From: Gemmatimonadaceae bacterium
Lineage (GTDB): Bacteria > Gemmatimonadota > Gemmatimonadetes > Gemmatimonadales > Gemmatimonadaceae
Direction of reading: 5' to 3'
Length of the DNA stretch: 64,000 nt
NCBI GenBank assembly: GCA_045803545.1
Contig: JBJMOW010000005.1
Coordinates: forward strand, 224,001 to 288,000
Below, in pieces: positions 1 through 64,000 of the stretch. The notes beneath the pieces were generated by a model. The model was not told the origin of the DNA. It saw only the letters and a program-made list of their open reading frames with translations, and made no database searches. How positions within the stretch are numbered: the first letter of the stretch is position 1; each line of letters begins with the position of its first letter. The translations under genes and the position numbers were made by a program.

Positions 1-106
1 TATCAACATCCATGATGCCGAGCTGAGCGCCGTCGGCAGCAATTACTCTGATTGGACTGATGCGGATCTGTTTGTTGACGCGAACGCGCTTTGTAGTGTC
101 CTGGAT
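1..106 (-). CDS. infC: Translation initiation factor IF-3, 5' part (runs off window start), ATC start codon
   Basis: My translation of the minus strand from ATC at 106 gives IQDTTKRVRVNKQIRISPIRVIAADGAQLGIMDVD, the IF3 N-terminal motif (xNxxIRxxxxRVIxxDGxQLG). GAGGGG lies just upstream. Absent from the ORF track. Confidence 0.93.
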   Translation of the reverse strand, partial: MQDTTKRVRVNKQIRISPIRVIAADGAQLGIMDVD

Positions 107-126
107 ACGCCCCTCTTCGATACTGG

Positions 127-161
127 AAAACAAAAACGCGGACCCAATTCTGGAGTCCGCG
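127..161 (-). terminator. Intrinsic terminator-like hairpin in the infC leader
   Basis: Minus strand CGCGGACTCCA-GAAT-TGGGTCCGCG followed by TTTTTGTTTT, ~20 nt before the infC start. Confidence 0.7.
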
Positions 162-288
162 CGGCGACACTGAGTCCGGTCTGGACGCAATGTCTTGGCA
201 TGAACTCCTGCAGCTCGCCTCGGGAGAACGAGGGCCAAAGGGTGGAGCAGTCCGCCCGGACCGCCCGCTTATCGCATTGTGAGGACGT

Positions 289-317
289 AAGATAGAGGCA
301 GCGGGTTACATCTGCAA
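289..317 (-). promoter_or_regulatory. Sigma70-type promoter for infC
   Basis: Minus strand TTGCAG (317-312), 17 nt spacer, TATCTT (294-289). Confidence 0.65.
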
Positions 318-341
318 GACGGATTTGCGCGGGTTACTGAG

Positions 342-484
342 GACTGAGGTCTGTGACTAAGTGCATCGATCATCGAGGACTAAGTGAGGATGGAGGACAA
401 TCGAGAACTGGATTGCACGGTCCTCGATATCCTCTTATCGATTAATCCTCGATGATCGATGCACTTAGTCCTCAGGCCTCAGTC
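342..484. repeat. Palindromic intergenic element family A, copy 1 (MITE/REP-like)
   Basis: Perfect 25-bp inverted repeat GACTAAGTGCATCGATCATCGAGGA (355-379 / 446-470), extended by GACTGAGG...CCTCAGTC termini. Homologous to 4286-4477 and 23884-24050. Confidence 0.85.
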
Positions 485-529
485 GCCTGACTGCTTCCCG
501 CCCGAACCGCGGTTCTCTAGATTCGCCGC

Positions 530-955
530 ATGACGAAAAAGGTGATTGGCGGCCGCACTGAAAAGCGGATATCCGTGGATGGCATAGGCGGCGTTTTCCT
601 TTACGCCAACGATGCCAAAGTGCTGTCGAACTGGTACGCCCATCACTTCGGGATGCGCATCGAAACCTATGAGGACGGAAAGGTCTACGGCACCGAGTTC
701 AAGTACCGCCGCCTCAGTGATTCGTCCAAAATCGACTCGACGGTTTTCTCGATATCCCAAGCGAAGACTCCGTTGACCGCCGAGCGCAGCGAGTGCGTGG
801 TGAACTATCGCGTGCGCGATCTCACTGCCTTTCTCGCGCAGCTCAAAGCGGACGGCGTCGAGGTCGAGAAGACGGAGGACTTTGACTACGGACGGTTTGC
901 GTGGGTACGGGATCCCGAGGGGAATCGGATTGAGCTGTACCAGCCGCTCAATTAA
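530..955 (+). CDS. VOC/glyoxalase family protein
   Basis: GIGGVF, LSNWY, VNYRVRDL and YGRFAWVRDPEGNRIELYQP motifs. Confidence 0.88.
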   Translation: MTKKVIGGRTEKRISVDGIGGVFLYANDAKVLSNWYAHHFGMRIETYEDGKVYGTEFKYRRLSDSSKIDSTVFSISQAKTPLTAERSECVVNYRVRDLTAFLAQLKADGVEVEKTEDFDYGRFAWVRDPEGNRIELYQPLN

Positions 956-957
956 AG

Positions 958-1177
958 CTGCGGACTGAAGACTTTAGAAGCGCACTACCTCGCTAAGCGC
1001 TTACCGCTACACGCTGTCCGCTAAGCGCTGCCTACGACGAGACAGATTTCTTAGCACGAAGGCGAACTGAACCCGCTTTTCCCTGGACACATCACGGAGC
1101 GTCCCGTTGCCCGCAGCGCTTAGCGGACAGCGTGTTGCGAACAGCGCTTAGCGAGGCCTTAGCCGTTCAGTCCGGAG
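958..1177. repeat. Palindromic intergenic element family B, copy 1
   Basis: Long inverted arms 988-1031 / 1113-1156 built of 7-bp units. Shares the 20-bp TAGAAGCGCACTACCTCGCT with 5183-5202. Outer termini CTGCGGACTGAA...TTCAGTCCGGAG. Confidence 0.8.
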
Positions 1178-2048
1178 TCCTCAGCCGGTAAGCCTTGCCA
1201 TCGTGCTCAACCCTCCCCCACGCATTCTTGGCGTCGTGTTCGAATATCAGAAGCCAATTCTCGTCCATCGCCTGTTTGAGAATCCGGCGCTTCGTCTCGA
1301 GAGTGACTAGCGGTTCGACGTCGTAGCCCATGATCCACGGCAGAGGAAGGTGCGCGGCGGTCGGAACGAGATCGCCGAGGTAGAACGCGCGCTGACCGGC
1401 AGACTCGATGAGGATACTTTGGTGGAAAGGAGTGTGGCCGGGAGTCGGAATCACGCGCACCCCCTTCACGATCTCCTTCTCGCGTGAGACGAACTCGATT
1501 TTGCCGGCGGCTTCCAACGGAGTGAAGTTGCGCGCGAAGTAGCTGGCGGCGGTGCGCTCGTTGGTATGAGTGGCGTACTCGTACTCACCGCGTTTCACGA
1601 TGTATGTGGCGTTGGGAAAGCTGATCTCGACCTTGCCGCCTTTGCCGAGTCGGGTATTGCCGCCTGCGTGGTCGAAGTGAAGGTGGGTATTGATCACCAT
1701 CACGATATCAGTCGGCTTGACGCCAACCTGCGCCAGGCCATCCTCGAGCATCGTCAGTCCCTCTGCGCCACCGTTCTCGAGGCCGTAGATACTTCTGAAC
1801 TTTTCGTCTTCCTTGTTGCCCGCGCCGGTGTCGATCAGGATCAGGCCCGACGGGTGCTCGATCAGCAAGCAGCGCATTCCCATCTGGATCCGATTGCGCT
1901 CGTCGGATGCGATCTGTTTCTCCCACAGCGGCTTGGGGACAACCCCGAACATCGCGCCACCGTCGAGCTTCTGACCACCAGCCTGGATGGCATGGACAGT
2001 CAGCGCGCCGATCTTGCGGCGATCAACGAGTGGAGTCGGCGCGGTCAC
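1167..2048 (-). CDS. MBL-fold metallo-hydrolase (YtnP-like)
   Basis: LDGGAMFGVVPKPLW, THLHFDHAGG, TPGHTPFHQ, WIMGYDVEP, FEHD. Confidence 0.9.
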   Translation of the reverse strand: MTAPTPLVDRRKIGALTVHAIQAGGQKLDGGAMFGVVPKPLWEKQIASDERNRIQMGMRCLLIEHPSGLILIDTGAGNKEDEKFRSIYGLENGGAEGLTMLEDGLAQVGVKPTDIVMVINTHLHFDHAGGNTRLGKGGKVEISFPNATYIVKRGEYEYATHTNERTAASYFARNFTPLEAAGKIEFVSREKEIVKGVRVIPTPGHTPFHQSILIESAGQRAFYLGDLVPTAAHLPLPWIMGYDVEPLVTLETKRRILKQAMDENWLLIFEHDAKNAWGRVEHDGKAYRLRTPD

Positions 2049-3007
2049 GCAGTGGTGTCACGAGTCACAGACGTCGGCATCGCCGGCGGCCGGCGTTTCC
2101 GTTTCTTCCCGGAGCGCGCACCGAGCAGTGCCTGGAGGTCGCTCCATGTTTCGCAGCCGCGGTCGTCGAGATCGCGCATCATCTTCACCAGACATTTCGC
2201 CGTCGCGATGGCATCACCGCCGGCGCGGTGGCGATTGTGAATCGTGACGCCGTAGTAGCGGGCGATGTGATCGAGCGACCGACGCGACAGCTGCGGAAGA
2301 ACCTTTCGCGCGATCTTCACTGTGCAGAGTTTCCGCCCGCGCAGCTGGTGTCCAGTCGCTCGCGATATCTCCTTCGTCAGAAAGTTCCAGTCGAAGGTCG
2401 CATTGTGTGCGACGAAGACATTCCCCTCCAGCACGCGCATCAGATCTGGCGCAACGACGTCGAACGTTGGTTTGTCGCGCACCATGTCCCACGTGATGTT
2501 GGTCAGCGCGCTGATAAAAGGTGGTATTGGTCGCTCGGGATTGATCAGCGTCTCAAAGACTTCCGCAATTTCGCCATTCCGGACGACGACCGCGGCGACT
2601 TCAGTGATGCGATCACCGAACCACAGGCTGCCGCCGGTGGTCTCCGTATCTACGACGACGTATGACAAGGACCGGAGCGGCTCGCCTGACCCTGCATCGG
2701 CATACGACACCGCAATCGGCTGATCGGCGGCGTCAATGTTTTTGCGTGAGCGCCGTCGATCACTCTTGTTCACCGGCACGCTAGGCGTGAGCATCCACTT
2801 TCCGTCGGTCGTGCGCGCAAACTGCGGCCGTCCAGCGAACATTGCGTGCGCCATGTGCTCGGCGACGATTCGCGGTGCACCCGGCAGCGCGCAGATATAG
2901 CCGATGAGATCGACGACGTCAGCCGGCCCGGACGACAGGTAGTTCAGTGCGCGAGTTGTGAGCAGCGTGTCTTCCCGCTCGGTGTAAACGCCGCGCTTCA
3001 GCTCCAC
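2045..3007 (-). CDS. DEDDh 3'-5' exonuclease (DNA Pol III epsilon/PolC-exo-like) with N-terminal extension
   Basis: VVVDTETTG, FVAHNATFD, HRAGGDAIAT. Start placed at GTG 3007, overlapping the upstream stop codon. Confidence 0.85.
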   Translation of the reverse strand: MELKRGVYTEREDTLLTTRALNYLSSGPADVVDLIGYICALPGAPRIVAEHMAHAMFAGRPQFARTTDGKWMLTPSVPVNKSDRRRSRKNIDAADQPIAVSYADAGSGEPLRSLSYVVVDTETTGGSLWFGDRITEVAAVVVRNGEIAEVFETLINPERPIPPFISALTNITWDMVRDKPTFDVVAPDLMRVLEGNVFVAHNATFDWNFLTKEISRATGHQLRGRKLCTVKIARKVLPQLSRRSLDHIARYYGVTIHNRHRAGGDAIATAKCLVKMMRDLDDRGCETWSDLQALLGARSGKKRKRRPPAMPTSVTRDTTA

Positions 3008-4233
3008 GGATCGTCTCGCGTGATTGGACAGGTCATGCAATGCGCGCCGCCACCGCCGCGCACCAGCTCGCCACCCTCGAAGGTGATAACCGCCCGATCG
3101 GTCGGCGAAAGAGCAGCCGGGTTGGAGAGAAAATCGCTTGCCGAGCACATTCTGAATCCGGCATTCTCCAATTCGCGAAGCGTCTGCGAGTTTCGCGTGT
3201 AGCCCGTGACAACGCCCGGCCTCAGCGCGGTGAAGTTACAACCCGATGCCCACTGCTCACGATCCTGGGCGATTCGCCGCGAGCCGCCGCAAAGAATCGG
3301 CTCCATCGGCATCCCACAGTGCTTGAGGGCAGTGAAGAGATCAGGTTGCTGCTTCATGTGCGTCTCGCCCTTTACCCAATGGAGAATCGGAACCCGGTAC
3401 GGGCCGATGAAGTGCGGCGGATAAACGACGCAGAGATCGCGATCGATGTGGGTGAAGATCATGTCGAGATGGATCGCGGTCGGTTCTTCGGGCATCACCA
3501 CTACAATCAGGTTCGTCACCTTAGTCTTCTGGAACACGAGGGTCGCCAGTCCATCGATTCCCGCCGGACTCGAGCGCTCACTGAAGCCGACCATCAGGAC
3601 GTCTTCGCGCAACGGATGGACGTCGCCACCCTCGAGGGTGTGATTAAGACGCCGCTCGACGGAGCCGTCGTAGAGAATACCCCGATTGGCGAGCGATGGA
3701 TGCGACGTGAAGAGCGCTTTCATGATCAGCTCTTCAGTCCAGCGCGCGTGAAAGCGCATTGAGCCGATCATCATGTTCTCATTGATCGCCATCGCCGCGT
3801 CGCGCGTGAAGAAAAGATTGGGGAGCGGCGGCAGCGAGTAGCTGTACTCGTTGAGCGTGCGCGACAGGGGCCCCGGCTCTTCTTCCCTACCTTCGATCAA
3901 CATGTTGACGACAGCGGCCGGCGGCAGCTCGCGCAACTCTGCCGCCAGTGGCTCACTGGGAACGACCTCAAGAGTCTCGCGGATGATCAGCTCGCGCACG
4001 ACGGGATCGGCGAGGACGTCGGTGAGGAGATCGCGCACGTGCAAGACCTCGGCGAACTTCTCGAGCACCTGCACGAAACGCCGGTGCTCCTTCTTGGCGA
4101 CGTCGACGTCGACGATGTCGTCGTAGAGGAACTCGGCGCGCGTCGTTGGCGTCACCGCCAGCAGCTCTTTGCCGGGGCAATGGACGAGGACGGTGCGGAG
4201 CGCACCTATTTCGGAGCTAACATGAACCGGCAT
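2998..4233 (-). CDS. arcA: Arginine deiminase family protein
   Basis: VSSEIGALRTVLVH, FLYDDI, PLPNLFFTRD, LEGGDV, HLDMIFT, ELVRGGGGAHCMTCPITRD. Start at ATG 4233 (MPVHVSSEIG). Confidence 0.88.
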   Translation of the reverse strand: MPVHVSSEIGALRTVLVHCPGKELLAVTPTTRAEFLYDDIVDVDVAKKEHRRFVQVLEKFAEVLHVRDLLTDVLADPVVRELIIRETLEVVPSEPLAAELRELPPAAVVNMLIEGREEEPGPLSRTLNEYSYSLPPLPNLFFTRDAAMAINENMMIGSMRFHARWTEELIMKALFTSHPSLANRGILYDGSVERRLNHTLEGGDVHPLREDVLMVGFSERSSPAGIDGLATLVFQKTKVTNLIVVVMPEEPTAIHLDMIFTHIDRDLCVVYPPHFIGPYRVPILHWVKGETHMKQQPDLFTALKHCGMPMEPILCGGSRRIAQDREQWASGCNFTALRPGVVTGYTRNSQTLRELENAGFRMCSASDFLSNPAALSPTDRAVITFEGGELVRGGGGAHCMTCPITRDDPWS

Positions 4234-4285
4234 CCGCTCAAAATAGACGGCTGGCACCTCCGAAGGAAAGGCGAAAGTGCTGGGA

Positions 4286-4477
4286 GACTGAGGGCCGATG
4301 ACTAACGGCATCTGGGCGACTGAGGGCCGATGACTAACGGCATCTATGATTGCTGACTAAGTGATGAGCGAGGACTGGGTGAGAATCGAGGTCAAATCGA
4401 GGGAAGCGCTTTAGTTCTCGGTGGTCCTCAATTCTTAGTTAATCCTCGATGATCGATGCACTTGGTCCTCGGGCCTC
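4286..4477. repeat. Palindromic element family A, copy 2 (inverted relative to copy 3) with duplicated left end
   Basis: 28-bp direct repeat GACTGAGGGCCGATGACTAACGGCATCT at 4286-4313 and 4318-4345. Right arm TCCTCGATGATCGATGCACTTGGTCCTCGGGCCTC. Confidence 0.8.
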
Positions 4478-4518
4478 GATCCGGATACGGATTACCGTTC
4501 GCGCTCGTGCCGATTAGT

Positions 4519-4536
4519 TTGTGAAGTAATTCACAA
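4519..4536. promoter_or_regulatory. Rex operator
   Basis: TTGTGAA-GTAA-TTCACAA, an exact match to the Rex consensus TTGTGAANNNNTTCACAA, 7 nt before the rex start. Confidence 0.92.
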
Positions 4537-4543
4537 GCCTCCT

Positions 4544-5170
4544 TTGAAGCGGATCGCGGAATCGACTGTCAGGCGCCTTTCGCTCTACCTGAGCTTTCTC
4601 GAAGGGATCGAGCGCCAGGGAGTGAAAACCATCTCGAGCGACGAGCTCGCCCGGCTCGGTGGGACTACTTCGGCGCAGGTGCGCAAGGACCTCTCACTCT
4701 TCGGCTCCTTTGGCAAGCGTGGGCTTGGCTACTCTGTGCCCGAGCTCTCGCGCAAGCTGCGCGAGATTCTGGGACTGGAGAAGCAATGGCGCGTCGTGAT
4801 AATTGGCGCGGGAAAAATCGGCGCGGCCCTCGCCCGCTACCGCGGATTCGCCGACCGCGGTTTTCAGGTGACCGCGGTTTACGACGCTGACGAGACCAAA
4901 ATCGGCAAGCGGTGGGAATCGCTCACCGTACGCCCCGTATCCGAGTTGGAGAAGGATGCTGCGAAGCACGACTTCGACATCGCTGTGGTTGCCACTCCTG
5001 CGGAAAATGCACAAGGCGTCGTGAAGCAGATCGTGCGCGCGGGCATCAAAGCCATTTTGAATTTCGCGCCGATCCAGCTGTCGGTTCCGAACGATGTTAC
5101 AGTGCGGACGGTGAACATGGCGATGGAGCTGGAGGGGCTGTCGTTTGCGCTCTCTAATCGCGCGGAGTGA
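4544..5170 (+). CDS. rex: Redox-sensing transcriptional repressor Rex
   Basis: STVRRLSLY, SAQVRKDLSLFGSFGKRGLGY, IIGAGKIG, GIKAILNFAP. Confidence 0.96.
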   Translation: MKRIAESTVRRLSLYLSFLEGIERQGVKTISSDELARLGGTTSAQVRKDLSLFGSFGKRGLGYSVPELSRKLREILGLEKQWRVVIIGAGKIGAALARYRGFADRGFQVTAVYDADETKIGKRWESLTVRPVSELEKDAAKHDFDIAVVATPAENAQGVVKQIVRAGIKAILNFAPIQLSVPNDVTVRTVNMAMELEGLSFALSNRAE

Positions 5171-5173
5171 GGA

Positions 5174-5387
5174 CTGCGGATCTAGAAGCGCACTACCTCG
5201 CTGGTAGCAGATAGCAGCTGGCTATTAGCTATTCGCTGCAAGCGACGGGACAGGTCGCGATGGAGTCAGAGGAAAAGCGTTCAGTGCGCCTTTATGCGAT
5301 GAGATCTGTCCCGTTGGCAGGCAGCCATCAGCCAACAGCTTGCTGCTAACAGCTACCAGCGCGGCCGCTCGCCTTTCAGTTCGCGGT
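5174..5387. repeat. Palindromic intergenic element family B, copy 2
   Basis: Same 20-bp left flank as copy 1. Arms CGCTGGTAGC.../...GCTACCAGCG, inner stem CGACGGGACAGGTC/GATCTGTCCCGTTG. Confidence 0.8.
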
Positions 5388-6194
5388 TAGCAGTTCAAAC
5401 AGGCGCGCGAATCGCTCCGGACTAACAACTTCCGGCCTCGCACTCGGCTCGATGCCAGCCGACTCCAAAACCGCCAACGACTTGTCGGGAGAAAGACCTC
5501 GCACCGAACGAAGGACGCGCACCATCTGCTTGCGACGCTGTCCGAACGCTGCTTGCACGAACGACCGAAATCCGGCGAGTGAATCGGGAGGAACCAGTGG
5601 CTGCGCCCGCGGAGTCAGGCGAACCACCGCAGATTCGACTTTTGGTCGCGGCTTGAACGCGCCGCTGGGCACGCGTAGCATCTCCTCGACGTTGGCGACA
5701 ACCGCGATGTTCACCGACAACGCGCCGTAGTCCTCATCGTCCGCAACCGCTGCCATGCGCTGCGCGACTTCGCGCTGGACGAGGAAGACCGACCGACGCG
5801 GCATCGGCAACTCGATGGCTTTGAAAACGATCGGCGTGGTGATGTTGTACGGGACATTGCCGATCAGGAGAAAGTTGTCGCCCGCCAGCACGCGCGCGTC
5901 GCTCTCCAGAAAATCGGCTTCCACGATCTCAACATTGGAGGCTGACGCGTATCGTTCGCGCAAGCTCGCGGCTAGCGCACGGTCGATCTCCACGGCAACA
6001 ACCTTTCCAGCTCGCTCGGCGAGGATGTCGGTTAGCGCGCCGCGGCCGGGGCCGATCTCGAGGACAGCGTCGGTTTCGGCCGGCGCCAGCGCGTCGACGA
6101 TCGCGCTGAGTATGATCGGGTCGGTGAGGAAGTGCTGGCCGAACTTCTTGAGGACCGGTGGCTGTCGACCGCGGCCACCGGCCGCGCGCGGCAC
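5376..6194 (-). CDS. rsmA: 16S rRNA m6,2A dimethyltransferase KsgA
   Basis: KKFGQHFL, VLEIGPGRGALT, GNVPYNITTP, QREVAQR, PKVESAVV, FGQRRKQ. Confidence 0.96.
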   Translation of the reverse strand: MPRAAGGRGRQPPVLKKFGQHFLTDPIILSAIVDALAPAETDAVLEIGPGRGALTDILAERAGKVVAVEIDRALAASLRERYASASNVEIVEADFLESDARVLAGDNFLLIGNVPYNITTPIVFKAIELPMPRRSVFLVQREVAQRMAAVADDEDYGALSVNIAVVANVEEMLRVPSGAFKPRPKVESAVVRLTPRAQPLVPPDSLAGFRSFVQAAFGQRRKQMVRVLRSVRGLSPDKSLAVLESAGIEPSARPEVVSPERFARLFELLTAN

Positions 6195-6196
6195 GC

Positions 6197-7783
6197 TCAG
6201 GTCCTCATCACCACCAGCGTGAGGTCGTCACGCCTCGGCACCGTTCGGGTGTGCACCTCCAGCATCTTGAACACACGGTCGACGATCACCTGGGTGTCGT
6301 TCTCGCGATTCTCGCGAATCAAATCCATCACGCGCTCCTCGCCCAGTCGTTCGTCGCGAGTGTTGCGGGCGTCGCTAATCCCGTCGGTGAAGAGAACGAG
6401 CAAATCCTTCTGCTTCACCCAGCTCAGCGATGCAGTCGCCGGCACATCTTCAACCATGCCCAGCGGAGGGTTCGCGGCGGCGAGGCGCGTCACCGTCCCT
6501 TCCTGACTGACCACGAACGCGTGCGGGTGTCCGGTGTTGGCGTACGTCAACTTCCCTTGCTCCGGATCGGCGACACCGTAGAACATCGAGATGAACATCT
6601 CGGTCGATTCGAGCTCCTCGCGTAATGACTTGAGTAACGCGCCAAGCGTCTCGCCAGGATTGACGAAATTCTGGGCGTGGATCGCCGATGCGCTCATCGC
6701 CAGCGCCATGATCAACGCCGCGCGATATCCATGGCCGGATACGTCGCCGATGAGGATGCCGGTGCGCTTGTCCCTCAGTCTGAAGAGTTGGTAGAAGTCT
6801 CCGCCGACGCTTTCTGCTGGAACTACGCGGGCAGTCACTTCCGCTTCCGGCGCCACGACGTCCGTTGCCGGCAGCAGCTTCATCTGCAGATCGTGGGCGA
6901 GGCTCATCTCCTGAAGCAGCCGCTGTCGATCGAGGGATGCGCTGACGAGTCGCGCATTTTGAATCGCCGTTCCGATCTGGGTCGCGATCGCCGTCACCAG
7001 CTTCTGATCGCCTGCTGTGAATGGCTGGCGCGATCGGCGATCCGCCAGGTTTACGACACCCAACGGCTGACCCCCGCTCGGCGTCGTCCACATGATCGGC
7101 ACCGAGAGCATTTCACCCCGGCCATATGGCGACTCGCTGCCAAAAGTCACGCCTTTGCCGACGACGATCAGCGGATGCTGGGTGCGAAAGACGCGCGCGG
7201 AAACGCTGCTCGAGTCATCCGCGCCGATGGGCGGAATTTTTTCCTTCGGCAATCCGAGCGCGGCGACGGCTTGCAATGTATTGGTGCGCGCGTCGTGCAC
7301 CAGAATCGATGCCACGCGCGCACCCACCGTCTCGGAGATTTCGGTGAGAATGGTTTGCGCCGCGTCTTCGAGTGTGACGGTGCGGCCGAGGATTTCTCCA
7401 ATCGTGTAGAGGAGATTGATCTCCTCGTAGCGCTCGGCCAGCTCCGTCGCAGCGTGCTCGACTTCCAGCGCTGCCTGAGTGAATTGCGTCACTACAGGCA
7501 TCAGCAGCTTGATGTGTCTCTCTTCAGGCGAGAACGACGGATCGCACGGACCCACCGTCAGCCAGATTTTCTTGGTCGAGGGAACGCGCGTTACGAGCTG
7601 AGTTCCAAAATTGGTGGGTACCGACTGACCGGGTTCTTCGGGCAGTACGTCCGGCATCTGAACTTTTGGACTGGACCGCGCAATAATCGTCGGTGTGGAG
7701 CGGCCATCGCTGCTTCCCCAGACCGCCGCTTCGCAATGCGTTCCCTCGCGGAACGCCATCAGCACTGCTTCGAGCTCCTTCAC
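6197..7783 (-). CDS. GAF + SpoIIE/PP2C phosphatase (RsbU-like)
   Basis: GAF region followed by VGGDFY, GDVSGHG, NTGHP, FTDGISDA and DDLTLV. Confidence 0.9.
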   Translation of the reverse strand: MKELEAVLMAFREGTHCEAAVWGSSDGRSTPTIIARSSPKVQMPDVLPEEPGQSVPTNFGTQLVTRVPSTKKIWLTVGPCDPSFSPEERHIKLLMPVVTQFTQAALEVEHAATELAERYEEINLLYTIGEILGRTVTLEDAAQTILTEISETVGARVASILVHDARTNTLQAVAALGLPKEKIPPIGADDSSSVSARVFRTQHPLIVVGKGVTFGSESPYGRGEMLSVPIMWTTPSGGQPLGVVNLADRRSRQPFTAGDQKLVTAIATQIGTAIQNARLVSASLDRQRLLQEMSLAHDLQMKLLPATDVVAPEAEVTARVVPAESVGGDFYQLFRLRDKRTGILIGDVSGHGYRAALIMALAMSASAIHAQNFVNPGETLGALLKSLREELESTEMFISMFYGVADPEQGKLTYANTGHPHAFVVSQEGTVTRLAAANPPLGMVEDVPATASLSWVKQKDLLVLFTDGISDARNTRDERLGEERVMDLIRENRENDTQVIVDRVFKMLEVHTRTVPRRDDLTLVVMRT

Positions 7784-8202
7784 CCTCGATGCAACGTCAA
7801 CCGCACGACGTTGCCCTGATTCCTGAAGCTCTCGACTCGATCCATGAGCTGACGCATCAGAAAGAGGCCACGGCCCTCTTCCCTGGTGAGATTCTCGTCA
7901 GTGGTGCAGTCGACGGTGCACTCGTCGAGATCGAACCCAGGTCCTTCGTCGACTATCTCGAATACGAGATCGGTGTCGGTTATGATGGCGCGGACACGGA
8001 CCTGTTTGCCGCCGGTCGATTCGTTGCCGCGCAGGATGGCATTCGACAGCGCTTCAGATAGCGCTACCGGAATGTTCAGCGAGCACTTGGTGGGTGAGAG
8101 CTTGAGCTCGCGACAGCGCTGCCTCGCGAGCTCGACGACTCCTTCTATGTATTCGACGTCGCTCGGGATCTGAAGATCGAATGCGACGCGGGATTCCGCC
8201 AT
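7780..8202 (-). CDS. Anti-sigma factor/serine kinase (RsbW-like HATPase)
   Basis: ALSEALSNAILRGN, IVDEGPGFD, GRGLFLMRQLMD. Confidence 0.9.
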   Translation of the reverse strand: MAESRVAFDLQIPSDVEYIEGVVELARQRCRELKLSPTKCSLNIPVALSEALSNAILRGNESTGGKQVRVRAIITDTDLVFEIVDEGPGFDLDECTVDCTTDENLTREEGRGLFLMRQLMDRVESFRNQGNVVRLTLHRG

Positions 8203-8534
8203 TAAAAACTCTCTAGCGCGCGCTCCCGAGTGTCGGAGATCTGGAACAGTGTGTCCAGTTTGGTGAGCTCAAACAGCGTCTGGAGATCGTCGTTGAGATT
8301 AGCCAGACGCAACTCGCCGCCCTGTTCCCGAATCTTCTTCGACAATGAGACGAGCACGCCCAGTCCGGAGCTATCGATATAGCCGGTCTGGCTGAAATCG
8401 ATGAGGAATTTCTTTTCGCCCTTCTCGAGCTCATCGAGCACTTTTTGCTTCAACTCCTGGCGATTTCCGACAATAAGCTGCCCTTCAACATCTACCACTA
8501 CGACCTCTCCCTGTTTCTTGATCGAGAAACTCAT
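8202..8534 (-). CDS. STAS anti-anti-sigma factor (RsbV-like)
   Basis: YIDSSGLGVLV phosphoacceptor motif, LFELTKLD. Confidence 0.93.
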   Translation of the reverse strand: MSFSIKKQGEVVVVDVEGQLIVGNRQELKQKVLDELEKGEKKFLIDFSQTGYIDSSGLGVLVSLSKKIREQGGELRLANLNDDLQTLFELTKLDTLFQISDTRERALESF

Positions 8535-8577
8535 TCAGTTGATCTCCAAATGTTGATCAGGCCGCGCCGGTTGGCGT

Positions 8578-9417
8578 TCATCGCGCTTTTCCCGATTGGA
8601 GCACTGCGATCGCGGCCACGTTAATAATGTCGTCCCTCTCAGCGCCGCGCGAGAGATCAGCGACAGGACGAGCGAATCCCTGAAGAATCGGACCGAACGC
8701 CTGCGCCCCTCCGACGCGCTGTACCAGTTTGTACGCGATGTTTCCGGCATCGAGTGACGGAAACACTAAAACGTTGGCCCTTCCGGCTACCGGACTGGAA
8801 GGCGATTTCCGGGCGGCGACCGTGGGGGCCAGCGCCGCATCACCTTGCAATTCTCCGTCCACGACGAGTTCGGGCGATCGCTGCCTGACAATCGCGACAG
8901 CTTCGCGCACTGCGTCGACAGTCTGACCGCGAGCGCTGCCGTGGGTGCTGAAGGAGAGGAAAGCGACGCGCGGCTCGTCGCCGACGATCAGCCGACGGTC
9001 ATGTGCCGCCGCAACAGCAATGTCGGCTAGATCCTCGGCCGTCGGGTACGGCACGACAGCGCAGTCCGTGAACGTCAGGACCTCGGTAATATTCGGGACA
9101 GACTTCGGAACAATGTAGAACGCGCTCGACGCGATCCTGACGCCGGGCGCCAGGCCGACGTTCCGCAGCGCGCTCCGCAGCACTTCAGCGGTAGTGTAGA
9201 CCGCTCCTGCCACGCAGGCATCAGCGTCGCCGGCTGCAACCATTTGGTGCGCCCGTTCCAGCGCCAATTCGGCCTCGGCGACGAGAGATACTGTCGCCAT
9301 CCCCGTGCGCTCGATCTCCTGGGCCGCCGCCAGAACCCGCTCGTCCCCGCTCTCTGGAAATACAACTCGCCGCTTCAGCGCCGCCGCGCGGGAGCGAAGA
9401 CTTTCAACGAAGCTCAC
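8578..9417 (-). CDS. pta: Phosphate acetyl/butyryltransferase (short form)
   Basis: [60 protein letters not shown]. Confidence 0.88.
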
Positions 9418-9896
9418 TTCGTGAATTTCTTCGCGAGCGCTTTGGCGACGGCCGGGTGCACCAGCCCCTCAAGATTCCCGTGGTGCATTGCCACTTCGCG
9501 GACGACACTGGAGCTGATGTAGGTAGTCTCGACCGATGGGACCATGAACACCGTTTCAAAGTTCTCCGACATGTGTCGATTCATCAGGGCCATCTGAAAT
9601 TCATACTCGAAGTCGCTTACTGCTCGGAGGCCTCTGATGTTGAACTTCGCGCCGACTTTCTGGGCGAAGTCCACGAGCAGACCCTCGAAGGTGGTCGGCT
9701 CGACGCACTTGTTGTCTGACGTGACGGACTTGATCAGCTCGACACGCTCCTGCGGCGTGAAGAGAGCTTTTTTGGAGGAGTTCACGGCAACGGCGACGAC
9801 AAGGTGATCGACGAAACGGCAGCTGCGCTCGATCAAGTCCTCGTGTCCGCGCGTGATTGGGTCGAAGCTGCCCGCATAGATCGCCGTCGTTGCCAC
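9414..9896 (-). CDS. coaD: Phosphopantetheine adenylyltransferase
   Basis: [44 protein letters not shown] at 9896 preceded by GAGGAG. Confidence 0.95.
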
Positions 9897-9897
9897 G

Positions 9898-10419
9898 TCA
9901 CTCCTCGCTGCGGTAGAAGGTGATTGCGGTTGAACCGTACTTTCTCGTTTCGCCACCAGCCGGCATCGAATCCTTTACCGAATGCTCGACGCTCAGTACG
10001 CGGCTAAAAGGTACTTCTTTCCAGCGCTCAGCCAACCGCATGGCATCGCCAGTCACGTAGGGTGGATCGGCGAAGGCTATGTCGTAGGCGGCTGCCTCCA
10101 ACGAACCGACGAAGGTCAAAGCCGATTTGCGGTGCACCCTCGCGAGACTGTCAGCGTCGAGGGCGGCGATGTTTTCTTCGAGTGCTCGCAGACTCTTCGG
10201 ATCCTTCTCCACGAAATCCGCAGCCAACGCACCGCGCGATAACGCCTCCAGGCCGAGAGCGCCCGAGCCCGCGTAAAGGTCAAGGACGCGGGCGTCTGGA
10301 ATATCCAACTGCAGAATGCTCATCCAGGCTTCACGGACACGGTCGAGCGTCGGTCGGACGGCCAGACCCTTTGGTGCGCTGATTCTTCGGCCTCGCCAGC
10401 GACCGGCGACTATACGCAA
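9898..10419 (-). CDS. rsmD: 16S rRNA m2G966 methyltransferase
   Basis: (M)RIVAGRWRGR, RPTLDRVRE, LDLYAGSGALGLEALSRGA, FADPPY. Start at TTG 10419. Confidence 0.93.
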   Translation of the reverse strand: MRIVAGRWRGRRISAPKGLAVRPTLDRVREAWMSILQLDIPDARVLDLYAGSGALGLEALSRGALAADFVEKDPKSLRALEENIAALDADSLARVHRKSALTFVGSLEAAAYDIAFADPPYVTGDAMRLAERWKEVPFSRVLSVEHSVKDSMPAGGETRKYGSTAITFYRSEE

Positions 10420-10422
10420 GGC

Positions 10423-10456
10423 GTGGGAAGCGGGAGGCCGGAGGCGGGAGGCGGAG
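10423..10456. repeat. GCGGGAR heptamer tandem array (degenerate, ~5 units)
   Basis: GTGGGAA GCGGGAG GCCGGAG GCGGGAG GCGGAG directly upstream of the rsmD start. Confidence 0.75.
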
Positions 10457-10501
10457 CCACGGGATGCAAGTTGTGTGATGCGGGACGCGCTCGTTGCACG
10501 T

Positions 10502-12235
10502 TCACTCCGGACTGAGGCGAATGTCGGCGATGCGGGCCTGGAGATAGCTCTCGCCGCGATAGTCGTCTCGCTCCAACCGGAACGCGACATCGATGCGCGC
10601 TCCCGGCTGCAGATGAACGGCGCGGTCGATCAATCCCCAACCGAGTGCTTCGAGCGAGCCGGTGCCCGTGTCGAGCGTGATCTTCAAGCCATCTGCTCCG
10701 ACGGGTCTTGGCGGTCGCTTGATCCCAACGTTGCGGGCGAGCAGAACAGGCGCGGGATTCCCGATCCCGAACGGCTCGAAATGCCTGAATAAAGCTTCGA
10801 TCTTGTGATCGAGTCCTTCGATCGGCACCTCGAGATCGACGCGGATTTCCGGAACGAGATCTTCCGCCGTCAGGTGCTGGTGCGCTACCTGGTTGAAGCG
10901 CGTCGCGAACGCTGAAACCTTGTCGCGCGCGATCGTCACGCCCGCGGCGGCGCGGTGGCCACCGAAGCGGAGCAGATGCTCGCGTGATTCCGCCAGTGCC
11001 CCATGAAGATTGAATTTCGGGATCGATCGTCCTGAACCTTTACCCTGGTCGTCGGCGAGCGCGATTAAAACCGTCGGGCGGCCGAACTCTTCGACCAATC
11101 GCGACGCAACGATCCCGATCACACCGGGATGCCAGGCATCATCCGCGAGAACGATCGAGAACCACTCGTCGAGGTCCAACGCCAGCACACGCTCGCGTGC
11201 CTGCTCCAGCGTCTGGTGATCGATCTCCTGGCGCTTTGCGTTCAGCTCCTCGAGCTCGCGCGCGATGACGTTTGCCTCATGTTCATCGGCCGTGAGCAGC
11301 AGCTCAACGCCGCGAATCGCATGACCCATTCGCCCGGCGGCATTCAATCTCGGCGCGAGGATGAAGCCGATTCTTCCGGCAGTGAGCTGCCGACCGTCGA
11401 GCCCCGACGCGCGCAGCAGCGCGCGCATGCCGATGTTGCGGGTCTCCTTGAGCATGCGCAGCCCGTATCGCACAAAGACGCGATTCTCGCCGCGCAGCGG
11501 CGCGACATCAGCTACCGTCGCCAGCGCAACGAGATCGAGCATCGCCCAGATCGGATTCTCGTTGGCGCCAAGTGCGCGCGTTAGCGCGAGAGAGAGCTTC
11601 CACACCACCGCTACCGCGGCGAGATCCTTGTCGGGATACCCGCAGCCCGGCCGCTTCGGATTGAGCACTGCGAGGCAATCGGGGAGCTCACCACTCGGCA
11701 AGTGGTGATCAGTGACGATGACGTCGACGCCGGCGCGGCAGAGTTTGGCGACCGGAGCAACCGCGCCCGTTCCACAATCGCAGGTGACCACGACCTTGGC
11801 GCCTGCCTTGATCGCTGCGCTCACGCCCGCCTCACCGAGGTCGTAGCCGTCTTCGATTCGGCGCGGGATGAACGGAATCGCATTGCCGCCCAACATCCGG
11901 ATGACGCGCGTAAGAATCGTCGTCGAGCAAATCCCGTCGACGTCGTAGTCGCCGTGGATGAAAACGAGCTCTTTTTCTCTTACCGCGCGCGCAAGGCGAT
12001 CGACAGCCTTGTCCATCGACAGGAACCCCAGGGGCTCGTGCAGCTTGTCGAGCTTGGGACGAAGAAATTGCTTCGCTTCATCCGGCGTCACATACCCGCG
12101 AATCAGCAGCAGGCGGCAAACGACGTCGGGCAGCGAAAGCGCCTCCATCAGCGCGCGCACTGCTTCCTCGTCGGGTGGCTTTGGCAGGATCCAGCGCGCG
12201 GGAGCGGCCGGACGTTCTGATGTGACGCTGCTCAC
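10502..12235 (-). CDS. recJ: ssDNA exonuclease RecJ
   Basis: HGDYDVDG, TCDCG, TDHH, ATVADVAPLRGENR, PRLNAAGR, GKGSGRS, FGGHRAAAG. Confidence 0.96.
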   Translation of the reverse strand: MSSVTSERPAAPARWILPKPPDEEAVRALMEALSLPDVVCRLLLIRGYVTPDEAKQFLRPKLDKLHEPLGFLSMDKAVDRLARAVREKELVFIHGDYDVDGICSTTILTRVIRMLGGNAIPFIPRRIEDGYDLGEAGVSAAIKAGAKVVVTCDCGTGAVAPVAKLCRAGVDVIVTDHHLPSGELPDCLAVLNPKRPGCGYPDKDLAAVAVVWKLSLALTRALGANENPIWAMLDLVALATVADVAPLRGENRVFVRYGLRMLKETRNIGMRALLRASGLDGRQLTAGRIGFILAPRLNAAGRMGHAIRGVELLLTADEHEANVIARELEELNAKRQEIDHQTLEQARERVLALDLDEWFSIVLADDAWHPGVIGIVASRLVEEFGRPTVLIALADDQGKGSGRSIPKFNLHGALAESREHLLRFGGHRAAAGVTIARDKVSAFATRFNQVAHQHLTAEDLVPEIRVDLEVPIEGLDHKIEALFRHFEPFGIGNPAPVLLARNVGIKRPPRPVGADGLKITLDTGTGSLEALGWGLIDRAVHLQPGARIDVAFRLERDDYRGESYLQARIADIRLSPE

Positions 12236-12305
12236 CTACACAACTTAGCGGCCAGTGACAGAGCCGCTCAAGGATTGCACCGCGTCAATTCCGACGCCCG
12301 CGTTA

Positions 12306-13007
12306 TCAACCGTCTGCGTATAGCAACACTCCACACGCTTCGCAGACTTCGATGTCACCGCTCTTCTGCATCAGATTGCGACGCTGGAGCGGGACGGCCG
12401 TGTCGCAATTGCCACAGGAACCACCGCGCAGCGGGTACAGAGCCTGACCTCGGCGGCCTCGGATGCGATCGTATTTTCCAAGCGTTGGCCTTGCGACTGA
12501 TCCCGCCCTGCCATTGCGCTCGCGCTTAGCCTCCTCCAATTGCGACTGTAGCTCAGCGCGTTTTGACTCGATCTCCGGGCGAGCTTCCATCTGCTCGAGC
12601 TCGACCGCGGCAAGTGCGTCCTGCTGGGCGGCAACTGTTGCCAACATCTCGTTGATGCGGCGGCCGAGTATCGCGATCTCGCTCTCGTCTTCGGCCATTA
12701 GGCGTCGCGTCGTCTCCATCTGCGCCGTAGCGGCGGTCGCTTCACGCAAGCGTTTGACATCATCCAGCTGATGGACGTTGCGCTCCTGAAGCTGTCGATG
12801 CTGGGCGAGCCGTTGCTGCAGCTCGCGCTGTTTCTTCTCTTCGCCTTCGACGGCCGCCTGGGCTCGCTTGAGTGCGGCGGCGGCGCTGTCTCGTTTCCTG
12901 TCCAGCTCGGCCAGGTGCGGGTCGAGCTCGCGAATCTGACTTTCGATCTCGCGGATCTTGAGGTCGTCATCCTGCAATGCCAGTAACGCTTCAACTTCCT
13001 GGCGCAT
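12306..13007 (-). CDS. Coiled-coil protein with C4-type zinc ribbon (DUF164-like)
   Basis: Long coiled coil followed by CGNC...CEACGVLLY. Confidence 0.85.
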   Translation of the reverse strand: MRQEVEALLALQDDDLKIREIESQIRELDPHLAELDRKRDSAAAALKRAQAAVEGEEKKQRELQQRLAQHRQLQERNVHQLDDVKRLREATAATAQMETTRRLMAEDESEIAILGRRINEMLATVAAQQDALAAVELEQMEARPEIESKRAELQSQLEEAKRERNGRAGSVARPTLGKYDRIRGRRGQALYPLRGGSCGNCDTAVPLQRRNLMQKSGDIEVCEACGVLLYADG

Positions 13008-13063
13008 TCGACCTCCAGCCTCTCAAAGAGGCTTCAGCTTGCTCCGACATTCTCTCTCCTCTG

Positions 13064-14890
13064 TCATCGTGTCCCGGTACGCCTGAACTTCTTGAAATAG
13101 TTTCGACCTGTCGCCTTCAACTCACGCCTGATCGCGTCCTTCTCGGCGATCAGCTCGTCCTTCTTTGCACCATTCGCCAGCGGAATGATCCGATCGAGCT
13201 CCGCGGCGCGCAGATCGAGATCGCGTGCACGCAAGGTAGCGAAGCTATCGTTGATCGTGCGCTCCTGGTCGATCTGAAAAGCACCTTCGGCCAGGATCTC
13301 CTGAATGGTCTCGATCGCGTCCTCGTCAAGATTCGCAGAAACCTGCTCGATTGTTGAGTCTGGTCCCAAAGGAATCAACGCACGGTAGATGTCCCGATAC
13401 GCGGCGTTTCGAAAGCTTTCCACGCCCAGCTTCTCCGCGATCTGCACTACTCGTGCGCGATTGAACAACATTGCTCGAATCAACTCACGTTCTGCAGATG
13501 ATCCACGCTCCGAGTGTTGTGCGCGCCGCTCACCGCGACGAACACGCGCGGCCGGCGAAATTCGCGGCGCCGGTACGCTTGCCGTTGGGTCGGAGGCCTC
13601 GCGCGGCGTGACCCTGCCCGTCCATTCCCGCTCCAGAACCTCTCTGGCGACCCCGCTCACTTCGCTGGCACGCGCCAGATATAGATCGCGCATGATCTGA
13701 TCTGAAGCAGCGCGAATGGTCGGCAGCAAGCGGTCCAGGGCTCTCCGCTTCTTATGCAATTCGGCGAACATCCCAGCTCGCTCCAACAGCTGGATCTTCC
13801 GCTCGAAAACGTCGATCGCATCTCGCATCCGCGCTGTTAATGCTGCAGCGCCATTCTTTTTTACGAAAGTGTCAGGGTCTTCGCCGTCCGGAAGAGTAAC
13901 GATTCGAACCGACGCTCCCTGACGCAAAAGCTCGTCGCCTGAGCGGAAGGTCGCCTGCAGCCCAGCCTTGTCGCTGTCGTAAAGCAGAAAGATGTTTTTC
14001 GTCAGCTTGCGAAGCGCCCCCGCTTGCTGGTCCGTGAGAGCGGTTCCCATCGGTGCGACGACGGAAGTGAAACCGGCGCTGATCAAACGAACGACGTCGA
14101 AATAGCCTTCGACGACGAGCACGTGATCCTCACGTCTGATGTCGTTCTTCGCCCAGTTGAGACCATAGAGCGTGCGGCCTTTCGAGAACGCGGCGGACTC
14201 CGGTGAATTGAGATACTTCGGCTCACCCGGGCCGAGCAGTCTGCCGCCGAATCCGACGTTGCGGCTCATCGCGTCGAGAATCGGGAACATCAAGCGGCCT
14301 CGAAACCGCGGGCGCGGCTCGCTTCCCTCGTCGCCGGAAACCAGAAGCCCGGCGGCAAACTGACGCTCTTCGTTGAAGCCGAGTGTCGACATGTAGGTGC
14401 GCAGCAAACCGATTTCGCGTGGCGCGAATCCGATTCCGAACTGCTCGGCGGTCTCTTTGGTAATGTCGCGCTGAGCGAGATAATCGCGCGCCTGTGCCCC
14501 GAGCGGGTCATCCCAGAGAATCTTCTGGAAATACGCCGCGGCGGTCGCGTTGACCTCCCACAACGGCTCGCGCGGGTCAGGTCCTTCGCGGCGCGAATCG
14601 ATCTCTCTAACTTCGATACCAGACTTCTCCCCCACCATTTTCACTGCGTTGGGCCACTCGACGCCGAGTCGCTTCTGCAGGAACCGAAAGACGTCACCGC
14701 CTTCGTGGCACACGAAGCAATAGTACATCCGCTTGCGCGGTGACACCGAGAAGTTGCGATGTGTGCCCTGGTGGAACGGGCACGGGCCGCGGAAGTCGGT
14801 GCCGGCGCGCTTGAGATTGACGTACTCGCCGACGATCTGAACGATGTCGGCGGCATCGCGCACCTGCTCGACGACTTCATCAGGAATCAC
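13064..14890 (-). CDS. dnaG: DNA primase
   Basis: CPFH zinc finger, YYCFVC, RFRGRLMFPI, PKYLNSPE, VVEGYFDV, YDSDKAG, DPD. Confidence 0.97.
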   Translation of the reverse strand: MIPDEVVEQVRDAADIVQIVGEYVNLKRAGTDFRGPCPFHQGTHRNFSVSPRKRMYYCFVCHEGGDVFRFLQKRLGVEWPNAVKMVGEKSGIEVREIDSRREGPDPREPLWEVNATAAAYFQKILWDDPLGAQARDYLAQRDITKETAEQFGIGFAPREIGLLRTYMSTLGFNEERQFAAGLLVSGDEGSEPRPRFRGRLMFPILDAMSRNVGFGGRLLGPGEPKYLNSPESAAFSKGRTLYGLNWAKNDIRREDHVLVVEGYFDVVRLISAGFTSVVAPMGTALTDQQAGALRKLTKNIFLLYDSDKAGLQATFRSGDELLRQGASVRIVTLPDGEDPDTFVKKNGAAALTARMRDAIDVFERKIQLLERAGMFAELHKKRRALDRLLPTIRAASDQIMRDLYLARASEVSGVAREVLEREWTGRVTPREASDPTASVPAPRISPAARVRRGERRAQHSERGSSAERELIRAMLFNRARVVQIAEKLGVESFRNAAYRDIYRALIPLGPDSTIEQVSANLDEDAIETIQEILAEGAFQIDQERTINDSFATLRARDLDLRAAELDRIIPLANGAKKDELIAEKDAIRRELKATGRNYFKKFRRTGTR

Positions 14891-17262
14891 TTGAACTCCA
14901 CCACCGTGACGCCGGCACCGCCTTCGTTCCAGGCGCCAAGCCGGAAGTTCGTGACTCGTGATTCCTTCTGCAGCATCTCGGAAACCCGCTCGCGCAACGC
15001 GCCAGTCCCTTTGCCGTGGATGATGCGGAGCGTTTTGAGATCGGCGCGGATGGCTGCATCGACGGCATGCATAACGATGTCCTCGACTTCGCCAACGCGC
15101 ATGCCCCGCAAGTCGATTTCGCTTGCCGCATGCATCTCCGGCAGGTCGCCTCGAACGTTTACGGTGACTGCCGGCGCCGCGGCTTCAGGCGTCGAAACGC
15201 GCAGCGCGGTCCGCGGAACCGCCAGCTTCATCACGCCAACAGCGACAACCGCTTCTGCAGCGCGCATTTCGACGACCCGACCGACCCGCCCTCCGAGTGT
15301 TTCTACTTCGACAAAATCTCCGACATTGACTTCCTGATCGTTGTTGCTGGGCGGCGCTTCCGCATTTTCGCGTTCGATCCGGTCGAGAGCGCGACCTTGC
15401 TCATTGGCAAGCTCCTCGACGCGTTTGCGGGCTTCACGCGCTGCATCCTGATTTTCGGAAGCGGCCTTGAGCTCGCGAATGGTTTGTTCGACTTCGGCTC
15501 GCGCTTCCAGAAGATACTGCCGCGCCTCTTTGCGCGACGCTTGCTCGAGATCGCGCTCGCGCTCACGAACGTTTCGCTCACGCTCGGCGAGCCGGCGCGA
15601 TCGGCGCTGCGTTTCCTCTGCGACCGCTCCGGTTTCCTTTTCGATCGCTGTCAGACTCTTCTCTCGCGCTTCGAGGTCGGCGAGCAGCGCGGTCACCCGA
15701 CGTTCGTCGACGGGAATTCTCTCTTCAGCGCGCGTCAGCACTTCAGTCGGAAGTTTGAGACGACGTGCGATGCTGATGCCATACGAGCGCCCTGGAATCC
15801 CCTTCGTCAGCCTATACGTTGGAGCGAGCGCTACCGGATCGAACTGGAGCGAGGCGTTCACTACACCATCGACCTGGGTCGCCAACTCCTTCAGCGCCCC
15901 GAGGTGAGTGGTCGCGATTGTTAGAGTGCGCCTGGTAGTGAGCGCCTCGAGAATGGCACCGCCCAGTGCGGCGCCTTCGATGGGATCGGTACCGGAGCCG
16001 AGCTCGTCGATGAGAACGAGCGATCGATCAGTTGCCGACGCAAGAACTTCCGCCAGGTTCTTTAAATGAGCGCTGAAGGTCGACAGGCTGGCGAGAATGG
16101 ACTGCTCGTCGCCAACGTCGGCGTAAATGTTGTCGAAGATGGCGATCGTCGAACCTGCATCGACAGGAGCCGGGATTCCCGATTGAGTCAGCGCCGAGAA
16201 CAGACCAAGCGCCTTGAGGAGGACAGTCTTGCCGCCAGTGTTGGGTCCTGAGATGAGAAGCGTGCGCTCGCGTGATTGCATCTCCAGGTCAAATGGAACG
16301 ACGTCGATTCCCTGGGCAATCAGCAGCGGATGCCGACCTCGGACGATGTTGAAGCCGCTGGTCGCGTCGGAGAGCTCGGAGGGCACGCAGCGAAAATCAA
16401 TCGCGAATTTGGCGCGCGCCACGAGGGAATCGAGCGTGATCAGGGACTCGAGCGACTGCATCATTGCGTCGCGCTGCGGCCGGAGCCGCTCGGTGAGCTC
16501 GGCGAGAATGCGGTCGATCTCCTCGCCTTCCTCCATCTGCAGCTCACGGATGCGATTGCCCGCTTCGACAGCGGCAGGAGGCTCGACGAACAGAGTGCCG
16601 CCAGTGGCGGACGAATCATGGACGATTCCACCGACGGCGCCTTGAGCTTCGCGTCGCACCGGAATCACATAGCGGCCGTTGCGAATTGTCACCGACATGT
16701 CGGCGACGCGTTGGTGCGGCTCGAGCCGGGCCATCGCGCGTTCGAGCACCTTGATCAGCTCGCCCTGCGACCCGCGCAGCTCCCGTCTGATTTTTCGCAG
16801 TGCCGGCGATGCATCATCCTGAATCTGCCCTTCGTCGTCGACCGTGCGCTCGATCAATGTCTCATTCGTCTTGTCGACGATGAGCGCGTCGCGCTGTTCC
16901 GCCAGCACGGCGGTCGCAACCGGCGAAACCTTGTCGCCACGAAAAGCTTCGCGAGTGACGCGCGAGCTGCGCAGGAGCGCGCCGAGCGCGAGAATGTCGA
17001 TCGCGGACAGGGAAGCACCTTCAACACGCAGCCGAGTCAGAGCCGCGCGGGCATCAGGAACACCGTGTAATGTCCACGGCTCCTCGGCGGTGAGAAGGGA
17101 GCGCACGGCAGCGACACGCGCGTGCTCCTTCTCGATCGAGTCCCGGTCCGTCGTCGGCGCCAGCTCGCGCACCCTGTCCGCGCCAAGGGGCGAAATCGCG
17201 CGCTCGGCGATTAATGCGAGGGTGCGTGGGAATTCGATGACGTTGAGAGCGTGAGTGTTCAC
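14887..17262 (-). CDS. mutS2: Endonuclease MutS2 (MutS ATPase + Smr domain)
   Basis: SGPNTGGKT, DEQSILASLSTFSAH, DELGSGTDPIEG, C-terminal IDLRG...IIHGKGTG. Confidence 0.96.
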   Translation of the reverse strand: MNTHALNVIEFPRTLALIAERAISPLGADRVRELAPTTDRDSIEKEHARVAAVRSLLTAEEPWTLHGVPDARAALTRLRVEGASLSAIDILALGALLRSSRVTREAFRGDKVSPVATAVLAEQRDALIVDKTNETLIERTVDDEGQIQDDASPALRKIRRELRGSQGELIKVLERAMARLEPHQRVADMSVTIRNGRYVIPVRREAQGAVGGIVHDSSATGGTLFVEPPAAVEAGNRIRELQMEEGEEIDRILAELTERLRPQRDAMMQSLESLITLDSLVARAKFAIDFRCVPSELSDATSGFNIVRGRHPLLIAQGIDVVPFDLEMQSRERTLLISGPNTGGKTVLLKALGLFSALTQSGIPAPVDAGSTIAIFDNIYADVGDEQSILASLSTFSAHLKNLAEVLASATDRSLVLIDELGSGTDPIEGAALGGAILEALTTRRTLTIATTHLGALKELATQVDGVVNASLQFDPVALAPTYRLTKGIPGRSYGISIARRLKLPTEVLTRAEERIPVDERRVTALLADLEAREKSLTAIEKETGAVAEETQRRSRRLAERERNVRERERDLEQASRKEARQYLLEARAEVEQTIRELKAASENQDAAREARKRVEELANEQGRALDRIERENAEAPPSNNDQEVNVGDFVEVETLGGRVGRVVEMRAAEAVVAVGVMKLAVPRTALRVSTPEAAAPAVTVNVRGDLPEMHAASEIDLRGMRVGEVEDIVMHAVDAAIRADLKTLRIIHGKGTGALRERVSEMLQKESRVTNFRLGAWNEGGAGVTVVEFK

Positions 17263-17277
17263 TAATGGAGTTTATGA

Positions 17278-17403
17278 GCGGGAAGCGGGAGGCGGGAGGC
17301 GGGAGGCGAGGCGCTAACCAAAAAAAGGTCGCCATATATATGCGCGACCTCGGCTCAGATACTGTAGAAAATAGGGTCGCGCTTCCCGCTTCCCGCTTCC
17401 CGC
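17278..17403. repeat. Palindromic element with inverted GCGGGAR heptamer arms
   Basis: (GCGGGAR)4 at 17278-17305 and (TTCCCGC)3 at 17383-17403 enclose an inner AGGTCGC..GCGACCT hairpin. Confidence 0.8.
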
Positions 17404-17408
17404 GAAGC

Positions 17409-17852
17409 TCACCCCTGCTTCGCCAGTTCCTCGCGGGCGATCGCGTTGATCGTGCTGCCATCCGCCCGGCCTTTGAACTGCGGGAGAACCTTACCCATGA
17501 TCGCGCCGATCTGCGTCGCGCCGGCCGCGATCGCCGCTTTCACGGCGGTGCGTAGCTCCTCGTCACTGACCTGAGCGGGAAGATATTTCTCCAGCGCAGT
17601 CGCTTCCGCCGCTTCCTTCTCGGCGAGGTCGTTGCGGTTTCCCTTCTTGTAAAGGTCCACCGACTCGCGACGCTTCTTGATCGACTTACGCAGAACGTCA
17701 ATGACATCCGCATCAGACGGATCGCGTCTCAGCTCGATCTTTTTGTTCTTGATCTCGGCGAGGACGGTGCTGAGGAGCAGCGTACCGGCCTTGTCCTGGG
17801 ATTTGCGAGCGGAATTTAGATCGCCCTGAAGGCGGGCGAGTAACTCGGACAT
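17409..17852 (-). CDS. GatB/YqeY domain protein
   Basis: IKKRRESVDLY, EKYLPAQVS, GAIMGKV, GRADG; lies downstream of rpsU. Confidence 0.93.
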   Translation of the reverse strand: MSELLARLQGDLNSARKSQDKAGTLLLSTVLAEIKNKKIELRRDPSDADVIDVLRKSIKKRRESVDLYKKGNRNDLAEKEAAEATALEKYLPAQVSDEELRTAVKAAIAAGATQIGAIMGKVLPQFKGRADGSTINAIAREELAKQG

Positions 17853-17855
17853 TCC

Positions 17856-18044
17856 CTAGGTGTGACGGGTGCGGCGGTTCTTACGCATCGCCGTGTTCAG
17901 CTTGCGCTTCCTGCGCTCGCTCGGCTTTTCGTAATGACGGTGCTTGCGGAGATCGGAGAGTATACCCGCCTTCTCGCATTTCTTTTTGAAACGCTTCAGC
18001 GCGCGCTCAAAGTTCTCGTCGTCATGGATTATGACTTCCGACAA
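17856..18044 (-). CDS. rpsU: 30S ribosomal protein S21
   Basis: ENFERALKRFKKKCEKAGILSDLRKHRHYEKPSERRK. Confidence 0.97.
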   Translation of the reverse strand: MSEVIIHDDENFERALKRFKKKCEKAGILSDLRKHRHYEKPSERRKRKLNTAMRKNRRTRHT

Positions 18045-18100
18045 AATCTGCTTCCCCCCTTCTTGGCGAACGTCTTCGCCGGTTTAGGCCTAGACGGCTA

Positions 18101-18129
18101 AACTTAGGCCTCGTAGAGGGTTGGGTCAA
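18101..18129 (-). promoter_or_regulatory. Sigma70-type promoter for rpsU
   Basis: Minus strand TTGACC (18129-18124), 17 nt spacer, TAAGTT (18106-18101). Confidence 0.7.
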
Positions 18130-18140
18130 GCAAACTTCGA

Positions 18141-18542
18141 CTGCGGACTTTGCGCGGTGGCCCGATCAGTCGGCGGAGTATAGGGTTGCCGGAGCTTCTC
18201 GCCGCGCCTGTTCGCAATCATTGTCGTCGGATTCCGAGCAGAGGCGCGGCTGCGCGACCTCCGGCAACCCTACACTCCGCCTCCTTCCCTGAACTTGCGC
18301 GCGTGTCCGTCGGTTCGCTTGGCCCAAACCTCCACGCGCCCGCGACATGCGGGCCGAGCGAAGCTCGGCGCGCCCGCCAAGAAGAGGGGCAGCAGGAGCG
18401 GGAGAGGCTGGACACTTACAGATCGCGAAGGGAGGCGAGGGACTTCCGTGAAAAAATTCGCAGACCCGCCCGTCTCAGATCGCCTCTCACACGGCAGTCC
18501 GACAGTAGCGGGTCGAGTTTTTTTCAGGGAATGTCCCTCGCC
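18141..18542. other. Structured non-coding region with three consecutive long hairpins (candidate ncRNA or composite palindromic element)
   Basis: Stems at 18172-18281 (23-bp outer stem), 18294-18381 and 18434-18542; no credible ORF. Confidence 0.6.
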
Positions 18543-18558
18543 GACCCAAAACGAGATA

Positions 18559-18906
18559 TCAGCCAGGCGGCCAGGTCATTTTGCGTCCGCCGAGCAAGTG
18601 CAGATGCAAATGATCCACGGATTGACCACCGTCAGCTCCGGTGTTGATCACGACTCGATAGCCGGTTTTCGCGATGTGCTCCTGGCGCGCAAGAGCGGCG
18701 GCGAGGGTCATCATCCGACCGAGCAGGTCCGAATCGGTCACGTCATCCAGCGACGGAAAGTGCGTTTTCGGGACGATCAGAATGTGCGTTGGAGCCTGCG
18801 GGGCGATGTCGCGGAAGGCGATCAGCTCCTTGTTGTTGACCAGAGTCTTCGACGGGATTTCACCGCGAATGATTTTGCAGAAAATGCAATTCCTGGTGTC
18901 AAGCAT
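18559..18906 (-). CDS. Histidine triad nucleotide-binding protein (HinT-like)
   Basis: CIFCKII, AFRDIAPQAPTHILIVPK, GGQSVDHLHLHLLGGR. Confidence 0.94.
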   Translation of the reverse strand: MLDTRNCIFCKIIRGEIPSKTLVNNKELIAFRDIAPQAPTHILIVPKTHFPSLDDVTDSDLLGRMMTLAAALARQEHIAKTGYRVVINTGADGGQSVDHLHLHLLGGRKMTWPPG

Positions 18907-19645
18907 TGGCTGGCCTCGGGAGCATCGACGCCGCTGCAATCGCGACGGCGGAGATGCCTGCGGTCTCAAAACGTAGTGTGCTCTGCGCCAGCTTCACAGG
19001 GAGGAACGCTGCGCCGATGAAGGCATCGCGCTCCGCGTCTTCCATTCCGCCCTCCGGGCCAAGCGCCACGATGACTGGCGAATGCATCGGAACGCCGGCG
19101 ATGGGCTCGCCGTCCTTGCTGAGAATCAACCGCGTTCCGAGAGGAGCAGCCGCGATTGCGCGATCAACGGTCGCTTCGGGGAAAATCTCGGGCAGCCAAC
19201 CGCCTGCACTTTGTACCAGCGCCGACGTCATGCGCGCGCGAACCTTTCCCTGAAACGTCGAGCCCTCGCCGCGCGGGGAGACACTCTTGGAGCGGCGCCA
19301 TATCACGGGCCGCCAGCTCGTGATCCCCAGCTCAGTCGCTTTCTCTGCGAGCCACAGCATGCGCTCGCGGTCGGCGACCGGCGTTAGCAGATGAATCGGC
19401 GACGGGCGCTGTATCTCGCTGATCTCGGTGATGTCCACGAGCGCCGAGGTTCTGGAGGATTTGACGAGCACGCCGACGGCTGCCCGTCCCTCGCCGTTGC
19501 GTAGTGCGACGCACTCGCCAACACCGACACGTGCGACGCGAATATGGTGCGCCGCATCCTCCGACAGCGTGACGGTGCCGCCGGCTACGAAGCCATCGTT
19601 CGCAAAAAATGTCGCTACCGGGACGCGATCCGCGCACTCCACCAA
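18899..19645 (-). CDS. rsmE: 16S rRNA m3U1498 methyltransferase
   Basis: AHHIRVAR, EKATELGI, LGPEGG, LRFETAG. Confidence 0.92.
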   Translation of the reverse strand: MVECADRVPVATFFANDGFVAGGTVTLSEDAAHHIRVARVGVGECVALRNGEGRAAVGVLVKSSRTSALVDITEISEIQRPSPIHLLTPVADRERMLWLAEKATELGITSWRPVIWRRSKSVSPRGEGSTFQGKVRARMTSALVQSAGGWLPEIFPEATVDRAIAAAPLGTRLILSKDGEPIAGVPMHSPVIVALGPEGGMEDAERDAFIGAAFLPVKLAQSTLRFETAGISAVAIAAASMLPRPANA

Positions 19646-20433
19646 GCGTCCTCCAGGTCTTCTCGTTCGACTCGCCAGCCGCCATCGCTGAGGGCGCGCT
19701 TCATCACCGGTCGTTCGTCCACCACCATTCCGGCGATGATCGCTTTGCCGTCCGACGTCAATGCGGCTCTCATCGTCGGCAGCAACGGAACAATCACCGA
19801 CGAGATAATGTTGGCAAGCACGACACGTACCGGCGCGATCAGCGGCAGCAGCAGCGAAGCATCGCCTTCGATCACCTCAACGCGATCAGCGACCGCATTC
19901 ACCTCGATGTTCGACTCAGCGTTGGCGATCGAATCGTGGTCGAGCTCGATCGCGGCAACGCGGGATGCACCGAGCTTTGCGGCGGCGATCGACAACACCG
20001 CGCTGCCTGCTCCCAGGTCCGCGACGAAATCGCCGCGCTTGATGACGCTTTGCATCAACCGCATCACACCCCGGGTCGATTGATGCTCACCGGTCCCGAA
20101 CGCCATCGCTGGATCGATGATGATCGTCCGGACCGGATCCTCTTCGCTCGCCAGCCAGGGCGGCGCGATGACGAGCTCGCCGACGCGATGGACGCCGACC
20201 GAAGCGCGCCACTGGGAGTAATCCACCTCGAGCGACGGCGTGATACTGATCTCAGCAGCGGGATCGGCGTCTTTCACTGCACGTTGGATTCGATCGAGCG
20301 GGGCGTCACTGCGGAAATGGGTTAGCACGCTGCCGCCGTCTTCCTGTACTCCCTGCGAGCCGAAATCAAAAAGCGCCGCGATCACTCCGTCGCGGTTCGA
20401 CTGTGGAGTGATGCGCAGCGCGATCCAGCTCAA
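19615..20433 (-). CDS. prmA: Ribosomal protein L11 methyltransferase
   Basis: IDPAMAFGTGEHQST, DLGAGSAVLSI, VLANII. Confidence 0.94.
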   Translation of the reverse strand: MSWIALRITPQSNRDGVIAALFDFGSQGVQEDGGSVLTHFRSDAPLDRIQRAVKDADPAAEISITPSLEVDYSQWRASVGVHRVGELVIAPPWLASEEDPVRTIIIDPAMAFGTGEHQSTRGVMRLMQSVIKRGDFVADLGAGSAVLSIAAAKLGASRVAAIELDHDSIANAESNIEVNAVADRVEVIEGDASLLLPLIAPVRVVLANIISSVIVPLLPTMRAALTSDGKAIIAGMVVDERPVMKRALSDGGWRVEREDLEDAWWSARIASR

Positions 20434-20434
20434 A

Positions 20435-21562
20435 TCAGGCGCCGAGTGATTCGCGAATCTTCGACCAGAGTCCCTTTGGGCGCGGACTCGGCACTGCCTG
20501 CAGCTCGCTCAGACGCCGAATCAGCTTCTCTTCCTCGTCGCTGAATGCATCGGGCGTCCACAGCTGCAAGCGCACATGCAGATCACCGGAGGAGCTCGAG
20601 TTGATGCGTGGCAAGCCCCGACCGCGAAGGTTGAAGACCTGGCCGCTCTGAGTTCCCGGCGGGATCTGCAGTGTCACCGTGCCGCTCACCATCGGAACAT
20701 CGACGTTGGCGCCCAGCGCGATCTGAGCGTAAGTCACAAGAACTTCGGTATAGAGATCCTCACCGTCGCGCTCGAACCTCGGGTCCTCTTCTACCTCGAA
20801 CACGACGAGGATGTCACCACGAGGCCCGCCACGCGGACCTACGTTGCCGACGCCACGCATCGTCATGTACTGGCCAGTAGCCACGCCCGCCGGAATCCGC
20901 ACCGCAATCTGCTTCTCGCCGCGAACGCGTCCCTCGCCTCTGCATTTCTTGCACGGCGCGGCGATGACGGTGCCTTCACCGGAGCAGGTCGGACACGGGG
21001 CAACGCTCACTACCTGGCCGAAGAAGCTGCGCTGCGCGCGACGTACCTCGCCTGTGCCGCGGCACGTCGTGCACGTCGTCGGGCTCGAGCCTGGCTCAGC
21101 GCCACGGCCTTCGCAGCGATCGCAAGGTTCCAGGAGCTTCACCGTCACCGTTTTCTCGACGCCGCTCGCGACTTCGTTCAACGTCAGCGGCATCGCCATC
21201 TTGATATCGGAACCGGTGCGGGGGCCGGTCTGCCGTGTGGCTGCGCCGAAGAGATCGCCGAATCCGCCAAGTCCACCCAGATCGCGCATGAAGATGCTGA
21301 GCGCTTCCGAGAGATCGACGTGATGGAATCCCGCGGCGCCCCCGCGCAGTCCAGCCTCACCGTAGCGATCGTAAAGCGCGCGCTTGTTTGGATCGCGCAG
21401 CACGTCGTACGCCTCGGTGATCGCCTTGAACTTCTCCTCGGCTTCCTTCGCCCCGTTGTTGCGGTCGGGATGGAACTGCATCGCCAGCTTGCGATACGCC
21501 TTCTTGATGTCGTCGTCGCTGGCGCCGTGTGCGACGCCGAGCGTGTTATAAAAATCAGCCAT
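20435..21562 (-). CDS. dnaJ: Chaperone DnaJ
   Basis: J domain HPD motif, four CxxCxGxG repeats, C-terminal domains. Confidence 0.97.
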   Translation of the reverse strand: MADFYNTLGVAHGASDDDIKKAYRKLAMQFHPDRNNGAKEAEEKFKAITEAYDVLRDPNKRALYDRYGEAGLRGGAAGFHHVDLSEALSIFMRDLGGLGGFGDLFGAATRQTGPRTGSDIKMAMPLTLNEVASGVEKTVTVKLLEPCDRCEGRGAEPGSSPTTCTTCRGTGEVRRAQRSFFGQVVSVAPCPTCSGEGTVIAAPCKKCRGEGRVRGEKQIAVRIPAGVATGQYMTMRGVGNVGPRGGPRGDILVVFEVEEDPRFERDGEDLYTEVLVTYAQIALGANVDVPMVSGTVTLQIPPGTQSGQVFNLRGRGLPRINSSSSGDLHVRLQLWTPDAFSDEEEKLIRRLSELQAVPSPRPKGLWSKIRESLGA

Positions 21563-22616
21563 GCGTTCTAGGATTCTCCTTCAACAAATCAGTCACCAGC
21601 TCCGACGTATGCGTTACAAGCGAGATCACCTTGTCGTAAGGCATTCTCGTCGGACCAATGACACCAATCACTCCAGTCAACGGACCTGCATGATACGAAG
21701 CCGTCACGACCGTAAAGTTCGTAAGCTTCGGATCGTTGTGTTCATTGCCAATCGTTATCGACACGCCGCTGGTGTCGCTGCGACGGCGAAGCAGCTCGCC
21801 GAGTTTTTGTCGTGTTTCCGTCAACTCGACAAGTCTACGCATGTTGTCAACACTGGCGAATTCCGGCTGCTCAGCCAGCACTGATGCCTGCCCCAACAGC
21901 ACGCCGTCCTCGTCCGACTCGAGCGAACTATTGAAGACCTGATCCCCTTCTTCGATGAAGACATTGAGCAGATCAGTTGCGTCACGTGGTACGGAGTCGC
22001 GCAGACGGTCGCCAAGCGAAGCGCGAATCTGGCGCAGAGACAGTCCAGCCAGTCGCTCATTGAGAACGTGGGTGACTTCCGCGATGGCGGCATCGGCGAT
22101 CTCACCGCGGACATCGACGAAAATGGTGCGAACTGCGCCGGGTGAGAGTGTGAGGGCAACGAGTAGTCGCTCCGACGAGAGTCGAATGAGCTCGACGCCC
22201 TCGAGCACCGCGTTGTCGAGGCGAGGACCAAGCGCAACGCCGAGCTCCTGGGTGATGACACCGAGGCTCTGTGCCGCGCGTCGGAGGATTGCTTCGACAG
22301 CTGAACCGCCGCTCGAGATCTGCGCGGTCAGTCGTCGGCGGTCGGGAGCGCCCGGCGGTTTGATCGGAATCAGCGAGTCGACGTAAACGCGATATGCGAC
22401 ATCAGTTGGGATCCGGCCGGCGGATGCGTGCGGATGGAAGAGATAACCTTTCTCCTCCAGATCGCTCATGGTGTTGCGGATGGTCGCGGGCGAAACACCG
22501 AGTCCAAACCGATGGGCGAGACTGCGCGAACCGGCTGGCTGGGCGGTTTCGACATACGTCTGAATTACGGCTTCGAGGATACGCCGCTCGCGTTCGTTCA
22601 GACTCGGCAGTGACAT
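21555..22616 (-). CDS. hrcA: Heat-inducible transcription repressor HrcA
   Basis: SPATIRNTMSDLEEKGYL..PHASAGRIPT, GVIGPTRMPY. Confidence 0.96.
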   Translation of the reverse strand: MSLPSLNERERRILEAVIQTYVETAQPAGSRSLAHRFGLGVSPATIRNTMSDLEEKGYLFHPHASAGRIPTDVAYRVYVDSLIPIKPPGAPDRRRLTAQISSGGSAVEAILRRAAQSLGVITQELGVALGPRLDNAVLEGVELIRLSSERLLVALTLSPGAVRTIFVDVRGEIADAAIAEVTHVLNERLAGLSLRQIRASLGDRLRDSVPRDATDLLNVFIEEGDQVFNSSLESDEDGVLLGQASVLAEQPEFASVDNMRRLVELTETRQKLGELLRRRSDTSGVSITIGNEHNDPKLTNFTVVTASYHAGPLTGVIGVIGPTRMPYDKVISLVTHTSELVTDLLKENPRTHG

Positions 22617-22652
22617 GCTTAAATATAGTGGCGACTAGGGGTTAGCGGGACG

Positions 22653-22697
22653 GCGGGAAGCGGGGAGCGGGAAGCGGGAAGCGGGAAGCGGGAAGCG
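22653..22697. repeat. GCGGGAA heptamer tandem array (6 units)
   Basis: GCGGGAA GCGGGGA (GCGGGAA)4 GCG, between hemW and hrcA. Confidence 0.9.
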
Positions 22698-22702
22698 CAG
22701 AG

Positions 22703-23863
22703 CTATACGCCGGAGGACGCGTAGGCGGCAAGGCTATCGAGGCGCAGCCAGCCGGTCGGTGTCAGGCGGACTCGGAGTGCGCCGTGATCGTTGATCACGG
22801 ACGCCCAGCCGGCGTCTTGCCACGAGCGCAGGTACGATGGTTCGCCCCGCTCGACAAGGAGGCCGGCGGAGGTGCGCAAACCCAGGTAGGCGGCTTCGCT
22901 CATACGGTTGTCGCGGGTCAGCCGCTCTTCCCCGGCCATGATTGGTTCTCCTTTGGCGAGGCGGCGCATCCATTCAGCGTATGGCGCAACGTTCCAGCGC
23001 CGTACTTCACCGTCGAACGAATGCGCTGAAGGGCCGGCGGCGAGATAAGGGACGCCGGTCCAATAGGCTGAGTTATGGCGCGAGCGTTTCCCGGGACGAG
23101 CAAAATTCGAGACCTCGTAGTGTTCGAATCCGGCTCCTGCCAGAGTCTCGTGCGCAATGAGAAACTCCTCCTCGTATCCCTCTTCGCCGCCCTGAACGAT
23201 CTGACCGCGATCGGCCCATTTGCCGATTGGGGTCATTGACTCAACGGTGAGACCGTAGAGCGACAGATGCGCGGGCTCGAGCTGAATGGCGCGATCGAGG
23301 TCATCGCGCCAGGAGCGGCCGATGTGTCCGGGCAGCGAAAAGATCAGATCGAGTGAGATGTTGTCGATGCCACCCCGCCTGAGGATCGAGACGGCACGGC
23401 CGATCTGCGCCGAGTTGTGAGTGCGGTGCATCCATTCGAGGCCGGCGTCATTGAAAGTTTGCGCACCCAGTGACACGCGATTTACGCCAGCGGCAGTCCA
23501 CCTGGCGACAGCGACGTCGTTGATGTCGTCGGGATTCGCCTCAACAGTGATCTCAGCGCCGCGCGCCATTTGCCAGTGGTCGCCAACACTGGTCAACACC
23601 GATGCGACTCCGGCTCCGCCCAGTCGGGACGGAGTTCCGCCGCCGAGATAGACCGTTTCCAAAGCGTCGCGGACTGCTCGGCCGGTTACACGCCGATTCT
23701 GACTCGTTGCGTCGTCTCGTTCGGCGACCTGTGTCAGCTCGGTGCGCAGAGCAGCCAGGTACTCATCGATAGGCGTGACAGACCTGACGGCGATCGAGAA
23801 ATCGCAGTACGAGCAGCGGCGAGCGCAGAAGGGAACGTGGATGTAGAGATGCCGTGCGGGCAT
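22703..23863 (-). CDS. hemW: Radical SAM heme chaperone HemW (HemN-like)
   Basis: LYIHVPFCARRCSYCDF, GGGTPS, EANP, YEVSNFA, HNSAYW. Start at ATG 23863; the longer track ORF reads into a repeat. Confidence 0.92.
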   Translation of the reverse strand: MPARHLYIHVPFCARRCSYCDFSIAVRSVTPIDEYLAALRTELTQVAERDDATSQNRRVTGRAVRDALETVYLGGGTPSRLGGAGVASVLTSVGDHWQMARGAEITVEANPDDINDVAVARWTAAGVNRVSLGAQTFNDAGLEWMHRTHNSAQIGRAVSILRRGGIDNISLDLIFSLPGHIGRSWRDDLDRAIQLEPAHLSLYGLTVESMTPIGKWADRGQIVQGGEEGYEEEFLIAHETLAGAGFEHYEVSNFARPGKRSRHNSAYWTGVPYLAAGPSAHSFDGEVRRWNVAPYAEWMRRLAKGEPIMAGEERLTRDNRMSEAAYLGLRTSAGLLVERGEPSYLRSWQDAGWASVINDHGALRVRLTPTGWLRLDSLAAYASSGV

Positions 23864-23883
23864 ACTCGTGAATATATCGGGGG

Positions 23884-24050
23884 GAGACTGAGGCCTGAGG
23901 AGTAAGTGCATCAGAGACTGAGGCCTGAGGACTAAGTGCATCGATCATCGCGGACTAAGTGAGGATTGCGGACAACCGAGGATTCACTCGTGGTCCTCCA
24001 TCAGCAATTAGTCAGCAATCATAGATGCACTTGGTCCTCGGGCCTCAGTC
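23884..24050. repeat. Palindromic element family A, copy 3, with duplicated left end
   Basis: 30-bp tandem GAGACTGAGGCCTGAGGASTAAGTGCATCR (23884-23943); right arm GATGCACTTGGTCCTCGGGCCTCAGTC. Confidence 0.85.
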
Positions 24051-24063
24051 AACCCAACCTGAG

Positions 24064-24951
24064 TCAACGTCGTTTGATCTCTCCAGCCAGAGTGCATTCG
24101 ACCAGGCCCATTATCTCCAGCGAAGTGATCGCTGCGAGGCATTCGCCCAGACTCAAATCCGTCAGCGACGGAAGTTCGTCGGTCAGCTTCACTCCGTCGA
24201 CGAGCGAGTCCCAGATCTTCTGCTCGGTGTCGGGCAGCAGCGGGGCGGGAGGATTCTCCGGCTTCAGAGTGATGCCGATCAGCGAAAGCGCGTCCTCGGG
24301 CTTGGTTATCACCTGCGCGCCGTCCTTGATCAACTGATTGGTGCCTCGGCTCTGGTTGCTGTCGATCGGGCCGGGAACGGCCGCGACTGTCCGGCCTAGC
24401 TCCAAAGCCTGGGTCGCGGTATTGATCGCCCCGCTCCGGAAATCGGCCTCCACGACGATCGTCACCGGCGCGAGAGCGGCGATGATCCGATTGCGTTTGG
24501 GAAAGGCGCCCTGATGTGCGGTAGCACCGGGCGGGTTCTCGGATATCACCAGTCCGTTAGTGGCGATCGACCGATGGAGCGCGCGGTGGCCAACGGGATA
24601 AGGAACGTCGATGCCGGTGCCTAGAACGGCGATGGTCCCGGCGCCGTTCTCGAGCGCGGTGCGGTGCGCTTTGCTATCGATCCCGCGCGCCATGCCGCTG
24701 ACCACAGTGACCCCGGCGCGGGCGAACGCCAGCCCAAGATTGCGCGCGACACGCTCGCCATAACCGGTCGAGTTTCTCGTCCCAACGACGGCGATTCGCG
24801 GGCGACTTAGAACCTCCCGATCGCCGATGGCAAAGAGCGGCGACGGGGGAATCGCGAGCTCGAGCAGCTCGCACGGATACTCCGGCGAATCCTTCGTCCA
24901 CTCTTGAATGGTGAGCGAGGGTTCACTTGAAGTGATGCTCGCGAATGTCAA
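24064..24951 (-). CDS. dprA: DNA processing protein DprA (short N terminus)
   Basis: AVVGTR, VVSGMARGIDSKAH, FPKRNRIIAAL, SGAINTA, AVPG; C-terminal winged helix. Confidence 0.93.
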   Translation of the reverse strand: MTFASITSSEPSLTIQEWTKDSPEYPCELLELAIPPSPLFAIGDREVLSRPRIAVVGTRNSTGYGERVARNLGLAFARAGVTVVSGMARGIDSKAHRTALENGAGTIAVLGTGIDVPYPVGHRALHRSIATNGLVISENPPGATAHQGAFPKRNRIIAALAPVTIVVEADFRSGAINTATQALELGRTVAAVPGPIDSNQSRGTNQLIKDGAQVITKPEDALSLIGITLKPENPPAPLLPDTEQKIWDSLVDGVKLTDELPSLTDLSLGECLAAITSLEIMGLVECTLAGEIKRR

Positions 24952-25967
24952 GGGAGACTTACAGTTGCGTCTTCAGGTCTCTCGCTCTTTTTGAGGCGCA
25001 GGATCTCGTTCCACCAGCCTGCCAGCAACTCGTCGAGGCCAGTCCGCGCGGCCGCACTCACGGCAAAGGATCCGAACGAGCCGGGCGCGTTGATGGGCGG
25101 AAGGTACTCCTCACCCATCAAATCCATCTTGGTGAAAACGACGCAATGGGGTTTGGTCGCGAGGTCGGCCGAATACTCAGCGACTTCGCCGCGGAGCTGG
25201 TCGTATTCCGCTTGCCAGTCCATCGCGTCGATCGGGATGAGGAAAGACAATATCCGCGTCCTTTCGATGTGCCGCAGGAACTGAAGCCCGAGTCCCTTCC
25301 CCTCGTGAGCTCCTTCGATGATTCCGGGGATGTCGGCGACGACGAAGGTCCGGCTATCGGTCAACTGCACGACGCCGAGATTGGGTTGGAGGGTGGTGAA
25401 GGGATAGTCGGCAATCTTTGGCCGGGCGGCGGAGATCACAGAAAGAAGCGTCGACTTGCCGGCGTTCGGCTGACCGACCAGACCGACATCCGCGATGAGC
25501 TTGAGCTCCATCTCGACGGTGCGCGCCACGCCTTCTTCACCCGGCTGCCACTCTCGCGGCGATTGGTGGGTAGCGGTCGCAAAAAAAGCGTTACCCTTCC
25601 CCCCTCGCCCACCTTTGGCGATCACGACCTCCTGGCCATCTTCGAGAATCTCGGCGAGGATCTCGCCCGTTTGAGCTTCACGGAGGATCGTCCCTGGAGG
25701 CACAGGCATCACAATGTCCTTGCCGGATCGACCCGATTTGTTGGCCCCCATCCCGTGCTCGCCACGCTCCGCCACCCAGCGATCGCGGTAGGTGTAGTCG
25801 AGCAGGGTCGCCAGATTCTTGTCTCCGCGCACGATGACGTCGCCGCCGCGGCCACCATCTCCGCCGTCGGGGCCGCCCATCGGCGTGCGCCACTCGCGGC
25901 GGAAGCTCGTCGCGCCCGATCCGCCGGTGCCGCCTTCGATTCGGATTACTGCGCGGTCAATGAACAT
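24948..25967 (-). CDS. obgE: GTPase ObgE
   Basis: MFIDRA, GGPDGGDGGRGG, GQPNAGKSTL, YPFTTL, DIPG. Confidence 0.97.
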   Translation of the reverse strand: MFIDRAVIRIEGGTGGSGATSFRREWRTPMGGPDGGDGGRGGDVIVRGDKNLATLLDYTYRDRWVAERGEHGMGANKSGRSGKDIVMPVPPGTILREAQTGEILAEILEDGQEVVIAKGGRGGKGNAFFATATHQSPREWQPGEEGVARTVEMELKLIADVGLVGQPNAGKSTLLSVISAARPKIADYPFTTLQPNLGVVQLTDSRTFVVADIPGIIEGAHEGKGLGLQFLRHIERTRILSFLIPIDAMDWQAEYDQLRGEVAEYSADLATKPHCVVFTKMDLMGEEYLPPINAPGSFGSFAVSAAARTGLDELLAGWWNEILRLKKSERPEDATVSLP

Positions 25968-25998
25968 TGGGTCCGGTACTAGTCTGTTGTGGCTACTA

Positions 25999-26164
25999 AC
26001 TGCGGACCAACGAAAGGTAGGCAGGAAGCAGAGTGCTCAGGGTAGAGTTTGCAGCTATGTGCGTGGCGTTTGAGACGAACGGAACCAGGAATGACAAGAT
26101 CAACGCTGCCACCTGCCTGCTGACCATGTCTGCAACCTGCCTACCTTTTGTTGCAGTGCGCAGT
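25999..26164. repeat. Long imperfect palindrome (element C)
   Basis: CAACGAAAGGTAGGCAGG (26008-26025) / CCTGCCTACCTTTTGTTG (26136-26153), with ACTGCG...CGCAGT termini. Confidence 0.75.
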
Positions 26165-26808
26165 CACGCCGAAACCACCTTAGCCAGCAGCAGCTTGTAC
26201 CTCGCAAGATCGTCCCGCGAGATCAAATCGTTGAGCGCGTCCAGGACAGCACCGATCTCCAAGCCACTCGATCCGGAGTTGAGCGCTCCGTGTAGATGGG
26301 AGTGAAGCTGGCGTTGTTGCCCCGACGTCGCGCAGGCCGCGACGACGCACAGCTCGCGGGTCCGCAAATCTACATAGGGACGGGAGAGCACCTTGCCGTA
26401 GCCGTCGATGATCATCCATTCGTCGAGCGCGGGATGCAGCTGGCGGATATTCTCGCGCAGCTTGTCGTACATATCGCCGTAGACGATCCGACACGTCTCT
26501 TCGCCGCGCTCGCGCCAAAGCTCGATTTCGTCTACCGTCGCATGCTCGTCGTCGGGAGGAGCCTGGCGCTCGGAGACCGCTCGCCACGCCCGCGCGGCGT
26601 TCAGAGCGCGTGGGAAGCCGGCGAACAGGTACGACTGGAGAATTATCTCTTCCACCGCGACTGGATCGACTTCATCTACTGCTTCGGACATTATCGCTCG
26701 CACCTGACCTTCGGGTGAGCCGGCAATCGCCCCTGCGATCCTTACCAGGTGCCGCAGGCCAGCCGAGAGTGGCGCAAGGTTAGTTCGAGTCTCTGCGCCG
26801 GTCGTCAT
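26164..26808 (-). CDS. Carboxymuconolactone decarboxylase (CMD/AhpD-like) family protein
   Basis: EEIILQSYLFAGFPRALNA, GYGKVLSRP, RTRELCVVA, QLHSHLHGAL. Confidence 0.8.
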   Translation of the reverse strand: MTTGAETRTNLAPLSAGLRHLVRIAGAIAGSPEGQVRAIMSEAVDEVDPVAVEEIILQSYLFAGFPRALNAARAWRAVSERQAPPDDEHATVDEIELWRERGEETCRIVYGDMYDKLRENIRQLHPALDEWMIIDGYGKVLSRPYVDLRTRELCVVAACATSGQQRQLHSHLHGALNSGSSGLEIGAVLDALNDLISRDDLARYKLLLAKVVSA

Positions 26809-26827
26809 CGGGCTTCGGCGCGCGTAA

Positions 26828-27826
26828 TCAGGCGACGTCAGACTTCAGAGCGATCTCGCCGACGCACTCCCCGCGCGTGTTCTTCACCGGCTTGTGCATC
26901 CACTCGTGCAGACGCGGCGGCAGTGGAGCGGGAAGCTCGTCGATCTCCTGCAGCAAACGAAGAAGCGCAGGCACCTGTGCGCGCTGCCCTCCATCTTCGA
27001 CCTTGAGTGCGACTCCGATTCCGCGGGCCGGAATCAACGCGCAATGCACTCCCTCCGCGCCGACTTTGGAGATTACACGGCCCTTGGTCTCCGCGATCAG
27101 CGCGGTGTCGAATCGATCGGTGCCGCCGACGAGGAATGGGTTCTTGCTCATGGCGTTGATGATCCGCTGCGGAACCTCCTCGCCTCGTGCGGCAGCGACG
27201 GCAAAGCGTGAGTAGGCGCGCGCCATCCGCTCGAGGGTCATCCCGAAAACCACGACGCCGCAGCCATCGACGGCTTGCACAATTTTCCCGCACGCGACAT
27301 CGGTCCACAGCGAGATCTCGTGCAGAATGGCGCGCTGGACATTGTGGTCTCGGCGTTCGTATCCGCGCGTCGGCCACGCCTTCTTGCGCGCCAGCGCCAG
27401 CATCGCTGAATGCTTGCCCGAGCAGTTGTTGTGGATCCGCGACGGGCGACCGCCGGCATCGCGCAGGAACTTGGCGCCGCGCTGCGACGACGGATCATGC
27501 GGGCCGCAGGCGAGATCACCTTCTTCCAGTCCAAGGTCGCGCAGCATTTGCTCGACGATCGCGATGTGCTCCGGCTCTCCACCGTGCGATGCGCACGACA
27601 CGGCCAGCTGTTGATCGCCCCAGCCTAATGCGTCAAATCCGCCAGAGCTGAGAAACGGAACAACCTGGAACGGTTTGGCGCAGGAGCGCCAATACGTGAA
27701 GGCGTTGGGATCGTGGGCAGCGCCCAGCAGCTCGTCCTTCTCTCCAACGACCGCTGCGTGCACACGATGCTCTGATTCGGGGAAATCCCCGCGCAGTACT
27801 GTGATGTCGAGATCGTGCGTTCTCAT
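26828..27826 (-). CDS. Asparaginase II family (Rhizobium AnsA-like)
   Basis: RSCAKPFQ, CASHGGEPEH, NNCSGKH, DGCG, SKVGAEGV, ALKVEDG. Confidence 0.88.
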   Translation of the reverse strand: MRTHDLDITVLRGDFPESEHRVHAAVVGEKDELLGAAHDPNAFTYWRSCAKPFQVVPFLSSGGFDALGWGDQQLAVSCASHGGEPEHIAIVEQMLRDLGLEEGDLACGPHDPSSQRGAKFLRDAGGRPSRIHNNCSGKHSAMLALARKKAWPTRGYERRDHNVQRAILHEISLWTDVACGKIVQAVDGCGVVVFGMTLERMARAYSRFAVAAARGEEVPQRIINAMSKNPFLVGGTDRFDTALIAETKGRVISKVGAEGVHCALIPARGIGVALKVEDGGQRAQVPALLRLLQEIDELPAPLPPRLHEWMHKPVKNTRGECVGEIALKSDVA

Positions 27827-27856
27827 GATTGCTGCAAACAACGTCCGAGGGGCGGT

Positions 27857-28840
27857 CTAGAATAGCTTAACCCCGATCATTCCCTTTGTGTACCGTCTCG
27901 GATCGCGTCGCACGTCGACGAGGACGCTATTCAACTCGGTGACCGTTTTCACCAGCAGGTCATACAGCTGCTGGTCGGTGAAGAGTTTCTGCATGGTGCC
28001 GTTGCCGCTCGACATCACCGATACGAGGGAGTCAGCACGGTTGACGACCGTCACGAGATGCACATAAAGCGTGTCGTCGCGCAGCAATCTGGAGATCGAG
28101 CCGTTGCCGCGATTGATGGAACCGATGATAGAGTCAGCGGATGCAACGGTGCGATTCAAACTGTAATAGAGCGACGGATCGTCGAGCAGGCGGCCGATGG
28201 TGCCGCGCGGATTCTCCAGTCGCGACATCAGCAGGCTGGAACGTGCGAGCGTCGAATTCAGCTGATCGTACAGAGTGCGATTGGTGAGCAGCTGGCCGAG
28301 TGTGCCCTGACCGCGATTGATCTGATCGATAGTATGCTGCAGCTGTTGGGTGACACCCGCGGCCTGAGTGATGACGCCCGACGCCTGCTGCACCACCGCC
28401 TCGTAATCGACGGCGGGCGCGATCCGCACCGTGTCGCCCTCGTGGAGTGGAGCGTACCTGGGCGTACCGGGACTGATGTCGAGGACTTTGTCGCCGAGTA
28501 GCCCCTGGGTTTTGATCTTGGCGCGCGAGTCCTGTCGCACCTGCGGCTGCAGGCTCTGATTGACCTGCAGAATGATCTTGAGATTGCGCGTGGTATCCTG
28601 GTCAACCGGCAGAAAGCGAATATCGTCGATGCTGCCGGCGAGCTGACCGGCGACGGTGACGGGGCCGCCAATGCGGAGACCGCTGACGTTGCCGACGAAC
28701 GCGACCAGATGATAGCGCTTCCCAAAAAGATTGCCCGCCTGCCCAAGCCTCAGAATGGCGAACGCGAGGATGATGATGGCGACTAAAATCAGCGCGCCCA
28801 CCTTGAGCTGGTCCCAGGTCAGATAGGAGGAGCGCTTCAT
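27857..28840 (-). CDS. mlaD: MCE/MlaD family protein
   Basis: N-terminal TM helix, MCE domain (GLRIGGPV, IKTQGLLGDK), helical C terminus. Confidence 0.88.
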   Translation of the reverse strand: MKRSSYLTWDQLKVGALILVAIIILAFAILRLGQAGNLFGKRYHLVAFVGNVSGLRIGGPVTVAGQLAGSIDDIRFLPVDQDTTRNLKIILQVNQSLQPQVRQDSRAKIKTQGLLGDKVLDISPGTPRYAPLHEGDTVRIAPAVDYEAVVQQASGVITQAAGVTQQLQHTIDQINRGQGTLGQLLTNRTLYDQLNSTLARSSLLMSRLENPRGTIGRLLDDPSLYYSLNRTVASADSIIGSINRGNGSISRLLRDDTLYVHLVTVVNRADSLVSVMSSGNGTMQKLFTDQQLYDLLVKTVTELNSVLVDVRRDPRRYTKGMIGVKLF

Positions 28841-28843
28841 TTG

Positions 28844-28907
28844 GCGGGAAGCGGGAAGCGGGAGGCGGGACGCGACCGCGGGATGAGGGATGAGGGATGA
28901 GGGATGC
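28844..28907. repeat. Two adjacent heptamer arrays, (GCGGGAN)4 and (GGGATGA)4
   Basis: GCGGGAA GCGGGAA GCGGGAG GCGGGAC ... GGGATGA x3 GGGATGC, between mlaF and mlaD. Confidence 0.88.
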
Positions 28908-28918
28908 GGTAGCGCACC

Positions 28919-29836
28919 TTAGAACCCTCCCAGGAATTCGCGGAGGTACGGATCGTCGCTGCCGGTCATTTCCTCCGGACTCCCGAAAAATCCAATACGC
29001 TTGTTGGCCAGAAGAGCAATCTTGCTCGCCATGCGGAAAGCGGATCTGATGTCGTGAGACACTACGACGCTCGTCACGCCCAGTTCGCGTTGGAGCTTGA
29101 TGATCAGATAAGTGATGGTCGCGGTAGTGAGCGGATCCAAACCGGAGGTCGGTTCGTCATAGAGCATGATCTCGGGATTGTTGGCGAGACCGCGCGCGAT
29201 GCCGACGCGTTTCTTCATTCCGCCCGACAGCTCGGACGGCAGCTGGTCCATCACGCGATCAGGCTCGAGATCGACGAACGTGAGCTTCTCGCGCACGCGC
29301 GCTTCGATCTCATCCTCGGCGAGCGCTGTATGCTCGCGCAGAGGATAAGCGACGTTTTCGTAGACACTCATCGAATCGAACAGTGCTGCTCCCTGGAAGA
29401 CCATTCCCATCTTTTGGCGCACTTTGAGGGCGTCGTCAAAGGTAAGGTGCGTAATTTCTTCGCCGTCGATAGATACCCGGCCTTGATCGGGCACCAATAA
29501 TCTGAGAATCAACTTGAGAATCGTCGACTTCCCGGTGCCCGATTCCCCGACGACGACGATGGTCTCCCCTTCCCGGGCGTCGAAAGAGACGTCCTCCAGA
29601 ATCGGTTCCTCGAACGCCAGGTAGATGTTCTCGAGTCCGATGACCGTTTGCGACGCGGCGCGCTCCCGCGTAGCGCGATGCTCGGTTTGCTCGGCGACTT
29701 CTTCCAGCTCGCTGCGGATGGCCGCGCGAACACGCCCTGAGTCGTGGGCTCGGCGGGGCATCGCCGTCTCATCCTTCTCACTCGGATGACGGCGCTCGGC
29801 CTGCTGGCGGCGACGGTCTTCGGTGTCGTCGGTCAC
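28919..29836 (-). CDS. mlaF: ABC ATPase, MlaF-like
   Basis: GESGTGKS, FQGAALFDS, LSGGMKKR, YDEPTSGLDP. Confidence 0.9.
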   Translation of the reverse strand: MTDDTEDRRRQQAERRHPSEKDETAMPRRAHDSGRVRAAIRSELEEVAEQTEHRATRERAASQTVIGLENIYLAFEEPILEDVSFDAREGETIVVVGESGTGKSTILKLILRLLVPDQGRVSIDGEEITHLTFDDALKVRQKMGMVFQGAALFDSMSVYENVAYPLREHTALAEDEIEARVREKLTFVDLEPDRVMDQLPSELSGGMKKRVGIARGLANNPEIMLYDEPTSGLDPLTTATITYLIIKLQRELGVTSVVVSHDIRSAFRMASKIALLANKRIGFFGSPEEMTGSDDPYLREFLGGF

Positions 29837-30639
29837 TGCTGGAAGATCGCGAGAACGATTTGGGTGAGGAAATAGTCGGTGACGAGAATCAGGATGCTTG
29901 CCGTCACCACCGTCCGGGTAGTGGAGACACCAACGCCTTCGGTGCCGCCCGTCGTCTTCAATCCATAATAGCAGGCGACCAGGGAGATGATGCCGCCGAA
30001 CACGAACGGCTTGAGCAGCCCTTGAACGAAATCGTTGGGGATGAACCGAAGCGTGAAGCCGCCGTTAAGTATCTGTTCGAAAACCGTTTTCCAGTACAGG
30101 CCCGATGGCTTTCCGAGATAGACAGTTGCGATGACGTTGTCGCCGAGGATGCCGATGAAATCGTTGATTACGGTGAGCACCGGCAGCATGATCAGCGAGG
30201 CAAGCACGCGCGGCGTCACCAGCTTCTTGATTGGATCGGTTCCAAGAGTGTTGAGTGCGTCGATCTGCTCGGTGACGCGCATCGAACCGAGCTGGGCGGC
30301 GATTCCGGATCCGACACGGCCTGCGACCATCAGCCCGGCGAGGACAGGGCCGAGCTCGCGAATCATCGACCCCGAGATGAGCGCCCCGATATAGTCGGTG
30401 GCGCCAAAGGTTTTGAGCTGCACCGAGGACTGGAGGGCGAGCACCATACCTGTGAAAAAGCCGGTTAAAAGGACGATTCCAAGCGAGCCAACGCCAATCG
30501 CGTCCATCTGTTGTACCGTGTCGGAAGCATAGAACGGCTTTACGAAAATGAAGCCGACTGCCTTTCCGGCGAGCACAAAGAATTCCTGGAGCGAATAGAC
30601 GGAGCGTTTGGCTACGTCGTTGAATCGTTCTAGTATCAA
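29833..30639 (-). CDS. mlaE: ABC permease, MlaE-like
   Basis: RELGPVLAGLMVAGRVGS, GSMRVTEQIDAL, GGTEGVG. Start uncertain (TTG 30639 or 30678). Confidence 0.9.
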   Translation of the reverse strand: MILERFNDVAKRSVYSLQEFFVLAGKAVGFIFVKPFYASDTVQQMDAIGVGSLGIVLLTGFFTGMVLALQSSVQLKTFGATDYIGALISGSMIRELGPVLAGLMVAGRVGSGIAAQLGSMRVTEQIDALNTLGTDPIKKLVTPRVLASLIMLPVLTVINDFIGILGDNVIATVYLGKPSGLYWKTVFEQILNGGFTLRFIPNDFVQGLLKPFVFGGIISLVACYYGLKTTGGTEGVGVSTTRTVVTASILILVTDYFLTQIVLAIFQQ

Positions 30640-30690
30640 AAGATGGATTGGAAGAGAGGGCGAGAGCGTAGCTCGCAAACTGTCGATTGG

Positions 30691-30705
30691 GCAAGGGGTG
30701 TGCCC
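30691..30705 (-). promoter_or_regulatory. Candidate sigma54 (-24/-12) promoter for mlaEFD
   Basis: Minus strand GGGCAC-ACCCC-TTGC, with GG-N10-GC spacing. Confidence 0.45.
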
Positions 30706-30767
30706 TCCCCTGTTCGCAATTCGGCCTTAGTTTGCTCTTGGTGGTTGCCTGTTGCTCCGATTGAGTT

Positions 30768-30911
30768 AGTCCGAGGTGCGAGCTAAGTCCGAGGTGCGAG
30801 CTAAGTCCGAATTGCGAGCCGCCTTCGAGATGCGAGCCCGCCAATGATAGCTTTTGGTTAGTTCGGACCTCGCAGCGGGTTCGTAACTCGGGCTTAGCTC
30901 GCAACTCGGAT
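30768..30911. repeat. 18-bp tandem repeat plus inverted copy (element D)
   Basis: AGTCCGAGGTGCGAGCTA x2 plus a degenerate third unit; inverted partner CTCGGGCTTAGCTCGCAACTCGGAT at 30887-30911. Confidence 0.8.
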
Positions 30912-30941
30912 TCACTATCCGATCGAGGTCACCTTACGACG

Positions 30942-31958
30942 ATGATTGAAACAATTTCCCGCGATAGGCTCATCGATCTTCTCGAGGCCGGCGCCGACAA
31001 GCGAATTGCGATTGTTGGCGACGCGATGCTCGACGTGTACTTGCGCGGGGATGTGGATCGGATTTCGCCGGAAGCGCCGGTTCCGGTAGTAAGGGTGAGA
31101 GATCGCGAGCTGGCGCTCGGCGGCGCGGCTAACGTCGCGCAGAACATCGATGCCATTGGCGCACGCGCTGATCTCGTCTGCGCTGTCGGCGACGATGCGG
31201 AAGGCCAGGTGGTCAAGCAGATGCTGCGCGGGATTCGGTCTGAGGCGAGGTCGGTCGTCACGGTTGCCCGTCGCACCACGACCAAGACCCGCGTGCTTGC
31301 GCGATCCCAGCAAGTCGTGCGGTTCGATGAAGAAGAAGACGTCGACATCGAAGGCGACGAGATGGTGTCGCTGGCGAGAGCTGCGCTCGATGCCGTTGCA
31401 CAGGCTGACGCGCTCGTGCTCGAGGATTACAACAAGGGAGTACTGACGCCTGCGCTGATCGGACAGGTGATGCAGGACGCGAGCGCGAAAGAGATTCCCA
31501 TCGTCGTCGACCCCAAGTACAAAAACTTTTTCTCCTATAAAGGCGCGACGATCTTCAAACCGAATCGCCGCGAACTGGAATCGGCGCTCGGCGCAGCAGT
31601 CGACATCGAGCATCCTGAAGCGCTCCCCGAGTCAATCAAGCGATTGGGCGTCGAGAATCTGCTGCTTACCCTCGGCGACGCCGGGATGGCGCTGATCGAT
31701 GCTACTGGTGAAGTGGGTCGCGTGCCGACGACGGCGCGCGAGGTTTACGACGTCGTCGGCGCTGGCGACACAGTGACCGCGTACCTGGCGACGATGCTCG
31801 CCGCCGGCGCGACGCCCGCCGAGGCAGCGGTGATCGCCAATTTCGCCGCGGGCGTAGAGGTTGCGAAGCTGGGCGCTGCCACCGTCAGCATCGACGAAGT
31901 GATCGAAGCTTACGATCAGTTTACCGGCACTGGCGCAGCGGAAGCACCAACCGCTTAG
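30942..31958 (+). CDS. rfaE1: D-glycero-beta-D-manno-heptose-7-phosphate kinase (RfaE domain I/HldA)
   Basis: VGDAMLDVY, RISPEAPVPVV, GGAANVA, DYNKG, KPNRRE, DVVGAGDTV. Confidence 0.92.
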   Translation: MIETISRDRLIDLLEAGADKRIAIVGDAMLDVYLRGDVDRISPEAPVPVVRVRDRELALGGAANVAQNIDAIGARADLVCAVGDDAEGQVVKQMLRGIRSEARSVVTVARRTTTKTRVLARSQQVVRFDEEEDVDIEGDEMVSLARAALDAVAQADALVLEDYNKGVLTPALIGQVMQDASAKEIPIVVDPKYKNFFSYKGATIFKPNRRELESALGAAVDIEHPEALPESIKRLGVENLLLTLGDAGMALIDATGEVGRVPTTAREVYDVVGAGDTVTAYLATMLAAGATPAEAAVIANFAAGVEVAKLGAATVSIDEVIEAYDQFTGTGAAEAPTA

Positions 31959-33002
31959 TTGATTCAACGCAACGGAGCAGTTTTGTACGTAATAAGGAAC
32001 GCATTCATCGGCGCGTGCGTGCTCGCATCCGTCGTTCACATTGATGCAATCGCTCAGGACTCGCTGCCGATTCAGGGCGACCGGCCTGATGTCGATGCGG
32101 CCGTCATCACCAACGGGATCGAGCTGAGCCCGGATCGAGACTCGGTGATCAGAGCGCCGGCTCCGGCGTGTCCGTTGACTAGCAGCCAGTTGGCAGCAGT
32201 ACGCACCGGAGTTGGATCGGCATTTGTCGGCGGCAACGCTTATCTATATCACTACTTCAAGAAGGCCTGGTGGTCGGGCACGCGCGCCAAACATTTCTTC
32301 TTCCACGCCGACTGGGATCAGCAATTTCGCGATCAGGACAAGTTCGGCCATATGTTCGGCGGCTATCATCTCGCGCGGATCGGTTATTCCGCGCTCAGAG
32401 AGGCCTGTGTGAGCGACAGGAAAGCTCTGTTCTGGGCAACCGCCTATGCTGCCGCATTTCAGCTGCAGATCGAGATTTTCGACGGACAGTTTCAGAAATA
32501 CGGTTTCTCGTACGCGGACATGATCGCCAACACCACGGGACAGGCGCTCTTTGTGATGCAGACACTGCATCCGGCGCTCAAGGCGATCAAGCCGACGTTT
32601 TCATATCACAAGACGCTGGCGCTCCGGAACACCGAGAACGGGGTGATTCAGTCGGAGCTCCGTCCATCTCTCGACTACGGTGGGCAGACGTATTGGTTTT
32701 CCGCCGATGTCAATCAACTCCTGCCGGATGCGGCGAAACCTTACTGGCCCTCGTTTATTCGCTTGTCGGTTGGTCACTCCGTGACGGACTGGATTGATCC
32801 GAACCCGATCGTGCCGCCCGGACCGGCGCCATCATTTCGCGCGAAACGCAAGATTCTCCTGTCACTCGACTTCGACCCGGAGAAGCTTCCCGGCAACGCA
32901 CCAATCTGGCGGACGATCAAGCACACCCTCAGCTATTACCATTTTCCGGCGCCGGCGCTGGAGTTGACGCCCAGGCTGCACGCCACGCCGTGGTACCGGT
33001 AG
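31959..33002 (+). CDS. YfiM/DUF2279-like outer-membrane protein
   Basis: AWW, QDKFGH, IEIFDG, GFSYADMIANTTG, DYGGQTYWFS. Confidence 0.75.
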   Translation: MIQRNGAVLYVIRNAFIGACVLASVVHIDAIAQDSLPIQGDRPDVDAAVITNGIELSPDRDSVIRAPAPACPLTSSQLAAVRTGVGSAFVGGNAYLYHYFKKAWWSGTRAKHFFFHADWDQQFRDQDKFGHMFGGYHLARIGYSALREACVSDRKALFWATAYAAAFQLQIEIFDGQFQKYGFSYADMIANTTGQALFVMQTLHPALKAIKPTFSYHKTLALRNTENGVIQSELRPSLDYGGQTYWFSADVNQLLPDAAKPYWPSFIRLSVGHSVTDWIDPNPIVPPGPAPSFRAKRKILLSLDFDPEKLPGNAPIWRTIKHTLSYYHFPAPALELTPRLHATPWYR

Positions 33003-34579
33003 CGGGAGGCGGGAGGCGGGAGGCGGGAGGCGTAACTGCCTCGCATCTCTCGCTGATCATAGCATTTTTCGCTTTCGCCGCTGCATCGCCGATAGGTGCG
33101 CAAGCGTCTGCCTACGTGCCGCTCGACGACATCGCGTACACCTACATCGACGTGCTGATGGCGCGAGGGCAATTGAGCCAGCTATCCGTCCTCGAACGGC
33201 CGTTCACCCAGGCGGCGATTCGCGACGCGATCGATTCCGCGAGAATGAACACCGGGACGAGCGAAATGATGCGCTCGTATCTCGACGGGCTTTGGTACGC
33301 AGTCGAGAAATACGCCGTGCGCCCGCGTGTGTCTGACACGGCCCAGGCAAAAATATTCCGCGCTCGTTTCACCAACGATTTTTACGTCACCGGGCAGACC
33401 TCCGGACGACGGGAGCTGATGCTTGCTGATTTGAGGAATGATGTCCGGCCAGGAGGAGCGATTCGCCTCGTGATGGCCGGAGGCCCGGTGGTCGGATTTA
33501 CCCGTGTGCTCATCGATTCCCGACTCAATGTCGACCCCGAATTCGCCGGCAGAAAAGACAGGAAGGTCGCGGCGCGGACCGAAGATGGGTACGTCGGCGG
33601 CCAGTGGACGTACGGCCAACTTTCGTTCGGCCGTGTCGGCAGAAACTGGGGACCGCCCACGCAATACGGCCTGCAGCTCGGTAATTACGCGTACACCTAC
33701 GATCATCTCTACGGATTGATCGGCAACGACAAGATTCATTGGTCCGCTGTCATCGCCCGGCTCGACGACATCCTGCCGCCAACGGGGCCGGCGATCGAGA
33801 GGTATTTCACGGCGCACCGCCTCACCGTCCATCTTGGCCAATGGGAGCTCGCGGGAACCGAGAGCTATGTGTACGGTGGAGTCGGACGAGGGTTCGAGCC
33901 CGCGCTTGCCAACCCGTTCAACATCTACGCACTTTCGTGGCGCAACGAACAGAAGGAGGGCAACCTTGGCCTCGGCGGCGAGATCGCTGTCCGCACCGCT
34001 CGATTCGGCACGTTGGCCGGCCAGCTCTTCATCGATGATTTCCAGATCGACAGAAGCTGCAACCCTGCGTGCAAGCAACCGTCATCGTACGGCATGACGT
34101 TGACCGCTGAAGGTCTGCCACTCCGCGGAGATCAACGCTGGTTTGCGTCGTACACGCGAGTTTCAAACCTCGCGTACAACAACAAGAACCCTGACGAGCA
34201 CTACGAGGTTTTCGGGCTCTCGCTCGGTCGTGGCTTCAACGATTACGATGAAGCGAGACTGGGATTGGATCTCGCGCTGGTGGCGCGGATGCCGTTCAAG
34301 ATGTACGTAGCGCATCGCCGGCAGGGCGAGGGTGACTACCATCTGCCCTTCCCCGATCCAGCAGCCTACGCAACTACTCCCGGGATTTTTAGTGGAGTTG
34401 TCATGCGTGTGACCAGAGCGGGAGTGAGCGGCGCCTCGCACTGGCGCGATTGGGAGCTCTCGGGCGATTTGGGTGTGAACCACACCACCAACTACTTGCA
34501 CGTAGTCGGGGAAACGCGAACCGGATTCGAGGGGCGTGTGAAGATTGCGATCGAGCCGCGGTGGAGTGTTTCGTTCTAG
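32990..34579 (+). CDS. Wzi-like (capsule assembly) outer-membrane beta-barrel, paralog 1
   Basis: Signal peptide ending AQA, FGRVGRNWGP, AHRL, GQLFIDD, terminal Phe (WSVSF). Confidence 0.65.
   Translation: MVPVAGGGRREAGGVTASHLSLIIAFFAFAAASPIGAQASAYVPLDDIAYTYIDVLMARGQLSQLSVLERPFTQAAIRDAIDSARMNTGTSEMMRSYLDGLWYAVEKYAVRPRVSDTAQAKIFRARFTNDFYVTGQTSGRRELMLADLRNDVRPGGAIRLVMAGGPVVGFTRVLIDSRLNVDPEFAGRKDRKVAARTEDGYVGGQWTYGQLSFGRVGRNWGPPTQYGLQLGNYAYTYDHLYGLIGNDKIHWSAVIARLDDILPPTGPAIERYFTAHRLTVHLGQWELAGTESYVYGGVGRGFEPALANPFNIYALSWRNEQKEGNLGLGGEIAVRTARFGTLAGQLFIDDFQIDRSCNPACKQPSSYGMTLTAEGLPLRGDQRWFASYTRVSNLAYNNKNPDEHYEVFGLSLGRGFNDYDEARLGLDLALVARMPFKMYVAHRRQGEGDYHLPFPDPAAYATTPGIFSGVVMRVTRAGVSGASHWRDWELSGDLGVNHTTNYLHVVGETRTGFEGRVKIAIEPRWSVSF
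33002..33032. repeat. (GCGGGAG)4 heptamer array
   Basis: Four perfect units followed by GCG. Confidence 0.9.
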
Positions 34580-34605
34580 CCGTACAGTCCGTACTTTCGT
34601 AGCCA

Positions 34606-34679
34606 GGGCCCTTAGCTCAGTCGGTTAGAGCAGCGGACTCATAATCCGACGGTCGCAGGTTCGAGTCCTGCAGGGCCCA
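34606..34679 (+). tRNA. tRNA-Ile2 (CAT anticodon, lysidine type); tRNA-Met not fully excluded
   Basis: Cloverleaf GGGCCCT...AGGGCCC-A, loop CTCATAA, T-arm GGTTCGAGT; resembles ileX-type tRNA; CCA not encoded. Confidence 0.85.
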
Positions 34680-34729
34680 TGTTCCCTACCGCTAAAGCGG
34701 TTTGCGATATAAAGTTATGTTTGCTTTTT

Positions 34730-34760
34730 GGCTCCCGGCTTTCCGGTGCGGGAGCCTTTT
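34730..34760 (+). terminator. Terminator-like hairpin between the two tRNAs
   Basis: GGCTCCCG...CGGGAGCC followed by TTTT. Confidence 0.5.
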
Positions 34761-34765
34761 CGTCT

Positions 34766-34839
34766 GGTCGCGTAGCTCAGCTGGTTAGAGCGCTGCTTTC
34801 ACACAGCAGAGGTCCGGGGTTCGAGTCCCTGCGCGACCA
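34766..34839 (+). tRNA. tRNA-Val (CAC)
   Basis: GGTCGCG...CGCGACC-A acceptor stem; anticodon arm CTGCT-TTCACAC-AGCAG. Confidence 0.93.
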
Positions 34840-34873
34840 TTTTTATCCGCGTCACTCACCTTCTACAATCGGA

Positions 34874-37456
34874 ATGAAAGTCTCGAAGCTCGGCCCGCTT
34901 CTATTGCTCGCTGGCCTCTTTCTATCGCCACGCCTCACAGCCGCGCAAAACCCGAGTGCGGCGCAGGCGCAGCAGATGCTCCAGAGCAATCCTGCTTTGC
35001 TCCAACAGCTCCGCCAGCGGATTCTTACCAGCGGATTGACCCCGGATCAGGTGCGGGCCCGACTACGTGCCGAGGGATATCCGGAGACTTTGCTCGATGC
35101 TTATCTCCCGGGCGCAGGGTCCAGCACGGCGGATACGTCGATACCAGACGAAGAGGTCTACTCTGCCATCACACGACTTGGCATCGCTGACACTGCGGAA
35201 GTCGACCTGCTGCGCTGTGGGATCACCAGCGATTCGCTTTCGGTTCCCGACACATTGGCAAATGGGACTGTCGATACCGCTATGGTCGCCCGGCGCGTCG
35301 GTGAGCGGCGTGCACAGTTGCAAGCACGATGCATCGCGCAGGAAGACTCGATCATGAAGGGGCTCAGGTTGGGTGCGACTGCTGACAGTGGTTTCACAAT
35401 CTTCGGCCTCGATTTCTTCCGCAATAGATCGACTGCCTTCAATCCCAACCTGACCGGACCCGTCGACGCAAGCTACAAAATCAATCCGGGCGATCAGCTC
35501 GCATTGATCCTTACCGGCGATGTGGAGCAGACATACTCGCTTCCTGTCACGCGAGAAGGCTTCATCGTCATTCCGCAGGTCGGTCAGGTTTATGTGAACA
35601 ACCTGACTCTCGGCGAGCTCGAAAACGTTCTGTACGCGAGACTGGGTCGAGTCTATTCGGGGGTGCGTCGCGGGCCAGGAGCCACCACCCATTTTTATGT
35701 CACCCCTTCGCGCCTCGGAAGCAGCCAGATCTACGTCACCGGAGACGTACTCCGCCCCGGTAGCTACCGCATATCGAGTGCGGCGACAGCATTGACGGCA
35801 CTGTATGCTGCGATGGGTCCGTCCGACAACGGGAGTCTCCGGCAAATCCTGATTCGCGGTGGCGGCCGAGTGGATACGCTCGATGTCTACGACTATCTCC
35901 TGAACGGCAACACCACGCGCGATGTGAGGTTGAATAACGGTGACCTCGTTTTCGTTCCGGTTCACGGAGCCCGTGTTCGGATCATCGGCCAGGTTACACG
36001 TCCCGCGACATACGAGATTCGCTCGGGGGAGACACTCGCTGATGCACTCCGGTTCGCCGGTGGTTTTAGCGCGACGGCATCGAGGCGTCGAGTACAGATC
36101 GAGCGGATCGTTCCGCCGGGACAGCGTGCCCCCGGAGGGCGCGACAGAATCGTCACGGAAGTGGTATCAGACGCGTTCCTCACCGGCGGCGGACCGAGCA
36201 TCGCAATCGAGCCTGGCGATGTGATTCGCGTATTCGCCATTGCTTCGCGCGTGCGCAACCGGGTCACCGTTTCAGGAGACGTTTGGTCACCGGGATCCGT
36301 GGGAATGACCGCTGGCATGCGTGTATCGGACGCATTGCGCCTGGCGGGGGGCGTCAGGCCAGACGTCTACCTTGGCCAAGTCTTGGTGACCCGCACAATG
36401 CCTGACTCGACCAAAGTTCAGCTGCGTGCTGCGCTGCGTGACACGACCGGGGCAGTCATGAACGATCTTCCGCTGCAGGAAGACGACGAGATAAAGGTCT
36501 TTTCTGTCTCCGAATTCCGTCCGACGCGATACGTCGCGATCAACGGAGCGGTGCGGCGAAGCGCTCAGTTTCCGTATCGCGAGGGAATGACAGTCAGAGA
36601 CCTCGTTCTGTTAGCTGGCGGGCTCGACCAGAGTGCGTTTTTGAACGAGGCCGAGGTAGCGCGGCTTCCCGAGAATCGCGCGGGCGGAGTAACCGCGCAG
36701 ACGTTCAGAATACCGCTGGATTCGAGTTACATCTTCGAGCGGGGGCCTGACGGCAAGTATCTCGGGCCGCCGGGATTGCCTGCCGCGACGGGTCCGAACC
36801 CAGAGGTCGTCGTTCAGCCGTACGACAACGTTCTCATTTTGCGCCAGCCCAATTGGGAGCTGCAAAGAACCGCCGTGATCGCCGGTGAAGTGAAATACCC
36901 CGGCCGGTATTCGCTGAAGACAAAAACCGAGCGCATCACGGACCTCATTGAGAGGGCCGGCGGTCTCACGACAGATGCGTACGCCAACGGCGTATCCTTC
37001 TACCGCGCCCGAAATCACGTTGGTAGAATCGGTATCGAATTGCCCGACGTGCTGAAGAATTCAAAGTCTCTGGACAACCTCCCGTTGCAGGATGGCGATT
37101 CGCTGTACATCCCCCGCTTCACTGCAGTCGTCGCAGTTCAGGGCGCGGTCAATTCCCCTGTCTCCGTCACGTACGCGCCGGGCAAATCGATTGAGTACTA
37201 CATCCGTGCGGCAGGCGGTCCTTCGCTAAAAGCCGATCTCAGCCGGGCATACGTGACCCAGCCAAATGGAAAGGTAGAAGCGCGTCAATCGCGCTTTCTG
37301 CTGCCGGACGATGTTCCTCATCCGCTGGCGGGTAGCACCGTGCATGTGCCAGAGCGGGATCCGACCGCGCGAGGTATTGACTTGCTCGCCGGAGCGGGAC
37401 TCATCGCGCAGATAGCGGCCGGCTTGGCAACGCTGGTCCTAGCAATACGGCATTAG
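34874..37456 (+). CDS. Polysaccharide export protein with multiple SLBB domains (Wza/KpsD-like)
   Basis: Signal peptide, YKINPGDQL, IPQVG, repeated V.G.V..PG.Y / LAGG SLBB units. ATG 34874 chosen because the longer track ORF overlaps tRNA-Val. Confidence 0.9.
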   Translation: MKVSKLGPLLLLAGLFLSPRLTAAQNPSAAQAQQMLQSNPALLQQLRQRILTSGLTPDQVRARLRAEGYPETLLDAYLPGAGSSTADTSIPDEEVYSAITRLGIADTAEVDLLRCGITSDSLSVPDTLANGTVDTAMVARRVGERRAQLQARCIAQEDSIMKGLRLGATADSGFTIFGLDFFRNRSTAFNPNLTGPVDASYKINPGDQLALILTGDVEQTYSLPVTREGFIVIPQVGQVYVNNLTLGELENVLYARLGRVYSGVRRGPGATTHFYVTPSRLGSSQIYVTGDVLRPGSYRISSAATALTALYAAMGPSDNGSLRQILIRGGGRVDTLDVYDYLLNGNTTRDVRLNNGDLVFVPVHGARVRIIGQVTRPATYEIRSGETLADALRFAGGFSATASRRRVQIERIVPPGQRAPGGRDRIVTEVVSDAFLTGGGPSIAIEPGDVIRVFAIASRVRNRVTVSGDVWSPGSVGMTAGMRVSDALRLAGGVRPDVYLGQVLVTRTMPDSTKVQLRAALRDTTGAVMNDLPLQEDDEIKVFSVSEFRPTRYVAINGAVRRSAQFPYREGMTVRDLVLLAGGLDQSAFLNEAEVARLPENRAGGVTAQTFRIPLDSSYIFERGPDGKYLGPPGLPAATGPNPEVVVQPYDNVLILRQPNWELQRTAVIAGEVKYPGRYSLKTKTERITDLIERAGGLTTDAYANGVSFYRARNHVGRIGIELPDVLKNSKSLDNLPLQDGDSLYIPRFTAVVAVQGAVNSPVSVTYAPGKSIEYYIRAAGGPSLKADLSRAYVTQPNGKVEARQSRFLLPDDVPHPLAGSTVHVPERDPTARGIDLLAGAGLIAQIAAGLATLVLAIRH

Positions 37457-37491
37457 AAGCGTGCGCTGCAAATGCCGTCGCGAGTGCAGCG

Positions 37492-38298
37492 CTGATCAAT
37501 AAAGGCAAGCGAAGCGTCCTCGGCGTCGAAGTAGATGTGACTGACTACGAGTCCGCTGCCGATCGCACGGTGGACGCTGCGAAGCGCGGGACACCGTTTG
37601 CCGTAACCGCACTACCCGTGCATGGCATCATGACCGGAGCTACGGATCCGGAGCATCGCTATCGCCTGAACTCCTTCGACCTCCTTGTACCAGACGGTCA
37701 GCCAGTGCGCTGGGCGCTCAACCTGCTTTACAAAGTCGGATTGAAGGAGCGCGTTTACGGTCCGACACTGATGCTCACCATTTGCGAGCGACTCGAGGCA
37801 ACTGGCCTGCCCATCTATCTGTACGGAAGTCGACAGGAAACGATCGATCTACTTTCGAAGAACCTTGAACGCCGATTCCCGGCGCTGAAAATCGCGGGCA
37901 GCCAGCCGGGACGATTTAAGGTTCTATCTTCCGCTGAGCGAGCGGAAATCAATCGCACAATTAAGGAAAGTGGGGCGGCGCTGGTGTTCGTCGGGCTGGG
38001 CTGCCCGCGCCAGGAAATCTGGGCGTACGAAAATCACGACGCGCTCTCCATGCCGGCAGTTTGTGTCGGGGCAGCGTTCGATTTCCACGCGGGAACTGTG
38101 GCGCAAGCGCCGCCAACGCTGCAACGCGTCGGACTCGAATGGGCTTATCGATTGATGCGCGAACCGCGTCGGCTGTGGCGCCGCTACGTGCTTCTCAACC
38201 CGCTTTACGTCGCCATGATCACCGCGCAGGCAACCGGCGCCGTGAATTTCAACTCACGCCCCACTAGGCGCCCAGCAAAGGCTTTGAACTACGGGTGA
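37492..38298 (+). CDS. WecB/TagA/CpsF family glycosyltransferase
   Basis: PDGQPVRW, RVYGPTLM, VGLGCPRQE, VGAAFDF, GLEWAYRL..EPRRLWRRY. Start is probably CTG 37492; the track gives GTG 37537. Confidence 0.88.
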   Translation: MINKGKRSVLGVEVDVTDYESAADRTVDAAKRGTPFAVTALPVHGIMTGATDPEHRYRLNSFDLLVPDGQPVRWALNLLYKVGLKERVYGPTLMLTICERLEATGLPIYLYGSRQETIDLLSKNLERRFPALKIAGSQPGRFKVLSSAERAEINRTIKESGAALVFVGLGCPRQEIWAYENHDALSMPAVCVGAAFDFHAGTVAQAPPTLQRVGLEWAYRLMREPRRLWRRYVLLNPLYVAMITAQATGAVNFNSRPTRRPAKALNYG

Positions 38299-39437
38299 AC
38301 AGGCATGGTAAGGCCGATGGCTTCGCCGAGAGCGGCTAACACCTGAGAGGTGCTAACGCCGGCGACATCGAACGGGATCACTGCCGACGCGCTCGGGTTT
38401 GAACCGCCAACGCCCTCGGCGGTGAGCAAAAAGTGCCTGTCTCCAATTGGCGAGAACCAGCGGTTGATTCCGGATCCGAAGATCGACACCGTCGGCACGC
38501 CGAGCGCCCCCGCGATGTGCATTGGTCCGCTGTCGTTGCAGGCGAGTACATCACAGCACTCGACGAGCGCGATTAGCTCTCTGAGACCTACGTCCGCGCT
38601 GATAACACCCGGGATTTGCGCCAGCTGCTGCCCATAACCATCCGGCGAAACGAACGCGAGCACTTTGATCTCCGGCATGCGGGTGATGGCTCGCGCAACT
38701 TCGGCAAATCGCTCCAGCGGCCAGCGTTTCGCCGGAACGCTCGCACCGGGATGGATTCCGACGAGGCAATTCTCTGTCGTGATTCCATTCGCTGCGAGAA
38801 ACGTCCTTGCTCGCTGCCGCTCCACTTCGCTGGTTTTCAAACGCGGCGCATCCTGGGTCACAGGGCCGCCGAACGGTTTCAGTAGCTCGAGCCAGTCCGC
38901 GGTCTTATGGCGATTGGGATCGACAAGCGGAATCGCATCAGTGAGGACTTTCTCGCCATGCCCGAGCGCAAAAGCAACCTTGCGCTCGGCACCGGAAAGA
39001 GCGAGCAGCACGTACTCTCGCACGTGCATCCGACTCGAGAACGCAACATCAAAACGTCCGCGTTTCAACGCTTTCCGAATACGTGCCAGTTCGATCCAAC
39101 GATACGCGAATGGATTGTGGCGAACGGCGCTCGCGCTCCAGCCAAGGTCGGTGTCGATGAAATCATCGACCAGATCAGTGCCCGCGAGGACCGTGCGTGC
39201 ATACGACCGCGCAAGCATCGTAATTGTTGCCTGCGGGAATAGCGTGCGGAGCTGAGCGAGAAATGGCATCGCCAGCACGATGTCTCCGATGTTCCACAGC
39301 TCGATGACAAGAATGCGTTCCACCCGCCCCGACAGAGTCGGCGCCGTTGGCGCTCGCCGTCTCGTCGCACGCGCGAAGAGACCCAGCGCTTCGAGCATGA
39401 CGCGATTTCTAAAGCTCGGAATCCAGACTTGCGCCAT
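38289..39437 (-). CDS. Glycosyltransferase family 9 (heptosyltransferase-like)
   Basis: ILVIELWNIGDIVL, HPGAS..AKRWP, CNDSGPMHIA. Confidence 0.9.
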   Translation of the reverse strand: MAQVWIPSFRNRVMLEALGLFARATRRRAPTAPTLSGRVERILVIELWNIGDIVLAMPFLAQLRTLFPQATITMLARSYARTVLAGTDLVDDFIDTDLGWSASAVRHNPFAYRWIELARIRKALKRGRFDVAFSSRMHVREYVLLALSGAERKVAFALGHGEKVLTDAIPLVDPNRHKTADWLELLKPFGGPVTQDAPRLKTSEVERQRARTFLAANGITTENCLVGIHPGASVPAKRWPLERFAEVARAITRMPEIKVLAFVSPDGYGQQLAQIPGVISADVGLRELIALVECCDVLACNDSGPMHIAGALGVPTVSIFGSGINRWFSPIGDRHFLLTAEGVGGSNPSASAVIPFDVAGVSTSQVLAALGEAIGLTMPVHP

Positions 39438-39499
39438 TCAACGAAGCGGAAACGTGGAGACAGTCAGGAGAGGAGGTTGCGAGTAATTTACGCAGACTT

Positions 39500-40543
39500 A
39501 TGAAGAAGCTCTCGGTCGCTCTCGACCGCGCCAACGAACGACAATCCAGCACCGGGGTGTCGCGCTACTCGACGTCCCTTGCAGCTGCGCTGTCTGCGCG
39601 CGACGATGTTGAGCTCGTGTCGATCGGAGGAGGCCCGCTCGTTCCGCGCGGGACCTGGCGCAAGAAACTGCTTACTGCCCGTCAGGATTTCTGGTGGTAT
39701 CCATTTGGTGGCCGCAGGCGGGCGCAAATCGCGGGCGCAGATGTCTATCACTGTCCCAGCGCACGCGCGCCGATCACGCATGGCGGGCCGCCGACAGTCG
39801 TCACTATTCACGATTTGGCTTCCTTTCATTATCCGCTGACGCTGACCCGCTGGACCAGACTTTACGAGCGCCGAACAGTTCCGCTGGCGGCGCGAGCGTC
39901 TGACTTGATCATTGCCGTATCTTCTGACGCTGCGGCCGATATCCACGAGCTCCTGGGAATCTCCCAACGTAAGATCCGCGTCATTCCCCTTGGTGTCGAT
40001 TCGCAATTCTTTGCGCGGAACTCGTCGCCGCGGGCCTATCCATTTCCTTACGTACTCTTCGTCGGATCCGCTCAACCAAGGAAAAACTTGCGACGGCTCG
40101 CACAGGCTGTGGAGCGCGTGTCGAAGCATCATCGGGATTTAAGACTCGTAGTCGCCGGTGCTGACGGTTGGGGCAACGAAATCGTCGCAGATTCTCGCGT
40201 GACATTCGCCGGGCCAGTTGATGATGAGCGGTTGCTGATTCTCTATCGTCACGCTGAGTGCACTGCACTGGTTTCGCTCCATGAAGGTTTCGGCTTGCCT
40301 ATTCTCGAGTCTATGGCAGCGGGGACGCCGGTCGTCGCTAGCAATGTCGCCGCGTTGCCCGAGGTAGCCGGAGGCGCAGCTGTCCTCGTCGACCCTCTCA
40401 GTGCCCAGTCCATTGCAAACGGGATCGAGGAAGCGATCGGCAATCGTGATAGCCTGATTCCCGGAGGAATGCGCCGCGCCGCCCAGTTCACATGGGAACG
40501 CACTGGGGAGCTGACGATGGCAGCCTATCGCGAGCTGTTGTGA
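39500..40543 (+). CDS. Glycosyltransferase family 4
   Basis: VVTIHDL, PRKNL, EGFGLPILESMAAGTPVV, FTWE. Confidence 0.92.
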   Translation: MKKLSVALDRANERQSSTGVSRYSTSLAAALSARDDVELVSIGGGPLVPRGTWRKKLLTARQDFWWYPFGGRRRAQIAGADVYHCPSARAPITHGGPPTVVTIHDLASFHYPLTLTRWTRLYERRTVPLAARASDLIIAVSSDAAADIHELLGISQRKIRVIPLGVDSQFFARNSSPRAYPFPYVLFVGSAQPRKNLRRLAQAVERVSKHHRDLRLVVAGADGWGNEIVADSRVTFAGPVDDERLLILYRHAECTALVSLHEGFGLPILESMAAGTPVVASNVAALPEVAGGAAVLVDPLSAQSIANGIEEAIGNRDSLIPGGMRRAAQFTWERTGELTMAAYRELL

Positions 40544-41400
40544 ATGCGATAGCGGCGGTCGAATCGCTCGACTGCGTTGCGATGGGTATCCGCAAAGAAG
40601 AGTATGTCAGCGGATGTGACAAAGAGGCTCCGCGGTGCGCCGTCATTCAAGCGGATCGGATGCACCGTCCCCCCGCTGAATACGCGAGCCTCCAGGTATC
40701 CCAGCGAGCGTGCGAATTCGATCAGGTCGGCGCTGTTGTAACCGAAGGGTGCCTGCCACTTCTCGTAGGCTTCGCAATAGATCAGAGGCATATGCTGGGA
40801 TAACGTTCGCGACGCTCCGCGCAGAACATCGAGCTCGCCTCCCTCAACGTCGATCTTCACCAGTTCAAGATGACTCAGGATGTGCACCTCCGTGCTCGTG
40901 TCCAGGCTGACGAGAGGTACTTCTAGTTCTCTGAAATCTCTCAGTTCCCATGAACCCGCGATCTGGACAGCAAGCGACGCCTGGGTATGGTCATCGCCGG
41001 GGATCTTCAGCGTCGCCGTGCCCTCATTCGAATGCGAATCGCCGACTGCGGCTGGAACAATAGAAATGTTGGTATAGCGCGCTCTGCGGCGAACTGTGTC
41101 TTTCAGGGCGGCGATGTTCGCCGGCAGTGGCTCGAACGCGATCACTCGGCCGTGCGCACCCGCGAGATGCGAAAGGAAAATGGTGTGAGCGCCAACGTTG
41201 GCGCCCACGTCGAGCACTATATCCCCACGATGCACGAACGAGAGGTAGACGCGCTTATCCCAGTTTGCCCACTCACGAAAACGCTCGACGAAGAGATACA
41301 GCAAAGGCGCCTTCGTCAGCTGATAGTCTATCGCATCCTTGAGAGGCGGTAGATCCCGCTGCAGAGTGCCGAACTTTGTTTGCTTGCGGGATAGGTGCAC
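40525..41400 (-). CDS. FkbM family methyltransferase
   Basis: LDVGANVG, AFEP, VKIDVEGGE. Confidence 0.9.
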   Translation of the reverse strand: MHLSRKQTKFGTLQRDLPPLKDAIDYQLTKAPLLYLFVERFREWANWDKRVYLSFVHRGDIVLDVGANVGAHTIFLSHLAGAHGRVIAFEPLPANIAALKDTVRRRARYTNISIVPAAVGDSHSNEGTATLKIPGDDHTQASLAVQIAGSWELRDFRELEVPLVSLDTSTEVHILSHLELVKIDVEGGELDVLRGASRTLSQHMPLIYCEAYEKWQAPFGYNSADLIEFARSLGYLEARVFSGGTVHPIRLNDGAPRSLFVTSADILFFADTHRNAVERFDRRYRIHNSSR

Positions 41401-41406
41401 GGCCGA

Positions 41407-42927
41407 TCAAGCGCTCTGACGCGGCCTAGACACCATCGACATCCATGCGCCTCGCTCTTCAACGGTCAAGACTTTCGTCCAGGCAAAGATGCCGTATGCC
41501 CCAAGTCCCAGCGCGATAAGTATCAGGCCCATTGATACGGAAGGCGGGTCGGCCCAGGCGATCAGCGCGAACGTTGCCGCGAGTCCAGCTCCGAGTAGAG
41601 CCAATCGACGCGCGCGTGCGCTCTCCGAGAAATCGACTTCACATCTCCCGATGGCCCGCCGTGACGCCCACTCGTAAAGGGCCAGGTCTGCGGTGCACCG
41701 AAGGGTCCAGCTCAACGCCGCCCCCGGTATGCCGAAGGAATGAACCAGCACGAACGTCAGGGGGAGATAGACGATGGCTTCGCCAAGATGGATCTTTGCG
41801 GGAAGATCAGGGCGCGCTGCGCCGTAAAGGAGCCCGAGGGGTAAGTGCGCCAGACCTCCCAGAAACACGCCTATCGCGAGGATCCGCAGCGCCGTTGCGC
41901 CCGCGGCAGCGTAATCGGGGCCAAGCCAACCTCGCAGTACGGTTGGAGCAAATACCAAAAGCGCCAGGCAAAACGGGAACAATGCGGCCGCGAGCTGTCG
42001 GCGGCCTGCCCGGCATGCAGCGAGCGCTCGATCACGCGCACCGCGCGCCTCGCTGTTGGCTAGCGCGGGAAGCAACGCCGCAAACGCTGTAGCAGGTATG
42101 AGGAAGAAGCGATTGGCCAACTCGGCGGCGCCTGTGTAGAACCCGAGGCTGGCGACGCCGACAATCGAGCCAGTGACAAATCTCTCGAAGCTGCCGAGCG
42201 CGGGTCCCAGCACAGCCGAGACCGCCACCCATCCCGAGTATCCAAGCATTTCGCGCAATGGCTGAAGCTGAGGACGTATCAGCCAACCTCCTCCCAGCAG
42301 CACTCGCCGGACGGCATCGACATTGAACACCAGAAGGACGGCACGAACAGCCAGAAGCAGCCAAAGAATCGTGGAGAGCGCGCCGCCTGCTGGCGCCACA
42401 AGCGCAGGAATGATGATTGAGGCCAGACTCCCAGGAACTCGCAGCGCCGTGCTGATATCGAACCGCTGCGCGCCTTCCAGCGTCGCCCTCAGAGCTTGTG
42501 ATGCAAGCAACACGGGAACATGCAGCGACAGAACGCGGAACATGGCGATCGCTTCGGGAACAAGCTCTGGAGAAACCTTGAAAACGTGATTCGCCAGGAA
42601 GGGGGCTAATGCAAAAACCAATAAACCCGCTAGGCAACCCATCGCGGCTTGCGAGAAAACTGACGCCACGATGATCTCTCGCAGTCGATCCTGTCCTTTC
42701 GCTGTCGCATCGGCGACGAACCGCACCGTCGTGCGTGCCAAGCCAAGGTCGAACATCCCGGTTCCTTCGGCCAGTGCCCAGGCCAAAGCGAGGAGACCAA
42801 ATCTTGAGGGCCCGAGGGCGCGGACCGTGACAGGAACGAGAAAGGCAGCGGCGAGCGCAGGCAGAGCGAGAGACGCGAAATAGAGCGTGCCGTTCTTTGC
42901 AACCTTCGCGGCTGTCGGTGGAGTCAC
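41407..42927 (-). CDS. Wzx oligosaccharide flippase
   Basis: LGPSRFG, FDLGL, about 12-14 hydrophobic segments, FGIPGAALSW. Confidence 0.87.
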   Translation of the reverse strand: MTPPTAAKVAKNGTLYFASLALPALAAAFLVPVTVRALGPSRFGLLALAWALAEGTGMFDLGLARTTVRFVADATAKGQDRLREIIVASVFSQAAMGCLAGLLVFALAPFLANHVFKVSPELVPEAIAMFRVLSLHVPVLLASQALRATLEGAQRFDISTALRVPGSLASIIIPALVAPAGGALSTILWLLLAVRAVLLVFNVDAVRRVLLGGGWLIRPQLQPLREMLGYSGWVAVSAVLGPALGSFERFVTGSIVGVASLGFYTGAAELANRFFLIPATAFAALLPALANSEARGARDRALAACRAGRRQLAAALFPFCLALLVFAPTVLRGWLGPDYAAAGATALRILAIGVFLGGLAHLPLGLLYGAARPDLPAKIHLGEAIVYLPLTFVLVHSFGIPGAALSWTLRCTADLALYEWASRRAIGRCEVDFSESARARRLALLGAGLAATFALIAWADPPSVSMGLILIALGLGAYGIFAWTKVLTVEERGAWMSMVSRPRQSA

Positions 42928-42986
42928 AGCGGAAAATTAAGCGCGGCCATGTCCGTGTGCGCTACCACCGTCTACATTACTCGCGA

Positions 42987-44627
42987 ATGCCGATCAAATC
43001 GCGCCACGCGTTGCTCTTCCTGAGTTTTCTCCTTCCACTCCCCTTCACCTCAGGCAACCTCTTCGCGCAGGCATCAGGAACTTCAACGCTCGATTTCGCC
43101 ACCGGCAGTGACTTCGAGGACTACTTGCGTGTTCTTCAGGTTGCGGGGATCGAGCCGCTTCAGCCGTGGTCCATTCGTGCGTTTTCTCCCCGAGACATCA
43201 TCCGGATGGTTCTCGCAGATAGCGCGGGACCGTGGGCTTTGCGCAAGAACTTTCACAACGAGAGGCTCTTCACTGGAAGAACCCGGTTTGGGAGCACGAT
43301 CAATACGTCGTTTCCGTATGGCGCCAACGATGGTCCGGTATGGGCGGGCCGCGGAATCACGCTCGTGGCAAGCGCCGGCGTCGGCGGAGTATTCGGGCCG
43401 TTGTCGTTTTCGATCTCGCCAACGGCGTTCATCGCCAGTAACGCGGCGTTCACGCTCATTCCGAACGGCCAGTCTGGTACCGCGGCCTACGCCAACGGCT
43501 CTTTCCCACTCAACGTCGACTACCCACAGCGGTTCGGTGGCAAAGCATACTCGCGCATTGATCCCGATGCGTCCAGCGTTCGCTTTGACTCCCGCTTCAT
43601 TTCGCTGGGGGCGTCAACGGGTAACGAGTGGATCGGCCCGGCCACGGAGTACCCGTTTCTTCTCGGCACTAACGCTCCTGGCTTCCCGCATGTCTTCGTC
43701 GGCACGGGCGAGCCGCTGAACCTCTGGCTCGCGCAGGTCGAAGCGAGAGTAATGTGGGGAAAGTTATATCAGTCGGATTTTTCTCCAGTGTCAGGCTCCA
43801 CACGCTATATCTCGTCCGCTGAGTCCGGTACGATCCGCCTGATGGCCTCGACTCAAATAGTCTTTCTGCCACGAGGGATCCCAGGATTCGAGTTAGGATT
43901 CGCCCGTTTCATTCATGTGCCTTATCGTGTTGGTGACCCGACTGGGGCATTTTGGAGAAAGCCATTCAAGGCCTTCTTCCTTAAGAATGAGTATGCAGCC
44001 GGGGATACAACGGGAGCCGATAATCAGCTTGCATCGGTTTTCTTTCGCTGGGTATTTCCGCACAGCGGCTTCGAGTTGTTTGGCGAGCGTGGCTATGAAG
44101 ATCAGTTCTATGATCTTCGCGACTTCATCCAGGACCCGGATAATGAGCGCGAGTACATGCTTGGCTTCCAAAAAACGCTACTCCGATCCAATGGCGTCCT
44201 CGATGTACTAAAGGCAGAGGTGCTCAACTACCAACTCCCTACGCTCGCGCGAGTCAGGGTACAAGGTTTTGTCTACGTACACGGAACTCTCCGACAAGGG
44301 CACACCAACCGCGGTCAGTTACTCGGTGCAGGCGCTGGTGTCGGGGCCGCAGCTGCGTCTACGATCTCATGGACCCGATACTCTCCGCGAGGCAGTTCGA
44401 CGTTCCTTCTGCGCAGAATCGTTCGCGACGAACCTAGCCCCGTCTTCCGCGTGATCTCTCCTTCGGGGTCAGACGTGACCATTTCAGCCGGTGCACAGCG
44501 CATGAGATTCGGCCGACACGTGGATTTCGGAGGCACCGTCGAACTGATGGAGGACTACAATCACAACTTCACCAAGGACGTGCCGAATCTCAATTTCCAG
44601 CTGACGGCGCGACTACACTCCCGGTAG
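42987..44627 (+). CDS. Wzi-like outer-membrane beta-barrel, paralog 2
   Basis: Signal peptide; NDGPVWAGRG, DYPQRFG, NEWIGP, NAPGFPH, GHTNRGQLLGA; clearly paralogous to 46945-48627. Confidence 0.72.
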   Translation: MPIKSRHALLFLSFLLPLPFTSGNLFAQASGTSTLDFATGSDFEDYLRVLQVAGIEPLQPWSIRAFSPRDIIRMVLADSAGPWALRKNFHNERLFTGRTRFGSTINTSFPYGANDGPVWAGRGITLVASAGVGGVFGPLSFSISPTAFIASNAAFTLIPNGQSGTAAYANGSFPLNVDYPQRFGGKAYSRIDPDASSVRFDSRFISLGASTGNEWIGPATEYPFLLGTNAPGFPHVFVGTGEPLNLWLAQVEARVMWGKLYQSDFSPVSGSTRYISSAESGTIRLMASTQIVFLPRGIPGFELGFARFIHVPYRVGDPTGAFWRKPFKAFFLKNEYAAGDTTGADNQLASVFFRWVFPHSGFELFGERGYEDQFYDLRDFIQDPDNEREYMLGFQKTLLRSNGVLDVLKAEVLNYQLPTLARVRVQGFVYVHGTLRQGHTNRGQLLGAGAGVGAAAASTISWTRYSPRGSSTFLLRRIVRDEPSPVFRVISPSGSDVTISAGAQRMRFGRHVDFGGTVELMEDYNHNFTKDVPNLNFQLTARLHSR

Positions 44628-45897
44628 GTATCAGCGTCGTGTTTCGGTTGCGTGAGTATGCGAGACTCGGCGCGCCATCTGGCGCGGTAACCGGACGGCT
44701 TGCAACGACGGCCATCATCACCCAGAACAAACCGTTCCACGCCGCTGGATTCGTCATTGCGCCAAATATGAGCGCGACCCCGCCAGCGAGACAGGCAGCC
44801 GTGTAGGTCGGACGACGGTCTGCTCCTGGCTTTAGGAGACAATAAAGGAGAGTACCGCTCAGGCCGACTACCAACAGGAGAACCGAGACACCGCCGCCCG
44901 CATGGAAAATCTCGACCACGAAATTTTCTGAGACTGTACCGTGAACTCCGAGGCTTTCCGAAATCTCCCGATATGCCGAAGCCCCGTGGCCGAAAATCGG
45001 GCTCCGCTCGGCGTCGCGCAGAAACATCTTCCACATAACCACGCGTGACCAACCGGTGCCCGCATCGAGCTTCACAATCGTGAAGAAGCGCTGCGTCACC
45101 AGTGCGCGCACCAATGGGCTGGTGACGAACATCGTACCGGCGACTGCCGGCAGCGCAATCATCAGCGACAGCGCACGCGTCAGTACGCCGAAGCCGGTGT
45201 ATTGCTTCCGGAATCGCCACGCAGCGACAGGAGTAACCGTGAGGACCGCGATGATAAAGGCCAACCACGGGCCACGCGCGAGCGCGAGCAACGCAGCTAC
45301 TCCGTGCACCACGAATGCAACCAAGGCCAATATGAAACCGCGGCGTGATGTTGCGAACATGGCAGACGCGGCTGCTGCCGCTGCGAACGCGCTCGTATAA
45401 GTACCGACGATCGTGCCGAGCCCCAGTATGTAGCTGTCTTCACCCATTGCCTGCCCACTTCCGGCAGCAATCAATGCACGAGAGACGAGAGCGACCGACA
45501 TGCAAACGCTGCTTACCGCCAGCACTCTGAAGAACCGTTCCCAGCCTTGTGGCTGGAGCACGTAATAACAGCGAATCGCAGAGAACGCGGCGAGATTCAG
45601 AGTCAATACGGCAACGTCGGCGATGCCGTAAGGTTTGTACTCGGCGGGTGTCGCGAATGCCGTGCTGAGTACAATGAAAGGCACCATCGCCCAGAGCGCG
45701 AGAACAGGGCCATCGATCGCATCGACGACTTGCCACCGGTACACCGCAATTACTACGAGCGCGCCAATAAAGCCCCAGATCAGGAGCGGAAGGCCACCAA
45801 TGTGGAATTGAAAGTAGGAGTTGAAGGGTGCCACCGCCGCGCCGGTGAGCATGGTAAGCTCGGCGGCGCTGAAGCTGTTATTGGGGGAAATCGTCAC
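44590..45897 (-). CDS. O-antigen ligase/Wzy polymerase family protein
   Basis: Polytopic membrane protein; ARGPWLA, R..MW, PIFGHG, ENFVVEI. Confidence 0.75.
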   Translation of the reverse strand: MTISPNNSFSAAELTMLTGAAVAPFNSYFQFHIGGLPLLIWGFIGALVVIAVYRWQVVDAIDGPVLALWAMVPFIVLSTAFATPAEYKPYGIADVAVLTLNLAAFSAIRCYYVLQPQGWERFFRVLAVSSVCMSVALVSRALIAAGSGQAMGEDSYILGLGTIVGTYTSAFAAAAAASAMFATSRRGFILALVAFVVHGVAALLALARGPWLAFIIAVLTVTPVAAWRFRKQYTGFGVLTRALSLMIALPAVAGTMFVTSPLVRALVTQRFFTIVKLDAGTGWSRVVMWKMFLRDAERSPIFGHGASAYREISESLGVHGTVSENFVVEIFHAGGGVSVLLLVVGLSGTLLYCLLKPGADRRPTYTAACLAGGVALIFGAMTNPAAWNGLFWVMMAVVASRPVTAPDGAPSLAYSRNRNTTLIPTGSVVAPSAGN

Positions 45898-46934
45898 CAG
45901 CCGTCCGAACGCGGCGCCCTCACGAAGGCAAACCAGAACAGAAGCGTCGCCGTAAGAAGGATCGATCCCAGGGCGATCAGGGTGCGTGGCGGTCCTGAGC
46001 GTTTCTCGGGTGCGGAAGCACTATCAACGCGCGCCACCATCGGAGCGTTGTTGTACTCGGTGAGTCTGGCGTTCTCGATCGTCGACTCGAGCTGCTCCTT
46101 GAGCGCGGTCAAGCGCAGGGTCTCAGCGCGAAGCCGCTCCTCCTGGCGCTTGAGGACCGGGCTCTGATCGCCGCGGATCGACAGCAGCGATCTGTTTTGC
46201 AGAAGGAAAGTTTCCAGACGGTCTTCACTGGCCTCGAGGCGGCCCTCGACGTCGCTGAGGAATCCCTCAGTGAACTTGCGCCGCTCCGCAGCCTGATTGC
46301 GGCGGAAACGGACATTGAGGTTGTCGATCAGTTCAACCGAGCGGTTGGCGATTGCCGCAGCGGCCACCGGTGATTTCGCATCGACCCGCACCACCACCAC
46401 GCCCGACGGCTGTGTCGAGACCTCGATCATCTTCTTCAGCTTGATGCGGGCTTTCCAATTTCGGATGCTGTCGTTCTTGGCGCTCGTAATGATATAGTTC
46501 TTGACCAGAATCGGCTTGCCCTTGGGGACAATCGGAATTGGCGACGCCGCGAGGCTGTCGAAGAAAGATTGAGACTTGAGCAGATCGACAAAGAAAGCAG
46601 GATTGTTTCCGAGAGATCCGCCGGCCGCCGAGAGCAGCGCACTCAGGGGTCCCAGTGAACCAAGGGAAGAAGCCAGGTCACCTCCCTGTTTTCCCTCCGA
46701 ATAGAAGGACGCCCGCGCTGTGTACTTGGCGGGGAGTACTATCGCCAGCGTAGTCCCAAGGATCGCTGCCGCGATCATCATGATCGTCACAGGCTTGCGT
46801 CGCTCGCGCAGGTACTCGCGCGCGAGCCTGACGCGCACGCGGCCCTTTCTTTCCTCGCGGTCATCGACGGCTATGGGCTCAATGACCGGTATCGGGTGGA
46901 TTCTTTCCACCGCCGAATCGCTGGGTGCGTTCAC
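45894..46934 (-). CDS. Wzz/GumC-type chain-length determinant (no kinase domain)
   Basis: Two TM helices, PAKYTARA, coiled coil, VDSASAPEKRSGPPR. Confidence 0.8.
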   Translation of the reverse strand: MNAPSDSAVERIHPIPVIEPIAVDDREERKGRVRVRLAREYLRERRKPVTIMMIAAAILGTTLAIVLPAKYTARASFYSEGKQGGDLASSLGSLGPLSALLSAAGGSLGNNPAFFVDLLKSQSFFDSLAASPIPIVPKGKPILVKNYIITSAKNDSIRNWKARIKLKKMIEVSTQPSGVVVVRVDAKSPVAAAAIANRSVELIDNLNVRFRRNQAAERRKFTEGFLSDVEGRLEASEDRLETFLLQNRSLLSIRGDQSPVLKRQEERLRAETLRLTALKEQLESTIENARLTEYNNAPMVARVDSASAPEKRSGPPRTLIALGSILLTATLLFWFAFVRAPRSDGW

Positions 46935-46944
46935 GGTTTGCTAC

Positions 46945-48627
46945 TCACCTTATGCTGAACGGAGAAAAAGTGATCGACAACGTTCTGTTCCGGATGTCAC
47001 GTCGTACGCCAACGTTCGGGCATCCGCCATCGTTCTGGAACAGGAAATTCTCTCGATCCTGAAAAGACACATCAGCGGTTAGGGTCCCGAGGCTGGACGA
47101 GCTCGCCAGGCGTATGCCGGGATAAAGACTGACATCGTGACTACAGTAGCTCTGATAATCCGGAAAAGGAAAGGTGCTGTGGACATCCTCGTTCCAGCGA
47201 ATTCGGCCGCCGTAGACGCCGAATCGCCAGCTTGGCTTAACGTAGTCTATCGCCAGCCATTGACTTGATGCGCCCGGACCAATCGAGGCGCCGAGTACCT
47301 CGCCGCGATTTGTGTAGCCCTGTATGACACGGGTGCTCATGTACCACGACTCCTGCGGCAAGTCACGGAATGTAGCGCTTTGCTCCATTTGCGTTACTTC
47401 GCTCTGTAACCGAACTATACCCCCGAGCCAGGCGGGGCGCCGCCATTGGAGTCCGAGCGTGTAGGCCTGAGTGTGGTTTGGTCTCACGAGTAAATCGTGC
47501 AGATCCAGGCGCAGCTGCGTGCGGGCCCACTCGGTATAGACTTCGAGTCCATCTGCAGGTGCGACCCACCGCGCAAAGAGTGAGAAGAGCTGGTCCTTTC
47601 GCGTGGGCTTCGTGGCCGCATCCTCGGGGGTCGCGTTTCCCGTATGACCTGTGCGTGCGAGGACATCGAACCAGCGCCATGGCACCTGACCCCACCCGGT
47701 CGCGGTCGAATAGACGGAGCGCGCAAAACCGAAGCTCAAGTTGGGATTCCACACGGTTTGCAGTGTCGTCGCGATAGATGCGAGAGATCTCACGTTGTTC
47801 GTCGAGACCGTGTCGAAAAACTTCGACTCGGTTAGCCCACCGACCAGCCAACGTGCTTCGAGCAGTCCGAAGCGAGTGGAAAGAGGTCGCGCTGTTCGGA
47901 TCAAGAAATGGGGGAAGCCCGGCGCGTTGTTGCTGAGGACGATCGCATTTCGAATACCCGGCCCCCACCATTCGTTCTCGTTCGAGAATCCAAATTCAAA
48001 TCGATTGGTCGAGAACAACGCCGACGACTGTCCGGGATCAAAGCGGCGGATGGGACCTTTGCCAAACCGCAATGGCTGATCGATCGACCACTGCGAAGCG
48101 ACGTACTGAGGGAACACGTAGCCACCGCCTGCTCGATCCGCTGGGATGACAGGCAGGTGCTGGTCAAAGGGGAAAGGGCGAATGACCCAGTCGGAGTTTT
48201 CGGAGGAAATCAGCTCGGGCGCAAAAATGACCCTTACTCGCCGGCTCTCGAGCTTGAAGCCAGTCAGCGTCCGCGTGCTCAATCCCCTTCCCGCCCAAAG
48301 CGCACCATAATTCTGCGAGAACGGTATAGCCGTGCTGTGAACGAACAAAAGCTGGGGCACAAGCGGAGAAAGGCGGACCTGTCCTGGCTCGCTCGGCACC
48401 GGCCGCGTGAGCGACGATGCGGATCGAAGAAGCAATGACTGGCCGGCGCCTACGCCATTCACCAATTGATCGAGCCGAATACGATCGACACTCTCGCTAG
48501 TAACGAGGATCAGCGACGAAGCAGGAACACGAACCGAATCGTGCGCAACGGAGGTAGTTTGTTGCGCGAGACCAACGCGGGAAACGGATAATGCTACGGT
48601 CAGTAAGGCGGCAATGCGGAGATTCAA
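46945..48627 (-). CDS. Wzi-like outer-membrane beta-barrel, paralog 3
   Basis: NYGALWAGRG, DQPLRFG, NEWWGPG, SNNAPGFPH, GYTNRGEVLGASIGPG. Confidence 0.78.
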   Translation of the reverse strand: MNLRIAALLTVALSVSRVGLAQQTTSVAHDSVRVPASSLILVTSESVDRIRLDQLVNGVGAGQSLLLRSASSLTRPVPSEPGQVRLSPLVPQLLFVHSTAIPFSQNYGALWAGRGLSTRTLTGFKLESRRVRVIFAPELISSENSDWVIRPFPFDQHLPVIPADRAGGGYVFPQYVASQWSIDQPLRFGKGPIRRFDPGQSSALFSTNRFEFGFSNENEWWGPGIRNAIVLSNNAPGFPHFLIRTARPLSTRFGLLEARWLVGGLTESKFFDTVSTNNVRSLASIATTLQTVWNPNLSFGFARSVYSTATGWGQVPWRWFDVLARTGHTGNATPEDAATKPTRKDQLFSLFARWVAPADGLEVYTEWARTQLRLDLHDLLVRPNHTQAYTLGLQWRRPAWLGGIVRLQSEVTQMEQSATFRDLPQESWYMSTRVIQGYTNRGEVLGASIGPGASSQWLAIDYVKPSWRFGVYGGRIRWNEDVHSTFPFPDYQSYCSHDVSLYPGIRLASSSSLGTLTADVSFQDRENFLFQNDGGCPNVGVRRDIRNRTLSITFSPFSIR

Positions 48628-48657
48628 AAATCGGCTCGCGATAGAGTGTGGCGTACG

Positions 48658-49809
48658 TCAGAGCTGCGTCTTGAGAGTATGCCGAACGGCGTCTGCTACA
48701 CAAGTGACTGTCACCGGATTGGAAGGTGGAGTGTCCACTGGAGCCGGAGACCGAGCGAGCCCCGCCAGCTCTCCGGCAACCACGGCCGACGATGGACTGG
48801 TTGGCCCAAACCATTTCGGATTGCCCATTTCGAAGATCGCGACAAGTGGTACACTCAACGCGTCGGCGATATGCATCGGTCCGCTGTCATTGCAGATGAA
48901 GACATCGCAACATGAGATGATCGCCATCAGCTCGCGCAGACCCGGACGCACAACGAGCGTGGATTCGGGCCAGCCTCCTGGATCCTGGTCTTCGGGTCCA
49001 AGCATCACCACATGCCTCCCACTAACCTCGTTGCGCAGCACGCGTGACAGCTCCCGGAAATGATCGCCAGGCCAACGCTTGCCCGAGTGCGATCCGCCAG
49101 GGTGGTAGCCGATTGTAGGGCGGCCGGCTCCGAGCTCTCGCGTGAGGAGTCGCTCAGCATCGTTCTTTTCGTCGCGAGTCACCACGAGCAGCGAACGCGT
49201 CGGACTTCGCTTCAGCGTCCGGCCTTCGCTCGGCAACAACCTCAACAAATCGTCCCAGTCAGCGTGCTTGTGGGTGTCATCGCGGTTGCTCGGCAATGCT
49301 GCTGTCAGCAGCCATCCGCCGCCCCCGATGTCGTAACCGATTCGGCGCGGCGCCAACGTGATCGCGGCGAGCAGATTCGAGCGTAGGTCCATCCGCGCGT
49401 CGATCGTCAAATCGAACTTCCTGTCTCGTAATGTGGCAATCAGGTCCCGCATGTGCCGGCGGGCAGTGGCGCCGAACCGGTATTTGTGGCTCGGTGCTGT
49501 CCATGGCAGCTCGGCATCGATCACCTCATCGACGAGTCCCGTGTTGGCGAGCAACTCTCGAGCGAAAGGGCGAGCCAGGAGCGAGATGCTCGCGCCTGGA
49601 AAGCGATCGCGCAGAGCCGACAGAAAGGGCGTGACCAACACGACGTCGCCAATGTACCAGGGTTCGATGATCAGGATGCGCTCGATGGCGCGTGGCGGAT
49701 TGGTTGCCTGTCGCAGCGCGCGAAACGGCGCGAAGAGGGTGCGCCCCGCAAGATCAACTGCGTTCAGTACCGCGATCCGTGTGCGGCTAACAGGCCAAGT
49801 GAGCGCCAT
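48658..49809 (-). CDS. Glycosyltransferase family 9 (heptosyltransferase-like), paralog
   Basis: ILIIEPWYIGDVVL, HPGGS..GKRWP, CNDSGPMHIA; start at ATG 49809. Confidence 0.9.
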   Translation of the reverse strand: MALTWPVSRTRIAVLNAVDLAGRTLFAPFRALRQATNPPRAIERILIIEPWYIGDVVLVTPFLSALRDRFPGASISLLARPFARELLANTGLVDEVIDAELPWTAPSHKYRFGATARRHMRDLIATLRDRKFDLTIDARMDLRSNLLAAITLAPRRIGYDIGGGGWLLTAALPSNRDDTHKHADWDDLLRLLPSEGRTLKRSPTRSLLVVTRDEKNDAERLLTRELGAGRPTIGYHPGGSHSGKRWPGDHFRELSRVLRNEVSGRHVVMLGPEDQDPGGWPESTLVVRPGLRELMAIISCCDVFICNDSGPMHIADALSVPLVAIFEMGNPKWFGPTSPSSAVVAGELAGLARSPAPVDTPPSNPVTVTCVADAVRHTLKTQL

Positions 49810-49837
49810 TAGCAGCGCGCCATCAGGATCTGTCCGC

Positions 49838-50839
49838 TCAGAGCAATCGATCGCGCCAGGTTCGCGGCACGAGTGGCGAGTCGATCTCGATCGGAAGATG
49901 GTATTCGAACGGCTTGGGCCCGTGAGCACGAATCCACTCGACCATTGAGATCAGACCCTCGCGCAAAGTCACCTTCGTCTTGTACCCAAGGAGTTTACGC
50001 GCCTTGTCCGCGCTGCACGTAGCGTTCTTAACTTCTCTCGGCCGATCGGTGACATATATCGGCTTGAGCGAGAACGACAGCAGGTCGGCGAGCATCACGG
50101 CCAGCTCATTGATCGTGGCAGCTTCCTCGTCCGGTCCGATGTTAATCATCTCGCCCGATAGTCCTGCTTGAGTTCCCATCTTCAGTAAGGGATCGACGCA
50201 GTCCTGCACGAAAGAAAATGAACGGCGTTGCTCACCATCCCCATAGATAATCGGTTGCTTTCCTTGCAGCATCCGATTGATCATGATGCTAGCGACGTTG
50301 CGATACGGATCATCGTACTTCTGCCGCGGACCAATGATGTTGTGCGGCACCGCGATCACATACTCCATGCCGTGCGTTTCACTGACGTTCCTCACGACCC
50401 ACTCGCCGGCAACCTTGGCAATCCCGTAAGGATCTACTGGCGCGGCAGGCTGGTCCTCTTTAAACGGAGGCTTGCCTTCACCATAACGAGCCATGCTCGA
50501 ACAGTAGACGAATCGCTTAACGCGTTTACTCGCGGCAGCGGCAAGCAATCCGGCCGTGTTTTCGTATACGTGTTTCGCGATAATCGCCGGGGAGAAAACA
50601 CTCAGGCCCTCGGTCGCAATCGCGCCGCAGTGGTACACCAGATCGACGTCCTGGAGTAGCGGTTTCATCGCCTGCACGTCCCCGCAATCCGCCTCTTCGA
50701 ACTGGATGCCCTCGGGAAGATTCTGGAGATCTCCCCCGATCATGTTGTCGCAGCCAACGACTTCATCGCCTGAACGCGTGAAAGCGTCGGCAAGATGGCT
50801 GCCCAGGAAGCCAGCCACGCCTGAGATGAAAACTTTCAT
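49838..50839 (-). CDS. NAD-dependent epimerase/dehydratase
   Basis: GVAGFLG, SSMARYG, YGIAK, HNIIGPRQ. Confidence 0.9.
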   Translation of the reverse strand: MKVFISGVAGFLGSHLADAFTRSGDEVVGCDNMIGGDLQNLPEGIQFEEADCGDVQAMKPLLQDVDLVYHCGAIATEGLSVFSPAIIAKHVYENTAGLLAAAASKRVKRFVYCSSMARYGEGKPPFKEDQPAAPVDPYGIAKVAGEWVVRNVSETHGMEYVIAVPHNIIGPRQKYDDPYRNVASIMINRMLQGKQPIIYGDGEQRRSFSFVQDCVDPLLKMGTQAGLSGEMINIGPDEEAATINELAVMLADLLSFSLKPIYVTDRPREVKNATCSADKARKLLGYKTKVTLREGLISMVEWIRAHGPKPFEYHLPIEIDSPLVPRTWRDRLL

Positions 50840-50849
50840 TGTTTTCTTG

Positions 50850-52409
50850 TTAAAAGGCTCCGGTTCGCCTCAAGACCGCGGGAATTGTCCGGAATAGAAT
50901 ACTAACATCGAGCCAGAACGACCACTGTTCGATGTACTGCCGATCGAGGAAGATCACATCCTCGAAGTCGACCATTTCGCTGCGTCCGCTCACCTGCCAC
51001 AACCCAGTAATGCCCGGCTTCGCGTCGAGCCGGCGGAAGTGGTGGTCCTCGTACTCCTCGAAGTCACTCTCGAAAAAAGGCCGAGGCCCGATCAGCGACA
51101 TGTCTCCGATCAGGACGTTTGCGAGCTGCGGCAATTCGTCGAGACTCCAGCGGCGAAGGAAACGACCAAGCCGCGTGGTACGGGGATCGTTGGGAATCTT
51201 GAATAGGCGTCTGTCGCCGGTGTGATTCAGGTGAGCCAGGCGCTGTTTCTCGTCATCGGCACCGACGTGCATTGTGCGGAACTTGAACATCCGGAAGCGG
51301 CGCCCACCGAGCCCTGCACGCTCCTGAAGGAAGAACGGCGAGCCCGGCGAATCGAGGCGAACTGCAATGATGATCGCCAGCAATACAGGGGAGAGGAGCG
51401 TGAGCAGGATGCTGCTCACAACTATGTCGACCACGCGCTTGGAGATCAGCGCACGCGCCTTGAGAACCGGACTGCCAAGCTCGAAGAATGGTTGATCGTG
51501 GTGCCACACGAGCGTAGGCCTCAACCCGTAAACCCGGACTGCGCGCGCCGGGAACAGGACCTGACAACCCGCGTGCAAGCACTCCTCGATCAGGTCGTTG
51601 ATCCTACTCGCCGGCAAATCGGCGCAGACGACGACTGCCTCGGCATCGTGCTCACTGATGACGGCAGTAAGATTATCGATCGTGCCGATCAGTGCGGCGT
51701 CGGCGCCGGCATTTCCGGTTTCGTTGCTCGCATCGCCATGAGACAGCGTCGCGACGTATCCGGCTACTTGATAGTCTCCGCCAGGCGCGGCCACAGCTTT
51801 CCTATACCGCTCGGCGTTTTGTGGGTTGCCGACGAGAATGGCAACCCCGGCTCCTCGTTGACCGGGCCACAGATCACGCAGAATCCATTCTGACAGCTGG
51901 CGAACGAGATAGAGAATGAGCCAAATCGTGCCGGCCGTTGCGACTATCGGCAAAACGAGGTTGGCTAGGAGCCCCCTCGCAATGCCGCCCGCCCACGCGA
52001 GGACGCACGCGCCGGCGACGGCCAGGAAAAGCCGAAAGGGAAGATTCAATGCCCGATGTCTGCTGTGACCACCGGTTGCAAACACCGCCGTGAGAATCAA
52101 CACGCTTAGCCAAATAAACCGCGCCCCTCCGTCCAGGAGCGGCGTGTCTGCATAGAGGATCGCTCCGTTGATCGTTTCAGAGCCGAGCCACACGGCGACG
52201 AGTCTCGCAAGGCCGATGGCGATGATGTCGCCAAGCAGCAGGACGGCAAAGCGCGTGGCGACACGACCAGTGTGACGACGCACGGCGCGCGGACGTCGAT
52301 CAAGCAAGGCAGATCGACGCTGCAGGCCAGGGTGGATCAAAACTTTGGCTTCGACAAAAGGCGGCGCCAACGTCACTAGGCTGTCCGGTCGGTGGTCATT
52401 TCGAGCCAT
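50850..52409 (-). CDS. Priming sugar (phosphoglycosyl) transferase, WcaJ/WbaP-type
   Basis: N-terminal TM helices; [58 protein letters not shown]. Confidence 0.92.
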
Positions 52410-52630
52410 TGCGATAGCAAAATCCTAGCCTTTCCGCGAGGCCGGCTGAGTGCCTGCAAATATGCCCCAGTGCACCACAACCCACCGACGCAACAACCGT
52501 CACACGAAGCGTTAACCCGAGAAGGCGCGAAATCTACCCTCACGCACTAGCGTCGCACAGTCTCCGTGTCCGCTGCTAACTTTCTTCACTCGTTGTCCGC
52601 GCTTTCGGCAATCACCCTGCCTCCTGACCG

Positions 52631-53677
52631 ATGAAAGTTCTTGTAACTGGCGCTGCGGGATTTATTGGCTTTCACACAGCAAGAAAACTACTTGCCAGAG
52701 GTGAGGACGTTGTTGGGTTCGACAACCTCAATTCCTATTACGACATTCGGCTCAAAGAGGCGCGACTCAACCAGTTACAAGCTGACCCGCGGTTTACGTT
52801 CATTCGCGGTGAGCTTGCCGACGCTTCGATAGTTAACGAGGTATTTCGTGAACATGATATCGGCTCGGCGATTCACCTCGCCGCACAAGCGGGGGTCCGC
52901 TATTCACTAAAAAACCCGCGAGCGTACGTCGACAGCAATTTGATCGGTTTCGTCAACGTTCTTGAGGCAGCACGATATGCAAATCTGCGACATCTCGTGT
53001 ACGCCTCGTCCTCGTCCGTATACGGCGCGAATACTTCGATGCCATTTAGCGTGCGTCAGAACGTTGATCATCCGCTGAGCCTTTATGCTGCGACCAAGAA
53101 AGCAAATGAGCTGATGGCTCATTCTTACAGCCACCTGTTTCGGATTCCTACTACCGGACTCCGCTTCTTCACAGTCTACGGGCCATGGGGCCGGCCGGAC
53201 ATGGCCCTATTCCTGTTCACAAAGGCAATCCTCGCTGGCGAGCCGATCGAGCTTTTCAATCATGGACGCATGCGACGAGACTTCACGTACATCGATGACA
53301 TAGTGGAGGGCGTCGTACGCGTTCTCGACAGACCTGCGGCCCCGAACGCGGATTGGAACGGCGGCGATCCTGATTCTGCGTCGAGCAGAGCCCCTTACAG
53401 GCTTTACAATATCGGGAATAACTCGCCTGTAGAGTTGGCGCGGCTGGTCGAGGTACTCGAAAGCGCGCTCGGACGCAAAGCGGAGAAGCGGCTGGTTGAC
53501 ATGCAGCCTGGCGACGTCCCAGCAACCTATGCTGACATCGACGCTCTTGTTGAGGACGTTGGCTTTCGGCCTTCCACACCGATCGAGGAGGGGGTGGAGC
53601 GATTTGTCGCTTGGTACAAGTCGTTTTATAAAGCCGGACCGAAGGCTGTCAGACGGACAAGCAAAGCGTCGCGCTAA
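52631..53677 (+). CDS. UDP-glucuronate 4-epimerase (Uge/CapI-type)
   Basis: TGAAGFIG, HLAAQAGVRYS, YAATKKANE, RFFTVYGPWGRPDMA. Confidence 0.92.
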   Translation: MKVLVTGAAGFIGFHTARKLLARGEDVVGFDNLNSYYDIRLKEARLNQLQADPRFTFIRGELADASIVNEVFREHDIGSAIHLAAQAGVRYSLKNPRAYVDSNLIGFVNVLEAARYANLRHLVYASSSSVYGANTSMPFSVRQNVDHPLSLYAATKKANELMAHSYSHLFRIPTTGLRFFTVYGPWGRPDMALFLFTKAILAGEPIELFNHGRMRRDFTYIDDIVEGVVRVLDRPAAPNADWNGGDPDSASSRAPYRLYNIGNNSPVELARLVEVLESALGRKAEKRLVDMQPGDVPATYADIDALVEDVGFRPSTPIEEGVERFVAWYKSFYKAGPKAVRRTSKASR

Positions 53678-53678
53678 A

Positions 53679-54713
53679 TCAGCGCCCAGCTACCGGAGCT
53701 CCTGCTTCGGATGACGTTGCAGCGACCTCCCTGATTCTCCGATCGAGGAGTGTCCAGCCGAGTACAACAAGAATCCCATATCCAGCGATCGCCGTGATCA
53801 GCTGAGCGCCGCTGCCGTTCCGGACGCACAACGCGAGGACGGCGCCGAACGCTGCGGCGAGGGCGTAAAGCGAGGTTACGCGCGCGTGGCCCCAGCCACC
53901 ATTCGCGAGACGCTGATATAGATGCGATCGATGTGCCTGCGTCAGCTGTTCACGGCGCCGAATGCGCAGCAGCACCGTTAGAAAAGCGTCGAGAAACAGC
54001 GGAAGCAACGGCAAAAACAATAGAGACGCTGGAGCGCTGCCCAATGCGAAGGCGCCGGCGATTACGAAAAACATTCCGAGCGGCCCCGAGCCAACATCGC
54101 CCATGAACATTTTTGCGGGCGACCAGTTCCAGAGCAGGAAGCCAAAGCATGCTGCCGCGAGAACTATCCCGAACTGAGAACCTGTGCTCCCGCGCGAGGC
54201 CAGACTGAAGACAAATACTCCGTAGACGACACCCTGGGCCGATACCATACCATCTAGACCATCCATAAAGTTGACGATGTTGATTGATGCGACCGTCCAA
54301 AACACCCACCATGCGAGCCAAAGGAATTCGAGGACGCCTGCGTGAGGACCCCGGGCTGCGACTACCAGCGTGATAGCAACACCGCAGGCGATGTGGACGG
54401 CCAGTCGGACGCCGACTCGCATAGACCGCGTGTCATCCAGCCAACCAACCGCGGCAAGTGCGACGATGGCGACGATCAGCGCAACATCACTCAGCTGGAT
54501 TCCGACGTGTCGGCTAACTAGCTCCGTGGTAAGACCCCACAGCACCGCCGCTACAAGCGCCACACCCCCGCCCCGTGGTGTTGGGACCGAGTGGGAGCTT
54601 CGATGGTTAGGGATGTCGAGAACCCCTGCGCGACGCGAGACACGAAGCATCAATCCGACGCCCAGGATCGATATCGCAAAGGAGCCAGCCACTAACCACC
54701 CCGTCCCCATCAC
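53679..54713 (-). CDS. MraY/WecA/WbpL-family polyprenyl-phosphate HexNAc-1-P transferase
   Basis: DIPNHRSSHSVPTPRGGG, GWLDD, NFMDGLDG, FMGDVGS, AHRSHLYQRL. Confidence 0.92.
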   Translation of the reverse strand: MMGTGWLVAGSFAISILGVGLMLRVSRRAGVLDIPNHRSSHSVPTPRGGGVALVAAVLWGLTTELVSRHVGIQLSDVALIVAIVALAAVGWLDDTRSMRVGVRLAVHIACGVAITLVVAARGPHAGVLEFLWLAWWVFWTVASINIVNFMDGLDGMVSAQGVVYGVFVFSLASRGSTGSQFGIVLAAACFGFLLWNWSPAKMFMGDVGSGPLGMFFVIAGAFALGSAPASLLFLPLLPLFLDAFLTVLLRIRRREQLTQAHRSHLYQRLANGGWGHARVTSLYALAAAFGAVLALCVRNGSGAQLITAIAGYGILVVLGWTLLDRRIREVAATSSEAGAPVAGR

Positions 54714-55708
54714 TTTGCGATTCGAGTTGCGGGCCGCACTTGACGCGCCGCCACTGCCGAATAGTAGTACTCTGCTGTTTCCTGCAGAGCGGCGTCAACT
54801 CTGATCGGAGGCCGCCAGTTCAACAGTCGCTGCGATTTGCTGATGTCGACTCGAAGAGAATCCAGCAAACGGTTAGCGAAGTCACGCTTTCCCACAATCG
54901 ATGCGATCGCCCGCAATGCTAGAACTGGAATCGGAAAGAGTCGCAGGCGCCGGCCCATCGCTGTGGCAGTTCGTTGTAGCAGCTCCGGGGTTGACAGATC
55001 TTCTCCGTCACTGACCAGGAACGTCTGCCCGGAAGCAGCCGGGTGGTCGAGGCAGCGCAAAAGAAAATCCTGAAGGTTGCCGATGGAAACCAGACTACGT
55101 GCATTCGCCACGAGGGCGAAGGGAAGTGGAATCTCCTTGTCCAGCCAGCGCATAAGCTCCAAAAAGTTTGCGCGTACACCCGGTCCGTAAACCAGTACGG
55201 GGCGTACGACGACTACTTCCATGCTCGTTTCGTCGGCAATGTTTCGCAGTCCGACCTCCGCATCACTTTTTGAACGGGCATAAATCTCTCGCGGATTTGC
55301 CGGATCATCAGCCCGAAAAGGCTTGTCGATAGGCGTCGACTCTCCGTTCACCTTTACCGAACTGAGGAAAACAAAGCGACGTGCACCCGCTGCAGCTGCT
55401 GCACGTGCAAGTCTGACCGTGCTGTCGACGTTCAGCTTCCTGTAGTTTTCGACCGACGAACCATGTCGTTGGTGGACGAGAGCAGCGGAATGAACCACGA
55501 TTTGTACATCTCCAAGCAGCACATCCCAATCGATATCACCGGCGAGATCGCTGACTGTTACCTGCTCACCGACGATTTCGGTCGGCCGGCGAACAACGGC
55601 GCGGGCGATCCATCGCGGGTTTTGATTCAAAGAGCGAACTAGCGCGCTTCCGACAAAACCGGTCGCTCCAGTTACGAGCACCCTTGTCTTTCCGTCAGCG
55701 GGGCACAA
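54710..55708 (-). CDS. SDR nucleotide-sugar 4-epimerase/4-reductase (WbpV-like)
   Basis: TGATGFVG, FLSSVKVNGE, YARSK, RPVLVYGPGVRANF, VSDGEDLST. Confidence 0.87.
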   Translation of the reverse strand: MCPADGKTRVLVTGATGFVGSALVRSLNQNPRWIARAVVRRPTEIVGEQVTVSDLAGDIDWDVLLGDVQIVVHSAALVHQRHGSSVENYRKLNVDSTVRLARAAAAAGARRFVFLSSVKVNGESTPIDKPFRADDPANPREIYARSKSDAEVGLRNIADETSMEVVVVRPVLVYGPGVRANFLELMRWLDKEIPLPFALVANARSLVSIGNLQDFLLRCLDHPAASGQTFLVSDGEDLSTPELLQRTATAMGRRLRLFPIPVLALRAIASIVGKRDFANRLLDSLRVDISKSQRLLNWRPPIRVDAALQETAEYYYSAVAARQVRPATRIAK

Positions 55709-56921
55709 TCGACAAAACGTCCTCCGCTAATTGTTGGATAAGGTGACCCCGCGCGAATTTACTGACGAAGTCAGCTCGCTTGGTCGTCTTGAATTGAAGG
55801 TTTCGAAAGGAGCGCACTGCCCCATCGACGTCGCAGGGTGCGAACACCGCCGCGTTTTCCAACTCGCTGGAAACGAACTCCGCGGCGTATCCCGAAACTC
55901 CTGCCCAAACTGGTTTTCCCATCGCGCCGTACTCGAAAAGCTTCGAGGGAAGAACTTTTCGGAAAGCCGGGTAATCGTTCAGGTGGAGAAACAGGACGTC
56001 GGCCGCTCTGTAGGCCTCGATCAGTTCCTTCCTCCTGATCGGCGGCAACACCTCGACGTTCGAAGCCTCTGCCCGCGCGAGCGCAGCGACCAGCTGAGGT
56101 TTTCGTCCGCCATCGCCGATGATGGTGAATTGAATTTCCCGTTCCATTCGTTTGGCCAACCGTGGGACAATCTCGTGAAGGCCCTGTCCGTCTCCGAGGT
56201 TACCAGCGTAGAGCACACTCCGCCTGCCGCTCCCATTAGCAAATGCTTTCGACGCACTATTGCGAGCGTGCGAGCCGGCGGCCCCAGGAACGAGCTCCCC
56301 CGCTATGCGAGTTTCGCCGACAAACTCTTCGTCCACGCCGTTGGTAATGAAAGAGAATTTGCGATGGGGATATCGGGCGCGGAAATACTCGGCGAACCCT
56401 GGCGAGACGAGATTGACCTTGGCTGCGCTCGCAATTGCCGAACGCTCCAGCAGCGAGGCTATCGGCGGCACCAACCAGGACAACGCGGGTGCGACATCTC
56501 GCATAGTGTCAACAAAAATGTCCCGGATGTCCAGATAAAGCTTTGCTTGCACGCGTTTCGCGATCCGCGCCGCAAGGACGGCGGTCATCAGCCTGCTGGA
56601 CGATGCGAACACAGCGTCGTACTTCTGCCCCCGTGCTATTTGCATCGCTCGCGACGCGAACGCCAAGAAACTCAGCGATTGATCGAGCATACCGCTTTCA
56701 TGTCGCGGCAAAGCGACCCGGTGGATCGAAAGGCTCTCGGACTGCTCCGTTTCCGGGGCCTCGGCAGTGAACGACTTATACCGATTGGGGAGCGTCGTGA
56801 TCACGTCCACCTGGCCACCCCTGGGGAGCAGCTTGACGAGTGCATCGGCCAACGCTGCCACCCGGAACGACCCAGCGCTAAGGTCCGGCCGGTAATAAAA
56901 ACTGAGAACGAGAATTCTCAC
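55695..56921 (-). CDS. Glycosyltransferase family 4 (WbuB-like)
   Basis: VRILVLSFYYRPDLSAGSFR, YAGNLG, LPSKLFEY; GTG 56921 in a GTGA overlap with the upstream stop. Confidence 0.88.
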   Translation of the reverse strand: MRILVLSFYYRPDLSAGSFRVAALADALVKLLPRGGQVDVITTLPNRYKSFTAEAPETEQSESLSIHRVALPRHESGMLDQSLSFLAFASRAMQIARGQKYDAVFASSSRLMTAVLAARIAKRVQAKLYLDIRDIFVDTMRDVAPALSWLVPPIASLLERSAIASAAKVNLVSPGFAEYFRARYPHRKFSFITNGVDEEFVGETRIAGELVPGAAGSHARNSASKAFANGSGRRSVLYAGNLGDGQGLHEIVPRLAKRMEREIQFTIIGDGGRKPQLVAALARAEASNVEVLPPIRRKELIEAYRAADVLFLHLNDYPAFRKVLPSKLFEYGAMGKPVWAGVSGYAAEFVSSELENAAVFAPCDVDGAVRSFRNLQFKTTKRADFVSKFARGHLIQQLAEDVLSIVPR

Positions 56922-58582
56922 GGCGGCGCCTTCCACACGATATGGGTCTCCACCGTTTCGCCAACGAATCGGACAACGAGACAATTGGTTGGCAAGCAGC
57001 GGCCGAATTCCGGATGCCAGGTAGTCTGCTCCTGATTTAGAACGCCTTCATGCGCGGCGAAAGCGACCTCGTGCCCGGATGGAAGTCGAAGGTACACGGT
57101 GGTTGGGCTGCCCTGCTCGCTTCGGAATTCCCGGATAGTCACGCGAGGGTGGAGACGAAAACGCGCCTCCGCATGACGGAATGGTCCGCGAATCTGGTCG
57201 CGAATAACCAATGAATGGCCTTCGACTCGCCATTTGCGCGAATGCAGCGGGGATCCCGGCAGCCACGAATAGCCATCATGACTGCACTGCACGACTGTCT
57301 CATTTCCGGTGGTTACTTCCAGGTCGTGTGGTCTTGCCCGACGACCTGTTCGGAAGGAGCTCCAGATCTCCGAGGAGTTAGCGTGATCGATCGTGACCGT
57401 GTTGTGCGCAGGCGTTCCACGCTGACGGACGCGTTCGGCGCCCACCTCATATAGTGAAGTACCAGAGTTCACGAACACTCTTTCGCCAAACAACGACAGT
57501 TCGAAAGAAAGGGTGTCGGCATGGCTATGCGCGGGCAAGTAGTCGGGCCCAATAGGGCCAACGTCGAGCATAGCCGTCAACGCTGGTGCGTCGATCCTTA
57601 CATAGCCGCTTGATGCCAGTAGCGTAGGCGAATTACTGCGGATTTGTGCGGCGCCGATGTTCAGTCGCTGCGAATAACCATATAGTTCTTCCGGTCGTGG
57701 CGCGACACCGAAAGCCGCATCGTTGAAAAATGCGATGTCGCCGTCTGGATGCGTCATCGCAGACAGCCATGACTGCATCCTGGCAATGACCTGACGCCAA
57801 TGGTCCGATTCCTCGTCAAATCTCGGCGTCGATACGTGTGACACCGCAGCGAGGTTCGTGAGGTCGAGCAGCGATTCGAGAACGAGCGCATGGTACATCG
57901 GGCTTAACTCGAAATGGCCACCGTCGGCCAACACCTGCTCCCGAAGCTCGCGATCCAGGATTCTCAGCCCGGTGCGAAGCCAGCTCTCCGCTTCGGAACC
58001 CCTGAAGAACGCCCCTGAAAAGACGAGAGCCTGGGCATTGGCGAGAAGATGATTTCCCAGGAGGTGTGTTTCCAGATTCCGGGCCAGCCAGCGAGCCTGA
58101 ATGCCGAGACTCTCGATGCAGGAACAAGGCAGCTCGTTTCCCGCAAGCGACCATTTGATCCAGTTGACGATGCGGCGCGAAGTCGGAAAAGGCTCCCACG
58201 CTGTCCCGCGCGCTGGCTCATTCTCCGCGACCCATCGCTCGAGAATGCCGCGATGCCAGTCGGCACGGCTGGCGGCATCAACCGCAGTCAGATCGTCGAA
58301 ATAGTGGAGATTATATCTCCACAGTTTTGACCACTCAGTATTATCCCAACCGCCCGGGGCGACATCATTGGTTTCGTTGAGGAATTGGAATGACGACGGT
58401 CCCACCATCCGCGCTGAGAGGCGTGCCGGGGCCATCCAGGCTGAACTCGACAAACTCCTTCTTGGCGGGGCGCTTCGGAGATCTAGTTTTGGTTTTATTA
58501 GATAACGACGGGCACGTCCCAAGATCTGCCCCGCACGCAGGTGCCTGATCGTATTCCAATACGTCTGCAGGCCCGCGCTCAC
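56918..58582 (-). CDS. Heparinase II/III family protein (O-antigen/capsule-locus type)
   Basis: LWRYNLHYFD, HLLGNHLL, DGGHFELSPMYH, HSHADTLSFELS, AHNTV. Confidence 0.88.
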   Translation of the reverse strand: MSAGLQTYWNTIRHLRAGQILGRARRYLIKPKLDLRSAPPRRSLSSSAWMAPARLSARMVGPSSFQFLNETNDVAPGGWDNTEWSKLWRYNLHYFDDLTAVDAASRADWHRGILERWVAENEPARGTAWEPFPTSRRIVNWIKWSLAGNELPCSCIESLGIQARWLARNLETHLLGNHLLANAQALVFSGAFFRGSEAESWLRTGLRILDRELREQVLADGGHFELSPMYHALVLESLLDLTNLAAVSHVSTPRFDEESDHWRQVIARMQSWLSAMTHPDGDIAFFNDAAFGVAPRPEELYGYSQRLNIGAAQIRSNSPTLLASSGYVRIDAPALTAMLDVGPIGPDYLPAHSHADTLSFELSLFGERVFVNSGTSLYEVGAERVRQRGTPAHNTVTIDHANSSEIWSSFRTGRRARPHDLEVTTGNETVVQCSHDGYSWLPGSPLHSRKWRVEGHSLVIRDQIRGPFRHAEARFRLHPRVTIREFRSEQGSPTTVYLRLPSGHEVAFAAHEGVLNQEQTTWHPEFGRCLPTNCLVVRFVGETVETHIVWKAPP

Positions 58583-59700
58583 GCCGGTTTATTCGTCAGC
58601 AGAGTTTGCAGGACCGTCACGATTCGTTCTCCCGAGTGCCCGTCCCACTTAAGCGGGATGCTGCCCTTTTTCCATTGCCCGGCAAACAGACGCTCGAACG
58701 CTGGCCTGAGGGCGGAAGGCTTCGTACCGAGCAGCTCGTTCGTGCCCACCGAAACGGTTTCGGGTCGTTCCGTGCTGTCTCTAAGGGTCATGCAAGGGAT
58801 TCCAAGAACAGTCGTCTCCTCAGTTATGCCGCCCGAGTCGGTCACGACACACATCGAATGCTTAACCAGGAACACGAACTCTAGATACGCCTGCGGCGGC
58901 ACCACAACAAGGTTCTTCGGAAGTTTTGTGATGCGCCCCAGCGTCTTTGCCGTCCGTGGGTGCGCCGGGAAAACAACAAGATGATCTCCGGCGCATCCCG
59001 CAATCTGCTGCACAAGATTCTCGAAGCCGGAGAGATTGTCGACGTTGGCCGGACGGTGAAGGGTTACCACCACGTAGTCGCCACGCGTTAGCCCGACACC
59101 ATCCCAGAATTCCGGCTGGACCAGTTTGTGGAGGTTGGCCTGGAGCGTATCGATCATAGTGTTGCCAACGAAGAAAATTCTTTCTGCTGGAGCACCCACG
59201 TTACGCAGATTCTCGCCCGCGAGTTCGCTGGTCGTAAAGAACATGTCTGCGATCGAGTCAGTCACAACACGGTTGATTTCCTCGGGCATCGTCCAGTCAC
59301 CGGAACGAATCCCTGCTTCTACGTGGGCGACTGGCACGCCGACTTTCTTCGCGGCAATCGCGCACGCCATCGTCGAATTCACGTCACCGACGACGAGGCA
59401 GAGGTCACTTCGATCCCTGAGCAGCAATTCTTCATAACGCACCATTATCGCTGCGGTTTGCTCGGCTTGCGTGCCCGACCCAACCTCGAGATTGACGTCC
59501 GGCGCAGGGATGTCGAGCTGAGCAAAAAAATCGCCCGACATGCGGGCGTCGTAATGTTGGCCGGTATGCACCAATCGATGTCGCAGACTCTTCTTCGCTG
59601 CGTCGTTGGCCTCAAGCGCACGGAGAATCGAGGAGATCTTCATGAAGTTCGGGCGCGCCCCCGCAATCAGATCGATACGCGGTGAACGACTCGAGCTCAT
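58579..59700 (-). CDS. wecB: UDP-N-acetylglucosamine 2-epimerase (non-hydrolysing)
   Basis: GARPNFMK, HTGQHYD, GDVNST, HVEAGIRS, PEEINR, TDSGGITEE. Confidence 0.93.
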   Translation of the reverse strand: MSSSRSPRIDLIAGARPNFMKISSILRALEANDAAKKSLRHRLVHTGQHYDARMSGDFFAQLDIPAPDVNLEVGSGTQAEQTAAIMVRYEELLLRDRSDLCLVVGDVNSTMACAIAAKKVGVPVAHVEAGIRSGDWTMPEEINRVVTDSIADMFFTTSELAGENLRNVGAPAERIFFVGNTMIDTLQANLHKLVQPEFWDGVGLTRGDYVVVTLHRPANVDNLSGFENLVQQIAGCAGDHLVVFPAHPRTAKTLGRITKLPKNLVVVPPQAYLEFVFLVKHSMCVVTDSGGITEETTVLGIPCMTLRDSTERPETVSVGTNELLGTKPSALRPAFERLFAGQWKKGSIPLKWDGHSGERIVTVLQTLLTNKPA

Positions 59701-61850
59701 GTCTGCATTGACTCCGCGATATCAATCGCAATTCGACTCACCTCGAGTAGCTCGGGAACCGGAATGGGCGGCTGGCCGCCCGCGGTCACCGCAGAGATGA
59801 AAGCGCGAGCTGCGTCACGTTGCCCTTTGTCCTGTCGGAGCAAACGCATCGAGCTGAAACCCGGCCAACCGTAGCCAGTCAGTTTTCGGAAATTGTCGAG
59901 ATGCAGGACACGGCCGGCCGCGAACACCTCCAGTCGCTCTTTGGAAAGCGACTTATGTCCGTTCGCGAGGTACATGAGGCTGCCAATCGATCCATTCTCA
60001 AAGCGCAGAGTGACCGATGCACTGTCGCGTGGGCCCAGGCGCGATTTCGTAGCCAGCGACGCGACATCGCGGTCGACAATCGGGGATCCTGCCAGGAAAC
60101 GAAGCAAGTCGATGAAGTGGCACGCTTCGCCGACTATCCTGCCGCCGATGGAGACGTCCTGTGTCCAGTGATCCGCAGGTACCGCGCCCGCATTCACCGT
60201 CATGGTGATCGCGATGGGTTCGTTAACCGCGGTCAAAAGCTGTTTCATCCGCACAATATGCGGCGCGAATCTCCTGTTGAAGCCAGCCATCAAAACCGGT
60301 GCGTACTTTCCCCGCGCTTCGAACACGGCGTGATCAATAGCGTCCACCTGAGACAGGGTCGTCGCCAACGGTTTCTCAACGAATACGTGCTTCCCCGCCT
60401 GCAAACCCTCGATAACGTATGCGGCGTGGCTGTCGTGACGGGTAGCCACGACGACAGTGGTTACTTCCGGGTCGTCAAAGATCGTAAGAGGATCCGTAGT
60501 GGTCTGCTCGAACCCGAGTTTCGTGCCTACGTAAAAACCTGTGAGTCCGCTTTGGGATACGATTGTCTTGAGTCGGGCGCCCGTGTCTCTGAAAGCAGGT
60601 CCTAAGACAGCAGACGCGTAATTGCCGGCTCCAATGAATCCGACTACTGCGCGTGAGCCGCTCGTTGATCTCGCAGAGACGCTCCTGGTCGAGCGGTCCA
60701 AGCGAACTGTCGACACCCGCGGGTTCGCGCTCTCAGCAGGATCTCTCTCCGGATACTCGAGCAGAATCCCCAAAGCATCCCGGTCGCTGAGCAGCTCATA
60801 AGCAGCCTCAGCATTGGCGATCGGAGCCTTGTGGGAAATCAGAGGAGAAACATCGAGACGGCGGTCTGCCATCATGTCGAGCACGGCTTCGAAATTCCGC
60901 TGCTCCGTCCACCGAACGTATCCAACCGGATAGTCAAACCCTTTCTGCTCGTAACTTGAATCGTATCTCCCGGGCCCGTACGAACAGGAGACCTGGAAGC
61001 TCAGCTCCTTCGAGTAAAAATCCGCTCGCGATAACTCCAGACCCGCGACTCCAACGAGCACAATCCGGCCGCGCTTGCGGCACATGCGTGCAGCGTCTTC
61101 GACCGGTGCGTTGCTGTCAGTAGCTGCGGCGATGATCACCGCGTCGACTCCCCGCCCACGCGAAAATGCCGTTGCCGCGCCCACAACATCATTTCCATTA
61201 CCAGCGTTTACAACTTCAGCGCCCAACTGCGCTGCCAGCCTGAGTCGAGCGGCATTGTGATCAATTCCCAGTACTCGACAGCCATTCGCCTTCAGTAGTT
61301 GCACGGTCATCAACCCGACCAGGCCTAGCCCGGTAACGACTACGGCCTCGCCGAGCGTTGGCTGCACCAGTCTGATCGCCTCGAGCGCAATAGCGCCAAT
61401 GACAGTGAATGAAGCGTCGTCATCTGCGACGTTCGCCGGAACCTTTGCGCAAAGATTCGCGGGAACGCTGACGATCTCGGCGTGTTTGCCATTGGAGGCG
61501 ACGCGATCCCCTGCTGCAAATCCGACTGCGTCCCTGCCCGCTTCTATCACGACCCCGACGTTGCAATACCCAAGAGGGAGCGGCTGGTCGAGCTTGTTGC
61601 GCACCGCGGATATCGTAGGAAGAACCCCGTCGGTTCGTGCTTTCTCGAGCACTTGTTTGACTTTATCCGGCTGCTGTCGCGCCTTTTCGAGAAGGTTCGC
61701 CTTGCCAAAGTCGACAAGCATGCGCTCGGTCCCCGCTGAGACCAGCGTCCGGGTCGTGCGAATAAGGAGCTCTGTTCGAGCTACGGCTGGCCACGGAACC
61801 TCCACCACTTCGGTCCGACCGTTCTTGAGATTCTGCACTACCTGTTTCAA
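59697..61850 (-). CDS. Bi-domain oxidoreductase (MDR-type + Gfo/Idh/MocA)
   Basis: VSAGTE, LGYCNVG, SCSYGPGRYD, WTEQRN; then IGAGNY, ATRHDSH, VFVEKP, GFNRRF. Confidence 0.9.
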   Translation of the reverse strand: MKQVVQNLKNGRTEVVEVPWPAVARTELLIRTTRTLVSAGTERMLVDFGKANLLEKARQQPDKVKQVLEKARTDGVLPTISAVRNKLDQPLPLGYCNVGVVIEAGRDAVGFAAGDRVASNGKHAEIVSVPANLCAKVPANVADDDASFTVIGAIALEAIRLVQPTLGEAVVVTGLGLVGLMTVQLLKANGCRVLGIDHNAARLRLAAQLGAEVVNAGNGNDVVGAATAFSRGRGVDAVIIAAATDSNAPVEDAARMCRKRGRIVLVGVAGLELSRADFYSKELSFQVSCSYGPGRYDSSYEQKGFDYPVGYVRWTEQRNFEAVLDMMADRRLDVSPLISHKAPIANAEAAYELLSDRDALGILLEYPERDPAESANPRVSTVRLDRSTRSVSARSTSGSRAVVGFIGAGNYASAVLGPAFRDTGARLKTIVSQSGLTGFYVGTKLGFEQTTTDPLTIFDDPEVTTVVVATRHDSHAAYVIEGLQAGKHVFVEKPLATTLSQVDAIDHAVFEARGKYAPVLMAGFNRRFAPHIVRMKQLLTAVNEPIAITMTVNAGAVPADHWTQDVSIGGRIVGEACHFIDLLRFLAGSPIVDRDVASLATKSRLGPRDSASVTLRFENGSIGSLMYLANGHKSLSKERLEVFAAGRVLHLDNFRKLTGYGWPGFSSMRLLRQDKGQRDAARAFISAVTAGGQPPIPVPELLEVSRIAIDIAESMQT

Positions 61851-61875
61851 GCGTACCCCATTCAGGACCGCGCTC

Positions 61876-62682
61876 CTACTTCGTTGCGCGGATCAACATG
61901 AAAAGACCAAGGTTTCGGGCAAACCGGCGTAACCCCGCACGCGGCCAGATTCGCCGTGCAATCGACAGTAAAGGGCCGTTGTGCCGTTGGCCAGCCTGAG
62001 ACTCGAGGAGATCGCCGTGCGTAAGAACGGTAGCCACTTCCACGGCACGAAACTGTGAAAAAAGCTGCTTAGCCTCGCGTACGGTGTAGGCTTTGGTTCC
62101 CGGACTTTCGAGATATCTGGCGTAGACCTCGCGCAACGACAACCACGGCCGCAAGCGAAGGAGGGCGTACCGGACCCAAAGCATCAGCCCGACCAGACTC
62201 CACTTGTGATAAATCATTATATGTGCTTTGCCACCGGGTTTCAGCACGCGCCAGACCTCTGAGACTGCGTCCGGAGTCGCGGGGCTGTGGTGCAAAACAC
62301 CCCACGAATAAACGCGATCGAAATAACCCGTCGGGAATTCGAGTCGTTCTGCGTCGCCGATTTTGACGTTGGAGGTCAGTCCATAGGCCGACAAGCGGCG
62401 GCGAGTATGGTCAACGGCGCGCGCGGTCAAATCAATTCCGCATAGCTCCGCGCCAGCTTCAGCGAAACGCTGATGATCGGCACCTAATCCTACCCCGATC
62501 TCTAGGACGCGTTTGCCCTTGGCAGCATCGAACTCCGCAAATTCGGATATGTATGGCTCGAGCTCGTATCGCTGCTTTGCCTGTAGCTCATACGAGGCAA
62601 CGTCTGACCCGCGAAGATAGAGGTCTTCCCCGCAGGCGGCTTCGTCCCAAAACTCGCGAACGAGCTCTTTCTCAGCGTTCAC
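61876..62682 (-). CDS. Class I SAM-dependent methyltransferase
   Basis: VLEIGVGLGAD, GDAERL, YSWGVLHH, RVLKPGG. Confidence 0.88.
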   Translation of the reverse strand: MNAEKELVREFWDEAACGEDLYLRGSDVASYELQAKQRYELEPYISEFAEFDAAKGKRVLEIGVGLGADHQRFAEAGAELCGIDLTARAVDHTRRRLSAYGLTSNVKIGDAERLEFPTGYFDRVYSWGVLHHSPATPDAVSEVWRVLKPGGKAHIMIYHKWSLVGLMLWVRYALLRLRPWLSLREVYARYLESPGTKAYTVREAKQLFSQFRAVEVATVLTHGDLLESQAGQRHNGPLLSIARRIWPRAGLRRFARNLGLFMLIRATK

Positions 62683-64000
62683 GCGCCGATCCTGTGCTGT
62701 TTTGCATCCACCGTGCGATCAACATAGGTCCGGCACCAAAGCTCGATGCTCATAAGGGACAGGAGTGCGTATGCCGCGTCTTTGCGGCCCGATTCATTGT
62801 CCGCTAACAGAGTGCGCACCGCCGCCGTATCAAAAAGTCCGCGATCGCGTACCGCTGTTGGCGACAGGACATCGTTTACGAGCGGCTTCAGCTCCTTGCG
62901 CATCCACGCTCGTAACGGCGCCCCAAATCCAGACTTGGATCTGTAGATGATTTCTCGAGGAAGAAGCCCTTCCATTGCTTTTCGAAGCACCCATTTGCCC
63001 GTCAGTCCACGCTGTTTCATTCTCGACGGGATTTGCGCGGCTGTCTCGACTAAGTCCAGGTCGAGAAAGGGGACCCGCACTTCGACGCCCGCGGCCATGG
63101 ACATGCGATCCGTGTACGTCAGGTTGTGATCGGTCAGGAAGAAGCGCTGCTCCAGCGCGAGCATCCGTTCGAGAGGTCCAATGGATTCGGGAAGAGGTCG
63201 AAGAAAATCCAACATCGGCGCGAGCGCGCTGCCCGCGGCAACGCGCTTTGCCATGGCTGGCGTGTATAGACCCCTAAGGTCCGACTCGCTCGCCCATAAA
63301 AAGTAATTGGCGATACGTTCGTCGCCGTTCAGATGGGCGCCGTCGAAAATCCTCCCGACTCTCCGGAAAGAAGGTCTGCGCTTGTCCAAGTTCCTCGAGG
63401 CATTCCGGATTGTTCGAATCACGGGACTCGGAAGCCAACGCCAGAAGGGTTCGTAGGCGAGAGCCGCATGCCGCCGGTAACCGGTGAAGATGTCGTCACC
63501 GCCGGCACCCGAGAGTAGAACCTTTATACCGTGCTGCCTGGCGAGTCTGCTGATGTAGAGAACGTTGAGCGCGGCAGGATCGGCGAGTGGTTCGTCGAGC
63601 TGTGTAATCATCCCCTCGATGTCATTCGCCATTGCGCCCGGCTCGACGCGAATGCTGTGAAGAGCTACTCCCAAATGCTTCGCGGCGAGCCGCGCGTACG
63701 GTAAGTCGTTGACAAACCCGTCAACGCCGTCGCCCTCGGCATCGATGGTAAAACATTCGATGTCCGATGCCGCTTCCCGTGCAAACGCGACGATGGAACT
63801 CGAGTCAAGCCCGCCGGAAAGGAATGCGCCGACCGGGACATCGGCGACCATTTGGCGCTGAACTGCAGCTCGCAATGAAGCTCGAGTTTTTTCAACGGAA
63901 GGCCGAACATCCAGCCGCGATTGAATGGGACGGAATTGCGGCAGCTGGTACCACGTCCAACGCTCCCTGATCCGTGCATCGCGCACGGTCAAGGCCTCAC
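62679..64000 (-). CDS. asnB: Asparagine synthase-like amidotransferase (AsnB/WbpS family), 3' part
   Basis: ADVPVGAFLSGGLDSS, LSGAGGDDIFTGY, DRMSMAAGVEVRVPFLD; 5' end lies beyond the window. Confidence 0.9.
   Translation of the reverse strand, partial: EALTVRDARIRERWTWYQLPQFRPIQSRLDVRPSVEKTRASLRAAVQRQMVADVPVGAFLSGGLDSSSIVAFAREAASDIECFTIDAEGDGVDGFVNDLPYARLAAKHLGVALHSIRVEPGAMANDIEGMITQLDEPLADPAALNVLYISRLARQHGIKVLLSGAGGDDIFTGYRRHAALAYEPFWRWLPSPVIRTIRNASRNLDKRRPSFRRVGRIFDGAHLNGDERIANYFLWASESDLRGLYTPAMAKRVAAGSALAPMLDFLRPLPESIGPLERMLALEQRFFLTDHNLTYTDRMSMAAGVEVRVPFLDLDLVETAAQIPSRMKQRGLTGKWVLRKAMEGLLPREIIYRSKSGFGAPLRAWMRKELKPLVNDVLSPTAVRDRGLFDTAAVRTLLADNESGRKDAAYALLSLMSIELWCRTYVDRTVDAKQHRIGA

Follow-up and report, generated by a model that had tools for sequence, protein, structure and literature searches.

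What kind of element is the block of hairpins, some 400 nt long, that separates a HIT-family gene from the gene for ribosomal protein bS21 (rpsU) in this Gemmatimonadaceae genome? A preliminary description of a 64,000-nt stretch of contig JBJMOW010000005.1 (the window, in which plain positions below are counted) had drawn three hairpins, H1 to H3, at 18141-18542 and offered two answers: an undescribed noncoding RNA or a composite hairpin element. The second answer holds. The block is one copy of an apparently undescribed, repeated palindromic DNA element of soil Gemmatimonadaceae, in which two inverted units enclose a spacer, and at many sites that spacer is an imperfect reverse complement of the adjoining host DNA.

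Anatomy of the element between HIT and rpsU

Both neighboring genes lie on the minus strand, and the locus is laid out as follows.

17856-18044, minus strand: rpsU (bS21), TTG start; TIGR00030 above cut-off
18048-18068, minus strand: ribosome-binding region of the host rpsU, a mirrored flank
18101-18135, minus strand: putative host rpsU promoter, a mirrored flank (TTGACC at 18129-18124, 17 nt, TAAGTT at 18106-18101)
18155-18557 (ends approximate): whole composite, unit B, central spacer and unit A, delimited by alignment to this genome's other copies and to genome G014
18160-18290, minus strand: unit B (formerly H1), an imperfect palindrome of ~135 nt with its purine-loop face on the minus strand, tandem GA/GA closure and the mini-hairpin word GCGCAGC at 18249-18255
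18291-18419: central spacer (formerly H2), degenerate and reverse-complementary to the rpsU promoter and leader, plus a scaffold hairpin of the family
18313-18336: -35 mirror, pairing with 18112-18135 of the rpsU -35 region; matched change in G014
18353-18369: scaffold mini-hairpin GCCGAGC-GAA-GCTCGGC, shared across unrelated loci, in 11 of 26 composites
18375-18395: Shine-Dalgarno mirror, complementary to 18048-18068 at 19 of 21 positions
18420-18557, plus strand: unit A (formerly H3), the inverted homologue of unit B, beginning at the HIT stop codon, with its purine-loop face on the plus strand
18559-18906, minus strand: HIT-family gene, its stop codon abutting the element; HinT-like models match below their cut-offs

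Which of the proposed stems are borne out? H1 has its arms at 18172-18194 and 18259-18281 (23 nt, one mismatch) and H3 at 18434-18456 and 18520-18542, as first described. Two things had been overlooked: H1 is homologous to H3 (an HMM joins H1 and the reverse-complemented H3 as palindromic units of ~140 nt), and "H2" mirrors the rpsU promoter and ribosome-binding site. The element covers about 18155-18557, and its partner sequence at 18048-18135 lies outside the interval first given. Imperfect pairs had been thought to be mostly G-T on the plus strand; for H1 this fails, because its mismatch is A-C on the plus strand and G-T on the minus strand, on which H1 also folds better (RNA folding energy, -81.9 versus -73.5 kcal/mol on the plus strand).

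The fold of 18141-18560 beats all 100 shuffles (z = -6.2 on the plus strand), and that of 18030-18560, which includes the rpsU leader, reaches z = -10.4 on the minus strand. When the flanks are included, with pairing probabilities computed for both strands under RNA and DNA parameters, 18375-18395 is predicted to pair with the rpsU Shine-Dalgarno region (p = 0.89-0.94) and 18313-18336 with the -35 region (p = 0.73-0.83). The scaffold mini-hairpin faces the -10 region, which has no mirror. Two further pairings proposed earlier, a 12-bp stem in H2 (18314-18325/18351-18362) and an alternative fold (18278-18295/18420-18437), exist as complementary sequence, but both have a pairing probability of 0.0 on either strand once the flanks are present.

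We infer the rpsU promoter from conservation: the promoter and Shine-Dalgarno pattern is present in 23 of 25 orthologous gaps, including those that are empty of the element. A consensus promoter scan called 0 promoters in the region, and promoter or terminator signals in the element region did not rise above chance. All orthologues seen have, at the positions corresponding to 18042-18068, the TTG start, a conserved G-rich Shine-Dalgarno sequence and a small leader hairpin. The gap between HIT and rpsU also varies in other ways: at one locus (L038), the element has shrunk and is preceded by ~1 kb of extra DNA that holds an apparent gene, and two others (L042 and L051) have an unrelated 600-nt insert in common.

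A family of paired units at gene ends

How widespread is the element? BLAST and nhmmer searches for further copies had been proposed, and this genome does hold more copies of H1 and H3: by HMM there are 12 units at seven loci, six of which are inverted doublets with a spacer (one partner was seen only in a separate comparison). Two further loci (C4:354.5k and C2:675.4k) carry other unit types, for nine loci in total, and unit length ranges from ~90 to 165 nt. Within units, 24 of 30 base pairs have changed on both sides and 94.5% of alignment cells pair, above 500 of 500 shuffles and slid controls, in a set of 19 units from genomes G000, G014 and G030 that are kin and hence not independent.

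An exact 19-nt motif of the element matched 121 stretches of GTDB contigs, of which 79 were listed; we retained 60 whose titles read Gemmatimonadaceae, Gemmatimonadales, Gemmatimonadetes or Gemmatimonadota and set aside the 19 from other taxa. A 25-nt motif yielded 78 metagenome loci, and two patterns searched against viral contigs gave 0 matches. A covariance model of one unit type matched in 79 of the 109 genomes of the genus, with 1-29 matches per genome among at most 29 candidates scored, and in 7 of 151 genomes and 4 of 77 genera family-wide. Matches in one such genus (g144) are shorter units of like build, likewise paired beside gene ends, and their mirror is weak at three composites (best p, 1/128 and 5/128). 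A class-wide pattern search allowing two mismatches returned background counts (mostly 0-3) except in genome G090, with 24; that pattern is too strict for diverged units of the kind that the covariance model detected in other genera. Genomes flagged as unpublished supply three loci (L044, L220 and L231) and some rows of the tallies, and no conclusion hangs on them alone. At one locus of another genus (L426; genome G426, genus g142), element and flank are nearly identical to those of L085 and L329, which points to transfer or mis-binning; another (L274) shows a tandem duplication within the element that starts from the scaffold hairpin and repeats half of unit A and the first part of the spacer.

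Searches against Rfam agree with the early remark that no 6S, SRP, RNase P or tmRNA motif was recognizable. The window gave only tRNAs, relaxed thresholds added only hairpin matches to miRNA models at one-fifth to one-third of their gathering scores, and six homologous loci gave 0 matches; no ribozyme, intron, 6S, SRP, RNase P, tmRNA or TwoAYGGAY covariance model matched. Within the incomplete coverage of these sources, the family is absent from Rfam and from the literature searched. Genome-wide in G000, the Rfam model found no 6S RNA, and tmRNA and tRNA-Sec are present.

Where do the copies sit? Most adjoin stop codons. At 56 of the 78 metagenome loci, an ORF of at least 100 codons ends within 110 nt of unit A, mostly at 27-48 nt, a tally in which two ORFs look like antisense frames. 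Many sites are convergent gene pairs; others, such as HIT-rpsU, recX-alaS and ftsA-ftsZ, are codirectional. Among sampled loci with enough flank, 100 of 112 fall into 18 recurrent flank clusters, some of which may be a single site split. Filled, decayed and empty alleles occur at orthologous sites: between HIT and rpsU, the element or a remnant is found at 23 of 30 best-hit loci and is missing from 7, and at a second recurrent site, HD-desaturase, it is present in 28 of 30 (a biased set, as the query came from a carrier) and in 6 of 19 of a set in which most genomes are more distant. Several types of unit interior interchange at one site, and in G090 two loci have one spacer in common; therefore whole composites can move or convert. 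In four gaps that lack the element (L226, L343 and L353 at HD-desaturase, L041 at HIT-rpsU), a hairpin of another family is present.

These distributions leave the idea of an undescribed noncoding RNA, taken as one transcript, without support, because the units are dispersed (single, paired or with interiors deleted, and missing at orthologous sites of relatives) and because the two units carry their structured faces on opposite strands.

Is there an enzyme that could move the element? An early suggestion was that homologues might flank IS200/IS605, IS110 or IS1182 transposases; neither IS200/IS605, IS110 nor any other transposase was found beside a copy. Target-site duplication is likewise not apparent: the longest direct repeat averages 5.2 versus 5.1 in the control (64 composites, whose ends are fuzzy). 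Neighbors assigned by Pfam (73 of 98 listed ORF pieces) are housekeeping genes and one HNH gene, with no transposase of a cognate autonomous IS among those 73, and no copy encloses a gene in the loci examined. The HNH gene (L108:3388-4032) converges on one copy and is not enclosed by units; nor is an ORF with an apparent resemblance to Uma2-type nucleases, whose start lies on the right-hand side of unit B in the alaS-side copies of L086 and L235.

Profile searches of this genome, whose 93% completeness bears on any absence, gave no match for RT (RVT_1), for DUF559 (in a search that covered five genomes), for the IS110 DEDD recombinase (PF01548, also missing among the neighbors) or for the Y1 transposase of RAYTs (PF01797). 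Y1 matches occur in 12 of the 109 genomes of the genus, and no unit lies beside these 12 loci, bar one partial match of 11 bits. A Y2 profile had no match in a search whose controls were equally silent. The GIY-YIG matches listed lie mostly in long frames, with no unit at the 30 loci examined; SbcD gave one match, below cut-off. One element lies ~1 kb from a four-helix-bundle gene and does not flank it. GC skew at the loci is noisy with respect to leading and lagging strands.

The window also contains seven more long hairpins in intergenic DNA, which have short-period arms and belong to families other than the present one (355-470, 1005-1139, 5196-5364, 17277-17397, 23886-24050, 26008-26153 and 30764-30916), and a genome scan listed 138 long hairpins, units of the mirror element among them. 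Four-helix-bundle genes (PF05635; nine matches in the genome) sit in the loops of other palindrome families at L181, L182, L183 and L185 (G000 C4:457k, C5:27k, C4:382k and C6:61k). Because PF05635 genes occupy such loops, the gene-less hairpins of these other families look like emptied cassettes; we found no paper on four-helix-bundle genes within palindrome loops in the literature searched. Near profile position 52 the four-helix-bundle match is split into two frames both in G000 (L185/L188, C6:61.4-61.7k) and in G090 (L388, C5:601k), either by a shared frameshift or as a split gene.

A spacer that mirrors its host flank

How closely does the spacer follow its surroundings? In the window copy, comparison of the spacer with the reverse-complemented rpsU flank gives a score of 50 (shuffles: mean 18.6, maximum 35, 0 of 3,000 as high), and that flank is the spacer's best nonself window among 113,838 in the genome. 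The opposite side of this copy has no mirror (z = -0.9). Empty sites carry the same promoter and Shine-Dalgarno sequence; hence the flank belongs to the host, and it is the spacer that has been copied from it.

The pattern extends to other loci. If a composite is laid out as left flank, unit A, spacer, unit B, right flank, spacers of 26 composites score 34.5 against their right flank and 27.3 against their left, versus 21.5 against the flanks of other loci; 13 of 26 are significant on the right and 8 of 26 on the left (p ≤ 0.02), and same-strand scores equal the control. A further 38 composites score 28.2 and 27.0 versus 21.6, with 13 and 8 of the 38 significant. These trials include orthologous loci and, as with all mirror and copy statistics here, related genomes, which are not independent. 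On either side taken singly, about half of the composites lack a significant mirror. Where genes converge, the spacer mirrors coding 3' ends.

Does the spacer track its own genome's flank at a given site? At HD-desaturase, the spacer matches its own right flank better than it matches, on average, the flanks of other genomes in 16 of 17 cases, and its own left flank in 12 of 17 (0 of 5,000 permutations on each side). At HIT-rpsU, tracking holds in 12 of 16 rows, one of them without an element, and column-wise covariation in a set that includes an element-less row is not significant (164 of 2,000, p about 0.08). The G113 spacer has a perfect 23-nt complement in 1 of 54 desaturase 3' ends, its own; the other ends differ from this run at four or more positions.

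The copy is inexact in a structured way. Longest perfect mirror runs are at most 13 nt in all 64 composites (median, 8), mismatches occur at all bases and favor G/C in the spacer, and three scaffold words recur at unrelated loci (in 16, 11 and 11 of 26 composites). Recurrence of these words and the shortness of the perfect runs led us to set aside an exact, one-off copy-back at insertion. Within the HD-desaturase mirror, a noncomplementary stretch of 14 nt is conserved across genomes, and spacer divergence there is 0.34 versus 0.41 at four-fold sites (11 genomes); together, the conserved unpaired stretch and low divergence look like selection. G-T wobbles in the mirror show no strand bias (57 versus 49 on the right, 26 versus 25 on the left).

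Origin and meaning of the mirror

Does the element act as RNA or as DNA? In 40 of 49 cases, the more stable fold of unit A lies on the strand antisense to its gene; for unit B, the opposite strand gives the better fold in 14 of 18. Each unit has one face with purine-rich loops, read from the center outward. Of 147 distinct units, 123 and 116 have GA on the two sides of the 2x2 loop, the 3x3 loop has GTA, GCA or GGA opposite GAA, GTA, GCA or GGA, and GC-GNA-GY occurs 157 times versus 48 in shuffled sequence, with all four N used; C-GNRA-G occurs 137 times versus 210 shuffled, and cUUCGg once. GA/GA and GNA/GNA internal loops are found in RNA also. GCGNAGC is raised in spacers too (48 versus 28). 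Hairpins of this type are described, in the available part of the source, as extraordinarily stable in DNA and much less so in their RNA counterparts (PMC13037366). Thus, an early hint at single-stranded DNA, taken from one GCGAAGC word, gains weight from the loop statistics: DNA-type loops, no excess of GNRA and no strand-biased wobble favor folded single-stranded DNA as the working form, in counts that share ancestry. Conservation of the loops suggests that a protein once recognized, or still recognizes, one strand of each unit; our searches turned up no such protein.

On balance, we lean toward a nonautonomous palindromic element, akin to REP doublets or BIMEs, whose spacer is rewritten by fold-back template switching; we infer its copying and conversion steps from their products. 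The units would fold while DNA is single-stranded, during replication or repair, and each hairpin would keep the spacer and the host DNA, which lie on its two sides, in register. Template switching on the folded-back strand would then write patches of flank into the spacer; flanks being genes or promoters, changes would survive only within the spacer. Self-paired scaffold hairpins would loop out and escape overwriting, and ectopic gene conversion between conserved unit ends would exchange interiors. Any effect on rpsU or on mRNA stability would be a by-product. Mirroring extends to the -35 region, which is of no use for pairing in an rpsU leader, and this argues for template switching. It speaks against this reading that recent copying should leave more long perfect runs, yet nearly all runs are short. 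Template switching can create and repair stems, according to the accessible portion of one report (PMC8794818); therefore covariation within units is no proof of RNA.

Could selection instead keep the spacer as an RNA clamp? Read-through mRNA would fold the spacer onto the last ~60-100 nt of its gene, protecting the 3' end, and would mask the antisense stretch that enters a convergent gene; at rpsU, the Shine-Dalgarno sequence would be hidden on hrcA-dnaJ-prmA-rsmE-HIT transcripts and not on those from the rpsU promoter. Placement after stop codons, the imperfect, bulged duplexes, and the conserved unpaired stretch with spacer divergence below that of four-fold sites are all consistent with this, and the passages available report effects of REP and MITE hairpins on mRNA (PMC3733652). 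The predicted probability that the Shine-Dalgarno sequence is unpaired is 0.52-0.78 in short leaders versus 0.12 with the mirror; however, it is already occluded (0.19) in read-through RNA ending before the mirror. The corresponding sites of many relatives are without the element, the transcribed strand has no wobble bias, unit A is the better folded antisense to its gene, and the loops are of DNA type with no enrichment of GNRA, so that we think a clamp rather unlikely. Four RNA runs were used, out of 17 at a share of 0.05-0.09, in which the organism is not shown to be present; their contigs, from relatives only, cover rpsU/yqeY and leave 18140-18509 without coverage, which counts neither for nor against transcription.

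A third possibility, which we hold doubtful, is guide-directed homing. The spacer would be a pair of guides that match both target flanks on single-stranded DNA, and a putative trans-acting enzyme would read the unit loops and reinsert or repair the element, with guides adapting site by site in the manner of intron EBS sequences or IS110 bridge loops. Fixed scaffold words do alternate with site-specific complementary segments, the same few sites are occupied, patchily, across distant subclades, the strand-discriminating loops are near-invariant, and one spacer is common to the two G090 loci. However, the loci examined yielded no enzyme and no gene-bearing copy, nor did viral contigs, and RT, IS110, Y1 and DUF559 have no match in this genome; the complementarity is 50-100 nt long and missing on one or both sides of many copies, and descent also explains recurrent sites. 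Similarly speculative is a mobile or self-restoring element adapted to its site, with two protein-read single-strand hairpins and a guide that it writes itself from 50-100 nt of host DNA on each side, with which the guide would then pair. The folded locus might then be a rod capped by two hairpins, its guide serving homing or repair through a putative enzyme, which seems to us no less of a long shot.

A single structured noncoding RNA or an rpsU-specific riboregulator would fit the very stable folds, the covariation within units, the Shine-Dalgarno mirror kept in many HIT-rpsU orthologues and the translational regulation of rpsU indicated for other phyla in the partial literature available, but is highly improbable given eight other loci in this genome with unrelated genes alongside, structured faces on opposite strands, 7 of 30 HIT loci without the element, no promoter or terminator signal above chance and no Rfam match.

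How does the element preferred here, a template-switched palindromic doublet, compare with known systems? Like REPs, BIMEs and REPINs, it consists of extragenic imperfect palindromes in inverted pairs with structured spacers, near the 3' ends of convergent or codirectional genes, and like REP families with the tetramer CGTC it has no dedicated transposase, as far as the available parts of these sources go (PMC3733652, PMC3337134). REP units are 20-40 nt long, in contrast to 90-165 nt here; their copies number in the hundreds, versus tens at recurrent orthologous sites; and RAYT genes are flanked by repeats, whereas none was found for this element. REP tetramers (GTAG/GGAG or CGTC) stand at the foot of the stem; here, GTA, GCA or GGA followed by G precedes the inner stem, within the 3x3 internal loop. 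REP spacers have complementary ends or stem-loops and are not described, in the portions available, as complementary to host flanks. The consensus sequences of the REPs treated in PMC3733652 could include a relative. Like bacterial MITEs and long palindromes (Correia, ERIC, YPAL, RPE, CIR and Nezha), as partially available, it is 100-450 nt long, noncoding and strongly folding, with inverted ends around a noncoding core and filled and empty alleles (PMC3184786). Unlike MITEs, it showed neither a target-site duplication nor, in the loci sampled, a cognate IS; its "ends" are whole hairpins of 140 nt, and its core is site-specific and mirrors the flank. In placement the element resembles REP dimers and MITEs, but it departs from them in unit size, RAYT and target duplication.

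TwoAYGGAY of Pseudomonas (RF01731) is also multicopy and structured, with variable copy number and often divergent doublets ~250 bp apart, and a mirror of the flank is not described in the accessible part of its report (10.64898/2026.09.22.753630). Unlike TwoAYGGAY, the present element has no RF01731 match and has GNA-type loops. Quasi-palindrome template switching offers one-step reverse-complement copies and stem repair (PMC8794818, PMC7202029). It fits the lineage-specific 23-nt run; in the partial sources, though, it is known as mutation of individual sites rather than as a characteristic of a dispersed element family that acts over 50-100 nt of neighboring genes. Guide-bearing elements differ from ours in that no ribozyme core, RT or recombinase was found for it. 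Group I internal guide sequences, group II EBS, IS110 bridge RNAs, IS608 guide tetramers and DGR repeats all have internal sequence that matches flank or target and varies by site; the group I and II, IS110 and IS608 guides measure 4-15 nt and belong to systems that include a ribozyme core, RT or recombinase. DGR repeats are direct copies that change at adenines only, whereas this copy is inverted and changed at all bases.

What would such an element mean? In the available parts of the REP and MITE literature searched (PMC6006769, PMC3337134, PMC3733652, PMC3184786), we found no description of this family or of a flank-complementary spacer. The trait missing from that literature is a repeat whose interior turns into a reverse complement of the neighboring gene or promoter, whatever that may be. 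If it is written by template switching, these genomes hold a natural record of the process at many sites in many genomes, from which its rate and tract length are measurable, and strong covariation beside ribosomal-protein genes need not mean a noncoding RNA. If it acts as RNA, it would be a new way of clamping mRNA ends or uncoupling genes; if the spacer is a guide, it would be a new programmable targeting system.
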